Assembly (NCBI GenBank): GCA_024679065.1
Contig: JAGIQG010000009.1
Coordinates: 89,900,001-89,964,000, forward strand
Direction of reading: 5' to 3'
Length of the DNA: 64,000 bases
Source of the DNA: Sphyrna mokarran
Taxonomy: Eukaryota
In this document: piece by piece, positions 1 through 64,000 of the stretch
How the letters are laid out: every line of letters starts with the position of its first letter
Position numbering within the stretch: the stretch's first letter is position 1
Position numbers and translations under genes: made by a program
The notes under the pieces: model-generated
What the model saw: only the letters and a program-made list of their open reading frames with translations
Told to the model about the DNA's origin: nothing
The model's database searches: none

Positions 1-3000
1 GATGCAGTTTCTAACCACTTCATTACTTCATTGATTCTTGGGTAACTATTTGGAGGAGGGGTAAGAAGCAATTGGGTAGACAATCCCCTGGGGCTGTTCC
101 CCTCCAAAACAAATTTTCTGTCTTGGAGGCTACAGTTGAGGAAGAATCAACTGGAGATGACCAAAGGGAGCAGGTCTCTGGGGGTGAGCCTGCTGAGAAT
201 GCTCAGGTGGGTAGGGGGAAAAAGAGATTGGGCCTAGTAATTGGAGACTCCATAGTTAGAGGGACAGATAGGAGAGTAAATAGTAATAAATGTGACTCAG
301 GGCTGGTGTGTTGCCTCCCAGGGGCTGGGGTCCAGGATGTCACAGATCTGGTTTTTAAGATTCTTAAGGGAGAGGGGAGTCAACCCCAAGTCATTGTTCA
401 TGTAGGGACACATGATATAGGAAGGACGAGGGAAGGGGATATTAAACAGAAATTTATGGAGTTGGGGTGGAAGCTTAGGGCCAAAACTGGCAGAGTGGTT
501 ATCTCTGGACTCTTGCCTGTGCCACGGGATAGTTTGGAGAAGAATAGAGAGAGGGAATGTTTGAACTCGTGGCTGCGGGGATGGTGCAGGAGGGAGGGGT
601 TCAGGTTCCTGAACAATTGGGACTCATTCTGGGATAGGTGGGACCTCTACAAGATAGATGGTCTACACCTGAACCAGAGGGGAACTAATATCTTGGGGGG
701 AAAATTTGCTAAGGCTATGCAGGGGGCTTTAAACTGATTCGGTGGGGGGGTGGGATCCTAAGTAGTTGGGGTGCTAAGAGGGATGAGAGTAAGGGGGTCA
801 TAGAGGAAAGCTGTAAAACACAGCAGCGTACGGGTGGGGTAGGGCATGGTTTGAAATGTGTATACTTTAATGCAAGGAGTATTCGCATAAGGGGGAGGAA
901 CATGCAGCTTGGACTAGTACCTGGAACTTCGATGTTGTGGCCATTTCAGAGACTTGGGTAGAGCAGGGACAAGAATGGATGTTGCAGGTTCCGGGGTTCA
1001 AATGCTTTAGTCGGAATAGAGAAGGAGGTAGAAGGTGGGGAGGAGTGGCATTATTAGTCAAAGACTGTATCACAGTGACAGAGAAGAAGTTTGATGAGGA
1101 CTTGTCTGTTGAGGTAGTATGGGCTGAGATTAGAAACAGGAAAGGAGAGGTCACCCTGTTGGGAGTCATTTATAGACCTCCTAAAAGTTCTAGAGAGGTA
1201 GAGGAAAGGATTGCAAAGTCAATTCTGGTCAGGAGTGAAAGTAATAGGATAATTGTAATGGGGGACTTTAACTTTACTAATATTGATTGGAATAGCTATA
1301 GCTCTAGCTCGTTAGAGGGGTCAGTTTTCATACAAAGTGTGCAGGAAGGTTTTTTTTGACTCAGTATGTAGATAAGCCAACTAGAGGTGAGGCTACATTG
1401 GATTTGGTGCTGGGCAATGAGCCAGACCAGGTGTTAGGCTTGGAAGTTGGTGAACATTTTGGTGATAGTGACCACAATTCGGTTACGTTCACCTTAGTGA
1501 TGGATAGGGATAGGCATGAAGCTGGGGGCAGGAGTTATAGCTGGGGGAAGGGTAATTATGAGGCCATCAGGAGAGAAGTAGGGTGCATAGATTGGACTAG
1601 GGAACTACAGGGACTGGGAACATCTGGAATGTGGTGCTTATTCAAGGAGCAGCTGCTGCGAGTCCTTGATAAGTATGTCCCTGTCAGGCAGGGAGGAAAT
1701 GGTCGAGTAAGAGAGCCTTGGGGTACGAAAAAAGTTGATTTGCTGGTTAAGAAGAAAAAGGAGGCTTATGTCAGGATGAGGCTTGAAGGCTCAGTTAGTG
1801 CAATGGATAGCTATAGATTAGCCAGGAGGGAGCTAAAGAGTGATTTGAGGAGAGCTAAGAGGGGACACGAGAAGACTTTGGCTGATAGGATTAAGGAGAA
1901 TCCTAAAGCTTTCTTTAGATATGTTAAGAATAGAAGATTGTTTAGGGCAAGATTAGGGCCAGTCATAGACAGCAGTGGGAAGTTGTGCGTGGAGCCTGAA
2001 GAGATTGGAGAGGTACTGAATAAATATTTCTCTTCGGTATTCATGCAGGGTGATGTAAATGTAGTTATGGAGAACACTGAGGTACAGCGTAGCAAACTGG
2101 AAAGTATCGAAGTAGATAGGGAGGATGTGCTAGATATTCTCGAGGGTTTGAACTGGGCCGGACGGGATTTACCCTAGGATTCTCTGGGAGGCAAGAGAGG
2201 AGATTGCAGAGCCTCTGGCTCTGATCTTCAGGTCGTCGTTGGTTACGGGTGTGGTTCTGGAGGACTGGAGGATAGCGAATGTGGTCCCATTGTTCAAGAA
2301 GGGGAAGATAGACCTTCCAGGGAATTATAGGCCAGTGAGTCTTACTTCTGTTGTGGGCAAAGTATTGGAGAGAATTATTAGGGATAGGATTTATAGTTAT
2401 TTAGAGAGAACTGAATTGATTGGGGATAGTCAGCATGGTTTTGTGAAGGGTAGGTCGTGCCTTACTAACCTCATTGATTTTTTTGAAAAAGTGACTAAAG
2501 AGGTGGATGGGGGTAAGGCGGTTGATGTGGTATATATGGACTTTAGTAAGGCGTTTGATAAGGTGGCCCATGGAAGACTGCTGCAGAAAATGCAGATGTA
2601 TGGGATAGAGGGTGATTTAGCTAATTGGGTTAGGAATTGGCTAGCAGATAGAAGACAGAGGGTGGTGGTTGATGGGAGATATTCATCTTGGAGTTCGGTG
2701 ACAAGTGGTGTACCTCAGGGTCTGTTTTGGGGCCCCTGCTGTTTGTAATTTTTATAAATGATCTGGATGAGGGTATTGAAGGATGGATTAGTAAATTTTC
2801 AGATGACACTAAAGTCGGTGGAGTGGTAGATAGTGAAGAGGGGTGTTAGAGTTTGCAGAGAGACTTGGACAAGTTGCAGAGCTGGGCCGAGAGGTGGCAA
2901 ATGGAGTTTAATGTGGAAAAGTGTGAGGTAATGCACTATGGCAGGAATAATAAATGTGTAGAGTATAGGACTAATGGTAGGATTCTTAGTAGTGTTGATG

Positions 3001-3691
3001 AACAGAGGGATTTTGGTGTGTATGTGCATAGATCCCTGAAAGTAAGCAGTCAAGTCGATAAGGTTGTTAAGAAGGCATATGGAGTCTTAGCTTTTATTTG
3101 TAGGGGGATTGAATTTCGGAGCCGCAACATCATGTTGCAACTGTACAAAACTCTAGTGCGGCCGCACTTGGAGTATTGTGTGCAGTTCTGGTCCACACAT
3201 TATAAGAAAGATGTGGAGGCATTGGAGAGGGTACAGAGGAGGTTTACCAGGATGTTGCCTGGTATGGAGGGCAGGTCTTATGAAGATAGGCTGAGGGATT
3301 TGAGGTTGTTTTCGTTAGAAAGGAGGCGGCTAAGAGGGGACCTAATCGAAACATATAAGATGATTAGAGGTTTAGATAGCGTGGACAGTGATAGCCTTTT
3401 TCCTAGGATGGAGAAAGCTAGCACAAGGGGACACAGCTTTAAATTAAGGGGTGATAGTTATAGGACGGATATCAGAGGTAGGTTCTTTACCCAAAGGGTG
3501 GTTCGGGAGTGAAATGCCCTGCCTACAGCAGTTGTAGATGCACCAAGTTTGGTGGCGTTTAAGAGGTTAGTTGATAATTATATGGAAGAGAAGGGAATGG
3601 TTTAGTTTGGAGGGGCATTGCTTTTTATATTGGTCGGCGCAACATCGAAGGCCGAAGGGCCTGTTCTGTGCTGTAATGTTCTATGTTCTAT
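1..3691 (+). mobile_element. CR1-clade LINE (HER1-like), longest copy: ORF1 esterase/SGNH domain (72-737) and frameshifted ORF2 APE endonuclease + RT, 5' end probably outside window
   Basis: ORF1 motifs GDS, HVGTHD, DGLHLN. ORF2 motifs SETW, GDFN, SDH, NYRPVSLTS, DFSKAFD, GVPQG. TGTTCTA-repeat 3' tail. Confidence 0.95.
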
Positions 3692-3923
3692 CTGTGCATT
3701 GAAGTTTCAGATTGCACATTTGAGCATATCTGGTACAGGACTGGTTTAACCATCACCATCAAATCTGGTTGGACCCCATCTTTCCTGTGGGATTCAATCT
3801 TTAACACCGACCTATTAATCACTTCAGGATTGTCATGGGGAATAAGGATGGGTACTACTCTAGTATAAAATATCTTTTTAAATCCCTCTCCTCTGTCTAC
3901 CTCCCACTGAGCTCCTTGTCACT

Positions 3924-4867
3924 GAACATAGAACATAGAACATTACAGCGCAGAACAGGCCCTTCGGCCTTTGATGTTGCGCCGACCAATTAGGAAAAAG
4001 CAATGACCCTCCAAACTAAACCATTCCCTTCTCTTCCATAAACTTATGTACTAACCTCTTAAACACCACCAAACTGGCGCATCTACAACTGACGCAGGCA
4101 GGGCATTCCATACCCTTACCACCCTCTGGGTAAAGAACCTACCTCTGACATCCGTCCTATAACCACCACCCCTTAATTTAAAGCTATGACCCCGCGTGCT
4201 AGCTTTCCCCATCCTAGGAAAAAGGCTATCACTGTCCACCCTATCTAAACCTCTAATCATCTTATATGTTTCAATAGGTCTCCTCTTAGCCACCTTCTTT
4301 CTAACGAAAACAACCTCAAATCCCTCAGCCTCTCTTCATAAGACCTGCCCTCCATACCAGGCAACATCCTGGTAAACCTCCTCTGTACCCTCTCCACTGT
4401 CTCCACATCTTTCTTATAATGTGGGGACCAGAACTGCACACAATACTCCAAGTGCGGCCGCACTAGAGTTTTGTACAGTTGCAACATGACGTTGCTGCTC
4501 CGAAATTCAATCCCCCTACCAATAAAAGCTAAGACTCCGTATGCCTTCTTAACAACCTTATCGAATTGATTGCCAACTTTCAGGGATCTATGCACATATA
4601 CACCAAGATCCCTCTGTTCTTCAACACTATTAAGAGTCCTACCATTTGCCCTATACTCTACACATTTGTTATTCCTGCCAAAGTGAATTACCTCACACTT
4701 TTCCACATTAAACTCCATTTGCCACCTCTCGGCCCAGCTCTGCAACTTGTCCAAATCTCTCTGCAAACTATAACACCCCTCTTCACTTCTACCACTCCAC
4801 CGACTTTGGTGTCATCCACAAATTTACAAATCCATCCTTCAATACCCTCATCCAGATCATTTATAAA
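3924..4867 (-). mobile_element. 5'-truncated young CR1 LINE
   Basis: (TAGAACA)n tail on the + strand at 3924; RT C-terminal ORFs 4257-4766 and 4051-4293. Confidence 0.95.
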
Positions 4868-4989
4868 TGATGAATATATAAATGGTGTTAACCATGAAAT
4901 CATGATTAATCATCTGGTTCTATTTCTTGCCCCCCATCCCATTAAGTGAATTCCACCCCCAACACACACACAATCAGCCTGCACTAAAC

Positions 4990-5700
4990 TTGTAGCTTTC
5001 TCTAGATTCTCTATCATTTCATCTAATTTCTTCCCCAAGTTCATCTTGTCTGAGAAACCCATTCCTTGTTCACTCATACCCCTTTCCCATCTGACTGCTG
5101 CTCATCTAATTTCCTTACCTGGTACTGTGTTCACTGAAAGTGTTGATAATTCTACCCCCATCACGTCTACTGTATTCACCCCCTCTTCACAAAACACAAC
5201 TTTTCTTGACCTTGCAAACCACTGCTCCATCTCAAACCTCTTTTTCGTATCACAATCACTCAACCTGTTGTCACTTCCTGAATCAATCATCATCTTTTCA
5301 ACTGTGTATTGGAATCCACTCCCTCCCCCACCTGATTTCTGCTCCTACCACAGTACTGAAACAGCCCATATCAACATCATAAAGATCATCCTCTGTGACT
5401 GTGATCAGGATGCAATATCCCTTCTCAAATCCAGCCTTCCAACACCATCCTTCTCCAACAGCATCCTGATGATCTGCTCAATGATCTGCCCCACTCTTTC
5501 TTATTTGATCATGAGTGAAGCATCTTTAGCAGAAGCCCAGTGCTACTGAATCACACTCATCATGAATCTCCAAAGAATCTTTCACTTTTGCCTCATCCTT
5601 TTCTATTATCAGTTAGCTTCAACATTCATGCTGACATAAATATCTACCTCCCTGATATGTGTAATGATTCCTCCACTGACCCTTTATTCAGCAGATTGTT
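4990..5700 (+). mobile_element. Degraded L2-clade LINE RT fragment (further pieces near 6920-7110)
   Basis: Translation DFCSYHSTETAHINIIKIILCDCD resembles the L2 RT motif GFRxxHSTETALxKVxNDIL. Confidence 0.6.
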
Positions 5701-6129
5701 TGTTGAACTAACAGTCGTAGATCACCATCAATTTCCTCTTGTTGAATATTGGAAAGACCAAAGTTATTGGCTGGAATATTCTGGCTGTTCATGCTGGGGT
5801 GGAGCAGTGGGGGGGGATCTCCCAGCACACTTGTTGGTATATCCAGCGAGGGGTACATTCAACTGGAAATCCTGTTGACAATAGCCAGAGTAGAAGATCC
5901 TACCACAAAATATGCCATCTAGTGCATGGAAAATCCCCACCCATTGGGTGCAATCTTACCTGTGGCTCACGCCATGCTCCTGGGTTCACTGCATCCGGAT
6001 GGAAAAATCCTGCTGGCATTTAGATTCCAGTGATAAGATTCTGCATTGTGCAGAGGACCAAAGACAATCACTGATTCCATCCCTCTATTGCCTCTGGTCT
6101 TGGGTTAAATCAGACTACCTGGGGCCTTG

Positions 6130-6735
6130 AGCTGAGCTTTTGAGTTTTGACAAGTGCTGGTTGCATTTTTGCTTCTGAGTAAGAAGATTGTGGGCTTGAA
6201 GCCCACTCCAGGGTTTGAGAACAAATTTTAAGGCTGACAATCCAGTGCAGCACAAAGGGAATCACAGAATCTGTTGTTTAGATCAAATTCTTTTTGCCAC
6301 GGCCTGAGTTGTTCTCTCCAGTAGATGCAAAAGATCTTATGATAATATTTCATAGGGCCTGAGTGGGATTGTTGTCAGTGTAGACTCGATGGGCCAAATG
6401 GCCTCCTTCCACACTATGGATTCTAAGATTCTAAGGCTCATTGTTTTAGCACATAATATATTGTATAGGTGATAGTGGTATTATCAATAGACAATTAATC
6501 CAGAAAATCAGCAAATGTCCTGAAGAGTTGAGTGCCCTGGTTTCCTGGCAAACATTGATCCTGCAATGACTGTCACAGAATGTCTGGTCACTATCACATT
6601 GCTGTCTGAGAGACCAAACATTGGCGGCTGTGTTTCTGTCTTACAACAATGACTTCAAAGATGTATCTCATTGGCTGCAAAGCACTATGAGACATCTGAT
6701 AAAGATTGGTTGGAGGCTTCTGTATAACAATTATC
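6130..6735 (+). mobile_element. Deu-domain SINE (SacSINE1/AmnSINE-like), interrupted by an HE1-type SINE 3' fragment at about 6355-6435
   Basis: tRNA-like head remnant (CTTCTGAGTAAGAAGATTGTGGG...CCCACTCCAG) and Deu-like core (GGTCACTATCACATTGCTG...ATTGGCTGCAAAGCACT), recognised from memory of the family. Confidence 0.6.
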
Positions 6736-7159
6736 CATAGCCTGACCTTAATCCATCTGCAACTGGAAACCTCACTTCTAGAACTGGTACAGAAAAAGGC
6801 CATTCAGCCCATTGTGTTTGTGCTGGCTAAAATAAACTGACCAATAAATATATCAGCTGTTCAATTTAATCCCATTTTCTAGTACCTGGTCCACAGCTTT
6901 GCAGGTTATTGGCCAACTTGACTATCCCATCCTTGGCTCATATCCATCTTTCATAAACGTCAGCTCAGCCAAAAATATACCTTTCTCAAGGGAACCTCTT
7001 CAACAATGACTTTTTATTCTTCCTCTGCAGAATTACTTCTGTAGCTCCTCTGAGGATCTATCCTTGACTTCTTCCCATTTCTTATCACAATGAGTTTACC
7101 TATAGATTGAGTCTCCAATAATGAGCATCAACACAGTAAGTCATCATACTTATGGAATA

Positions 7160-9480
7160 AGAAACAAAGGACACAAGAACTGGAACAGGCCATTTTTTTA
7201 ACCCAGAATTTGCTCTGCCTTCAATAAGATCATGACTGACTGTGGCTGAAACTCCACTTTCTTGCTTTTTCCCCCATAACTCTTAATCTCTTATATTCAA
7301 ATACATATCTAATTCATATTTAACGTCCACTAAGCTTCATAGCTCATTGGGGAAGACAATTCCAAAAGCTGACAATTCTCTGCGTCTAAATGGGGACCCC
7401 TTATTTTTGAAACCATGGCCCACAATTCTAGAATCTCCTATAAAACATCCTTTCTTAACAATCCCGTTCACCTCAGAATCTTTCATGTCTCAATAGGATC
7501 ACCTCATTCTTGTAAGCCCCAATGAATATAGGTCCAACTTGTTTAACATCGCCTCAAAAGGTGACCACTTCAACTCAGGAATCAACTTAATGAACCTTTC
7601 CGATTTGCTTCCAAGGTGAGTCTATCCTTTACTATGTATAATTGTAATAAGACTCCTCTACCTTTGTATTCCCTCCCCCTTTGCAATGGAGGCCAAAATT
7701 CTAATTTCCCTAATTCACCGTACCTGTTGCTAAGTTTGTGACTTACGTACAAGAACACTCAGATCCCTCTATCAAAACAGTCTGTTTAAATCCTGTTTTA
7801 TTCTGCATGCCAAAATGGACAACTTCACACTACATTCCATCTAACTTTTTGTCCATTCAACTCATGTTGCTTTGCAGACCTATTGCATTGCCCTAAATTT
7901 GCTTTTATTCTAAGTTCACTGACAATACAAATGGTAAATAGTTGAAGCACCAACATTTATCCCTGTGGCATTCCACAAATTAGTTTGTAACCTGAACAGG
8001 ATCCATTTATCCTATTAGCCAATCCTCTGGCATCATGAGCACCATCTTACCTAATATATCTACTGATTCCCTTTTATCTACCCATCACAACATAAAACAC
8101 GACAGCACAAACAGGCCCTTCAGCCTACAAGTTGCACATATCCATACCTACTAGGCCATAGAACTATCTATAACTCAGTCTCATTAAATCCCACATACTC
8201 ATCCAGAAGTCTTTTAGAAGACCTCAGCAAGTTTGCCTCTACTGCCACTGATGACACCGATTCCACTCACTCACCACCCTCTGAGTGAAAAAAACTCTAG
8301 TGAATGGTAGCCTGGTACATATGTTTAATTCTGCTATTCTCTGGTTGCATGCTTGGGACTTTATCCTTTGTGACCCATGTAGAGTTACCTTCACCTCAAG
8401 TTCAGCACAACTCTAACCACTTGATACTATCAAAGACAGCTCAGTGACTGAGCCAGGAATCTCAGTCAGAGGTTTACAGCATGGAAACAGGCCCTTCAGC
8501 CCAACTTGTCCATGTCATCCTTTTAAAGGCCCCTAAACTCATTCCAATTGCTTGTATGTGGCCCATATCCCTCTATACCCATCATAGCCAGGTATATATC
8601 TCAATGCTTTTTAAAAAGCTAAAATTGTACCTGCCTCCACCACCACCTCTGGCAGCTTGTTCCAGACACACCCTGTGAAAAAAGATACTTTTGTATCTCT
8701 CCCCTCACCTTAACCCATGCCCCTAGTTTTAGACTCCCCTGCCTTTGGGGAAAAGATATTGACTATCTTGTCTATGCCCCCCATTATTTTATAGACCTCT
8801 AAGATCACCCCTCCACCTTCTATGCTCCAGAGGAAAAAGTCCCTGTCCTTAACTTAATTCATCATATCTCAGTACCATCTTAGTAAATTTTTACTGCACT
8901 CTCTAATTTAATAATATTCTATAAAGGGGTGACTAGAATTGCACACTATTTCAAGTCTGTCTTTACCAATGGCTTGTACAACAAGACATCAACTTCTGTA
9001 TTCAATGTTGTGATCAATGAAACCAAGTATGCCAAATGCTTTCAACACTATTTGCAACTCCACTTTCAAGGAGCTATGAACATGTACCCCTAGATCTTTG
9101 TTCTCAACTCTCCCAAAGCCCTATTAACTGATTAAATCTCACCCTCGTTTAATCTACCAAAATGCATCACCTTGCATTTATCTAAACTCCATTTGCCAGC
9201 CCCCAGCCCAATTGATCAAGGTCCTGCTGCAATTGGATCTAGCCTTCCTCACTGTTCACCATGCCACCAATCTTGGTGACATCTGCAAACTTACTAACCA
9301 TACCCCCTATATTCTCATTTGTCATTTATATTAATTTGGATAAGTGGGCCAGCATTGGTCCAAAGCACACCACTGTTCACAGGCGTCCAGTTTAACAAAA
9401 CCCTATACAAACATCCTCTGGCTTCTGTCAAGATGACAATTTTGATATCTCACCCTGGATCCTTCAATTCAAGCCTCCTC
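7160..9480 (-). mobile_element. Cluster of old, deletion-riddled CR1 3' fragments (about 7160-8060, 8090-8300, 8470-9480)
   Basis: Recognisable CR1 tails (ACAGGCCCTTCAGCC) and RT C-terminal sequence. Confidence 0.75.
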
Positions 9481-10089
9481 AGTAAAGCAGTTCAGTCAGG
9501 TTAAGTGCTCTCAGTAATAGTTTGATTTCTGGTTGAATCCAGCAGAAACTACTAGGGATGTTGATACAAATGCCCAGTTATTCTAACCCTAATTCTAGAT
9601 AGTGATAGTTATTCTTTGACTGTCCAGTTATCCATTGGTACCTCTAATTAAACAGTGGGGACAATAAACCAATTGGGATCTATTTCCAGTTCAATAGGCA
9701 CAGAGATTGGACTAGAGGCATTGCTGTAGTCTGGCTCCCACTGGTTGCTCTAGTAACCAGTTATATTTATATTGAATAATCCCCACCAAGGTGTGATCTG
9801 CTACCTCCCCACCAAGGTGTGATCATAGTCTTACAAATACCTAATTCAAACTTCTCTAACATAACCAGGTCTCTTTCCTGTGTTAATTTTGAACTGAGAT
9901 AGCTGTTAGAATGAGCACACTTCCAAGTGCACCAGCTTCTTCTGGAGAGCAGAAAAATGAAAGAATTTCTTCATTGCTCTAGTGATTTGATTGTAGAGGC
10001 CCAGGGGTGATTAATTGGGGAATGAAAAGCCCTTAAATTACTGGAGTGAATGGCAAGAGAGTAAAGCAGCAAACAGAAGTACAAATAAC

Positions 10090-10095
10090 TTTAAT
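10090..10095 (-). terminator. Candidate polyadenylation signal ATTAAA of the MHC IIB 3'UTR (about 420 nt after the stop)
   Basis: ATTAAA on the minus strand followed by a GT/T-rich tract (GTTATTTGTACTTCTGTTTGCTGCTTT). Confidence 0.5.
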
Positions 10096-10514
10096 TAAAT
10101 TGGTCCCACAATGACAAAGATTAAAATCAAAATCAGCATAAAATTGTTTACAATAAATTGGACTAGTAAATAATGTAGATTTAATCATTTACATCAAGGT
10201 TAAAGCTGAATGAACAGCAAAAAGATGCTCAAACAGGAAAGATGCAGACCTACAGCAATCAATGCTGGGTTATCACATCTGTGTGCAAGGGAGTTAGGAA
10301 GGTGTCACTCACTCCAGTGATAATAAGCTGTACACATTGTATTTAACATGATACTTCAGCTTGTTAAAAATATCCCATAACAGCAAAACAATTGCAAGTA
10401 ATCAAAAGCCAAGGTAATCACTCTGGATTCTGAGTTGGAAGAGTTAAAGGTGCATTTAAAGCTGTTCCATCCTGTTTGTTCCAAAATCTTCAATCATATC
10501 CATGAATGGGTCAG

Positions 10515-10540
10515 TTAACTGACAGCTGGACCCATCAGAC
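10515..10540 (-). CDS. mhc2b: MHC IIB exon 6 coding part ((R)LMGPAVS*)
   Basis: Acceptor TTTGTTTCAG at 10541-10550, in-frame TAA at 10515-10517, followed by non-repetitive AT-rich 3'UTR-like sequence. Confidence 0.88.
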
Positions 10541-13500
10541 CTGAAACAAAGATTCAGAGTTGGTAAGTACAGGGACCATTTTGATAGAGCTTCAGACTGT
10601 ACATGGTCAACCTGTCATTAGACTCAAAGGGCACTTGTTTGACAGACAGTAGAGCTCAATATACACAGGATTGGAAGCTTCTTTGGAATGGTATTGTATA
10701 ACAAATCAAGATTATAAACATGGAATCTTGCCTTGCAAAACTATGGTAATAGTTCCCAAGTAATCTGCCTTATTTGAACTTTTTGCAGGGATGGGACTGA
10801 TAGAAATAGGGTTGTTACATAGCATAAAGAGGTAGCCATTTTGGGTTAGGACCAGGAGACAAGAATAGCTAAGGGATGAGTAAGAGGGACATTAGAGAAG
10901 AGGTTGGAATAGAGTATTGAAAGATGAGTCATTTTCAATGTTTAGTTACTTTAAGGATGGGAGAAGTCTGTTCAATTGTTAAAGTTACACTTCTGTTCAG
11001 TGACATCTGCTTTATCTTTGACTTGTTACCTTTAATGCTTAATAAACTGAAATTGTTTAAAAAGTGTTCTTTCTTGCCATTAGTTAAGTCTAAAACCTGG
11101 TGCAATTTACAATTGAGATTACAACCAAGTGAGCTCCATAAATTAGTTCAGGTAAATAAAATAATGGTTAACAAGTTAGAGATTGAATATTTTAGTGATA
11201 ACTGCTAATGTTGCAAGTTTGGAAACTGCTAATTGACAGCAAGACTTTAAAATGAAGCACAACATTGTTATGGAGTGAATTTAGACCACTGGTCTGGGAA
11301 AGTGAATTATGCTCTGAATGCTTATTTAAAAGCAGCAATATCCAATTTAAGTGGTTAATAATATTCAATCCAAGACTCAAGCTGAGGAAGAAGTGTCTTA
11401 AACTGGAAATTTATCACCTCAGATTTTACTGTTTAATGGAAGAGTAAAGATGGACTACTATCAGTATCATTTCAGACAGATTAGCTGTGATTGAATAAAG
11501 CAGCTTCTAGGAAACTGTCAGATGCCTGTCCTTCATTCCTTTTTAATGAGGCAGAAGGAATAGATGAGGGAGAAACAGGATTTATTCTGTGAAAAGACAT
11601 TTTGCAGACTAATCAAGATTTGGAATTTGATCAGTTGCTTCTGCAGTTAGCAAGCAAAAAACTATTGTCAGTGTCCCCAAAACAGAATCCAGTTCTGGAT
11701 GAAGAGCTGTTTCTTCTGAACAATTCCCATTCACCACCACTGGTGAAACTGGTTCTCAATCACTTCTCCTTTAAGTCCTCACTTCCACCAAATAAGGTGT
11801 GGCAATGGGCACCACCACAAGTCCCAGTTATGCCCATTTCTATAGATTGTGGAGCATTCCCTGTTCAGGCTCTTTCCCACAATTCCTTTATTGATACAAT
11901 GACTACAGTGCCACTTTGTGCTCTCATCTGGACCTGGAAAAATATCAATTTTGCTTTCAATTTCCACCCTTCTATCACCACATGGTCCATCTGACACTTT
12001 CCCTTCCTTGACCTCGAGAAATTAAATGGTTCAGTATCCTTTACAAGCACTGACTACAATCTTTACACCGCACATCCTGCAAGACTCCATCCTAATGTTC
12101 CTTTGCCTCTGATGCCACTTTCCAAAATGTACTGCTGACAAGGCTTCCTTTATAGACTCAGGTTTACAGCATGGAAACAGGCCCTTTAATCCAACTGGTT
12201 ATGTTTCTAAACTCTAAGCTAATCTCAATTGCTTGCACTTGGCTCATCCCTTTCTACCCATCATATCCATCTAAATGGCTTAAAAACAAGATTGTACTTG
12301 CCTCTATGACCACCTCTGGCAGCTTTTCCAGACACTCCATCTAAAAAATTGCCCTTCTGGATATTTCTCCTTAAATCTGCACCCTCTACTTTTAGACTCC
12401 CCTATCTTTGGGGAAAGATGACTATCTAGCTGATCTGTGCCCCTTGTTTTAGATCTCTATAGATAACCCCTCAACTTCCTACACTTGAGAAAAAAGTCCC
12501 AGTCTATTCAGCTTCTAACTCAATCCATCAAATCCCAGTCACATCCTAGTAAATCTTTTTGCACTCTAGTTTAATGTCCTTTCTATAATAGGGTACCCAG
12601 AATTGCAGTGTTCCAAATGTGGCCTTGCCAATGTCTTGTACAATTAAGATGTCCCAACTCCTGTATTTAATATTTTGACCTATGAAACCAAGCATGCCAA
12701 ATGCCTTCAGCATCAGAGCTTTAATTGGAGTTTTTCTCCCACTGTGGTTGACAGGGCTCAACTATGTTGATTGAGGCATTTCTCACCTTCCCTCCCAAAT
12801 CCAGGACCTTGTCCTTGTTTTTCACTCTACCAGCCTCCACTTAAGGCTCATCTTCCACCATTTCTATCAACTCCAGCATGATGCTACCATTCACCACATT
12901 GTCCCCTCAACATCCTCTGCATTAGCATTCTGCAGGGATGTTCTCTCCAGGATATCCAGGTCCACTTCACACCCAACACCTTACCCCTGCCCATGGCACT
13001 TTCCCAATCAGAATGTGCAATACCTGCTTATCACCCTAGGGCCAAAAGGCACCTCTGCTAATCTGGTCTATTGCATTCACTGCTCCCAATGTGATTTATC
13101 TGACATAGAACATTAGTGCATTTACAGGCCCTTTGGCCCTCAATGTTGCACCAGCTAGTGGACCCTCTAACCTAAACTATTCCAATATCATCCATATGCC
13201 TATCCACTGACCATTTGAATGCCCCCAAAGTAGGTGAGTCCACAACTGCTGCAGGCAGGGCATTCCATGCTCTCACCACCCTGTGTAAAGAACCTGCCTG
13301 ACATCCATCCTATAACTACCACCTCTTAATTTAATGTCCCCTTGTGTTGGTCATCATCTGAGGAAAAAGGCTCACTATCCACCCTATCCAGTCCTTTGAT
13401 CTTATACACCTCAATTAGGTCACCATGTAACCTTCTCTAATGAAAATAACCTCAGGTCAAAGAACAAAGAGCAACACAGCATGGGAAACAGGCCCTTCGG

Positions 13501-16500
13501 TCCAACAAGCTGTCCTAATGACATATCCTTGTCTTTAGGCTATGCCTATTGTTGAAGATTCCAATATAGGGACAATTTGTTACCCAGCCTAAGAGCACAT
13601 TTCTGGGATGTGGGAGGAAACCAGAGCACCTGGAGGAAACCCACACAACCACAGGGAGGACATGCAAACTCCTGCAGACAGGCCCAAATCCATGTCAGCA
13701 CAGCAACAGCGATAGTCTGAGCTGTCATGTTGCCCATCAGATGGTCCAGTTTAAGCATACACTGGATGTCAAGCACTAGGCAACTCCTGAAGCAACCTCC
13801 AACAGCAGCTCTCGCACATGCCACATGCATGTCCCTCAGCCTTTCCTCATCAGGCCTTCCCACCATACCAGGCAACATCCTGGTAAACCTCCTCTGCACC
13901 CTTTCCAATGCTTCCACATCCTTCTTATAATGTGGTGACCAGAACTGTACACAATACTCCAAGTGCAGCTGCACCAGAGTTTTGCACAGTTGTAACAACC
14001 TCAGCTCCTAAATTCAGTTCCTCTACCAATAAAAGCTAACACACCGTATGCCTTAACAACTATCAACCTGGGTGCCAACTTTAAGAGCTATGTACTTGTA
14101 CCCCAAGATCCCTCTGCTCAACAACACCATTAAGGGTCCTTCCATTAGCCCTATATTTCATATGCCTGTTATTCCTACCAAAGTGAATCACCTCACTTAT
14201 CTGTATTGAATTCCATTTGCCACCTCACGGCCCAGCTCTGCAACCTATGTCCCTCTGCAAACTGTAACATCCATCCTTGCTGTCTACAACTTTGGTATCA
14301 TCAGCAAATTTACTAATCCAACCCTCTACACCCTCATCTAGGTCATTTATAAAAATGACAAACAGCAGTGGCCCTAAAACAGATCCTTGAGGTACACCAC
14401 TTGTAACTGCACTCCAGGTTGAATATTTCCCATCAACCACCACCCTCTGTCTTCTATCAGCTAGCCAATTCCTAATCCAAACTGCTAAATCACCTTCAAT
14501 CCCATGCATCTGCACTTTCTGCAGTAGCCTACCATGGGGAACCTTATCAAATGCTTTGCTAAAATCCATATACACTACATCAACTGCCTTACCTTTATCT
14601 ACCTCTTTGGTCACCTCAAAAAACTCAAGGTTTGTGAGGCATGACCTACCTTTCACAAAACCATGCTGACTATCCCTAATCAATTTATTTCTCTAGATGC
14701 TTATAAATCCTATCCCTTATTATTCTTTCCAAGACTTTGCCCACAACAGAAGTCAGGCTCACTGGTCTAACTTCCAGAATGGTCCCTACTCCTTTTTGAA
14801 CAAAGGGACAACATTTGCCATCCTCCAATCTTCTGGCACTATACCTGTAGCCAATGACGACATGAAGATCAAAACCAAAGGCTGTGCAATCTCCTCTCTA
14901 GCCTCCCAGAGAATCCTAGGGTAAATCCCATCTGGCCCAGGGGACTTATCAATTTTCATACCCTCAAGATTCACTAACACCTCCTTATGAACCTCAATCC
15001 TGTCCAGTCTACAATCTGGTAGCACAGTATTCTCCCCGACAACACTGTCTTTCTCCTGCGTGAATACTGACAAAAATACTGTTTCTCCTATCTCCTCAGG
15101 CTCCACGCACAACTTCCCACTGCTATCTGACTGGCCCTAATCTTGCCCTAACCAATCTTATTAGTTACCTGTAAAAAGTTTTAGGAATCTCCTTAATCCT
15201 ATCCAAAGTCTTCTCATGTCCTTTTCTAGCTCTTAACTTCTTTAGCTCCTTCCTGGCTAATTTATAGCTCTTCAGTGAACTAAGCCTTCATGTCTCATTA
15301 TATAAGCCTCCTTCCTCTTCACCAGAGATTCAACGTCCCTAGTACACCATGGTTCCCTCAACCTCTTCCTCCCTGCCTGGCAGGTACATATTCATTAAGG
15401 ACATGCAGAAGCTGTTCCTTAAATATGCTCCACATTTCAGATGTCCCCAGCCCCTGCAATTTCCTGCTCCACCTTATGCATCCTAAATCTCTAATAGCCT
15501 CAATTACCTTTCCCCCAGCTATAACTACTGTTATTCAGTATGTGCCCATCCCTTTCCATCACTAAGGTAAAGTAACCAAATTGTGGTCACTATCACCAAA
15601 GTGCTCACCCACCTCCAAGTCTAACACCTGGTCTGGTTCATTACCCAGTACCAAATCCAATATAGGCCAATAAGAGGTGAGGCTATCTACATACTGAGTC
15701 ATGAAACCTTCCTGCACACATTGAACAAAAACTGACCCCTCTAACGTACTTGAACTATAGCTTTTCCAATCGATATTAGAAAAATTAAAGTCCCCCATTA
15801 CATCTTGGTGTGTATGTGCATAGATCCCTGAAAGTAGGCAGTCAGGTCGAGAAGGTTGTTAGGAAGGCATATGGAGTCTTGGCTTTTATTGGTAGAGGGA
15901 TTGAATTTTGGAGCCGCAACGTCATGTTGCAACTGTACAAAACTCTAGTGCGGCCGCACTTGGAGTATTGTGTGCAGTTCTGGTCCCCACATTATAAGAA
16001 AGATGTGGAGGCATTGGAGAGGGTACAGAGGAGGTTTACCAGGATGTTGCCTGGTATGGAGTGCAGGTCTTATGAGGAGAGGCTGAGGGATTTGAGGTTG
16101 TTTTCGTTAGAAAAGAGGCGGCTAAGAGGGGACCTAATCGAAACATATAAGATGATTAGAGGTTTAGATAGGGTGGACAGTGATAGCCTTTTTCCTAGGA
16201 TGGAACAAAGCTAGCACAAGGGGACACAGCTTTAAATTAAGGGGTGATAGTTATAGGACGGATATCAGAGGCAGGTTCTTTACCCAAAGGGTGGTTCGGG
16301 AGTGGAATGCCCTGCCTGCAGCAGTTGTAGATGCGCCAAGTTTGGTGGCGTTTAAGAGGTTAGTTGATAAGTATATGGAAGAGAAGGGAATGGTTTAGTT
16401 TGGAGGGGCATTGCTTTTTATATTGGTCGGCGCAACATCGAAGGCCAAAGGGCCTGTTCTGTGCTGTAATGTTCTATGTTCTATGTTCTAATTACCCTGT

Positions 16501-19500
16501 TACTTTCACACCTATCCAGGATCAACTTTGCAATCCCTTCCTCTACTTCTCTGGAACTTTTTGGAGGCCTATAAAAACTCCCAACAGTGTGACCTCTCCT
16601 TTCTTGTTTCTAATCTCAGCCCACAAGTCCACATCAAATGTCTTTTCTGCCACTAATGCTGACCTTAACTCACAATGCCACTCCTCCTCCTACAGAGACA
16701 CTGAATGCAGACTGGGTGACTGCTTTGCTGATCACCTCTGGTCTGTCTGCAAAGACCCAGACCTTTCTGTTTCATGCCATTTCAATATTGAGTTAGGAGA
16801 TTCTGGATAAACTGGGACTTTTGCAATGTACAACTGAAGCCCAATGAAAACTTGAGAAACAACATCTCACTTGATTGTTCAGTCTGGAAGGCTGTCAAGT
16901 GGCCATTCATAGAATTCATGCTGAAGTAGAACTCATTCTTCTATCTCCAATTAATTCATTTTTCATAGAACATAGAACAATACAGCACAGAACAGGCCCT
17001 TCGGCCTTCGATGTTGTGCCGACCAAAATAAAAAGCAATGCCCCTCCAAACTAAACCATTCCCTTCTCTTCCATATACTTATCAATTAACCTCTTAAACG
17101 CCACCAAACTTGGCGCATCTACAACAGCTGCAGGCAGGGCATTCCACTCCCTAATCACTCTTTGAGTAAAGAACCTACCTCTGATATCCGTCCTATAACT
17201 CATACCCCTTAATTTAAAGCTGTGTCCCCTCGTGCTAGCTTTCTCCATCCTAGGAAAAAGGCTATCACTGTCCACCCTATCTAAACCTCTAATCATCTTA
17301 TATGCTTCAATAAGATCCCCTCTTAGCCGCCTCCTTTCTAAAGAAAACAACCTCAAATCCTTCAACCTCTCTTCATAGGACCTGCCCTCCATACCAGGCA
17401 ACATCCTGGTAAACCTCCTCTGTACCCTCTCCAATGCCTCCACATCTTTCTTATAATGTGGCGACCAGAACTGCACACAATACTCCAAGTGCGGCCGCAC
17501 TAGAGTTTTGTACAGTTGCAACATGATGCTGCGGCTCCTAAATTCAATCCCCCTACCAATAAAAGCTAAGACTCCATATGCCTTCTTAACAACTTTATCC
17601 ACTTGACTGCCTACTTTCAGGGATCTATTGACCCATACACCAAGATCCTTCTGTTCCTCAACACTATTAAGAGCCCTACCATTAGCCCTATACTCTACAC
17701 ATTTATTGTTCCTGCCAAAGTGCATTACCTCACACTTTCCCACATTAAACTCCATTTGCCACCTCTCGGCCCAGCTCTGCAACTTGTCCAAGTCACTCTG
17801 TAAACTAAAACACCCCTCTTCACTATCTACCACACCACCAACTTTAGTATCATCTGCAAATTTACTGATCCATCCCTCAATACCCTCATCCAGATCATTT
17901 ATAAAAATTACAAACAGCAGGGGCCCCAAAACAGACCCCTGAGGCACACCACTCGTCACCGAACTCCACGATGAATATCTCCCATCAACCACCACCCTCT
18001 GTCTTCTATCTGCCAGCCAATTCCTAATCCAATTAGCTAAATCACCCTCTATTCCACACATCTGCATTTTCTGTAGAAGTCTTCCATGGGCCACCTTATC
18101 AAAAGCCTTACTAACGTCCATATATACTACATCAACCGCCTTACCCCCATCCACCTCTCTGGTCACTTTCTCAAAAAAGTCAATGAGGTTAGTAAGGCAT
18201 GACCTACCCTTCACGAAACCATGCTGACTATCCCCAATCAATTCATTTCTCTCTAAATAACTATAAATCCTATCCCTAATAATTCTCTCCAATACCTTGC
18301 CCACAACAGAAGAAAGACTCACTGGCCTATAATTCCCTGGAAGGTCTCTCTTCCCCTTCTTAAACAATGGGACCACATTCGCTATCCTCCAGTCCTCCGG
18401 AACCACACCCGTAACCAACGAGGACCTGAAGATCAGAGCCAGAGGCTCTGCAATCTCCTCTCTTGCCTCCCAGAGAATCCTAGGTTAAATCCCGTCCGGC
18501 CCAGGGGACTTATCCAACTTCAAACCCTCGAGAATTTCTAACACATCCTCCCTATCTACTACAATACTTCCCAATTTGCAACCCTGTACCTCAGTGCTCT
18601 CCATAGCTACATTTCAGCCATCTTATTTTCACTTTTAAAGTCTCATTTGCCATTTTCCAATCTCCTGCCCTCACCCCACTAGGGTCAACTATCACATTCT
18701 TATAACAGCTTTGATCTCAAGCATTATTCATCTTTATCACCACTTACTCCCTTGTCTATGCCATTTCTATAATGTTAGATCACATCTATATAGATCTTGT
18801 CTGATCTTTGTCTTCAGCTCTGATGAAGAGTCATCCAGATTCAAAACATTGGCTTCTCTGCAGATCTGAGATTTTGCAGCATTTTGATTCAGCATGTGTT
18901 GGGGGACAAAACTGTTCATTTGTCTGTGTGATTGTTGAGTCAGTAAAATTAGTTCTCTTTAATGCTAGTTTGTGTTTAATTGTCTGGGAAATGTAGAAAT
19001 TAGAATGGGAAAGAACAGTACAGTATTGAAGATGGAGTTAAATATGGTGCAAGTTACATAGGACTATGCAAATATGCAACTCCAAAGATTAGCACCAGCT
19101 CTTCAGGTTCTGTGGAAAACAACCCTCTTGGCTTAATGGATTTAGAAAAATCTCCAGTTTTTAAATTAACTTCTTGCAAATTAAGTTGAAGTAGTTGACA
19201 GGTATGATTGTCAGTTAACTCACTGGGCTCCTGACCAGAACCAAGTAGATTTTTTTCAAAATCCAGGTGCCAATAGATAGTTGTCATGAAGATTAAAAGC
19301 TATTTTCAAATTAAAGAAAATTATGCAAATGGCATTTCTAATTATTTTTTCTATTTAGGAAGAATGTTCATGGTAAGGAAGCTTTAGTGCATAAACAAAA
19401 TCAATTTGGAATTGGGAATGTCTGGTGCAATTAGGAAATGCCATCTAAAATGAACAAGCAAAATATGTGCATGTCTAGAGTCAAAGATTGATTTCTATTT

Positions 19501-22500
19501 TAAGGGTAGGACATTTTACTGAATTGTAAATTTTCAGGGCTCAGATTAGATGAAACTGTTAGCAAAAATCACATTGGGAGCAGTTTCCTTCCACTAGAAT
19601 TGGACTGGGGTTGGAATTTTTCTGGTTGCTCAAAAGCAGGATAATCCAGTCTTGCTGATGCATACCCCTATTGCAGGTTTCCCAGCAAATTAAATTCATG
19701 GTAGTGGTGGGACCAGAAATCCTACTGCTGCAGAAACACAGCTAGGAGGATCCTACCCTAATTAACAGCTTTGGAGAACCAAATTTGCTAGTCTGGCCAC
19801 TGAATCAGGTCTATATATGATGAGCAAAGGCTGTGAAGATCAGTCTAGAGTATTGACATGAGATGTTGCATAAGTGTCAGATGTGTTGGGTGTAGTAGAC
19901 AAAGGATACCCATGTCAGACTCCTATTTATTGACTATAGCTCAGCCTTTATTACCACAAAACTCATCTCCAAACTGTGGCCTGGGCTTCAGCACCTCCCT
20001 CTGCAACTGCATCCTCAACTTCCTAACTCAGGTCATTAAGGACAACAGCCATACCTTTTATCTTCAAGACTGGTGTCCCAGTGTGTTGTTCTTAACCCCC
20101 TACTATACTCATACATTGAGGATGTGGCCAAATTCCCCTCCAATTTGATTCAGGTTTGCTGATACACCACTAGATAGAGAATCTGCTGAAGCAACAATAG
20201 TCTCTCCCTCAATGTCAAAAGGAAATGGTTAACTTCAGGAAGCTGAAAGGAGAACATACCCCTGTCTACATCAGTGGAGTAGAATTAGAAAGGGTCAAGA
20301 GTGTCACATTTAGGTGTCCAGATCAACAACCTGTCTGGTCCTTCCATGCTGACACTATTAGTTAAGCCTACCAACATCTACTCAGGAGGAAATTTGGCAC
20401 ATCAGTTATGACTCAATTTTACAGATGCACCATAGAAAGCTTCCTGGTATATCACAGCTTGGTGTGGCTCTTGCTCTGCCCAAGACCGCAAGGAGCTACA
20501 AAAAAGTCATGAATATAGTCAATGCATCATGCAAACCAACCTCCCATCCACTGACTGTCTACACTTCCTGCTGCATCAAAGCAACTAGCACAAGGATCTA
20601 TACACCAGACACTTCCACCTTCTGTTGGAAGAAGTCATCATGTACAATTCACTCAAGAACAGCTTCCTTGCTACTGTCAGTCTTTTGCCTGGAATTACAT
20701 TAAGTTAATCCTTCTCTACACCTTAGCTATTACTAACACTACATTGCACCCTTTCCTTCTCTATGAAGAGTATGCTTTCTGTATAGTGTGCAAGCAGCAC
20801 TTAATACATTGACAGTAAAACAAAATGAGAATATGGGAAATGAGCTGGTTCAAAGGTCAGGAGACAGTCAAATGTTTTGTTTATATCTCCAATTCAATCC
20901 AAAGTCAACTCAGTCTCAGCCATTGAGACATTCCCAATTCAGGCCTCTTGGGCTTGACCTACATAATCCAAGCTGATTGTAGTAAACATTGCATTGCCAA
21001 GGCTTGATGTCTTAGCTAAAAGGCTGAGAAGCCACTTAATTTCTTCAAATGAAGCCTCAATGTAACCTCATGACTTCAACCAAGTGAGCATATTAATTTG
21101 ATTGAAGATCAAGTTTAAAATCCAACAGGTGTCACATAACTACTTAAACCAGCATGAAACATCCTTAATTCAGAGGCATTACACCTTTATTTTAAAGTCA
21201 GCTTCTCTACAAAGATACTGCTCAAAGTACTACAATACAACCAACAGTTACATGAAGGGACCAGCTGATCCAGTATATGAAAGCAGATGGTGTTCGTGGG
21301 AGCTGTGTGGGGCCTGTGTTGGTGCAATGCAGTCTCTATTAAATCTTTATCTTTGGTTCACTTTGGGAAATTAGTTCTTTAATTGCTTGCAACTGAAGTA
21401 TCATACTGCCAGATGAACATTAAAGTTCAATGAATTTTGAATTGGGATAGAATATTAGGAACAAAATTGATCAGTTTTAAAGAGCACTGATGTAATCTGT
21501 AGGTGGAGACAATTCTTACAGGTTGATAGTGCCAAGGGTCACATTTCACCCCAGAAACATTGACTCAATTACAAAAATTCCTTGGGGATCACAAGCTTTA
21601 CCTCATCCATAATCTTTTGAAGTGGTAGAAAAAGGGAACAGTGTACAGATTACTCCAATATGGCCAAATGTTATCAAATATATGTTATACATTTAAAAGG
21701 CAAATGTGAAGGCAGAGAAAAATGGTACTGCATTAGTCAATTAACTGAGTAAATATTGCACTGTGTTTACAGATGTCCCAATCCTTCACATCCTACCTTT
21801 TCCTCAAGAACCAGAGCCAACAGGGATGGAAGCCCCAGGACCAATGCCAGCATCTCGAGGCTGACTAGATGAATTTCATAGATGTTATATAGCTATGATG
21901 GGACATAGTAAGTTTTTAATGCAAGTGAATACCCTAGTTAAGAGCCATTTACATAATCTTGTACTCATACAAATGATAACCATAATTGTTGCTCTGTTCA
22001 TTGTGTTACTCATCTTCACAGGAGCCCACAAATTCAGTTGATTTGAACTAGAAATTCTGAGACCCAAGTGAAACCCATGAGGGTAAATTGGATAGCAAGG
22101 GATCAGGATCAGAGGGAGAGGGCAGACAGAAGATGGAAAAATAATGTTTGAAGTGCTGAGAGCTGTTTTCAATGTTGTCAATTCATTACTTGCTGAGAAG
22201 GGTGGTGAGAAGTTTGTTCAATTATTAAAGTTTTGATACTTTGCTTTTTAATCTGACTTGTTACTTTAAATGAATAAACTGAATTCACCATTAAGTGTTC
22301 TTGTCATGTGGTTATGTCTCCAGAACAAGATCCAATTTGATTGGTGCAGTTATTGTCAGCAAGTGAACCTCAAGTCTTGATAAAACTGACTTTCAACACA
22401 AGTTTGGGACCAAATCCAATTCCTAGTGTGCAGAGCAAGCTTTGTCTAAACTGCTGTTTGAGCTGGGTAATGCTACCTGTCAATGCAATGATAGAAATCC

Positions 22501-25500
22501 CTAACAAATTTGGAAGTTATTTGCTGAAATACTCACGTGGGCCATGATTGCTAGAGTCCAGGATGGCTGAAAGAAAAAAACACGGTTAGTTCAAATCAGA
22601 AGATTGAGAGTTTACATCTTAAAAGACGTGAGCAGAGGCTAATGCACAAAGGTGAAAAGCAGGACAGTCATTCCTGGTTTTGACCAATATTAAACCATCA
22701 CATGATATGATCAGGTCATCATTTCATTGCCCATGTGGGAGTGTGGTTTATAAATTGTTTGTCCAGTTCCTTATGTTACAATGGGTTTTATTGTCTTAAA
22801 ACATTTAGTCAGTGGTTGTGAAAGATTACAAGTTCAGATTTGGACCAAACATTATCCAGATAATGTACTGCAAACTTGTCTGAGGAGCACTGACCAGGAT
22901 GTCAGCCAGATAAATTCAGCACTAATTTTCCAGTTATAAAAGATTGTTTGAGTTAACCTGCTATCAAAGATCAGTACAGCATAGGAACAGGCCCTTCAGC
23001 CCACCAAGTCTGCTGACTTGATGCCTTTATTCCCTGCCTATTCATATATCTGTTTAGTTGTCTTTACAATGTTTAACTAGATACCACAGTAGCTTGTCAA
23101 ACAAGCTATGAGCAAGGTCTCATTAACATTAAATTGTTTAATTTGCCTGTTGATGTTTTAGGTTTGTTATGGCTGTAGAAAACAGGCACTTGCTCCCCTC
23201 AAATGACAGTAGATGGAATTGTTCCACTGCTGAAAGGATCAAGTCACAAGTTTAAATTGACAAAGCAGCAAAAGCAGAAAAATCATGGAATTAGCGCATT
23301 CCAGATCATGTTATGAAGTCAGGTTTGATTCAAAAGGAACTATAAAATACTGGTACTTAATGGCCAGTGCATCATGTGGGCCAAAAGACCTCTGCTATTA
23401 TGAGCAGAAAGGCAGAAGCAAATTGCTCAGTGCCAATGCAGACAATGGGCTGAATGACTTCCTCCTGCACCTTTAAACAAGTGTCAAGTTGATGCTGACG
23501 TTAACAATTACTTCACTCAAGCCAAGTGTCCCTTCAGACAGTAGTCACAGCTCATCTTCCTTTGCCACCTCAGTGCCTTAAATCCAAAGTTGTTCTAGTG
23601 TTCAATACAGTCAAATTCACATGTTGCATTTCTCTTCCCTGTCCTCAACTACAGACTGAAACCAATGCTACATTGAATTCAGGGTCTCTTCCCTGCATAT
23701 CAACTCTGAACTACTTTGGTTGTCTGTTCTCAATTCCTCATTCCACTGAGGTATTTGTAAAGCTGTAACAATTACTTATGCCATATTTAAAATGTCTGGT
23801 TACATTGAAAACAAATTTAATGAAGTTGAGCTATTTAGAAGTGTATAATACATGTGCCAGTTCTGCAAATGTGCACTGATCTTTGGTTCTTGATCCTTTT
23901 AAGAGTGGGAATAGTTCCATCTACTCATACATTTTTGGGTGGGGAGGGGAGAGCAAATGCTTGTAGTCTTGACAACTTTCTACAGCCCTAATAATTAAAC
24001 AGACAAATTACACCTCATTTAAAAACACTTTAAACTGCCAATTTTGATTTGTTACACAATTCTTTAAGTGAGACCTTGTTCATTGGGTTGTTTGACAAGC
24101 TACTATGGGATCTAGTAAACATTGCAAAGGCATTCAAGACCTCCAAGGAGCAGTTGGATAGATACATGAATAAGCAGGGAATAGAGGGATATGGACCATG
24201 CAGAGGAAAAAATATTAGTGGAGAGATGTGTCAGCATGGACTTGGTGGGCTGAAGAGCCTCTTGTGCTATTCTGATAGAAGGTTAATACAAACTCTTATA
24301 ATTGTTGAGAACATAGCATTAACCTGAGAGATTACATTCACCTCCAGGTGAATTTGGAAATATCTAGTGATTCACTTCAGAAAGAGAAGGAATTTCCTGC
24401 CTCTGGTTTTACCCTCTATAAAAGAGTTTCCCAGTGAAATTGCTCTATTTTTGATTAGTTTCTTCCCTCACTGCACCAAGACAAACTAGCTGACCCCAAT
24501 ACAAGGATTGTTACCACAAGGTTAACATGTCAACTTTAGGTTGGAAGTCAAGAAGGTTTAAAATTTGAATGTTCCCAGCCAACCTGACTTTTGTACAGCC
24601 TCTTATGAAATCAGACCATCAAGAGTCACATCCTGAGGGTACAAAGAACAAACAGTTTGGGAAACTGACCCTTTGGCCCAACAAACCCACACTGCCATTT
24701 TAACATTGGAGTAATGTTCCCTCTTCCACCCATGACCCTTGTCTATGCTTATAGTACTCCACATTGGAAACCAGATTGATGGGAGACTAATTTAGGAGCA
24801 ATTTATTACAATCAGCCTAAGAGCACATCTTTGGGGTGAGACAGGAAACTGGAGCACCCGGAGAAAACCCATGCAAGCACAGGGAGAATGTGCAAACTCC
24901 CAGATACTAGCTCAAATCCACATATCTGCACAGCAGTGAGTCACTGAGCTATTGTGTTGCCTATCAGCTGGTCCAGTTTAAGCATCACTAATGTGAAGCA
25001 CTATTGCTACTCTTGAAACAAGTATCAAGTACCAAGTGCAGCCCTCTCACAATCCACCACATGTATGCCCCTTGCTAGACAACAAGGCAGACTTAAGCAC
25101 CTGTGATTGAGAAAAATATCAACATGCCCATCTTATGCAAACATTCAAAGGAATCCCCAGAAGCTCAGAAGTAAAACAAGTGAGCCAGAAAATATGTTGG
25201 AAAGTCCATAGGAATCAATTTATTCCCCAGAACATCAAGCTCTTGATCCTTACTTAAAAGGATCTCCTACATCCCTCCATCTCTATTCTGTTCATATGCC
25301 CAAGTATCCCTTAAACAACTCCAGCATGCCTGCCTCCACCACCCTACTTGGCAGTGTATTCCATACACCCACCACCCTATATTAAAACCTCCCTTTAACA
25401 TCTAAATTATACCTGGCCCCCCCCCCCCCCCCCCCCTCACTAAGCCCATGGCCCCTCAATATGTGTTTCCAATCAAGGAAAAGCTTACCACTGTTTACTC

Positions 25501-28500
25501 TATCCATACTCTTCATAATCTTATATACCTCTATTAGATCTCCCCTCATTCTGTCTATCCAAAGACAAACAGCCCCAATTTGCCCAATCTTTCCTCATAA
25601 CCCAGTCCTTCCTACCAGGCAGCATCCTGGTAAACCTCCGCACTCTCTCCAGGGTCTCCACGTCCTTCCGGTAGTAAGGTGACCAGAACTGGACACTACT
25701 CCAAATGAGGTCTAACCACTGTTCTATACAACTGCAACATTAGATGCCAGCTCTTGAAATCTATACCTCTTCCTATAAAGGCTACTATACCATACACTTT
25801 CACAACCTTCTCACTTATACTGCCACATTCAGAGACTTGTTCACCTGCACCCCAAGGTCCTTCTGTTTCTATACTGAATAGGTCTACCCTTTACCACAAC
25901 TCCCCCTATATTATTTCTCCCAAAATGCATCACCTTGCATTCATCAGGATTAAATTCCATCAGCCATTTATCTGCCTAAGCTACCAGCCTATATATACCC
26001 TGCTGTATTGCCTGACACTGCACCTCACTATTTGCAAGTCCAGCCACCTTCATGTCATCTGAAAACTTGTTAATCACATACTCCTTCCAAGTCATTTATA
26101 TATTAAAAATAGAAGAGGTCCCAGTACTGAACCCTGCACCACATTAGTGACAGACCTCCAGTTAGAAAGATCTTTCCACTACTATCTTCTATTACCAAGC
26201 CAGTTATCAATCCATCTAGATACCTGTCCTTATATTCCATGAGTCTTAACCTTTTCCACAAACCTACCATGAGGGACTTGTCAAATGCCTTACTGAAATC
26301 CATAGACATTAACAGCTCATCCTTTGACTGTTTGTCACCTCAAAACATTCTACCAGATTTATAAGGCATGACCTCCCCTTAAAGCCATGCTGTGTATCCC
26401 TAATCAGATCACAATGCTCTAGATGTGTATACATAAAGAATCCTCTCCAACAACTTTCCTATCACTGTCAAACTCAGTTATAGTTACCAGGGTTATTCCT
26501 ACTACCCTTTTTAAATAGTACCATGTTTGCTATCCTCCAGTCCTGAGACCTCACCTGTGTCCAAAGAAAAAGATTTGCATCAGAGGCCCAGCAATTTCAC
26601 CTTGTCTCCCTAAGCAACCTAGAATAAATGCCATCAGACCACAGATTTCAGTTTTAATGCTACCTAAAAACCCAACACTCCCTCAGATATTCCTTCAACT
26701 GGTCTACAGCTCCCTCCAAGACAGTACTGGACATCAAACCCCTCTTAGGGAATACTGACAACATTCATTCAGGATCTTCCCCATTCTCAGACTGAGCATA
26801 GTTCTCCTCCTGTCCCCAAGAGGGATTTTTCCTCTAACCATCCTTTTGATCTCGAGTAAAATGTCTCTGCATTTCCTTAATCGTGTCCTCTTTTTGCCCT
26901 TCTAATTCCTTGTTTGAGCTCCCTTCTACTCTATATTCCTCCAATGCTCTCCCTGTTCCCAGTTGCTTAGACTTAACATATGCTTCTTCCTGAAGAAGTC
27001 CTCAATATCCTTATTAATTCACAACTCTAATTCTACCTTTCCTATCCTTCCTTTTAACAGGCACATGTCTTTTCTGCAACCTTTTCAGTTTTCCCTTGAA
27101 AGACTCCCACATGCCAAATGAGGACTTACCCTCAAACAACCTCTCCCAATTAGTATCCACAAGTTCCTGCCAAATCTGACTAGCTAGCCTTCACCCAATT
27201 TAGCACCCTCCCCTTAGGGCACCACTCATCTTTTTCCATTAGTATCCTAGAGTAGACAGAATTGTTAGCTACATGTTCACCTACTGCAACTTCAACCACC
27301 TGAGCTGGCTCATTACACAGAACTAAATCCAGTATAGCCCCCTCTCTAGTCAGGCCAGTTACATACTGGTCTAATGACCCTTCCAGTACACATTTTACAA
27401 ATTCCTTCCTGTCCAAACCCCCATTTCCAGTCCACCCCAGGAAGATTAAAATCTCCCACAACAGCCCTATTCTTTCTGCACCTAAAATGTCTTGCATACA
27501 CCTTCTTCCACTGTCTGTGGGTTGTGGCCTAATAGTACACCCTTAGCATAGTAATTGCTTCTTTCTATTCCTCAACTCCACCCACTGACTCAATTCCTAA
27601 CTCCTTTATTATCTTCCCTCTGCACTACTAATATGCTCCTAACAATGCCATGCCCCATCTCCTAATTCCCTACAGTAAGAACAAAAAATCCCACAAACTG
27701 GAAATAGAGAAAACAGAATGAAAATTCACTTAATTGACCACTCAACACAGCCACTAGCACTTCCAAGTGGATTGCTCCAGAGAACAATGGTAGATGTTTT
27801 GTGCTCAGACATCTGTTTATAGATCTATGCATTAGAAACAAATGAGACAATTTAGGGAGAATTTGTTTTGCCAATTAGCTTAAGAGCACATCCTTGGGAT
27901 GTGGGAGGAAACTTGAGCACCCAGAGAAAACCCACAAGCACAGGGAGAATGCACAAACCACCATAGACAGGTTCTTTGAACAGAATCTTACCTTTAGCAT
28001 TCCTCAGCTTCATAATCACTCCAGCCAGCAGGATGATCAGTCCAATTCCAAATCCCACAGCTCCAACAATAATCTTGTGTTTCTTTGATTCAGTTGTGCT
28101 CCCCACTTCTGTACAAGTGAAAAATTCAGGTGTTAGAACACCAGGTTGCTCTATTGAACTAGATAGCTTTGAGATAGAGCTTGAAGCATTAACATGTGAA
28201 AGGAGCAAGGAGAAAGCTTAAAAAGGTTCCAACTGATATGCTGCAGCACATTGGTATGCTGTGAAGGCCCCATAAGTGTGCCATAAAGTTAAAAATTAAC
28301 ATTAATGTTAATAAAATCTAATTTGTTTTCAGCTGTGGTTGGCATTTCCAAATCCTGCTGAACCTTGTCTCCCACATGTGCTGGTCAGAAATAGGCTACA
28401 CACTGTTTAGGGCCTAACTGACGTAAAAAGATCAGAAGCATGCCTGTGACTTTTCCAGCAGGCACATGCAGTTTGTGTTACAAACATTAAACATTGAGTA

Positions 28501-31500
28501 TCGAGTAGCCCTTGCCTGGCTGACATGCACAGGAGATCCCAGGTTCTTTGGGAATTGGAGATGCCAACCAATTGGAGAAGTCAAAGACAAAGACTTGCAC
28601 AAAAATGGAGGCAAAAGCTGGGCAGAAGTAAAATTCCCAGTAAGGGAAGACAGACCAAAAAGAGAAAGCTTAAGATTTTCTTGGTAAACTTCTTAAAACT
28701 AATGAATTGTATTGAAATGGTGGCATGTGTTTAGAAGTTTTAGGGATAAAAGGCTTGAGGGTAGTTCAGTTGGAGAAATTTAAAATACAAAGGTGTGCAG
28801 TGAGAAAGCAGGATAAATGATAGTCTATTGCAAATAAAGCAAGAAAACCAAGTTTGTCACATGGTTTCTAATATGTAGGATTCTTTCTACAAGATGTGAC
28901 ATCTATAAAAAAGGAGACTGCTTGAGCTAATGTTGAGTAAAGTCTGGTGTGAGTGTTAGCATCTGAAGACCACTATTGGACTTGCTCATCCTCCAGAAGA
29001 ATAATGTGCAGATTTGGGAAAGATGATACAACAGAAAAGACTAAGTGATTAGAAGCACACCAAAATTGAACAGGTAGAAAACCCAAAGATTAGGGTAAAA
29101 ATGGACAGACCACAGAACCCTTGACAAGGCTCCTCACTGGAGAAAATTTACAGCAAGGCACAGCAAATTACAAAGTGATGCCAGATAGTGGTTCCTCAGG
29201 GATCTGTGCTGAGGCTGTCCTTTGTTCACTGTTTACAGCAATAACTGCTAGAACTGGCAGATTAGCCTGAAATGTAAACTATTTCCCACCCCAGATTCTG
29301 ACACCTGCTCAGTGTTTAGAATTTTGCTTCATGTTGTACTACATAATGTTTCTTACCCAAATCTGTGTCCATGGGTTCATTCAGGCTGCTGTGTTCCACA
29401 CGACAGGTATATTTATCTCCAGACACAGGTTGATATTGGAGGAGATCCTGAACCTGATAGGTCCAGTCACCATCTGATAACAGGGCAGTGTTGATGACAC
29501 CATTAGGAACTGGCACTCCATTTTTCAACCATGTGACCTCAATCTCAGGAGGGTAAAATCCAGTAACATGACACAAGAGCAAGGCCAACTGTCCAGAATG
29601 TGGTGTTGTTTTAGGTTGGACAGTGACTGTTGGTTTGACTGGAATAGAAACAGAAGAATTAATTTCAAAATAAACATAGCATATGGTAGTAAGTCTGATT
29701 TTCCTCTAGCCTGATTGTAGAGTTTGGGAAGACCTTCTGTCAAGTCCTCTTCTACAAGTCCTGGCCTTCAATCAGGTAAGACTGGCAGGTCTTGCAAGTT
29801 GTGGATTTGGAAACATACATGGAGTGGGAACATCTTTACAAGTGGTGGCTTCAGTAAGATTCATGAAAGTGAAATGAGATGAGATACCAGGCCTCCTATT
29901 GGTCCATTTGTCATCATGCCAAATGGCTTGAACTGATTAAGAATCTGTGTAAACTGGAAATGGGACTAGGTGACACCTGAAACAGGTACCAAAGCATAAA
30001 TTTGATATTCAAGTAACTGGCTGCACCACAAAATATCAGTGGCTGGGCACTAGTTCATACTTTTCAGTAAAAGGTCAAATGTAATGATGCCTAATGGTAC
30101 ATTGAACTTGATCAATGTTTAAGGGGAAAAACATGAGTGACCAAGATCCTAGATTTAGGCAAGACTAACTTCAATTAGAGACAAACTGGGCAAGAGTAGG
30201 TCTGGAGAAGTGTTCAAAAAGGTAGATATAAAATCAGTATATGCCAAGAGGCAAGAGCTCTATTTGCCAAAGACAAGCATGGATAACACCACAAAACTAG
30301 TTTAAAAATACACAAAACACTGGATGCTGGAATTTGAAAACAATGCTGAAAATTCATCAGATCTGGCACAGGTGTGGCTATGTGTACCCACATGGGCCCC
30401 TATTATACCTGCCCTTTTGCTTGTGGAGCATTTATTCCAGTTCTACTCAGGCACACTAGTACAACTGCTTCATTTTCATCTGGACTTCAAAAAAATTTAA
30501 TTTTGCTTCCTCACTTTCATGTGGTCCATCTGACTTGCCTTCCTTAATTTCCAGTGAAATACTGACCACTGACTCCCACAGCCAACATGACTACAGCTCA
30601 TACTATTCCCATGTAACTGCAGAAGGTGAAACACCTGCCCTTTTGCCTCCTCAGCACTTAAGGATTTAACATTTGATTGAGCAACATTTTACTTGCACTT
30701 TCTACAATTTAGTTGACAGTATTTGGTGTTCCCAATGTGGGAGCTACACTGGGGAGACTAAACAGATGGAACTGCTCAGTCTATAACCTTCCTGTTGTTT
30801 GTCATTTTAACTCTGCCTCTTACCTCATGCAGACATGTCTGTTCTTGGCCTATGTTCCAGTGAAGCCTGGAACAAGCTGGGAAAGCAGCAACTCTGCTTT
30901 TAGTTGGGCACTGCAGCCTTGGAGCTTACATTTGAGATGGACTTCAGTTTTAAAATCCTTAAATCTCATGTCTCCCCCAGCCATCTGTCTTTTGTTCTCA
31001 AGTTGCTAATTTGCTGCCATGTCTTATAACTCTCCCCTCTAGTTCTGGTGAAGGGCTGAAAGTCTCTCCAAATGTTGCTAAGTGTTGAGTTTAGTTTAAA
31101 AGCAAAGTAGCCAAGAGCATAAAGAAACATCAAAATTCAAGTGTTTCCAATTGGAACTACCCATGTCTAATATGGAAACAGAGGTACCCCTGTGCCCAAA
31201 AAGCTGGACAAATCCAACCCATTACTGCCCATTCTGTATTATTGGGAAAATAGAAAGTATTGTCAACAAGCACTTATCTCAACAATAATCTGCTCACTGC
31301 ACCCAGTTTGGGTTCTGAGGGGGAAGGAAGGCAAGACAGACTGCTTTTGGTAGAATTGGTTTATTGTATCTAAACCTCATTTTTCATCTGTGGGCAAAAT
31401 CATTGTGCACTAGATTAGCACAAAACATGCAGTGCACAATTACACATTAGAAATATGATTTATACTACCAAGGACTAAACTGGAAGCTCAACTGGCAGAC

Positions 31501-34500
31501 ATCTGATAAGCTGACTATAAAATAGCAGAAAAGCAGCCAATCTTTTCACATCAAATGAAATCCTCAGAAAGATCACTCATATCAGATAAGACAATTTTGC
31601 CAGTGACATACAAAGAGGAATCTTGCCCATTTGAACACTGGTTCTGTCCAAACTGAAACATGCCAGATCTACATGAGAAAACTGTTTAAGTACCAGATTC
31701 TCTGCATCAGTGTCTCCTCTATGTTTGCCTAAGAACTATAAATAAAATTTCCATGAAATTCATTGGCACTTTGGAACACAATGAGGACAAGGTGCTATAT
31801 AAGGTTTTATGATTATCATCATCTTTGAGTAAGATGGTGACAGCTGGTAACTAAGGTCTGCCTGCCAATTAGAAATTGGAAACTCAAGTCTTAGTGCTCA
31901 TCTACATCTGTCATAGTAAGTCTCAACACCAGGTTAAATTGGTATCATGAGCTTTCAGAGTGCTGCCCATCAGGTGAATCAACATCTGTTTTATCATTCA
32001 AGCTCAAAGTCCTGGTGCACTTTGCTACCCTGATGCATGAGGTACAATTTCAGAACCAAACCTCATTCTACAGTTATATGTGAAAGATTAAACCACTGGA
32101 AATAGTTCACTGGGAAATGCAGATATTTGATAGTGGTTTCACATTTAAATGGACATTATGGGTCATGTCTACTGAGTCTTATTACCCAATTCTTTGGATC
32201 AATTTGGTTTTACAGGATATGATAAACAGTCAGGTCAATCCATAGTCACAAAATCACAAGATTGGTATCAAGATTTAACATGATTGCTGCATTGAGACTG
32301 GGTCAGTTATTCTGAAAATGCAGGAAGTGTCCTTCAGTGTCAGTTGAACAGCTGATTGGAACACCTCAGACCCTGGTGAGTTTCAAAAAACCACCTTCAT
32401 ATGAATCATACCAAGCTACTTGTTTGAATCCCACTTTAGCACTGCAGTGGGAAACAACTGATTTTCCTGCTGGTGGCAGCAGCACTCAAGTCTTTGGGAT
32501 AATTGCAGTGAAAACACTGGTGGAAGTGTCTTAAGATGGGTGAACTGCCAGTCTCTTGGGTGTGCACAGCAATCTTCCTACAGTGCTGAGGTTTACACTA
32601 TTATGGGGGCTTCAGGAACCTGACTCACCCAAAGTGGCTGCAGCTATGCACTGTTAAGCAGAGCAAACTGCATTTGAACACAAGTCACACCAGGAAGACA
32701 CCATGTACAGCAGCTCCACAGTTCACCAAGAGTTGGGATGGCTACTGGATGCAGTGGAGGGTTCTTCCCAAGATGGTTGGCAAGCTGGGATCAGGCTGAC
32801 AATACACCTGGGAAGCTGGGCAGTGGCTGCCTGTGCACTGACAAAGAATCAATGCTGCAGGAAAATAAATGACTGTTCAGGCAGATGTCCATCTTATCCT
32901 GGCTGGAATATGTATGTTGATCCACCCCCACTGCTCTGCAGTCTCCCACACCCAACACCTTCCTTCAATCCCTTGGGCAAACCCCCTGCAGAGACAGTAC
33001 TGACATGTCAGCTGACTGTATTCACCCCAATATCCCACACTAGCAGCCATCAGGTTTTTAATTCTCCCTTCTGTTCCTGCAGAAGATGGCCCACAACAGG
33101 GGAGGAGCAGGAGAAAAGTGGGGTCCCAGAGCTACAGGAGTAACAGGAGAATGGTTATGGGTTGACATGCAAAGTGTTGAGCCATAAAATCTTCACTAAT
33201 GACCTTCAAGTCAACTGCCAATACTTTTCCCTTCCATTGAAGTACATCTTATACAGGAGGAAACCTTGAGGCCAGGCTGTCAGGAATCACCCCACCCACT
33301 GACCCCTGTGGGGATCAGTTACATCTGTCAAGACAACCTGACCAAGGATAGGCATCACCTGCACCATCCACCAGCACACAGATAGTTACCTCAGTGAAAT
33401 GTTAGGAGTCAGGATTCTGGGGAAACTTTCAGGTGAGCACCATCCAGCTGCTAATGCTCATCAGGTGGAAGCTGAGGACAGACATGGAGATCTGCCAGAG
33501 CCCCAGCCAGTGCTAGGCCTCTGGGATTTGTTATCCTGAAGCTGCTGGAATAGAGGGATTGCCAAGAGGGGCTGTCAGCAACATTGCAGCAACTGCTAGA
33601 TTGAGTTCCACAGCCTTCAGTAACAGGTGGTGCCAGCACAGCAGAACACTGAGGTCAATGCTGCAAGGGTGGCACCTGGAGTGGAAAACATGGCAAGAAA
33701 TAGCCAAGTCACCAAGGATCTAGGAGCATGCTCAAGTCAGATGATAATGACTACAGGCTTTGCTTAGTCTGAGGGCACTTGAGTGGCTTCAGAGCTGGGC
33801 CCAGATTTAGAGACCATCATTGAGGGCTTAGATACCATGGGCAGATGTAGTTGGGTCTCCAAGACAGAATCAGGTGATTGAGGCCTCTAGAGCTCATTCC
33901 AGCTGCCCCTTGGTTCTATGCAGGGTACCAGGAGCACTACAGGATGAAGGACTGGAGCCAATGCCAGGGCTTTCCATCCAAGCCATTTCAGCCTTTCCAA
34001 ATACCCATTTCCTACACTGGTGAAGCTCATGGGCAGCATGCTGATCAGGATGGTACAGCTACATCTGTGACACTGGCAAGTTGGCTGCAGTCCATCAAGT
34101 GGTGCCTCCTCAAGGGAAAGCCCAAAGGCATCATAACAAATAGGAGCAGGAGTAGGCCATCCAGACCCTCAAGCCTGCCCCACCATTCAATAAGATCATG
34201 GCGGATCTGCAGTGGTTCAGTACCACTTTCTCCCTGTAACCCTTAATTCCCTTGTCAATCAAAAAAGTCATGGGGTGCACAACACAGCTGACCACCTGAT
34301 TTACATTCTAGGAAGTCACCTAGATGTAGTAGGCCATGCTTAATTGAAAAGTTGTAAGATTGCCAAGAGGGCAGTCACTGTAGTTAGGATAGTATGCACT
34401 TTAAATCACTTAAATATTCTTGCACCCTACAGTTACTGTCTGTAATCCATCTCACTGGGTAGTCAGTTCAAGAATCCCTGCAAGACACCACCTTGCTGAC

Positions 34501-37500
34501 TGCCAGAATGGTCCTTCAGCCCACCAACTCTGCACTGACCATACCCACACCAGCTATGCAGTTCCCAGTGCATGCATTGTGCCAGATGGCTGGTGGTATT
34601 TCAAGTGCTCATCCAAAAAATAGTATTAGGGATACAAGGTCACTGTCCCAATGCTGATGCAGGATTCTGGTCTAAGCTCCACTGCCCCATTCCCTGCCAG
34701 CATCCGGAGTTTGTAATCCCAGACTGCCTAGTGTAGCATTCTCAGTGATTGGAACCTAGACCTGTTACACCAACCCCCAAGTTACAGGGCCCCACATTGA
34801 GGCCTGGGGTTCTAGTCAGTGGACCTGGGCACCAGTGTGGAAGTCAGAAATAGGAGTCAGACTTGTACCAGAGTAGCATCAATGTACAGTGAGTGGTGTG
34901 ACCCCACACCTATTTAAGGGCCTTTGTCATCCTGCCTGCTCCATTTTTGGCTTCCTTGGCCTCCACATTCTCCTGCCCTGCCCTTCTCAAGAGGTGATGT
35001 TTGGTTATCCTCCTAGAAGTCTCCTTGCTGCTGTGCCAGGTTGTGGCATTCAGCAGACCATGATGCAGGAGATCCTGGGGACTGTACTGGAGGGTACTAC
35101 CAGAGCAGCCTAGACAGCAGAATAGCAGCTTGTTATTGGGAGTTATGACATTGAAGAGGAAAGGACCTTTGTCCTGGACTGCTTTCTAATCCCCACTACC
35201 AAAAGATTTCACAGCTTTTGTAGTATGCTACAGCAACCACTTCAGCTTCAATTTTCCTAACACATCCCTGGTAATACATGACCTGATATTGACTATGAAA
35301 TAATGAGACTATAAAAGCAGTTCCCTGGAAATCTGCTAGTTTTGATGGTCAAGTATTCAGAATCCCAACACTGCAGAAGTTGACCCATCAACTCTGAACT
35401 GACTGAAAGCCTGCCCAATTCCCATAACCCTGCAGATTTACCATGGCTAATCCACCTAACATACATATTTTTGTACTATGGGAGGAAACTGGAGCAAACC
35501 CCACACATGGGGAGAACTCTACACTTTCATCCAAGGCCAGAATCAAACCTGGGTCCCAGGCATTGAGGTAAAAGTGCTAACCACTGTAGCAAAGCTCATC
35601 TCTGCTTCACATTCCTCATATACAACTGGAACAAGGAGCCCAAATAACCATCAGTTCCAGAATTGAGACTGTGCACTGGTGCTGTTCATATTCCTCATGT
35701 GGCCCTAATGGGACTGGTGTCTCCTGAAACAGTCTGACAGGAGCCAGTGCCTCAAGGCACAGGACTACACTGAAGATGGAGTGAGACTATTTGGGTAAGA
35801 GTTTACTGAGCATTCCTCCCACACAGCTGTACCTGCCTCTGCTTACAGAGAAATGCCAGTTATTCCTGGAAAGAAACTCAGGCTTCAGGTATTCTTCACC
35901 GTGTTGTATTTTTAACCTCACTGACTAGAGGAAAACCCTCAGCAGGAGGGGGGAGTAGAATTGCTGCCATTCTGTGTCCAGATGTGTTAAGGGGGGGAGG
36001 AGGGTGGGTGATTTTGCCCAGAGCGGGATTCAGGAAGCTCAGCCCCTCAGAGACAGGGAGCTCCCAGAGAGAGAGTCCCGGGGACTCAGCAGCTCCGGGC
36101 ACAGGACGATCCCAGTACAGGCCGCTGGTGACATTTAATCCCCCCCCCCCCGGGGCTCTCACCTCTCCGGGACAGAACACTTTCGTCGATGGGAACGTTG
36201 GTTTCACACACGGTGATGCCCTCCTGGTACCGCGCTTCCGCCCGATCATTCCATGTCTTCACATTCCCCTCCATCCCGCTCTTCACCGCGATGTACTTCC
36301 TCTGGTTAAAGTCGAAATACGCGACCAGCTCTTGATCATAGACATACTCCTCAATATAGGTCCAGCTCCTGGTGTCGTTAAAATCACATCCGTGAATGTA
36401 GTTAAAGACATGAGCCCCTGTGAGAGAGAGACTGAGTTACTGTCTGACAGAGAGAGAGAGAGCCCAGAGACCCGGGAAAGGGGGATCTTCCCCACCCACC
36501 CAGTCCCATCACAACATGGGGAAGGGGTGCAGCTCTCAGACCCCCCCAAACTCCGGGAAAACCCCACATTGTCTCAATAATCTCCAGGGAATCACACCCT
36601 GACCCTGTGTAGGGACAAAGATCTGGGCACGCGGTTAAAATCCAACAGGTTTAACTTGTGTTGATGTCTTATTGTATCCACCCCAATCCAACACCGACAC
36701 CTCCGCCTTGTGTAGAGAGGGTCAGGATAGCTGTGGGGTTACCCCTTACCCCAGAGATTCAACATACTGGAAGTTATCCCCAGGAATGGGATTAATAACC
36801 CATGGGAATTCAAAGTGACAGACACTAAACCAGCTGTTATTTCCCAAAGACAGGAAGATTGAAACTGATCCGAAGGCAGTCCCAATGAAGGCAGAGTGTT
36901 AGAGGATGGTGGTCAAAAAGATAAACTGTCCATAATTCCAGATAAACATATTGGCTCTCCCTTTAGGCTGCTGACACTGTCAGGAGGTGGTAGAGGACAC
37001 ACTCAGTTATGCTGGCATGGTCAGATAAGAGAAAGATGAGCACTAGTTCAGCACTCAACATGTGCAGAGACAAGGGGGGGGAAGAGATTAAATTTCTGAC
37101 TTGGATCATGGAAGTCTGCACATTCCATCCGCTCGAGTTTCCTCCCACAGGATGAAGGATGCATTCATTAGGGTTCTCAGTGTACTTGAACAGTGTGGCA
37201 ACCAGGGGGATTGATATTAAAAATAAAAATCAAGGGAGCAGGAACTGGATCTTGGATGAAACAAGCTCAGAGCAAAGAAGTGGTAGGATTAAAGATCAGA
37301 GCAAAAGAATGGGTGAGGAGCAGGAAAAAGTCACTGCTCAATATGGAGTTTCTGAACAGCAAGGAAAAACTAATGGAGACAGTGGCTAATGGAATTGTAT
37401 CTGCTGCTCAGCTGTAGCATAGGGCCCCAAAAGCAGTTAGAGTTTAAACCAATTCTACTGTAGAGAATTTGCAAAAATTGTTAAAATCTGAAACTAACCA

Positions 37501-40500
37501 TAAACTGCAGTATAATCAAATTTTCTCCAAAGATAAGACATTGAGATGTTTCACATTCTGTTCAAACTATCAGTCATGTTGCACTCTTAAGACACTTCAA
37601 TATAATTATGTACAAGATTGAGCAGTGAGGTTTTAGCTGGTTGCCAGCCCCTTAGTGGCTTTTACCATTGCACCTTGGCAGCAGCTACCCCAAGCATTTA
37701 GTGCTTCCTTCAGCATGTAATCCTGGGTTTTGTAACATGTCAGCTTGCAAGATTCAGTTTCAGGCAGACCAAAGAACATCTTTCACTGAGTTGATATCCT
37801 CCAGCAGCAGCTGATATTTGTTTCAGCAGCAGATATGAAGTTTGTCCCTGCAAGTTTGATAGTAAACAAGCTTTCAACCCTCTGGTCTTTGTCAGGAGAC
37901 CAGAGGGTCGAAAGCTTGTGAGTTTACTATCAAATAAATCAGTTGATTTAAACCTGATGTCAGATTTCTTACTGTGTTTACCCCAATCCAACACTGGCAT
38001 CTCTACATCCTGCAACTTGGGACAGAATAGACAAACTGCAATGCTAATAACTCTAATCACCACAATAAAACTGAGGCAGTGTGCAAAAAGCTGCACAAGT
38101 TGCCCATTGCCACAATCTGTTCCTTGGGGGTGCAAATATCCTACAGTGTTGCTAATCACTGCAGAATATGGGCAAGCAAGCAATAAGAGTATAGTTGAAA
38201 AACAAAGCTGATGATCATGATTCTGTGATCCTTTATCTGTAACAGATCCTCCTTTCATTCTAACTTCCTGACCCCACCTTTCTATGCCTCATCACTGCTT
38301 TAAGGCCATTATGTTTCCAGTTTTCAAAAATGGAAAGTGACCATAACCATTCACTCCAGATGTTGCCAGACCTGGAAGTATTTCCAACATCTGCAGCTGT
38401 ACATCAAGTTTTTTTATTTGTACAGAACAGTACTCAGTGCACTGTGATCAATTCTCATGCATCTCATAACAGCTGGATGAATACACTAATCTGCAGCTCA
38501 GCTCACTGAGTGGAAAGGTTTACATTCATTTCCAGCCATTCTGTACTTGAAGATGAAACCATAGAAACAAGCTATTCAGCCCATTGAGCTACATGAATAC
38601 ACAAAGGATTTGAATGAATGGCTTGCCTATCTTGCAAAACCCAGTATTTCACATGCACATCCAGGTGCCTTTCAAATGAGTGATTTATTGTCACATTAGT
38701 ATACAGTGAAAAATAATGTTTGCATACTTTAGACAGTTGAGACAAAGGAAGGTGCAGAGAAAGACCACTTTAATGCAAGATAGGCCCATTCAAGTCTGAT
38801 GGAAGCAGAGAAGCTGTTTTGAGTCAGTTGGTATGCACCTTCAGACTTTTGAATCTTTGATGGAAGGTGGAAGAGTATGTTTGGGGTGCCTGGGGTTCTT
38901 TATTCTGCTGGCTGCTTTGCCAAGGCAGTAGGAAGTGTAGTCAATGGGTGGGAGACTGGTTTGCATGATGGACTGGCTTCATTCACAACCCTTAATTTAT
39001 TGCAGTCTTGGACAAAATAGGAGGCATACCAAGCTGTGATACAACCAGAATGCTTGCTATGGTGCATCTGTAAAAGTTGGAGTCATGGCAGACATGCCAA
39101 ATGTCTTTAGTCTCCAGAGAAAGTTGAAGAGTTGGCAAGTTTTAACTATGCCAGTATGGAGTGACTAGGGCAGGTTGGTGGTGATCTGGGCACAAAGCTC
39201 AACCATTTCTACTTCATCCCCATTGATGTAATAGGGGATGCCCTCCATTACATTGGAGGGTCAATAAGTTTTGTTGACATTTGCAATATTGTCATTGCAC
39301 CAGTTTCTTTCCTGTACTGTCTTATTGTTTAAGATACAACCCATAGGATGGTGGCATCAAACTTGAAGATTAGAGTTGGAGGGGGTTTATAAGGACACAT
39401 CCTTGTGGGGCATTAGTGTTGAGGATGATGTTGTCTATCTTGTTGTGGGGTGGGTTAGGAAGCCCAGGATCCAGTAGCAGAGGAAGGAGCCAAAGTCCAG
39501 GCCACAAATTCAGTTCAACACTTCAGCCCCAACTACCAGCTTCAGTGAATTTTAAGATACCAAGTTTAAAAAATCCTCATGATCACTCCTAATCACCCCA
39601 AATCAAATTAATCTTCAACTGGGAAAGGGATGGGAAAACAAATCTACCTTGCCTCAGCTCTTTGTTCTAAGGAACAACCCCAGCCTATGATTTCCTTGCA
39701 GTAATTCAAGCCCTGGCAACATTCTAATAAATCTCCTCTGCACTCAGATAATGACCATCCTGTAACAGTGATCAGAACTGAACACAAACCCCAGGTGTTG
39801 CCTAACAATGTGCATACAATTCCATTACTCATACTTGGCACATTAAAAACACTGAATGCATATAATTTCCTCCAGGGAAGTGGGGACAATAATTCTAAGC
39901 TCTCACTTCCTCAACCTCAATATCTCCATTTATTTTCCCTTCCTGTTTGCTTAACTAAACATTTCACTTTTGCAGATTGAATTCCACTTGCCTCTTCTGA
40001 CCACTCAAACCATTGATAAAATTCAGTTTGCACTTCATTTATGAAGTGAGGCTGATTAATTTGATTCTCAGAATAAAATTCCTACAATATAGGAGGCCCA
40101 TCATATCTACAATGCAATCCCAATTTACAGAAGTCTTCCTTAGAGCAGAGAAGGGAGAGAGATCATCATCAAGGTGAGCAACTTTTCTTTAATAGAGGAG
40201 CTAATAAGCAGGCAGCATAGATTTAAGGGAATTTCATAGAATCCCATTAGTGCAATTGCAAGTCATTTGGCCCATCAATTCTGGATCAACTTTTTTAACA
40301 TTGTCTAGGTCCACTCCATCCCTGTAACCCCACAAGTTTACTCTGCTACTTCCCCTCACACCACATGCAAGGGTGAACAAAGCATGACCAATTCATCTAA
40401 TCTGCATATCTTTGTATTGTCAGAGAAAACCCAGTCACCCAAGGCTACTGAACCTGGGCGTCTACCCCTGGGCAGAAAACTTTTTCCACAGAGGGTGGTG

Positions 40501-41069
40501 AGCATCTGGAACTCACCAGCTGAAGAGGCAGTAGAAACAGGAGTTAACATTTTAATCATCACTTAGAGCAACAGATCAAGTGCTAGAAATGGGATTAGAA
40601 TACATAGTAAAGAAAATGTTAAAATCTCAGCAAGTCTAATAGTACTTAGTTCAAACAGAGCCAGTATTGAGTAGAAGACCCTTCATTCAGACTCAACGTT
40701 GGCTTTGTCTCTCCAGAAACTCAGACTTGCTGAGGTTTTCCAGTATTTTCCGTTTCAGATGCTAACATCTACAGTATTTTAATGGATAGTCGTTTGATGG
40801 CCGGCACAGACACGATGGGCCGAATGATTTTTTCTCTATAACACCGAATCTTCACTGCGTGGCTGATCAGTTTCATTTACAAACTCCCCAGTTATGCCTC
40901 ACACTTAAACCTAAAGACATGAAGATAACTATTTTACTCCTGTCCGCTCCTTAACTGGGATCTTACCGGCTCCGCTCTCTCTCTCTCCATTGAAGATGAA
41001 CAGGCTCCAGATGAGGAGGGAGATCCGGATCCAGAGGGATCGGGAGCCGCTCACTGTAAACAAACACAT
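10515..41069 (-). CDS. mhc2b: MHC class II beta chain gene (DAB-like), six coding exons, 270 aa: join(complement 41069-40967, 36417-36163, 29638-29357, 28108-27992, 22566-22537, 10540-10515)
   Basis: Exons assembled by hand. Lengths 103+255+282+117+30+26 = 813 nt form one open frame; every intron is GT..AG and phase 1. Domain order is leader, beta1, beta2 (C1-set Ig), connecting peptide/TM, then two cytoplasmic exons ending RLMGPAVS*. Introns are 4549, 6524, 1248, 5425 and 11996 bp. Confidence 0.95.
12155..12715 (-). mobile_element. Old 5'-truncated CR1 (same family as 8470-9480)
   Basis: Shared tail AGGTTTACAGCATGGAAACAGGCCCT; ORF 12546-12761 is RT C-terminus-like. Confidence 0.8.
13103..16690 (-). 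mobile_element. Intermediate-age CR1 LINE (EN+RT) carrying a SINE (about 13458-13830) and a younger CR1 (15802-16490)
   Basis: ORFs 14225-14683, 14786-15112 and 15562-15798 are RT/EN. Sequence resumes collinearly at 16491. Confidence 0.9.
15802..16490 (+). mobile_element. Young 5'-truncated CR1 with ATTAC target-site duplication
   Basis: ATTAC at 15797-15801 and 16491-16495; TGTTCTA tail; ORF 15810-16214. Confidence 0.93.
16964..18614 (-). mobile_element. Young CR1 LINE with uninterrupted 455-aa RT ORF
   Basis: ORF 17051-18418 with full RT motifs including FADD; TAGAACA tail. Confidence 0.97.
19850..20815 (+). mobile_element. Degraded Rex1/Babar-type LINE (related pieces at about 38690-39500 on - and 54975-55180 on +)
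   Basis: DYSSAF...KLISKL..LG.STSLCN.ILNFL-like RT sequence; shared 3' tail (TACACCYTAGCTATKACT...TTTCCTTCTCTATGAA) at about 20720 and 55070. Confidence 0.65.
22537..22566 (-). CDS. mhc2b: MHC IIB exon 5, 30-nt cytoplasmic micro-exon ([10 protein letters not shown])
   Basis: Strong acceptor TTTTTTTCTTTCAG and perfect donor GTGAGT. Phase 1-1 keeps the frame between exons 4 and 6. Confidence 0.88.
24640..25065 (-). mobile_element. V-SINE variant, paralogous to about 13458-13830 (third fragment at about 27855-27972)
   Basis: V-domain core (GGAGTTTGCACATTCTCCC...GGTTTTCTCCGGGTGCTCCAGTTTCC) plus shared flanking blocks. Confidence 0.75.
25260..27660 (-). mobile_element. Old CR1 LINE (EN+RT remnants) in intron 4
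   Basis: ORFs 26103-26309 (DFSKAFDK) and 27180-27497 ([15 protein letters not shown]). Confidence 0.85.
27992..28108 (-). CDS. mhc2b: MHC IIB exon 4, connecting peptide/transmembrane/start of cytoplasmic tail
   Basis: [39 protein letters not shown], with the class II beta GxxGxxxGxxxxxxG TM pattern and RNxK (equivalent to the MARCH-ubiquitinated lysine). CAG/GTAAG boundaries. Confidence 0.95.
29357..29638 (-). CDS. mhc2b: MHC IIB exon 3, beta2 C1-set Ig domain
   Basis: 282 bp (canonical length). Translates [10 protein letters not shown]...[21 protein letters not shown]...DGDWTYQ...[13 protein letters not shown] acceptor at 29639-29641, GTAAG donor at 29356. Confidence 0.97.
30310..31090 (+). 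mobile_element. Degraded Penelope-like element in intron 2
   Basis: VAMCTHMGP-like RT motif, SQCG..YTGETK GIY-YIG-like motif, PVVCHFN, and partially inverted termini. Confidence 0.65.
32690..32900 (+). mobile_element. Myb/SANT-like ORF remnant of a PIF/Harbinger transposon (element probably extends to about 35300)
   Basis: [10 protein letters not shown]...W.AVA...QCCRKIND resembles the Harbinger Myb-like helix pattern LLxAVE...W..VA...QCRKKxND. Confidence 0.55.
36163..36417 (-). CDS. mhc2b: MHC IIB exon 2, beta1 peptide-binding domain ([85 protein letters not shown])
   Basis: Pyrimidine-rich CAG acceptor at 36418-36420 and GTGAG donor at 36162. Two domain cysteines, N-glycan sequon NDT after the first Cys, WN motif (beta-W61 equivalent) and CxxN (beta-N82). 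Confidence 0.95.
37854..38008. mobile_element. Short palindromic Penelope-terminus element in intron 1, CCTGCAA target-site duplication
   Basis: Inverted arms about 37855-37888 and 37897-37934; CCTGCAA at 37847-37853 and 38009-38015. Confidence 0.75.
40967..41069 (-). CDS. mhc2b: MHC IIB exon 1, signal peptide [34 protein letters not shown]
   Basis: ATG at 41069, hydrophobic core, donor G|GTAAGA at 40966, phase 1. Lies in a CpG-rich patch just downstream of a TATTTAAA box. Confidence 0.9.
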
Positions 41070-41122
41070 TTCACCCACAGCGGCTCCGACACAAACTGAA
41101 CCCGGAATGAACCCGACAGGGC

Positions 41123-41481
41123 TTTAAATACAGATACTGACCAATCACAACGGAGCATAAAGATTGACCAGTCACATACCAACACACTGACCAATGAGTA
41201 GCAGGAAAATCATCCAATCAAATCCATACATCCGGGGAACAGGGACCAATCAGCACCAAGAACTCTAGTAGTGGAACAGAGGAGCCAATCAGAACTGGGA
41301 ATGTGTAACCAATCAGAAATGAGATGGCTGACAGTAACAAGCCAATCAGAGAGGAGTATGAGTAGTCACAGGTCCCTGTTTGATACGGACCAATCAAATC
41401 ATAGAAAGGTTCTGCTCTTAAACCCAATAGACCAATCAAAACCAGCAGGACCGCGACTCTGCAAATAAATAAACCAATCAG
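41123..41481 (-). promoter_or_regulatory. TATA-like box (TATTTAAA, 41130-41123) plus array of 11 co-oriented CCAAT/Y-like boxes
   Basis: CCAAT on the + strand starts at 41141, 41191, 41214, 41246, 41285, 41309, 41342, 41390, 41424, 41432 and 41474, mostly as RRCCAATCA. Confidence 0.8.
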
Positions 41482-41515
41482 AGACGGGTAACAGCAATCC
41501 TCATCTGTTGCCATG
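41472..41515 (-). promoter_or_regulatory. MHC class II X box (CATGGCAACAGATG, 41515-41502) and Y box (CTGATTGGTT, 41481-41472), 20-bp spacer
   Basis: Close match to the mammalian class II X1 box (CCTAGCAACAGATG; RFX site) and Y box (NF-Y site) with the canonical 19-20 bp spacing. No convincing S box at the expected distance. Confidence 0.85.
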
Positions 41516-42327
41516 CAGAATTGGGTGATTTATTTAAACTTCTGTGTGGACAGGTCAGTGGGAGACGGCAATATCCTCGCCATAGGAAGCTGCGGTTGGA
41601 GGGATAAATAATCAGAGGGATTCATTCATTTAAAGTTAGGCCCCATTGAAGTGTGTGCTCCTGTACAGTGGTTAGTACACTGAAAGCTGTGACTCCTCTT
41701 CAGTGTTAGTATCTGAGAATTCTTCTGGGCTGGAAAAACTCAAGTCTTGGCTGGAGGATGCTCTGGGTTGGTTCCCACATGTGCTTTCAAAAGAAAGGAG
41801 ATTTCAGGGATCTTAAGAAGCAGGAGGTATAACTCACATAAGTGTACTGGATTCTCACTTAGATTATCACCACTCGTTCACAGTCGACACAGGAGTGGTC
41901 AATGTCTTCCCTGACCAGCTGGAGGGCTCTTTCCTCAAAGTTAGTTGGGAATTATATCCTTGGCATTCCTCTGTCTGGGACAGATGGAGTGAGTGTCAAA
42001 GGTATGTACGTTAGGTCAGATTAGCTATGGTAAAGTATTCAGGGTAATGGAGATAGGGTAGAGAGCTTGAGTAGGACTTACAGCCCGTAGGTGCAAATTT
42101 AATGGGCCAGATGGCCTCTTTCTGTACTGTAGGGATTCTCTGATTCTGTGATACACAGGCAATGTGTTAGGGCAGTTGGTGGCGTGCCATGTGTGGATGG
42201 AATTTGGGACAGGGAGGTGATGAAATACAGGGGAGATTAAAGTGTATGTGAGAGAGTGAGTGATGGTGTCCTTTGAACTGGCAGTAAGTGAGACCTGTGG
42301 ATAAGTAATGGATGTGTGTGTGTGTAT

Positions 42328-44910
42328 TGTGGTGATCCTGTGCCTATAAGAAATGTATTTTTAATCATGTTTCTTTTAGGTTTTTCAAACAGCTCCTAGC
42401 ACTTTAGTGGCAATTTTTTGTCTGTAACTGGTATCTTCTCATTGTTACCGAAGCTTTGTGATGAACATCATGTTTATTTTTGCACCTGATGCAGTGTCCT
42501 GCAGTTTTGTGATCCTTTAGGAATTGCTGGTTGAAACATGATAAACTGGTTAGGTGATGCCTGTGGACAGTTTTTTTCCAAAGAAAATTCCAAACTTTTA
42601 GTTTTGCTTTTCAGTAGTTGCCTGAGGTGAAGAGCAGCAAAAGTGCTTTTCCCTTCTTCTGGAGCTGGAAATTCTGCAGTCTGTGAGTTGCTGTTTGGAC
42701 TTGAGACAGAAAGCAGTCGTTCTCTCTCCCTCTCTCTCCACTGCTTCCCTCCCCCCGCCAACTCTCTCTCTCTCTTTCCCTCTTTCTCTCTCTCTCTCTC
42801 TCCCTTCCTTCTCAAGGGATTTTTGGAACGTTCTAGGACTGGGACGCCTCAAAAATTTAATCCATCCTTTAAAACATCAACTCATTGCAAGTGTTAAAAG
42901 CTGAAAATTCAGCATCACATGAGCATACTTGCTGTCTATGCCAAGGATGGGGCGTATGTTTGTGGGATGTTTGACTTGGAACATCTCCCTCCAGGATGTC
43001 CTTTTCATCTTCCACCTCAATAGTTAACTGTCAAGGTTTAAGCTCTATCATGTATAACTCTTATTTTGTAATTGGTAAAAGTTATGCTATTTCTTTTTAT
43101 TATGTTCTTAAATAAACTTTGTTTGATATGAGGTTTCTAGTTGGTCACTTGAATCATACCTTGCTCACCTATGTGAAATTCAAATGTAAAAACTTAGGAT
43201 TTATACTGTTTTCATAAAACACCTTGGAGTTTTATATCACTACAGTGACTGTAGTGACTGAGATTACAGTCACTAGAGAGGTGGTGCTTGATAGGCTAAC
43301 GGGGCTGAGGGCAGATAAGTCCCCGGGACCGTATGGAATGCATCCCAGGGTCCTCAAGGAAATGGCAGAGGTGATAGTGGATGCCTAGTAATTATCTTTC
43401 AGAACTCGATGGACTTTGAGAAAGTACTGGAAGATTGGAAAACGGCTAATGTTACGCCGCTATTTAAAAAAGGTAGCAGACAGAAGGCAGGGAATTATAG
43501 GCCGGTTAGTTTAACGTCTGTAGTGAAAAAAATGCTTGAATCTGTCATCAAAGCAGAAATAACAAGACTCCTGGATATGAACTGTTTGATCAAGCAGACG
43601 CAGCACGGATTCATTAAGGGGAAGTTGTGCTTGACAAATTTATTGGAGTTCTATGAGGAAGTGACTAGTGCGGTAGATAAAGGGGAACCGGTGGATGTGG
43701 TGTATTTGGATTTCCAAAAAGCGATTGATAAGGTGCCTCACAAAAGATTGCTGCCAAAGGTCAGGGTGTAGGGAGTCGGGGGTAGCGTGTTAGACTGGAT
43801 AGAGGATTAATTGTCTCATAGGAAGCACAGAGTAGGTATTAGTGGATGCTATTCTGATTAGCAGCTGGTGACTAGTGGAGTGCCCCAGAGTTCGTTGCTG
43901 GGGCCTCAACTATTTACCATTTACATAAATGATCTGGAGGAAGGGGCTGAGTGCAGGGTGACGAAATTTGCTGATGACACAAAGATGAGTGGAAAAGCAA
44001 ATTGCGTGGAGGGTGTGGAAAGCCTGCAGAGGGATTTGGATAGGTTGAGTGAGTGGGTGAGGAGCTGGCAGATGGAGTATAATGTTAGCAAGTGTGAGGT
44101 TATCCACATTGTTAGGAATAATGGTAGGATGGATTACTACTTAAATGACGAAAAGCTGCAGCATGCGACGGTGCAGAGGGACCTGGGGGTCCTTTTGCAT
44201 GAATCGCAAAAACACAGTATGCAGGTGCAGCAGGTGATCAAGAAGACAAATGCTTTATAGCTAGGGAGATGGAATATAAAAGTAGGGAGGTCCTGTTGTA
44301 GCTGTATAGGGTACAGGTGAGACAGCAGCTGGAGTACTGTGTGCAGTTTGGTCGTCACTTTCGAGGAAGGATATCTTAGCCTTGGAGGGGGTGCAGAAAA
44401 GGTTCACCAGGCTGATATCGGAGATGAGGGTGTTGGATTATAAGGAGAGACTGAATAGGCTAGGTTTGTACTCATTGGAGTTTAGATGGCTGAGAGGGGA
44501 TCTTATAGAGATGTATAAGATAATGAAGGGGATGGATAGGGTAGTGGTTGAGAGACTCTTCCTGCTTAGCAAAGGTAGCAGGACTAGAGGGCACAGCCTC
44601 AAGATTGGGGGTGGGGTGGTTCAGATCGGAGTTGCGGAGGGGTTTCTCCACGCAAAGGATGGTGAATCTTTGGAATTCTCTGCCTGATGAGGTGGTGGAG
44701 GCTTCCTCACTGAATATGTTCAAGTCAAGAATGGATAGGTTTTTGATTGACAAGGGAATTAAGGGTTACAGGGAGAAAGTGGGAAGGTGGTACTGAACCA
44801 CTACAGATCAGCCATGATCTTATTGAATGGCAGGGCAGGCTTGAGGGGCTGGCTGGCCTACTCCTGCTCCTATTTCTTATGTTCTTATGTTTTTGGCCTC
44901 GGTCTTAACG
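42328..44910 (+). mobile_element. Solo LTR (Gypsy-like; 42328-about 43233 plus about 44891-44910) split near its 3' end by a CR1
   Basis: Starts TGTGG, ends TTAACG, GTAT duplicated at 42324-42327 and 44911-44914. Contains AATAAA and a (CT)n tract at about 42721-42810. The rejoined end is homologous to the LTR at 59618-60425. Confidence 0.75.
43262..44890 (+). mobile_element. CR1 LINE of a second family (TTCTTATG tail), 5'-truncated
   Basis: RT ORFs 43409-43771, 43868-44260 and 44382-44687 with stops; tail TATTTCTTATGTTCTTATG. Confidence 0.93.
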
Positions 44911-45149
44911 GTATGTATATTTGACTGTTTGTGTATGTATGTATGTGTGAGTTGAAAGTGATGAGAAGAATTACTTTCCCTGGCAGACTGGAGGAGATCA
45001 TTCATCGTCTTCCTCCACTGGATGCCTGTCTTCCTCTGCAGGGAGTTGGTACTGACTAACACTGCCACTGCTGCTCCTGCTGGTTCCTTTCTCAGCTGGA
45101 TGGTTCCTGGAGACTGTACACTATTCCTACATCCTTAACTGTTCTCAGA

Positions 45150-45885
45150 ATTCAACTTAGAAAAGTATGAGGTAATGAATGTAGGGAGGGCTAACAAGGC
45201 AAATGATTACCATTGGAATGGTGAGACCCTAGAAAGTACAAATTCCCTGAAGGTTCAATACAGATAGATAAGGTGTATTGGATATTTGTCTTTATTAACT
45301 TAGGCATAGAGTATAAGAGCAGGGAGGTTATGATGGGACTGTTTAAAACACTGGTTAGGCCACAGGTGGAGCACAATGTGTAGTTCTGATCACTGTATTA
45401 AAGGAAGGATGTGATTGCATTGGAGAGGGTGCAGAGGAGGTTTACCAGGATGCTGCCTGGCTGGGAGGTCTCAGCTATGAGGAAAGATTGGATAGACTGG
45501 AACTGTGTTCCTGCAAAGAGCAGCAAAGAGGGGACATAACAGAGATGATAAGATTATGAGAGTATTAACAGGTTGGATAGGAAGGCACTTTTTCCATTCG
45601 GAGAGGGGTCAATAATCTGGTGCATAGAATTAAGGGGAAAGGTAAAAGGCTAAGAAAGGAGTTGAGAAGAAAGCTTTTTTCCCAGATGGTGGCCAGAGTC
45701 TCCAACTCACTGCTGAAAGGGTGGTAGAATTAGAAACTATCAGAACATTTAAGAAATATTTAGATATTCACTTACACTGCATAACCTGCATGGGCCAAGT
45801 GCTGGAAAATGGGATTAGTGTTGTCAGATCTTTGTTCATCATCATGGACATAATGGGACAATTGCTTCTCTCTGTGCTATAAATG
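45150..45885 (+). mobile_element. Old CR1 3' fragment
   Basis: [14 protein letters not shown]-coding sequence near 45420. Confidence 0.85.
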
Positions 45886-45937
45886 TCTGCAACTATATGA
45901 ATCCCTGTTGTTTTTGAGCATCCACAGTTGTTGCAAT

Positions 45938-46210
45938 GTTGGCTCCTCAGGGACAAGGACATGGCTGATGATGCCTGTGTGGATGCTGGAGTGCAGCTGA
46001 AACAAAATACACTGAGATTCGTGCTGCAACTTGCACTCTGATAGAACAGACCAGAGGGGTGCTGAGAATGAGGTTCAGGTGCTGGTGGAGCCCTGCAGCA
46101 TAGAACACAGATAGTGTCATACAACAGCACATATTTATCTGCTGTGTCCTGAATAACATGACAGTACAATAGTGTGAGGAACTGCCTGAGGAGGAGATGG
46201 AGGAGTGGCA
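45938..46210 (+). mobile_element. PIF/Harbinger (HARBI1-type) DDE transposase C-terminal remnant
   Basis: Frameshifted WLLRDK..WLMMPV..AETKYTEIRAATCTLIEQTRGVLRMRFRC..GGALQ..CCVLNNM matches Harbinger transposase motifs (LLGDxGY; IExxFGxLKxRFRC; CCxLHN). Confidence 0.8.
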
Positions 46211-47204
46211 CTTTTCCACTGATGAAGAGGACATTGAGGTGGAAGATGGAAAGAAAGTCCTGGAAGGAAAGCAGTTTGGCCATGAGGCAGTGCCAATGAC
46301 CAAAAGAATGGAAGAACTTGGAATAATATCCAGGCTTGGGCTGACAATTGGCAAGTAATGTTCACACAAAGTAACAAATAACATTGACACAAGTACCAGT
46401 CAATGATCCCACCATCCTGTGTCCACAGCCTGTCTGACTATTGGTAGCGCATACTCTCACTGCTATGATGCATATCGTAGGAGAGGATGCAGTTGCCCAT
46501 AATCCCCACATAGTAGGAGGATGATGATGGCCTGTATTGGGGATAGTCCATTGAACCTTGGTATATTCCCAGGATCAACAGCAGAGGTGGAGGTAGCCTG
46601 TTGTTTGCCATGCCCTGTTGTTTGTGATGTCTTTAACGCCTATCCTGTAAAGGACTGGTATCTGGAGAGTCTTGGCCTGTTTTAAGAGTGCTGCTATGTG
46701 GTAGTGGCATCCTCTTTGGCCTGTGGGGCTGGAGCTGATTCAGTTACAGGAAGAATGGAATCAAATAGGCTGGACACTCCCTGAATCTCCTGGGTGGAAA
46801 GCCCTGAGTGTATATCAGTAGTCTATAGGTGCTAGAGGTCCTTGGCTTCATCGTTAGGATAGAGGGGCAGCTGTAATAAGGTCAAGAAACTCTGCTATTC
46901 GCTGGCATTGACACTTCCGGATGCCTACTGTGCCTTAACCAAGGAGTTTATGCTCTCTATCACAGCAGGACAAAAGTCTCACACCAAGGTCTCCACTGTG
47001 TCTTCCACTCTCAGTGTTGACTGTCTGAGTGTTGGCATGGTCTCCTTAGACAGAAGGCACTGGGATTCCTCCTCCTTTCAATCCCTTCCTGATGTTTCTG
47101 ATTTTGCCTTTAGAGCTCCAGCAACTGGGGTGTAACTGAGGCACTGGCCTCCAGCAGTGTTTCAAGTGCCAGGATCCTGGGAGTTCCTGTGTCCGCTTGA
47201 ACAT

Positions 47205-49135
47205 ATGAGTTCTTCAGGGTAGTGTTCTAGGCCCACCCATCTTCAGCTGCTTCATCAATGATCTTCCTTCAATCGTAAGGTCAGAAATGGAGAGCTGCTT
47301 GCACAATGTTCAGTACCATTTGTTACTTCTCAGATACTGAAGCAGTCAATGTCCAAATGTAGCAAGATCTGGATAATATCCAGGCTTGGGCTGACAAATG
47401 GCAAGTAATGTTCACACCACACAAGTGCCAGGCAATGACCATTCCAACAAGTGAGAATCTAACCATCACCCCTTGATATTCACTGATTACCCCACTATCA
47501 ACATCCTGGGGATTAGCATTGACCAGAAACTGAACGAAAACTAGTTATAGAACATAGAACATAGAACATAGAACAATACAGCACAGAACAGGCCCTTCGG
47601 CCTTCGATGTTGTGCCGACCAAAATAAAAAGCAATGCCCCTCCAAACTAAACCATTCCCTTCTCTTCCATATACTTATCAACTAACCTCTTAAACGCCAC
47701 CAAACTTGGCGCATCTACAACAGCTGCAGGCAGGGCATTCCACTCCCTAATCACTCTTTGAGTAAAGAACCTACCTCTGATATCCGTCCTATAACTCATA
47801 CCCCTTAATTTAAAGCTGTGTCCCCTCGTGCTAGCTTTCTCCATCCTAGGAAAAAGGCTATCACTGTCCACCCTATCTAAACCTCTAATCATCTTATATG
47901 CTTCAATAAGATCCCCTCTTAGCCGCCTCCTTTCTAACGAAAACAACCTCAAATCCTTCAACCTCTCTTCATAGGACCTGCCCTCCATACCAGGCAACAT
48001 CCTAGTAAACCTCCTCTGTACCCTCTCCAATGCCTCCACATCTTTCTTATAATGTGGCGACCAGAACTGCACACAATACTCCAAGTGCGGCCGCACTAGA
48101 GTTTTGTACAGCTGCAACATGATGCTGCGGCTCCTAAATTCAATCCCCCTACCAATAAAAGCTAAGACTCCATATGCCTTCTTAACAACTTTATCCACTT
48201 GACTGCCTACTTTCAGGGATCTATTGACACATACACCAAGATCCTTCTGTTCCTCAACACTATTAAGAGCCCTACCATTAGCCCTATACTCTACACATTT
48301 ATTGTTCCTGCCAAAGTGCATTACCTCACACTTTTCCACATTAAACTCCATTTGCCACCTCTCGGCCCAGCTCTGCAACTTGTCCAAGTCACTCTGTAAA
48401 CTAAAACACCCCTCTTCACTATCTACCACACCACCAACTTTAGTATCATCTGCAAATTTACTGATCCATCCCTCAATACCCTCATCCAGATCATTTATAA
48501 AAATTACAAACAGCAGGGGCCCCAAAACAGACCCCTGAGGCACACCACTCGTCACCGAACTCCACGATGAATATCTCCCATCAACCACCACCCTCTGTCT
48601 TCTATCTGCCAGCCAATTTCTAATCCAATTAGCTAAATCACCCTCTATTCCACACATCTGCATTTTCTGTAGAAGTCTTCCATGGGCCACCTTATCAAAA
48701 GCCTTACTAAAGTCCATATATACTACATCAACCGCCTTACCCCCATCCACCTCTCTGGTCACTTTCTCAAAAAAAAAATTTATTATATTATTTATATTAT
48801 TATATTATATTATTATATTATTTATATTATTATATAAATAGTTAGCTACAAGAACAGGTCAGCAGCTAGGAATCCTGTGGTAAGTAACTCTTTTGGCTGC
48901 TCAGAGCCTATCACCATCTATGAGGCAGAAGTCAGGTGTGTGATGGAATACTCATCACTTCCCTGGATGGATAACAGCTATTGAACAGTGACAGCCATGT
49001 GTGCCATTTACAAGTTGCACTGTGGGAATTCACTAAAGTTCCTTAGGCAGTACCTTTCAAACCCACAACCATCTAGAAAGAAGGACAAGAGCAGCAGATA
49101 ACTGGGAAAACCGTTATCCAGGGTTACCCTCCTGA
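47205..49135 (+). mobile_element. Older LINE RT fragment hosting the young CR1 at 47547-48777 (a short related piece lies at about 46310-46405)
   Basis: QGSVLGPPIFSCFINDLPS motif; sequence resumes after 48835. Confidence 0.75.
47547..48777 (-). mobile_element. Young CR1, near-identical to 16964-18180
   Basis: The 371-aa ORF differs from the 17051-18418 ORF at only four visible internal residues. Confidence 0.97.
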
Positions 49136-51939
49136 CTCCTTGAGGACAAGGAACACCTAGAAGGACTTTCAGCTGCCCTACCCACCTCTTGCCGAGATAT
49201 TGCTGGAACACACCCATGGTAAAGCTGATGGACTACAGAGCCAAGCACAAAAGAGTTCTGCTGAACCATGTCTCCAACATGACTGGCACTTTTCCATAGA
49301 GACTTTGATATATTCAGACACTAGAGCCACAACATCAGACAGAATGTGAATGGATACCTCTACCTTGCGTTTCAGTTTACTGATGGCTTCTTATGGCTCT
49401 CTGACAACCATCTGCCTGCCTTTACTTCTATAACATTTGTCCAGGAATTGACTGTAGCTGCCTATCATCAAACTTAGGCTCAGCAGCGACCTGATTTTTC
49501 AGCAGTCCCCTGAGTGTCAGGGACTTCAGCTGTCACTACCTTTGCTCTCTACGGACCTGCATCCGTACTGAGCTCAAAAGCTTGTGACCTGTCTGCCTCC
49601 CCCCCCCCCCACCCCAACCCCCGCCTCCCAGCCACACAAAGCCTACTCTACAATGGATGTGTGCCTCTGAGCATACAGGTGAATGCAGTATTTAATCTTC
49701 AAATGGATCCTCATCTAAAGAGACTTGTGGGCTGGAGCTAGTGCATTGACTGGAAACTCACCTCTGCTTTTCTGGCTGAGATCTGGAATAGAAGAAGAGA
49801 GAGTTAATGATTGACCAAAAAATATTCTAAATCACTCGTAATCATTGTTTGCATATAGCTGATGTATACGAGAGTGAATTTGAAGTGAACAAAAAGTTCA
49901 CTCATCCTGGTGAGTGGATTAGATCATTCATCCTTTTCTTGTACTGTAGCAAAGTCTTTTAATGTTTGCCATGGGCACTGATCTCCCTCGCAACCTCCTT
50001 CCAGGATGCCAAGGTCAGGTGGGACAGCTTCCTGCTTCCACTCTCAAAAGAGGACCTCCCATTTTTCCTGGAAGAAAATCTCCAGGAAAGCCTCACTGAA
50101 CCTGGGTCTAGATGTTTGTTTTTTTTGCGTGTCATTTCTTGGTTTAAGCCAACAACACCTGGCTGCAGTGAGTGAGTAATCTGTAAACAGTCTGTGCTGG
50201 TATGTGTGCTGTTTGAGACCAGAACACCTCATTCACCTGACAAAGGCCATAGGTGGAAAGCTTGTGAGTTTACTATCAAATAAATCGGTTGGATTTAAAT
50301 GTGGTGTTGTCAGATTTCTTACTGTGCAGTGAGTGAGACCATGCCTCTGCTCTTTCAGTATGATGCCAGGACCTTCTACTTCATGAGGTCACATGTAGCC
50401 AAATTGCCAAGAGATTCAATAAAGTTCTTGCTGAAACCTAAATAATGAGCTGAAACCGTGGAAGATCTGATGTGAAAAACGCTAATTATAATCTTATTAA
50501 ACCAGATTTGTTCGCCTGACTTTAAGGCATTGAGTGCTCTCTGGAGTACTAAGAGCACTAGTTTCTTAATGCTCCAGAGACTAAATGCAATAGTGAGCAG
50601 GATTAGTGATACATTTCCTGCCATGCAGTGAGGTGGAAACCTTGTCCAATTTTACATCTAGAACCTCAATAATTGTGCATTGTTGAGCAGCTCTCTGAAT
50701 CACATGGCAGAGCAGGGACTGGTTGGTCCACCATACTGTAACGTGGCACAATTAATAAACAGATCTCTTTCCTGGAGGGAAGGCGAGATTGACCTTTCCC
50801 AGCAAACCAGTGTGGAGAGCTTTCCATGAGTTAATCACATCCTAATGTTAATAGTGAATGACATTACAGACAGGGGGGAGATATTAATTAAACAGGCCTG
50901 AATTCTCATTTCACTACCTATCCATGAACTGAAAGATGTTTTTCCATTTGAATTTTGCCCTTTATAAAAGGTAGTGTAATTTTCCCAGCCCTTAAACCTG
51001 GAATGTTCCAATCGTCTCTGAATAACACGCACAGCAAACTCAAAGTAAGGTGAAATGAAAAGGTTGTTTTTTTTTTAACACATTAAGGAGAGGGTTTCAC
51101 AATGACCACCCCCTTTTTCACTCACACAAATGGGGGATAAAACAAAAAGGAAGGTTTAGGGCATGATCACAAGAGAAATACAATGTTGTGAATTTACGTG
51201 AATCTCGAGTCCAGAATCAAAAGTTTAATTGAATGACCTCTCTGGGATGTTGGCTGATTGTTAGGTGATCATGCCTTTCCAGAATGAGATGACACGAAAG
51301 GAGAAGTGACATGAATTGAGTTAGTCTTAGAGGCAAAAGTTCCAGATTGCAGCTATTGGCAGTTTTGATGATGGCTGAGATTCTTCCTGCTGCTACTGGC
51401 TTGATGGTAGACAGCACAAGCTGGTGGCTTGAGTGCTGTTCTCATCAAAGGTCAAACAATAACTGAATATAAAATCTGAATTATGTATAAGTAAAGCAAT
51501 TCAGACAGCTAAATTCTTGGTCATGTGATACTGCTGCCACGTTGTTAAATGGGTTTCTCTTGTTGAAACCACTATGTTAGAATGATTAATACTTCGACTA
51601 TTAACACCATTACTGGAGAAAAGGACTTGCACATAGCTGAATATGTTTGAAGCTGTTTGGAGCAGTTAAGGGAGCTGCTGATCCAGTTCATTAGCTTGGT
51701 TGCACTGTTTATGTGTTGCAAGGAGCATTACATTCCAGGACTTTTGAAGTGTTAATTTTTGTTCACTTTGAAACAGCTTAAAAACTTTTGGAAGCCAGGA
51801 TTTGACCAGCTGGAGCCACTTTGTCAGCCCAATAATTGTCCATTTTGAAAAATGTCAAAGAAATTAATTTATTAAATAGTCTAGCTGATGAAGATGTATA
51901 TATCAAGGATGTGATTTTTCTTGGCCTGTGCAGTGGGCC

Positions 51940-53983
51940 CTGCGAGCCCTTGATAAGTATGTCCCTGTCAGGCAAGGAGGAAATGGTCGAGTAAGGGAAC
52001 CGTGGTGTACTAAAAAAGTTAATTCGCTGGTTAAAAGGAGAAAGGAGGCTTATGTCTGGATTAGGCTTGAAGGCTTAGTTAGTGCACTGGAAAGCTATAG
52101 ATTAGCCAGGAGGGAGCTAAAGAGTGAGTTAAGAAGAGCTAAAAGAGGACACGAGAAGACTTTGGCTGAAAGGATCAAGGAGAATCCTAAAGCTTTCTTT
52201 AGATATGTTAAGAATAGAAGATTGGTTAGGGCAAGATTAGGGCCAGTCAGAGACAGTAGTGGGAAGTTATGCGTGGAGCCTGAAGAGATTAGAGAGGCAC
52301 TGAACAAATATTTCTCTTCGGTATTCACACGGAGATGTAAATGTAGTTGTGGAGAACACTGGGATATAGGGTTGTAAACTGTAAAGTATTGAAGTAGATA
52401 AGGAGGAGGTGCTAGATATTCTTGAGGGTTTAAAAATAGATAAGTCCCCTGGGCCAGACGGGATTTACCCTAGGATTCTCTGGGAGGCAAGAGAGGCGAT
52501 TGCAGAGCCTCTGGCTCTGATCTTCAGGTCGTCGTTTGTTACAGGGTATAGTGCCGGAAGACTGGAGGATAGCGAATGTTGTCCCATTGTTCAAGAAGGG
52601 GAATAGAGACTTTCCTGGGAATTATAGACTGGTGAGTCTTACTTCTGTTGTGGGCAAAGTATTGGAAAGAATTATTAGGGATAGGATTTATAGTTATTTA
52701 GAGAGAAATGAATTGATTGGGGATAGTCAGCATGGTTTTGTGAAGGGTAGGTCGTGCCTTACTAACCTTATTGAGTTTTTTGAAAAAGTGACCAAAGAGG
52801 TGGATGGGGGTAAGGCAGTTGACGTGGTATATATGGACTTTAGTAAGGCGTTCGATAAGGTTGCCCATGGAAGGCTTCTGCAGAAAATGCAGATGTATGG
52901 GATTGAGGTGATTTAGCTAATTGGATTAGGAATTGGCTAGCTGATAGAAGACAGAGGGTGGTGGTTGATGGAAATTATTCATCATGGAGTTCGGTTACAA
53001 GTGGTGTACCTCAGGGATCTGTTTTGGGGCCCCTGCTGTTTGTAATTTTTATAAATGATCTGGATGAGGGTATTGAAGGATGGATTAGTAAATTTGCAGA
53101 TGACACTAAAGTCGGTGGAGTGGTAGATAGTGAAGAGGGGTGTTATAGTTTGCAGAGAGACTTGGACAAGTTGCAGTGCTGGGCCGAGAGGTGGCAAATG
53201 GAGTTTAATGTGGAAAAGTGTGAGGTAATTCACTTTGGCAGGAATAACAAATGTGTAGAGTATAGGGCTAATGGTAGGACTCTTAATAGTGTTGATGAAC
53301 AGAGGATCTTGGTGTATATGTGCATAGATCCCTGAAAGTTGGCAATCAAGTCGATAAGGTTATTAAGAAGGCATACGGAGTCTTAGCTTTTATTGGTAGG
53401 GGGATTGAATTTCGGAGCCGCAACGTCATGTTGCAACTGTACAAAACTCTAGTGCGGCCGCACTTGGAGTTCTGGTCCCCGCATTATAAGAAAGATGTGG
53501 AGGCTTTGGAGAGGGTACAGAGGAGGTTTACCAGGATGTTGCCTGGTATGGAGGGCAGGTCTTATGAGGAGAGGCTGAGGGATTTGAGGTTGTTTTCGTT
53601 AGAAAGGAGGCGGCTAAGAGAAGACCTTATTGAAACATATAAGATGATTAGAGGTTTAGATAGGGTGGACAGTGATAGCCTTTTTCCTAGGATGGAGAAA
53701 GCTAGCACGAGGGGACATAGCTTTAAATTAAGGGGTGGTAGTTATGGGACGGATGTCAGAGGTAGGTTCTTTACCCAGAGGGTGGTAAGGGTATGGAATG
53801 CTCTGCCTGCTGCAGTTGTAGATGCACCAAGTTTGGGGGCATTTAAGAGGTCCCCAAAGGTCCATAAGTTTATGGATGAGAAGGGAATGATTTAGGTTAG
53901 AGGGTCATTGCTTTTTCTTAATTGGTCGGTGCAACATCGAATGCCGAAGGGCCTGTTCTGCGCTGTAATGTTCTATGTTCTAT
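51940..53983 (+). mobile_element. Young 5'-truncated CR1 with frameshifts
   Basis: Consecutive RT ORFs from 51928 to 53895; TGTTCTA tail. Confidence 0.95.
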
Positions 53984-54015
53984 TGGCAGTGAAAAATCAA
54001 TGGGTGGCCAAAAAT

Positions 54016-54310
54016 GGGGCAGCACACTGATTAGCACTGCTGCCTCACAGTGCCAGGAATGGATTTGATTCCTGGCTCAGGTCACTGTGCACTGTGGAAT
54101 CTGTATGTTCTTCTTGTGTCAGTATGGTTTTCCTCCGGGACTCCGGTTTCCTCCTACAGTCCAAAGATGTGCAGGTTAGGTGACTTGACCAGGCTAAACT
54201 CTCCATAAATGTACCCAAATAGGCACTGGAGTATGGCAACTAGAGGATTTTCACAGTAAATTCATTGCAGTGTTAATGCAAGACTACTTGTGACTAATAA
54301 GTAAACTTAA
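54016..54310 (+). mobile_element. V-SINE with a non-CR1 3' tail
   Basis: tRNA-like head and V-domain (GGTTTCCTCCTACAGTCCAAAGATGTG), then tail ...CAGTAAATTCATTGCAGTGTTAATGCAAGACTACTTGTGACTAATAA. Confidence 0.75.
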
Positions 54311-54526
54311 AAAAGAACAGAAATCACAATGAGCCAGTTGAGATATTCTGGGGCTATTTTTATCCACGTAATCTGACTCGCGCCAGAGAATGTTGTGAAG
54401 CTGATTACAATATTCAACAGATCATTTCCACCCATTTAGTGAGTTCAGGAAGCAATTGTCAGGGCTTGCTAAAGCTCCTGACCTGCCAGTTTGGGCTAAT
54501 GGAGGCCGGATCTGGCCATCAGGAGG

Positions 54527-54752
54527 TCACAATAAGAAGTCTCACAACACGAGGTTAAAGTCCAATGGGTTTATTTGATAATAAACTCACAAGCTTTTGG
54601 AAATGCTATTCCTTTGTTAGGTGGGTAACGAAAGAACACCGTTTCCGAAAACTTGTGAGTTTACTATCAAATAAACCTGTTGGACTTTAACCTGGTGTTG
54701 TGAAACTTCTCATTGTGTTTATCCCAGTCCAACACCGGCATCTCCACATCAT
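54527..54752. mobile_element. Palindromic Penelope-terminus element, about 90-bp inverted arms, CATCAGGAGG target-site duplication
   Basis: Arms about 54528-54619 and 54627-54717; duplication at 54517-54526 and 54750-54759. Single-arm relatives at about 50230-50327, 31915-31978 and 36630-36706. Confidence 0.8.
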
Positions 54753-55231
54753 CAGGAGGCCAGCCTATGGTGTGGGGAGGAAGGATGTTCAGGATCAGGG
54801 ATCAGGGAGGTGGGGTTCAGGACCAGCGATTGGAGTTGGGGGGGAAGGGGTTTTAGGCCGGCACTGTTGGCAGTGAGGGGAGGAGGTTCATGGTCAGCAG
54901 TCGGGAGGCTGGCTGTGTCTGGGGTGGAGGATGGTTTCCTCTGGGTGCTCTGGTTTCCTTCCACAGATACAAAATCTGAGGTCATATACCAACCAACTCA
55001 AGAATAGCTTCTTCTCTGTTGCCATGAGATTTTTGAATGGACTTACCTAGCATTAAATTGATCTTTCTTTACACCCTAGCTATGACTATAACATGACCTT
55101 TTGCATTCTCTCGTTTCCTTCTCTATGAACTGTATGCTTTATCTGTATTGCTTGTGAAACAATACTTTTAACTGTATACTATAACATAGAGACAGAACCA
55201 TAGAAAATTACAGGTCAGAAATAGGCCTTTT

Positions 55232-58095
55232 AGAACACAGAACTTAAAACATTACAGCGCAATACAGGCCCTTCGGCCCTCGATGTTGTGCCGACCACTG
55301 AAACAAATCTAATGACCCTCTAACCTAAACTATTCTAATGTTATCCATATGCCTATCCACTGACCATTTGCCCTTAAAGTTGGCGAGCCCACAACTGCTT
55401 CAGGTAGGGCATTCCACGCCCTTATTACCCTCTGAGTAAAGAACCTACCTCTGACATCCATCCTATAACTACCACTGCTCAATTTAAAGCTATGTCCACT
55501 CGTGTTAGCTATCACTATCCGAGGAAAAAGGCTCTCACTGTCCACTCTTTCTAACCCTCTGATCGTCTTATATGCCTCAATTAGGTCATCTCTTAACCTT
55601 CTCTCTAACGAAAATAACCCTCAAGTCCCTGAGCCTTTCCTTATAAGACTTTCTTACCATACCAGGCAACATTCTGGTAAACCTCCTCTGCACCCTTTCC
55701 AATGCTTCCACTTCTTTCTTATAATGCAGTGACCAGAATTGTACACAATACTCCAAGTGCGGCTGCACCAGAGTTTTGAACAATTGCAACATGACGTCAT
55801 GGCTCCGAAATTCAATCCCTCTGCCAATAAAAGCTAACACACTGTACACCTTCTTATCAACCTGGGTGCCAACTTTCAGGAATCTATGCACATGTACACC
55901 AAGATCTCTCTGCTCATCGACACTATCAAGAGTCCTTCCATTAGCCCTATATTCTATATTCCTGTTACCCTTACCAAAGTGAATCACGTCACACTTTTCC
56001 AGATAAAACTCCATTTGCCACCTCTCGGCTCAGCTCTGCAGCTTATCTATGTCCCTTTGCAAATTGTAACATCCATTCTCACTGTCTACAACTCCTTCGA
56101 CTTTGGTGTCATCAGCAAATTTACTAACCCATCCTTCTACACCCTCATCTATGTAATTTATAAAAATGACAAACAGCAGTGGCCCCAAAACAGATCCTGA
56201 GGTACACCACTAGTAACTGAACTCCAGGTTGAATATTTCCCATCAACCATCTTTCTTCTATTAGTTAGCCAATTCCTGATCCAAACTGCTAAATCACCCT
56301 CAATCCCATGCACCTGCATTTTCTGCAGTAGTCTTCCATGGGGAACCTTATCAAATGCTTTACTAAAATCCATATCCACCACATCAACTGCCTTATCCTT
56401 ATCCACCTCTTTGGTCACCTTCTCAAAGAACTCGATAAGGTTTCTGAGGCACGACCTAACCTTCATAAAACTGTGTTGACTATCTCTAATCAATTTATTT
56501 TTCTCTAGATGATTATAAATCCTATCTCTTATAATTCTTTATAAAACTTTGCCCACAACAGAAGGAAGGCTCACCAATCTATAATTCCCAGGATGGTCTC
56601 TACTCCCCTTGAACAAGGGGACAACATTTGGGTGGCATGGTAGCTCAGTGGTTAGCACTTCTGCTTTACAGCTCCAGGGTCCTGGGTTCAATTCCCAGCT
56701 TGGGTCACTGCCTGTGCGGAGTTTGCACATTCTCCTCGTCTGCGTGGGTTTCCTCCGGGTACTCTGGTTTCCTCCCACAGTCCAAAGATGTGTGGGTTAG
56801 GTTGATTGGCCATGCTAAGAAATTGTCCTTTAGTGTCCTGGGATGCATAGGTTAGAGGGGTTAGTTGATCTAATATATATGAATATGGGGGTAAGGCCTG
56901 GGTGGGATTGTGTTTGGTGCAGACTCGATGGGCCGAAGGGCCTCTTTCTGCACTGTAGGGTTCTATGATTCTTTCATTTACTATCTTCCAGTCTTCAGAC
57001 ACTATACCTGTAACCAATAACAACATGATGAGCCAAAGGCTCTGCAATCTCCTCCCTAGCCTCCCAGAGAATCCTAGGATAAATCCTATCTGGCCCAGAG
57101 GAGTTATTTATTTTATACTCTCAAGAATTGCTAACACTTCCTCCTTATGTACCTCAATTCCATCTAGTCTAAAAGCCTGTATCTCAGTATTCTTCTCGAT
57201 TACATTAATTCTTTTCCTGCATGAATACTGATGAAAAATATTCATTTAGTGCCTCTCCTATCTCTTCAGGCTTCATGCACAACTTCCCATTACTGTCTCT
57301 AATCTTGCCCTAACCAATCTTTTATTCATGACATACCTATGGAAAGTTTTAGGGTTCTCTTTGATCCTACCTGCCAATGTTTTCTCATATCCTTTTCCAG
57401 CTCTTCTTAACTCTCTTTAGCTCCTTCCTGGCTAATTTGTAACTCTCCAGTGCCCTAAGTGAGCCTTCATGTCTCATCTTTACATAAGCCTCCTTCTTCC
57501 TCTTCACCAGAGATTCAACTTCCTTAGTACACCACGGTTCCCTCCCTTGACCACTTCCTTCCTGCCTGACAGGTATATATTTATCAAGGACTCGTGGTAG
57601 CTGCTCCTTGATCAAGATCCACATTTCAGTTGTTCCCAGCCCCTGCAGTATCTTACTCCTAAATCTCGCCTAATAGCCTCATAATTACCTTTCCCCCAGC
57701 AATAACTTCTTCCCTTTGGTATATACCTATCCCTTTCCATCACTAAGGTAAAAGGTGAATTGTGGTCACTATCACCAAAGTGCTCACCTACCTCCAAATC
57801 TAACACCTGGTCTGGTTCATTACCCAGAACCAAATCCAATGTAGCCTCACCTCTTGTTGGCCTTTCGACATACTGTGTCAGGAAACCTTCCTGCACACAT
57901 TGGATAAAAACTGACCACTCTAATGTGCTTGAACTATAGCTTTTCCAATCGATATTTGTAAAGTTAAAGTCCCCTATAATAACTACCCTGTTTCTTTCGC
58001 TCCTATCCAGGATCATCCTTGCAATCCTTTCCTCTACATCTCTGGAACGTTTTGGAGGCCTATAAAAAACTGCCAGTAGGGACCTCTCCTTTCCA
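55232..58095 (-). mobile_element. CR1 LINE (EN+RT, disrupted) with an HE1-type SINE inserted
   Basis: ORFs 55330-55545, 55586-56014, 56158-56493 and 57612-58139. Confidence 0.93.
56630..56974 (+). mobile_element. Full-length HE1-type V-SINE
   Basis: tRNA-derived head with A/B-box-like sequence (GGTAGCTCAGTGGTTAG; GGTTCAATTCCC), V-domain, CR1-like tail (GATGGGCCGAAGGGCCT...TTCTATGATTCT). CATTT duplicated at 56625-56629 and 56975-56979. Confidence 0.9.
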
Positions 58096-58129
58096 GTTTC
58101 TTTTGGCTTTTCTTGTCTGTGCTGAACCA

Positions 58130-59297
58130 TTTTTTCCACTGACCTGCACTTACACCATATGCCTTCACATCCCTCTCATCCATGAACCCTTACAAGTTCT
58201 TCTTAAATATTAAAAGTGACCCCACATTTACCACTTTATCCGTCAGCTCATTCCATATTCCCACCACTCTCTGCATGAAAAAGTCCCCCCTTAATATTCC
58301 CTTTAAACTTTTCTCCTTTCACCCTTAACCCATGCCTTCTGGTTTTTTTCTCCCCTAGTCTCAGTGCAAACAAGCCTGCTCACATTCACTCTATCTAGAC
58401 CCATCAATATCTTATACACCTCTATCAAATCTCCCCTCATTCTTCTACGCTCCAGGGAATAAAGTCCTAATCTATTCAATCTCTCTCTGTAATTCAGCTT
58501 CTCAAGTCCTGGCAACATCCTTGTGAAGCTTCTCTACACTCTCTCAACCTTATTTACATCCTTCCTGTAACTAGATGACCAAAACTGTACACAATACTCT
58601 AAATTCGACCTCACCAATGCCTTATATAACCTTACCATAACACTCCAAATTTTATACTTGATACTCCGATTTATAAAGGTCAATGCACAAAAAGCACTCT
58701 TTACGACCCTATCCACCTGTGACGTTACTTGCAGGGAATTATGTACCTATATTCCCAGATCCCTCTGTTCAACTGCACTCTTCAGAATCCTACCATTTAC
58801 CCTGTACGTTCTACTTTAGTTTGTCCTTCCAAAGTGCAATACCTCACACTTGTCTGCATTAAATTCCATTTGCCATTTTCAGCCCATCTTTCTAGTTGGT
58901 CCAAATCCGTCTGCAAGCTTTGAAAACCTTCCTCACTGTCCACTACTCCTCCAATATTTGTATCATCAGCAAATTTTCTGATTCAATTTACCACATTATC
59001 ATCCAGATCATTGATATAGATGACTAACAACAATGAATGTATCATCGATCCTTGTGACACACCACTAGTCACAGGCCTCCACTCAGAGAAGCAATCCTTT
59101 ACAACGACTCCCTGGCTTCTTCCATTGAGCCAGTGTCTAATCCAATTTATTATCTCCCCAAGTATACCTAGTGACTGAACCTTCCTAAATAACCTCCCAT
59201 GAGGGACCTTGTTAAAGGCCTTTCTGAAATCCAGGTAGACAACATCTACAGCCTTCTCTTCATCTAACTTCCTGGTAACCACCTTGAAAAACTCTTA
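58130..59297 (-). mobile_element. Older CR1 RT fragment (distinct family)
   Basis: ORFs 58303-58518, 58534-58716 and 58983-59282. Confidence 0.9.
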
Positions 59298-59617
59298 AAA
59301 AAAGCTACAATAAAAAATCAAATCAAATCAAATCAAATCACAGGGCAACCAGAGCAACGAGAAAATGTAACTAAAAACAGGAGCCTCTGAAATATCCCAA
59401 TGACACCACCATCAAAATCATGTGACCTGCTTTTAAAGCAATCATGTAACCACTTAAATATATAACATCCCCCCCTTTCACTTCTGTGGTCATAACAGCA
59501 AATTTCTATAAGGTTATACACAGGAACAATAATACTCTTGACACAGTGATATGGATCACTAATCATTATACAGTCAATAAGAAAACCGATCAGCAGGATT
59601 TCTTTTCCTCTTTGGTT

Positions 59618-60425
59618 TGTTATAATCCAGGTCAGAAATTCTAAGGCATTTTATGAAGTCAGCCTCGACCATAAATTTTGTATTTTGAATTTGGCTAGGG
59701 TGAGCATACAGTGTTTCACTCCATGTAGGATACAAGTGACTGTCTAAAACGTTTTTATCAAAGCTTATTTAAAAATACAGTCGAACTATATGAAGAAAAG
59801 TCAGCAATAACTTTTATCAGTTGCAAAAAAAACCTATAACACTGTATAAACCTTAAAGCTAAGTGTGTTGTTCCAAGGTAAACCTTCCCACAAATATACA
59901 TACAATCCTAGGCTTAGCAGAGAAAGCAAGTATGCTCATGTGATGCTGATTTTTGCAGCTTTTTAACACCTGCGATGAATTTGGAAAGTAGGAAGAAACT
60001 CTAGACCTTTGCAATCCTGGAACTTTCAGCATGCTTCTCCATCCGATTCTAGCTAGCAACTCATAAACAGCAGAATTTTCACTCCAGAGAAGACAGGGAA
60101 CACTGCTTTCAGTCTGAGTCCAAACAACTTCTAACAAAATGAAAGTAAAATCCTTTGGATTTTCCTTGTAACAAACTGTTCCAAGATACCACCTAACTTG
60201 TTAATCATTCACAAATCAAACCCCCAGGCAGCAATCCCAAAAGGGTCAGAAAATCCTAGGACATTGCATCAGGCCCAAATTAAAATTAAATAAAATGTCC
60301 ATTATATTTGCTTCAGCAACAATTAAATAACATTAGCTCAGATACCATGGCAACAATAACAAAAACGCCAGACTTGTTTAAAAAAACTGCACAGAACATG
60401 ATTAAAGTACTTTAATAAAGTTACA
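59618..60425 (-). mobile_element. Solo LTR (Gypsy-like) with GGTT target-site duplication
   Basis: TGT...ACA termini; GGTT at 59614-59617 and 60426-60429; 3' end homologous to the LTR at 42328. Confidence 0.8.
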
Positions 60426-60949
60426 GGTTCTACATGATGTTGTGGAATTTTGCCTTAACCGTAGAAGTAAGACTTGGAACTTCAGAAGACCCTTCTCTTG
60501 AAACTAATTCTGTATCATTCCCATTCAGCATAGTAGTGTGGATGGAGAAAGTACGGCTACAACAATGATTTAACAACAATATTGACAAGAGTGGCTTTAA
60601 AATGGCTATTTTGGTTGAGAGTGAAGCATGTCAATTTGTAGATTAAAACCAGATGCAGGTTATAAAGAGGCTCTGGTCTGGAATTTGTGATCTGAAGTTT
60701 TTTTGTGTTGGTCTGATCAGGAAAGTTGTTTACATTAACTGAAACATTGTGGGTCCAATTTTTATGGCTGCTTTATATGGAACATGCAAAATGAGCTAAG
60801 CATCGTGGCATCTTTCAAAAGTAATTAAACTGGATGTTGAGTGGTGACACAATTGGCTGGATGGCAGAGAATGTTCTGGAAGCAAGTGGAGAACTATGGA
60901 TAAAAGACATGTGAGTTCTTTGGCAGTGATAACTCCAAGAGAACAACCA

Positions 60950-62457
60950 TTAGGCATAACTATAAGGTTCATGGTGGGAGATATAGGGGGGGTGTCTAAG
61001 GTAGGTTCTTTACTCAGAGAATGGTTGGGGTGTGGAATGCGCTGCCTACTGTGATAGTGGAATCGGACCCTTTAGGAACTTGCAAGCAGTTATTGAATAG
61101 ACACATGGAGCACACTAGAATGATAGGGAATGGGATAGCTTGATCTTGGTTTTGGACAAACGTCGGCACAACATCGAGGGCCGAAGGGTCTGTACTATGC
61201 TGTACCATTCTATGTCCTATATTCTGGTTAACATGCTTTTGAAAGTATGTTATCTCCGACGTCCCACTTACCAGATATCTTTTACCTTCCCACAGTCTCC
61301 CCCAATTAACATTTGAAAGTTCCTGCCTAATAGCATCAAAATTGGTCTTGCTCCAATTTAGAATTTTAACTTTTGGGCCAGACCTATCACTCTCTATAGC
61401 TATCTTAAAACTAATGGAATTATGGTCACTGGTCCCAAAGTGACCCCTCACTAACACTTCTGTCACCTGCCCTTCCTTATTTCCCGAGAGGAAGTCAAGT
61501 TTTGTCCCCTCTCTATTTGGGCCAGCCCAATAACTGAATAAGAAATTCCTCCTGAATACACTCAACAAATTTTTCTCCATCCAACCTGCTAATGCTATGG
61601 CTGTCCAAATCAATGTTGGGAAAGTTAAAATCCTCTACTATTATCACCCTGTTTTTCTTAGGGCTATCTATAATCTCTTTATATATTTGCTCCTCAATTT
61701 CCCGCCGACTATTTGGGGGCTTATAGTACAACCCTATCAAAGTTCTTATTTCTCAGTTCTACCCACAGAGATTCAGTGGCCAAATCCTCAGATATATTCC
61801 CTTTCTGTACGGCCGTGATACTTCCCCTAATCTCCTCAGCAACTCCCCTTCCTCTCTTACCTCCTGTTCTATCTTTCCTATAGCATCTGTATCCTGGGAT
61901 ATTGAGCTGCCAGTCCTGTCCTTCCCTTAGCCATGTTTCAGTAATTGCTATAATATCCCAATCTCACGTACCCATCCATGCCCTGAGTTCATTTGCCTTA
62001 CCCGCCAGGCCTCTTGCATTGAAATAAATGGGGTTTAATCTAAATTTCCTTGCTCTCAGTCTTGCTTCTGTCTGATTTGTCTGGTACTAGGATTATGGAC
62101 ACTGCCTTTACTACTTAATGTGCTCTCTTTAATTTCCATGCTGACTTCAAATTTCTCTTCTGTCTCCCTACTGTTTTGGATCCACCCCACCCACCGCCAA
62201 GCCAAACTAGTTTAAATCCTCCTGAGTGGCTCTAGCAATTCTCTCCACTAGGATGTTAGTTTCCCTTCCAGTTCAGGTGTAACCCATTTCTCTTGAGCAG
62301 GTCAACACTTCCCCAGAAAAGATCCCAATGATCCAAAAATCTAAATCCCTGGCCCTTGCACCAGCTCTCAAGCTACGCATTCATCTGCCTAATCTTCCTG
62401 TTCCTACTCTCAGTACCATGTGGCACCAGTAGTAATCCAGAAATTACTACCTTTGAG
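60950..62457. mobile_element. CR1 3' tail (+, about 60950-61217) abutting a CR1 ORF1-end/endonuclease fragment (-, about 61225-62457)
   Basis: GRFFTQR..WNALP-coding tail. EN motifs YKPPN, EDFNFPNID, GTSDHN in ORFs 61513-61740 and 61014-61613. Confidence 0.85.
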
Positions 62458-63787
62458 ATCATAGAAACATAGAAAAACTACAGCACAATACAGGCCCTTT
62501 GGCCCACAAAGAAGTGCCGAACATGTCGCTACCTTATAGATTACTAGGCTTATCTAAAACTCTCTATTTTACTAAGTTCCATGTAGTTATCTAAAAGTCT
62601 CTTAAAAGGCTCTATCGTATCTGCCTCCACCACCACCACTGGCAGCCGATTCCATGTACCCACCACCTTCTGAGTGAAAAACTTACCCCTGACGTCTCCT
62701 CTGTACCTACTCCCCAGCATCTAAACCTGTCCTCTTGTGGCAACCGTTTCAATCCTGGGAAAAAGCTTCTCAATCAATACCTTTCAACATCTCATACACC
62801 ACTATCAGGTCACCCCTCATCCTTCGTCTTTCTATGGAGAAAAGACTGAGCTCTCTCAACCTATCCTCATAAGACATGCTCCTCAATCCAGGCAACATTC
62901 TTGTAAATTTCCTCTGCACCCTTTCTATGGCTTCCACATCCTTCCTGTAATGAGGCAATTAGAACACAGTGGGGTCTGGATCTGTTCCCTTGTGATCTTT
63001 AGTGGGGAGGTTCTGAGTGCAGCTTTAATCTGTTTCCATATTGTGTACCTAATTTCAGAAAATTTGTTGTCCAATAACAATAAGCCATGCAAGGCTTATT
63101 GGGAAAGTGAGGGGGCTTGGGATCCAAGGGGACATTGCTTTGTGGATCCAGATTGGCTTGTCCACAGAAGACAAAGAGTGGTTGTAGATGGGTCCAAGTG
63201 GGGTCTGACCAGGGTCCTTTATAGCTGCAACATTATCTCTCGATTCCTGAACTCAATTCCTTGATTAATGAAGGCCAGTACATCACATGTCTTCTTAACA
63301 ACAGCTTCAACCTGCGCAGCTGCTTTGAGTGTCCTATGAACTCAGACCCCAAGATCCTTCTGATCTTCCACACTGCCAAGAGTCCCACCATTAATATTAT
63401 ATTCTGCCATCCTATTTGACCTACCAAAATGAATCACTTCACACTTATCTGGGTTCAACTTCATCTGCCACTTCTCCACGCAGTTTTGTATCCTATTAAT
63501 GTCTCGCTGCAACTTCTGACATCCCTCCACACTATTCACAACACCTCCAACTTTTGTGTCATCAGCAAACTTACCAACCCATCCCTCCACTTCCTCATTT
63601 ATAAAAATCACAAAGAGTAAGGATCACGACAGATCCCTGGGACATTCCACTCGTGACCAACCTCCATGCAGAAAAAGACCCATCTACAACCACTCTTTGC
63701 CTTTTGTGGACAAGCCAATCTGGATCCACAAAGCAATGTCCCCTTGGATCCCATGCCCCTCGCTTTCTCAATAAGCCTTGCATGGGG
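62458..63787 (-). mobile_element. 5'-truncated CR1 carrying an internal inverted duplication (62974-63194)
   Basis: RT ORFs 62770-62958 and 63342-63611; the insert is the reverse complement of 63677-63892. Confidence 0.9.
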
Positions 63788-64000
63788 GATCTGTTATCGG
63801 ACAACAAATTTTCTGAAATTGGGTACACAACATGGAAGCAGACTAAAGCTGCACTCAGAACCTCCCCACTAAAGATCACAACAGATCCAGACAAGAAGGC
63901 AAAAGACATGTTTTTAAAATGCAAACAAGGGCTAACACACAAAGGATGGCACCAACAGCAGGAGCCCATACCTACGCAACCTAGGATTGGAAAAGGGAGG

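What the first reader, a model, noticed from the sequence alone, without database searches (positions are those of the whole stretch)
41123..41515. MHC class II promoter with a displaced X-Y module and an 11-copy CCAAT array
Seen: X box CATGGCAACAGATG and Y box CTGATTGGTT 20 bp apart, then ten more co-oriented CCAAT boxes (plus a CCAGT variant at 41168) down to TATTTAAA 54 bp before the ATG. The spacers are unrelated in sequence, so this is not a simple minisatellite. Several spacings are near helical multiples (32, 33, 42, 42 bp). I saw an X partner only at the most distal Y box, and no S box at the canonical position. Known: in mammals the S-X-Y enhanceosome (RFX, CREB, NF-Y, CIITA) has one Y box within about 100-150 bp of the start site. 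Inference: a multi-NF-Y platform that keeps about 350 bp nucleosome-free, or relays a distal CIITA enhanceosome to the core promoter. This would be a different class II regulatory architecture in cartilaginous fish.
Basis: partly seen in the sequence, partly recalled or inferred. Interest (0 to 1): 0.72.

Follow-up and report, generated by a model that had tools for sequence, protein, structure and literature searches.

The report
Shark MHC-II beta CCAAT-array promoter
The promoter of this shark immune gene (MHC class II beta) carries a chain of eleven CCAAT boxes, likely built by old tandem duplications, that puts its conserved immune control element about 380 bases from the likely start, far more than in mammals, and the chain likely keeps the DNA open so the element can still act.

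Summary
On the minus strand an X box and a Y box lie 20 bp apart. Ten more co-oriented CCAAT boxes follow, then a TATA-like box and the leader exon of a class II beta gene with open exons 1-4. Chance is excluded.

Two details fail. The spacers are faintly related (permutation p about 3e-4), which points to decayed tandem duplication. Helical phasing is not supported (p=0.18).

The array is specific to beta genes. All three beta paralogs have it (11, 7 and 6 boxes); the three alpha genes have one Y box at about the mammalian distance. Homologous pieces occur in four other organisms. The TATA box, five proximal box positions and an X box are kept in all three paralogs. Distal boxes come and go, and the Y partner of X is mutated in two of three.

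Most likely it is a redundant multi-NF-Y platform linking a displaced RFX/CIITA module to a TATA-fixed start; this is untested. Decayed CCAAT arrays also occur at two other probable promoters in this genome.

The parts
41502..41515 (-). X box (RFX-type) CATGGCAACAGATG, running into an X2-like TGAGGAT
   Evidence: Sequence; one of 14 genome-wide hits to a strict X-N19-Y pattern, 8 of them in this MHC region, control 3; an X box is kept in both paralogs
41472..41481 (-). Y box CTGATTGGTT, 20 bp from X
   Evidence: the paralogs have CTGACTGG at 20 bp (B3) and CTGGTTGG at 29 bp (B2)
41285..41436 (-). Distal, labile part of the array: boxes at 41285, 41309, 41342, 41390, 41424, 41432
   Evidence: B2 lacks 41424/41432 and has point changes at 41285 and 41342; B3 lacks five boxes; pieces are homologous in organisms F, J and L
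41342..41367 (-). Old duplicate of the Y-box unit
   Evidence: The B3 Y unit matches this unit at 11 of 16 and the distal Y unit at 12 of 16 positions outside the extended core (p 6e-4 and 9e-5); its left flank matches 11 of 12
41372..41387 (-). Possible decayed X-box remnant
   Evidence: Weak: alignment p=0.06
41141..41250 (-). Proximal conserved part: five box positions (41141, 41168, 41191, 41214, 41246), spaced 27, 23, 23, 32 bp
   Evidence: Same positions in all three paralogs; 41168 is CCAGT only here and reads CCAAT in B2, B3 and contigs of all four other organisms
41123..41130 (-). TATA-like box TATTTAAA
   Evidence: Identical in three paralogs
41070..41097 (-). Minimum 5' UTR; a start near 41100 is inferred from the TATA position
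   Evidence: A contig of a probable RNA run of organism G covers up to 41097; the start site is not mapped
40967..41069 (-). Exon 1 coding part (leader peptide)
   Evidence: Contigs of two probable RNA runs continue from 40966 into exon-2 sequence; GT donor
36163..36417 (-). Exon 2, beta-1 domain
   Evidence: Pfam MHC_II_beta E 4.7e-4, 20.8 bits against a cut-off of 20.9; best PDB hits are class II beta chains
29357..29638 (-). Exon 3, beta-2 C1-set domain
   Evidence: Pfam C1-set E 9e-25
27992..28108 (-). Exon 4, connecting peptide and transmembrane segment
   Evidence: Open frame with AG/GT borders
41531..41538 (+). A/T-rich TATTTAAA, pointing away from the gene, at the position where an S box would be
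   Evidence: kept in B3, not in B2

Best explanation
This is the promoter of a shark MHC class II beta gene in which a chain of CCAAT boxes, likely made by old tandem duplications of the Y-box unit, lies between an intact X-Y module and a TATA-like box, and it likely works as a redundant multi-NF-Y platform that keeps the stretch open so that a displaced RFX/CIITA complex can still activate a TATA-fixed start. SHOWN: the anatomy; its presence at all three beta genes and none of three alpha genes; faint relatedness of the units; constancy of the TATA box, five proximal box positions and an X box; variable distal copy number. INFERRED: NF-Y binds several boxes at once (all neighbours but one pair are 23 bp or more apart); RFX binds X and recruits CIITA, with a nearby box making up for a weak Y; the NF-Y chain extends nucleosome depletion to the core promoter; the TATA box, not the position of the X-Y module, sets the start.
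For: 1) Non-random and NF-Y-like: 10 of 11 boxes have the extended consensus, against 15 of 105 elsewhere. 2) Cores change less than spacers between B1 and B2: 4 of 50 against 54 of 263, Fisher p=0.045. 3) In contigs of four other organisms (four studies), 30 of the 31 listed differences inside the array avoid the cores, and the 31st restores CCAAT at 41168; P(0 of 30) is about 0.003 (only 40 of 100 differences were listed). 4) One contig of organism J carries both the proximal part and the distal part with the X-Y position, with 181 against 197 letters between, so the displacement is shared across species. 5) Duplication origin. 6) In human cells, moving S-Y by 80 or 150 bp of unrelated DNA leaves the start under a nucleosome and lowers induction, and human class II genes lack typical TATA-defined core promoters (PMC2677874). 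The shark beta genes are displaced further (TATA to X 379, 353, 233 bp), and the gap holds CCAAT boxes and a TATA box. 7) Double CCAAT sites bound by NF-Y are never closer than 19 bp and peak at 24-28, 35-37 and 43 bp, and RFX5 is found on such arrays (PMC4889920). 8) Six ATG triplets lie between the distal Y and the TATA box, none between the TATA box and the start codon.
Against: No binding, chromatin or reporter data. The core-versus-spacer test is marginal for B2 and not significant for B3 (2 of 35 against 22 of 169, p=0.38). B3, with exons 1-3 open, does without five boxes. The Y partner of X is mutated in two of three paralogs, and B2 has no module at 18-20 bp spacing, whereas CIITA-regulated human genes need both a strong motif and the right spacing (PMC4381081). 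There is no S-like motif. B1 and B3 have identical exon 1, so gene conversion may explain part of the proximal constancy. No neutral flank was laid for the other organisms and their divergence is unknown, so 80-90% identity is not by itself proof of selection. Other decayed CCAAT arrays exist in the genome.
Confidence: 0.55

Rival explanations
1. Only the proximal two to five boxes and the TATA box form an ordinary multi-CCAAT core promoter. The X box acts as a separate near enhancer, like the many distal X-Y modules of the locus. The distal boxes are slowly decaying relics of a minisatellite-like expansion with little function.
For: Distal boxes are lost or mutated in B2 and B3. About 20 distal X-Y modules lie in 514 kb of this region, so such modules need not sit next to a start. 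CCAAT-bearing tandem repeats are abundant in this genome (5850 triple-box matches, control 4970).
Against: Spacers have decayed to 0.35 identity while 11 cores stay perfect. No listed difference hits a distal core in organism F, which covers 41193-41442 (partial list).
Confidence: 0.28
2. The array makes the beta promoter largely constitutive and CIITA-independent, driven by NF-Y. Cell-type restriction of class II then rests on the alpha chain and CD74.
For: Degenerate Y partner in two of three paralogs and no S-like motif. Multi-CCAAT arrays mark many non-immune promoters, such as cell-cycle genes (PMC4889920). The alpha genes keep the one-Y layout.
Against: An X box is kept in all three paralogs, and the segment holding X aligns without gaps in organisms J and L. 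The alpha promoter also lacks the S-like motif.
Confidence: 0.12
3. Transcription starts 50-100 bp downstream of the distal Y as in mammals, so the array lies in a long 5' UTR.
For: In human HLA-DRA the start follows the nucleosome-free region of the S-Y module (PMC2677874). The start site was not mapped here.
Against: Such a UTR would hold up to six upstream ATGs. The TATA-like box and proximal boxes are identical in position in three paralogs.
Confidence: 0.04
4. Assembly artefact or inserted transposon sequence.
For: The region is repeat-rich, and a dispersed repeat-like family with two CCAAT boxes and a TATA box exists.
Against: A short-read contig spans 41141-41640 with one difference (possibly the same sample, so not independent). 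Other organisms hold homologous pieces. The array matches only the two paralogs in a genome search and among all fetched loci.
Confidence: 0.01

Closest known systems
Mammalian MHC class II S-X-Y enhanceosome promoter (HLA-DRA type; RFX, CREB, NF-Y, CIITA)
   Same: X box, X2-like stretch and inverted CCAAT Y box at 20 bp, in the same orientation to the gene. The shark alpha genes have Y 147 bp from the ATG, within the 92-152 bp tabulated for bat (PMC5437515).
   Different: In the beta genes the module lies 233-379 bp from the TATA box (human S-Y is 50-100 bp from the start, PMC2677874). It is followed by 6-10 further boxes and a TATA-like box, has no S-like motif, and Y is degenerate in two of three paralogs.
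Multi-CCAAT NF-Y platforms (cell-cycle promoters; double-CCAAT modules co-bound by FOS, Sp1/2, RFX5, IRF3, PBX3; PMC4889920)
   Same: Co-oriented boxes 23-48 bp apart with the extended NF-Y consensus.
   Different: Those modules are described mostly as pairs; here there are 6-11 boxes, joined to a class II X box.
CCAAT tandem repeats in LTRs (LTR12/ERV9, ERV1; PMC4889920 passages) and CCAAT minisatellites of this genome
   Same: Origin by tandem duplication of a CCAAT-bearing unit.
   Different: Spacers have decayed to 0.35 identity against 0.57-1.0 in three minisatellites measured; no dispersed copies found.
Short motif duplications in cetacean class II promoters (PMC6155461)
   Same: Local duplication of promoter motifs in class II genes.
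   Different: Those are 11-22 bp duplications of other motifs; the passages read report no multiplication of the Y box.
Distal S'-Y' enhancer of HLA-DRA (PMC2677874)
   Same: X-Y modules away from the start; many such modules occur in this shark locus.
   Different: The beta module is joined to the core promoter by a continuous CCAAT chain rather than lying isolated.

Membership tests
Class II S-X-Y promoter | Lies upstream of a class II gene | tested here: met
   three alpha-1 exons over the Pfam cut-off interleaved with three beta genes; a published nurse shark DBA primer matches the linked alpha at 20 of 22
Class II S-X-Y promoter | X box with a Y box at fixed spacing of about 20 bp | tested here: met
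   20 bp in this gene; B3 20 bp with CCAGT, B2 29 bp with CCAAC
Class II S-X-Y promoter | S (W) box upstream of X | tested here: not met
   The AACCT motif seen 15-16 nt before X in class I and several distal modules is absent in beta and alpha promoters. Calling AACCT 'S-like' rests on a recalled consensus.
Class II S-X-Y promoter | Module within 50-100 bp of the start, single Y | tested here: not met
   Y is about 376 bp from the inferred start; the start site is inferred, not mapped
Class II S-X-Y promoter | RFX/CREB/NF-Y binding and CIITA dependence | not testable with these tools
   Needs ChIP, EMSA or reporter assays
Multi-CCAAT NF-Y platform | Boxes match the extended NF-Y consensus | tested here: met
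   10 of 11; consensus recalled
Multi-CCAAT NF-Y platform | Spacing of at least 19 bp, allowing joint binding | tested here: met
   10 of 11 intervals are 23 bp or more, one is 8 bp; limit from PMC4889920
Multi-CCAAT NF-Y platform | Helical phasing of boxes | tested here: not met
   p=0.18
Multi-CCAAT NF-Y platform | Simultaneous NF-Y occupancy and nucleosome exclusion | not testable with these tools
   No chromatin data
Minisatellite | Head-to-tail units of high identity | tested here: not met
   No TRF call; spacer identity 0.35, above chance
Transposon- or LTR-derived promoter | Dispersed homologous copies | tested here: not met
   Only paralog matches; the genome search skips very common words, and no repeat library was available

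The most novel reading that the evidence does not exclude
Shark class II beta genes have replaced the fixed mammalian enhanceosome-to-start geometry with an expandable NF-Y array. The array carries open chromatin over 230-380 bp to a TATA-fixed start, and its copy number (6, 7, 11) and Y-box quality set the expression level or CIITA dependence of each beta paralog: a repeat-length dial on antigen presentation that the alpha genes lack.
Probability: 0.25. Interest if true: 0.72.

Novelty: new variant of a known kind. Interest (0 to 1): 0.52.

Why it matters
Class II promoters are a standard example of rigid motif spacing, and in human cells displacing the module by 80-150 bp impairs initiation. 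Shark beta genes are a natural displacement by 230-380 bp, with matched alpha genes as internal controls and three paralogs of different array length as a natural dose series. That makes the nucleosome-eviction model of start-site choice, and NF-Y's role in extending open chromatin, directly testable.

The X-Y modules at alpha, beta and class I genes, the many distal ones in the class II region, and the X-box series upstream of CD74 also suggest that RFX/NF-Y-based proximal and long-range control dates back to cartilaginous fish.

Tried and rejected
HELICAL PHASING: rejected.

SIMPLE MINISATELLITE: rejected.

GENOME-WIDE CENSUS of CCAAT arrays: the three-box pattern was swamped by satellites (5850 matches, control 4970), so no promoter census was obtained. 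The TATA-anchored substitutes gave 34 and 64 hits (controls 10 and 14). I examined 30 of the 31 non-beta hits and 30 of the 64 (two of those 30 are the same place). These are pattern hits, not verified promoters, and TATA-less promoters are not covered.

START SITE: contigs of three probable RNA runs end at 41064, 41070 and 41097 and none covers the array. Contigs cannot show a start and the ends differ, so this is not used as evidence.

PROTEIN SEARCH with exon 2 against longer proteins found nothing at E<=1e-10; uninformative.

BETA-2-MICROGLOBULIN promoter: not located; the candidate Ig hit at C1548:92.157 Mb did not look like it (my reading).

B3 EXON 4: not found in the fetched range.

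SINGLE-PAIR spacer alignments were not significant (p 0.06, 0.58, 0.35), and the best off-diagonal 30-mer (22 of 30 at lag 132) was reached by 14 of 300 shuffles. The duplication claim therefore rests on the all-pairs permutation and the B3 comparison.

LITERATURE: six searches found no description of shark class II promoters. 'Promoter' occurs 0 times in the main text of PMC8010645 and PMC9992475 (listing) and PMC10751288. Supplements were not read and most subscription journals are not held, so older nurse shark genomic papers may bear on novelty.

Full report
WHAT IS THERE. Read on the minus strand, 41515-41123 holds an X box (41515-41502), a 20-bp spacer, a Y box (41481-41472), ten more inverted CCAAT boxes plus one CCAGT variant, and TATTTAAA (41130-41123); the ATG is at 41069. 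The cluster is far beyond chance (Poisson 2.4e-11; maximum 6 in 5000 shuffles). 10 of 11 boxes carry the extended flank CCAAT[CG][AG], against 15 of 105 elsewhere in the window (the consensus is recalled).

THE GENE. Four exons (41069-40967, 36417-36163, 29638-29357, 28108-27992) join in one open frame with AG/GT borders: leader, beta-1, C1-set and transmembrane segment. Exon 2 hits Pfam MHC_II_beta just under the cut-off, and its best solved relatives are class II beta chains. Contigs of two probable RNA runs join exon 1 to exon 2. The genome holds three such beta genes and three alpha genes, alternating on the minus strand. A published nurse shark DBA primer matches the neighbouring alpha at 20 of 22 bases; the DBB primer matches this beta at only 13 of 20, DAB at 11 of 20. 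A shark DBA/DBB-type pair is therefore likely.

PARALOGS. The promoter matches only the other two beta genes. Between TATA and X there are 11 perfect boxes over 379 bp in B1 (this gene), 7 over 353 bp in B2 and 6 over 233 bp in B3. The TATA box and the first five box positions are the same in all three, and each keeps an X box. The distal part is labile. B2 lacks two boxes, has point changes in two others, and its X is 29 bp from a CCAAC variant. B3 lacks five boxes and its Y is CCAGT. Cores differ less than spacers for B1/B2 (4 of 50 against 54 of 263, p=0.045) but not significantly for B1/B3 (p=0.38). B1 and B3 share an identical exon 1, so gene conversion may contribute.

INTERNAL CONTROLS. 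All three alpha promoters have one X-Y module and a single CCAAT between X and the ATG, with Y 147 bp from the ATG in A1. A gene with a class I-like leader has an S-like motif, X and Y 320 bp from its ATG, with a few further boxes. CD74 has no CCAAT in the 500 bp above its ATG, but has five X boxes 15-27 kb upstream. The array is therefore a beta-gene trait.

OTHER ORGANISMS. Four runs of four coded organisms from four studies were laid (4 of 24 listed, with 4 more). All four hold pieces of the array at under 90% identity. Organism F covers 41120-41442. J and L cover 41377-41540 without gaps. One J contig carries both ends with 181 letters where this gene has 197. Of the 31 listed differences inside the array, 30 avoid the cores and one restores CCAAT at 41168 (P about 0.003); 60 further differences were not shown. 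Divergence times are unknown and no neutral flank was laid.

ORIGIN. Outside the extended NF-Y motif they are 0.358 identical on average, against 0.261 in shuffles (p=3e-4). The Y unit of B3 resembles both the 41342 unit (11 of 16) and the distal Y unit (12 of 16) of B1 and has the left flank of the former. This is what a 132-bp deletion or duplication between two homologous units would give. Since J and L share the long distal segment, deletion in B3 is the more likely direction (inference). Single-pair alignments were weak. The array is best read as a decayed tandem expansion of the Y-box unit whose cores were kept. Phasing is not supported (p=0.18).

BACKGROUND. CCAAT minisatellites are common in this genome. 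Among 60 examined double-CCAAT/TATA hits other than the beta genes, 7 had five or more co-oriented boxes in 400 bp and 3 had ten or more. Four of the 7 are minisatellites by eye, and two have five scattered boxes. One (L146) is a 12-box array with decayed spacers (0.48) beside a probable first exon, and L093 is a smaller case at a CpG-rich start. Such arrays are therefore uncommon but not unique; this is a sample of pattern hits, not a promoter census.

HOW IT LIKELY WORKS. In human cells the S-Y module lies 50-100 bp from the start and evicts nucleosomes over 200-300 bp. Moving it by 80 or 150 bp masks the start and lowers induction, and these genes lack typical TATA-defined core promoters (PMC2677874; passages and section 19 read). 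NF-Y has been proposed as a pioneer factor, needs at least 19 bp between boxes, and co-occurs with RFX5 on spaced CCAAT arrays (PMC4889920, passages). The shark beta promoter has a displacement that would impair a human gene, and the gap is filled with CCAAT boxes ending at a conserved TATA box. Six ATG triplets lie in the array and none below the TATA box. I infer a redundant NF-Y chain that holds the DNA open from the RFX/CIITA site to a TATA-fixed start (0.55). The main rival is an ordinary proximal CCAAT/TATA core plus a separate X enhancer with relic distal boxes (0.28). A CIITA-independent beta promoter gets 0.12; the degenerate Y boxes favour it, given that CIITA-regulated human genes need motif quality and spacing (PMC4381081, passages). 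None of the binding or chromatin steps is shown.

COMPARISON AND NOVELTY. It likely works like a class II S-X-Y promoter but fails two defining features of the mammalian form (S box; proximal position with a single Y). [quoted passage not shown] Bat modules end 92-152 bp from the gene start (PMC5437515, passages). A review states that teleost class II promoter elements are conserved (PMC6523485, passages). Six searches gave no account of shark class II promoters. PMC8010645 (passages) and PMC10751288 (passages) do not use the word promoter. Supplements and most subscription journals were not seen. The scan's own notes had nothing on this place and one unrelated duplicated NF-Y/RFX cassette elsewhere.

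VERDICT. A real, conserved, beta-specific feature; a new variant of a known kind; function plausible but untested; interest 0.52.

Noticed in passing
G000:C1548:89.885-90.625 Mb (514 kb scanned, with gaps); e.g. L028, L030, L031: A weight-matrix scan found 25 X-Y modules (24 of them at 24 bits or more), reversed control 0. Five are promoters; 20 are distal, in both orientations, several repeated with each alpha-beta duplication unit. Ten strong distal hits in four families were outside the 11-module training set. They resemble mammalian distal S'-Y' enhancers.
   Followed up: partly
L119-L120, G000:C446:72965414, 72968503, 72974479, 72975461, 72978085: Five X boxes 15-27 kb upstream of CD74, four followed by TGAGTCA and a CCAAT in the orientation opposite to a Y box, with an S-like motif upstream. 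The CD74 proximal promoter has no CCAAT but a GGGACTTTCC NF-kB-like site (motif names recalled).
   Followed up: partly
L025, G000:C1548:85799724; also L026, L027, L141: A gene with a class I-like leader has an S-like, X, Y module 320 bp from its ATG. Three more modules nearby have no leader exon that I could see.
   Followed up: partly
G000:C1548:90353452-90389174 and 90589283-90625000: At least 35.7 kb upstream of two alpha genes are 99.95% identical: very recent duplication, conversion or an assembly duplication.
   Followed up: no
L146, G000:C2:1243815: A 12-box decayed CCAAT array beside a probable first exon on the opposite strand; gene not identified.
   Followed up: partly
L093, G000:C738:53942346: CpG-rich probable promoter with decayed tandem CCAAT units directly before TATAAAA.
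   Followed up: no
Many contigs, e.g. L156-L159, L166, L168, L169, L172: A dispersed repeat-like family with two CCAAT boxes about 23 bp apart followed by TATAAAA or TATATAA; no similarity to the beta array.
   Followed up: partly
window 41520-41538 (+): ATTGG followed by TATTTAAA pointing away from the gene, mirroring the layout at the gene's own TATA box. It is not consistently kept in the paralogs.
   Followed up: partly
window 36163-36417 against B2 exon 2 (L018): B1 and B2 exon 2 are 98.5% identical while their promoter regions are about 77% identical. B1 and B3 share an identical exon 1 but differ more in exon 3 (89%): a patchwork suggesting gene conversion.
   Followed up: no
G000:C1:79400-87500: Long 12-bp CCAAT-bearing satellite.
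   Followed up: no
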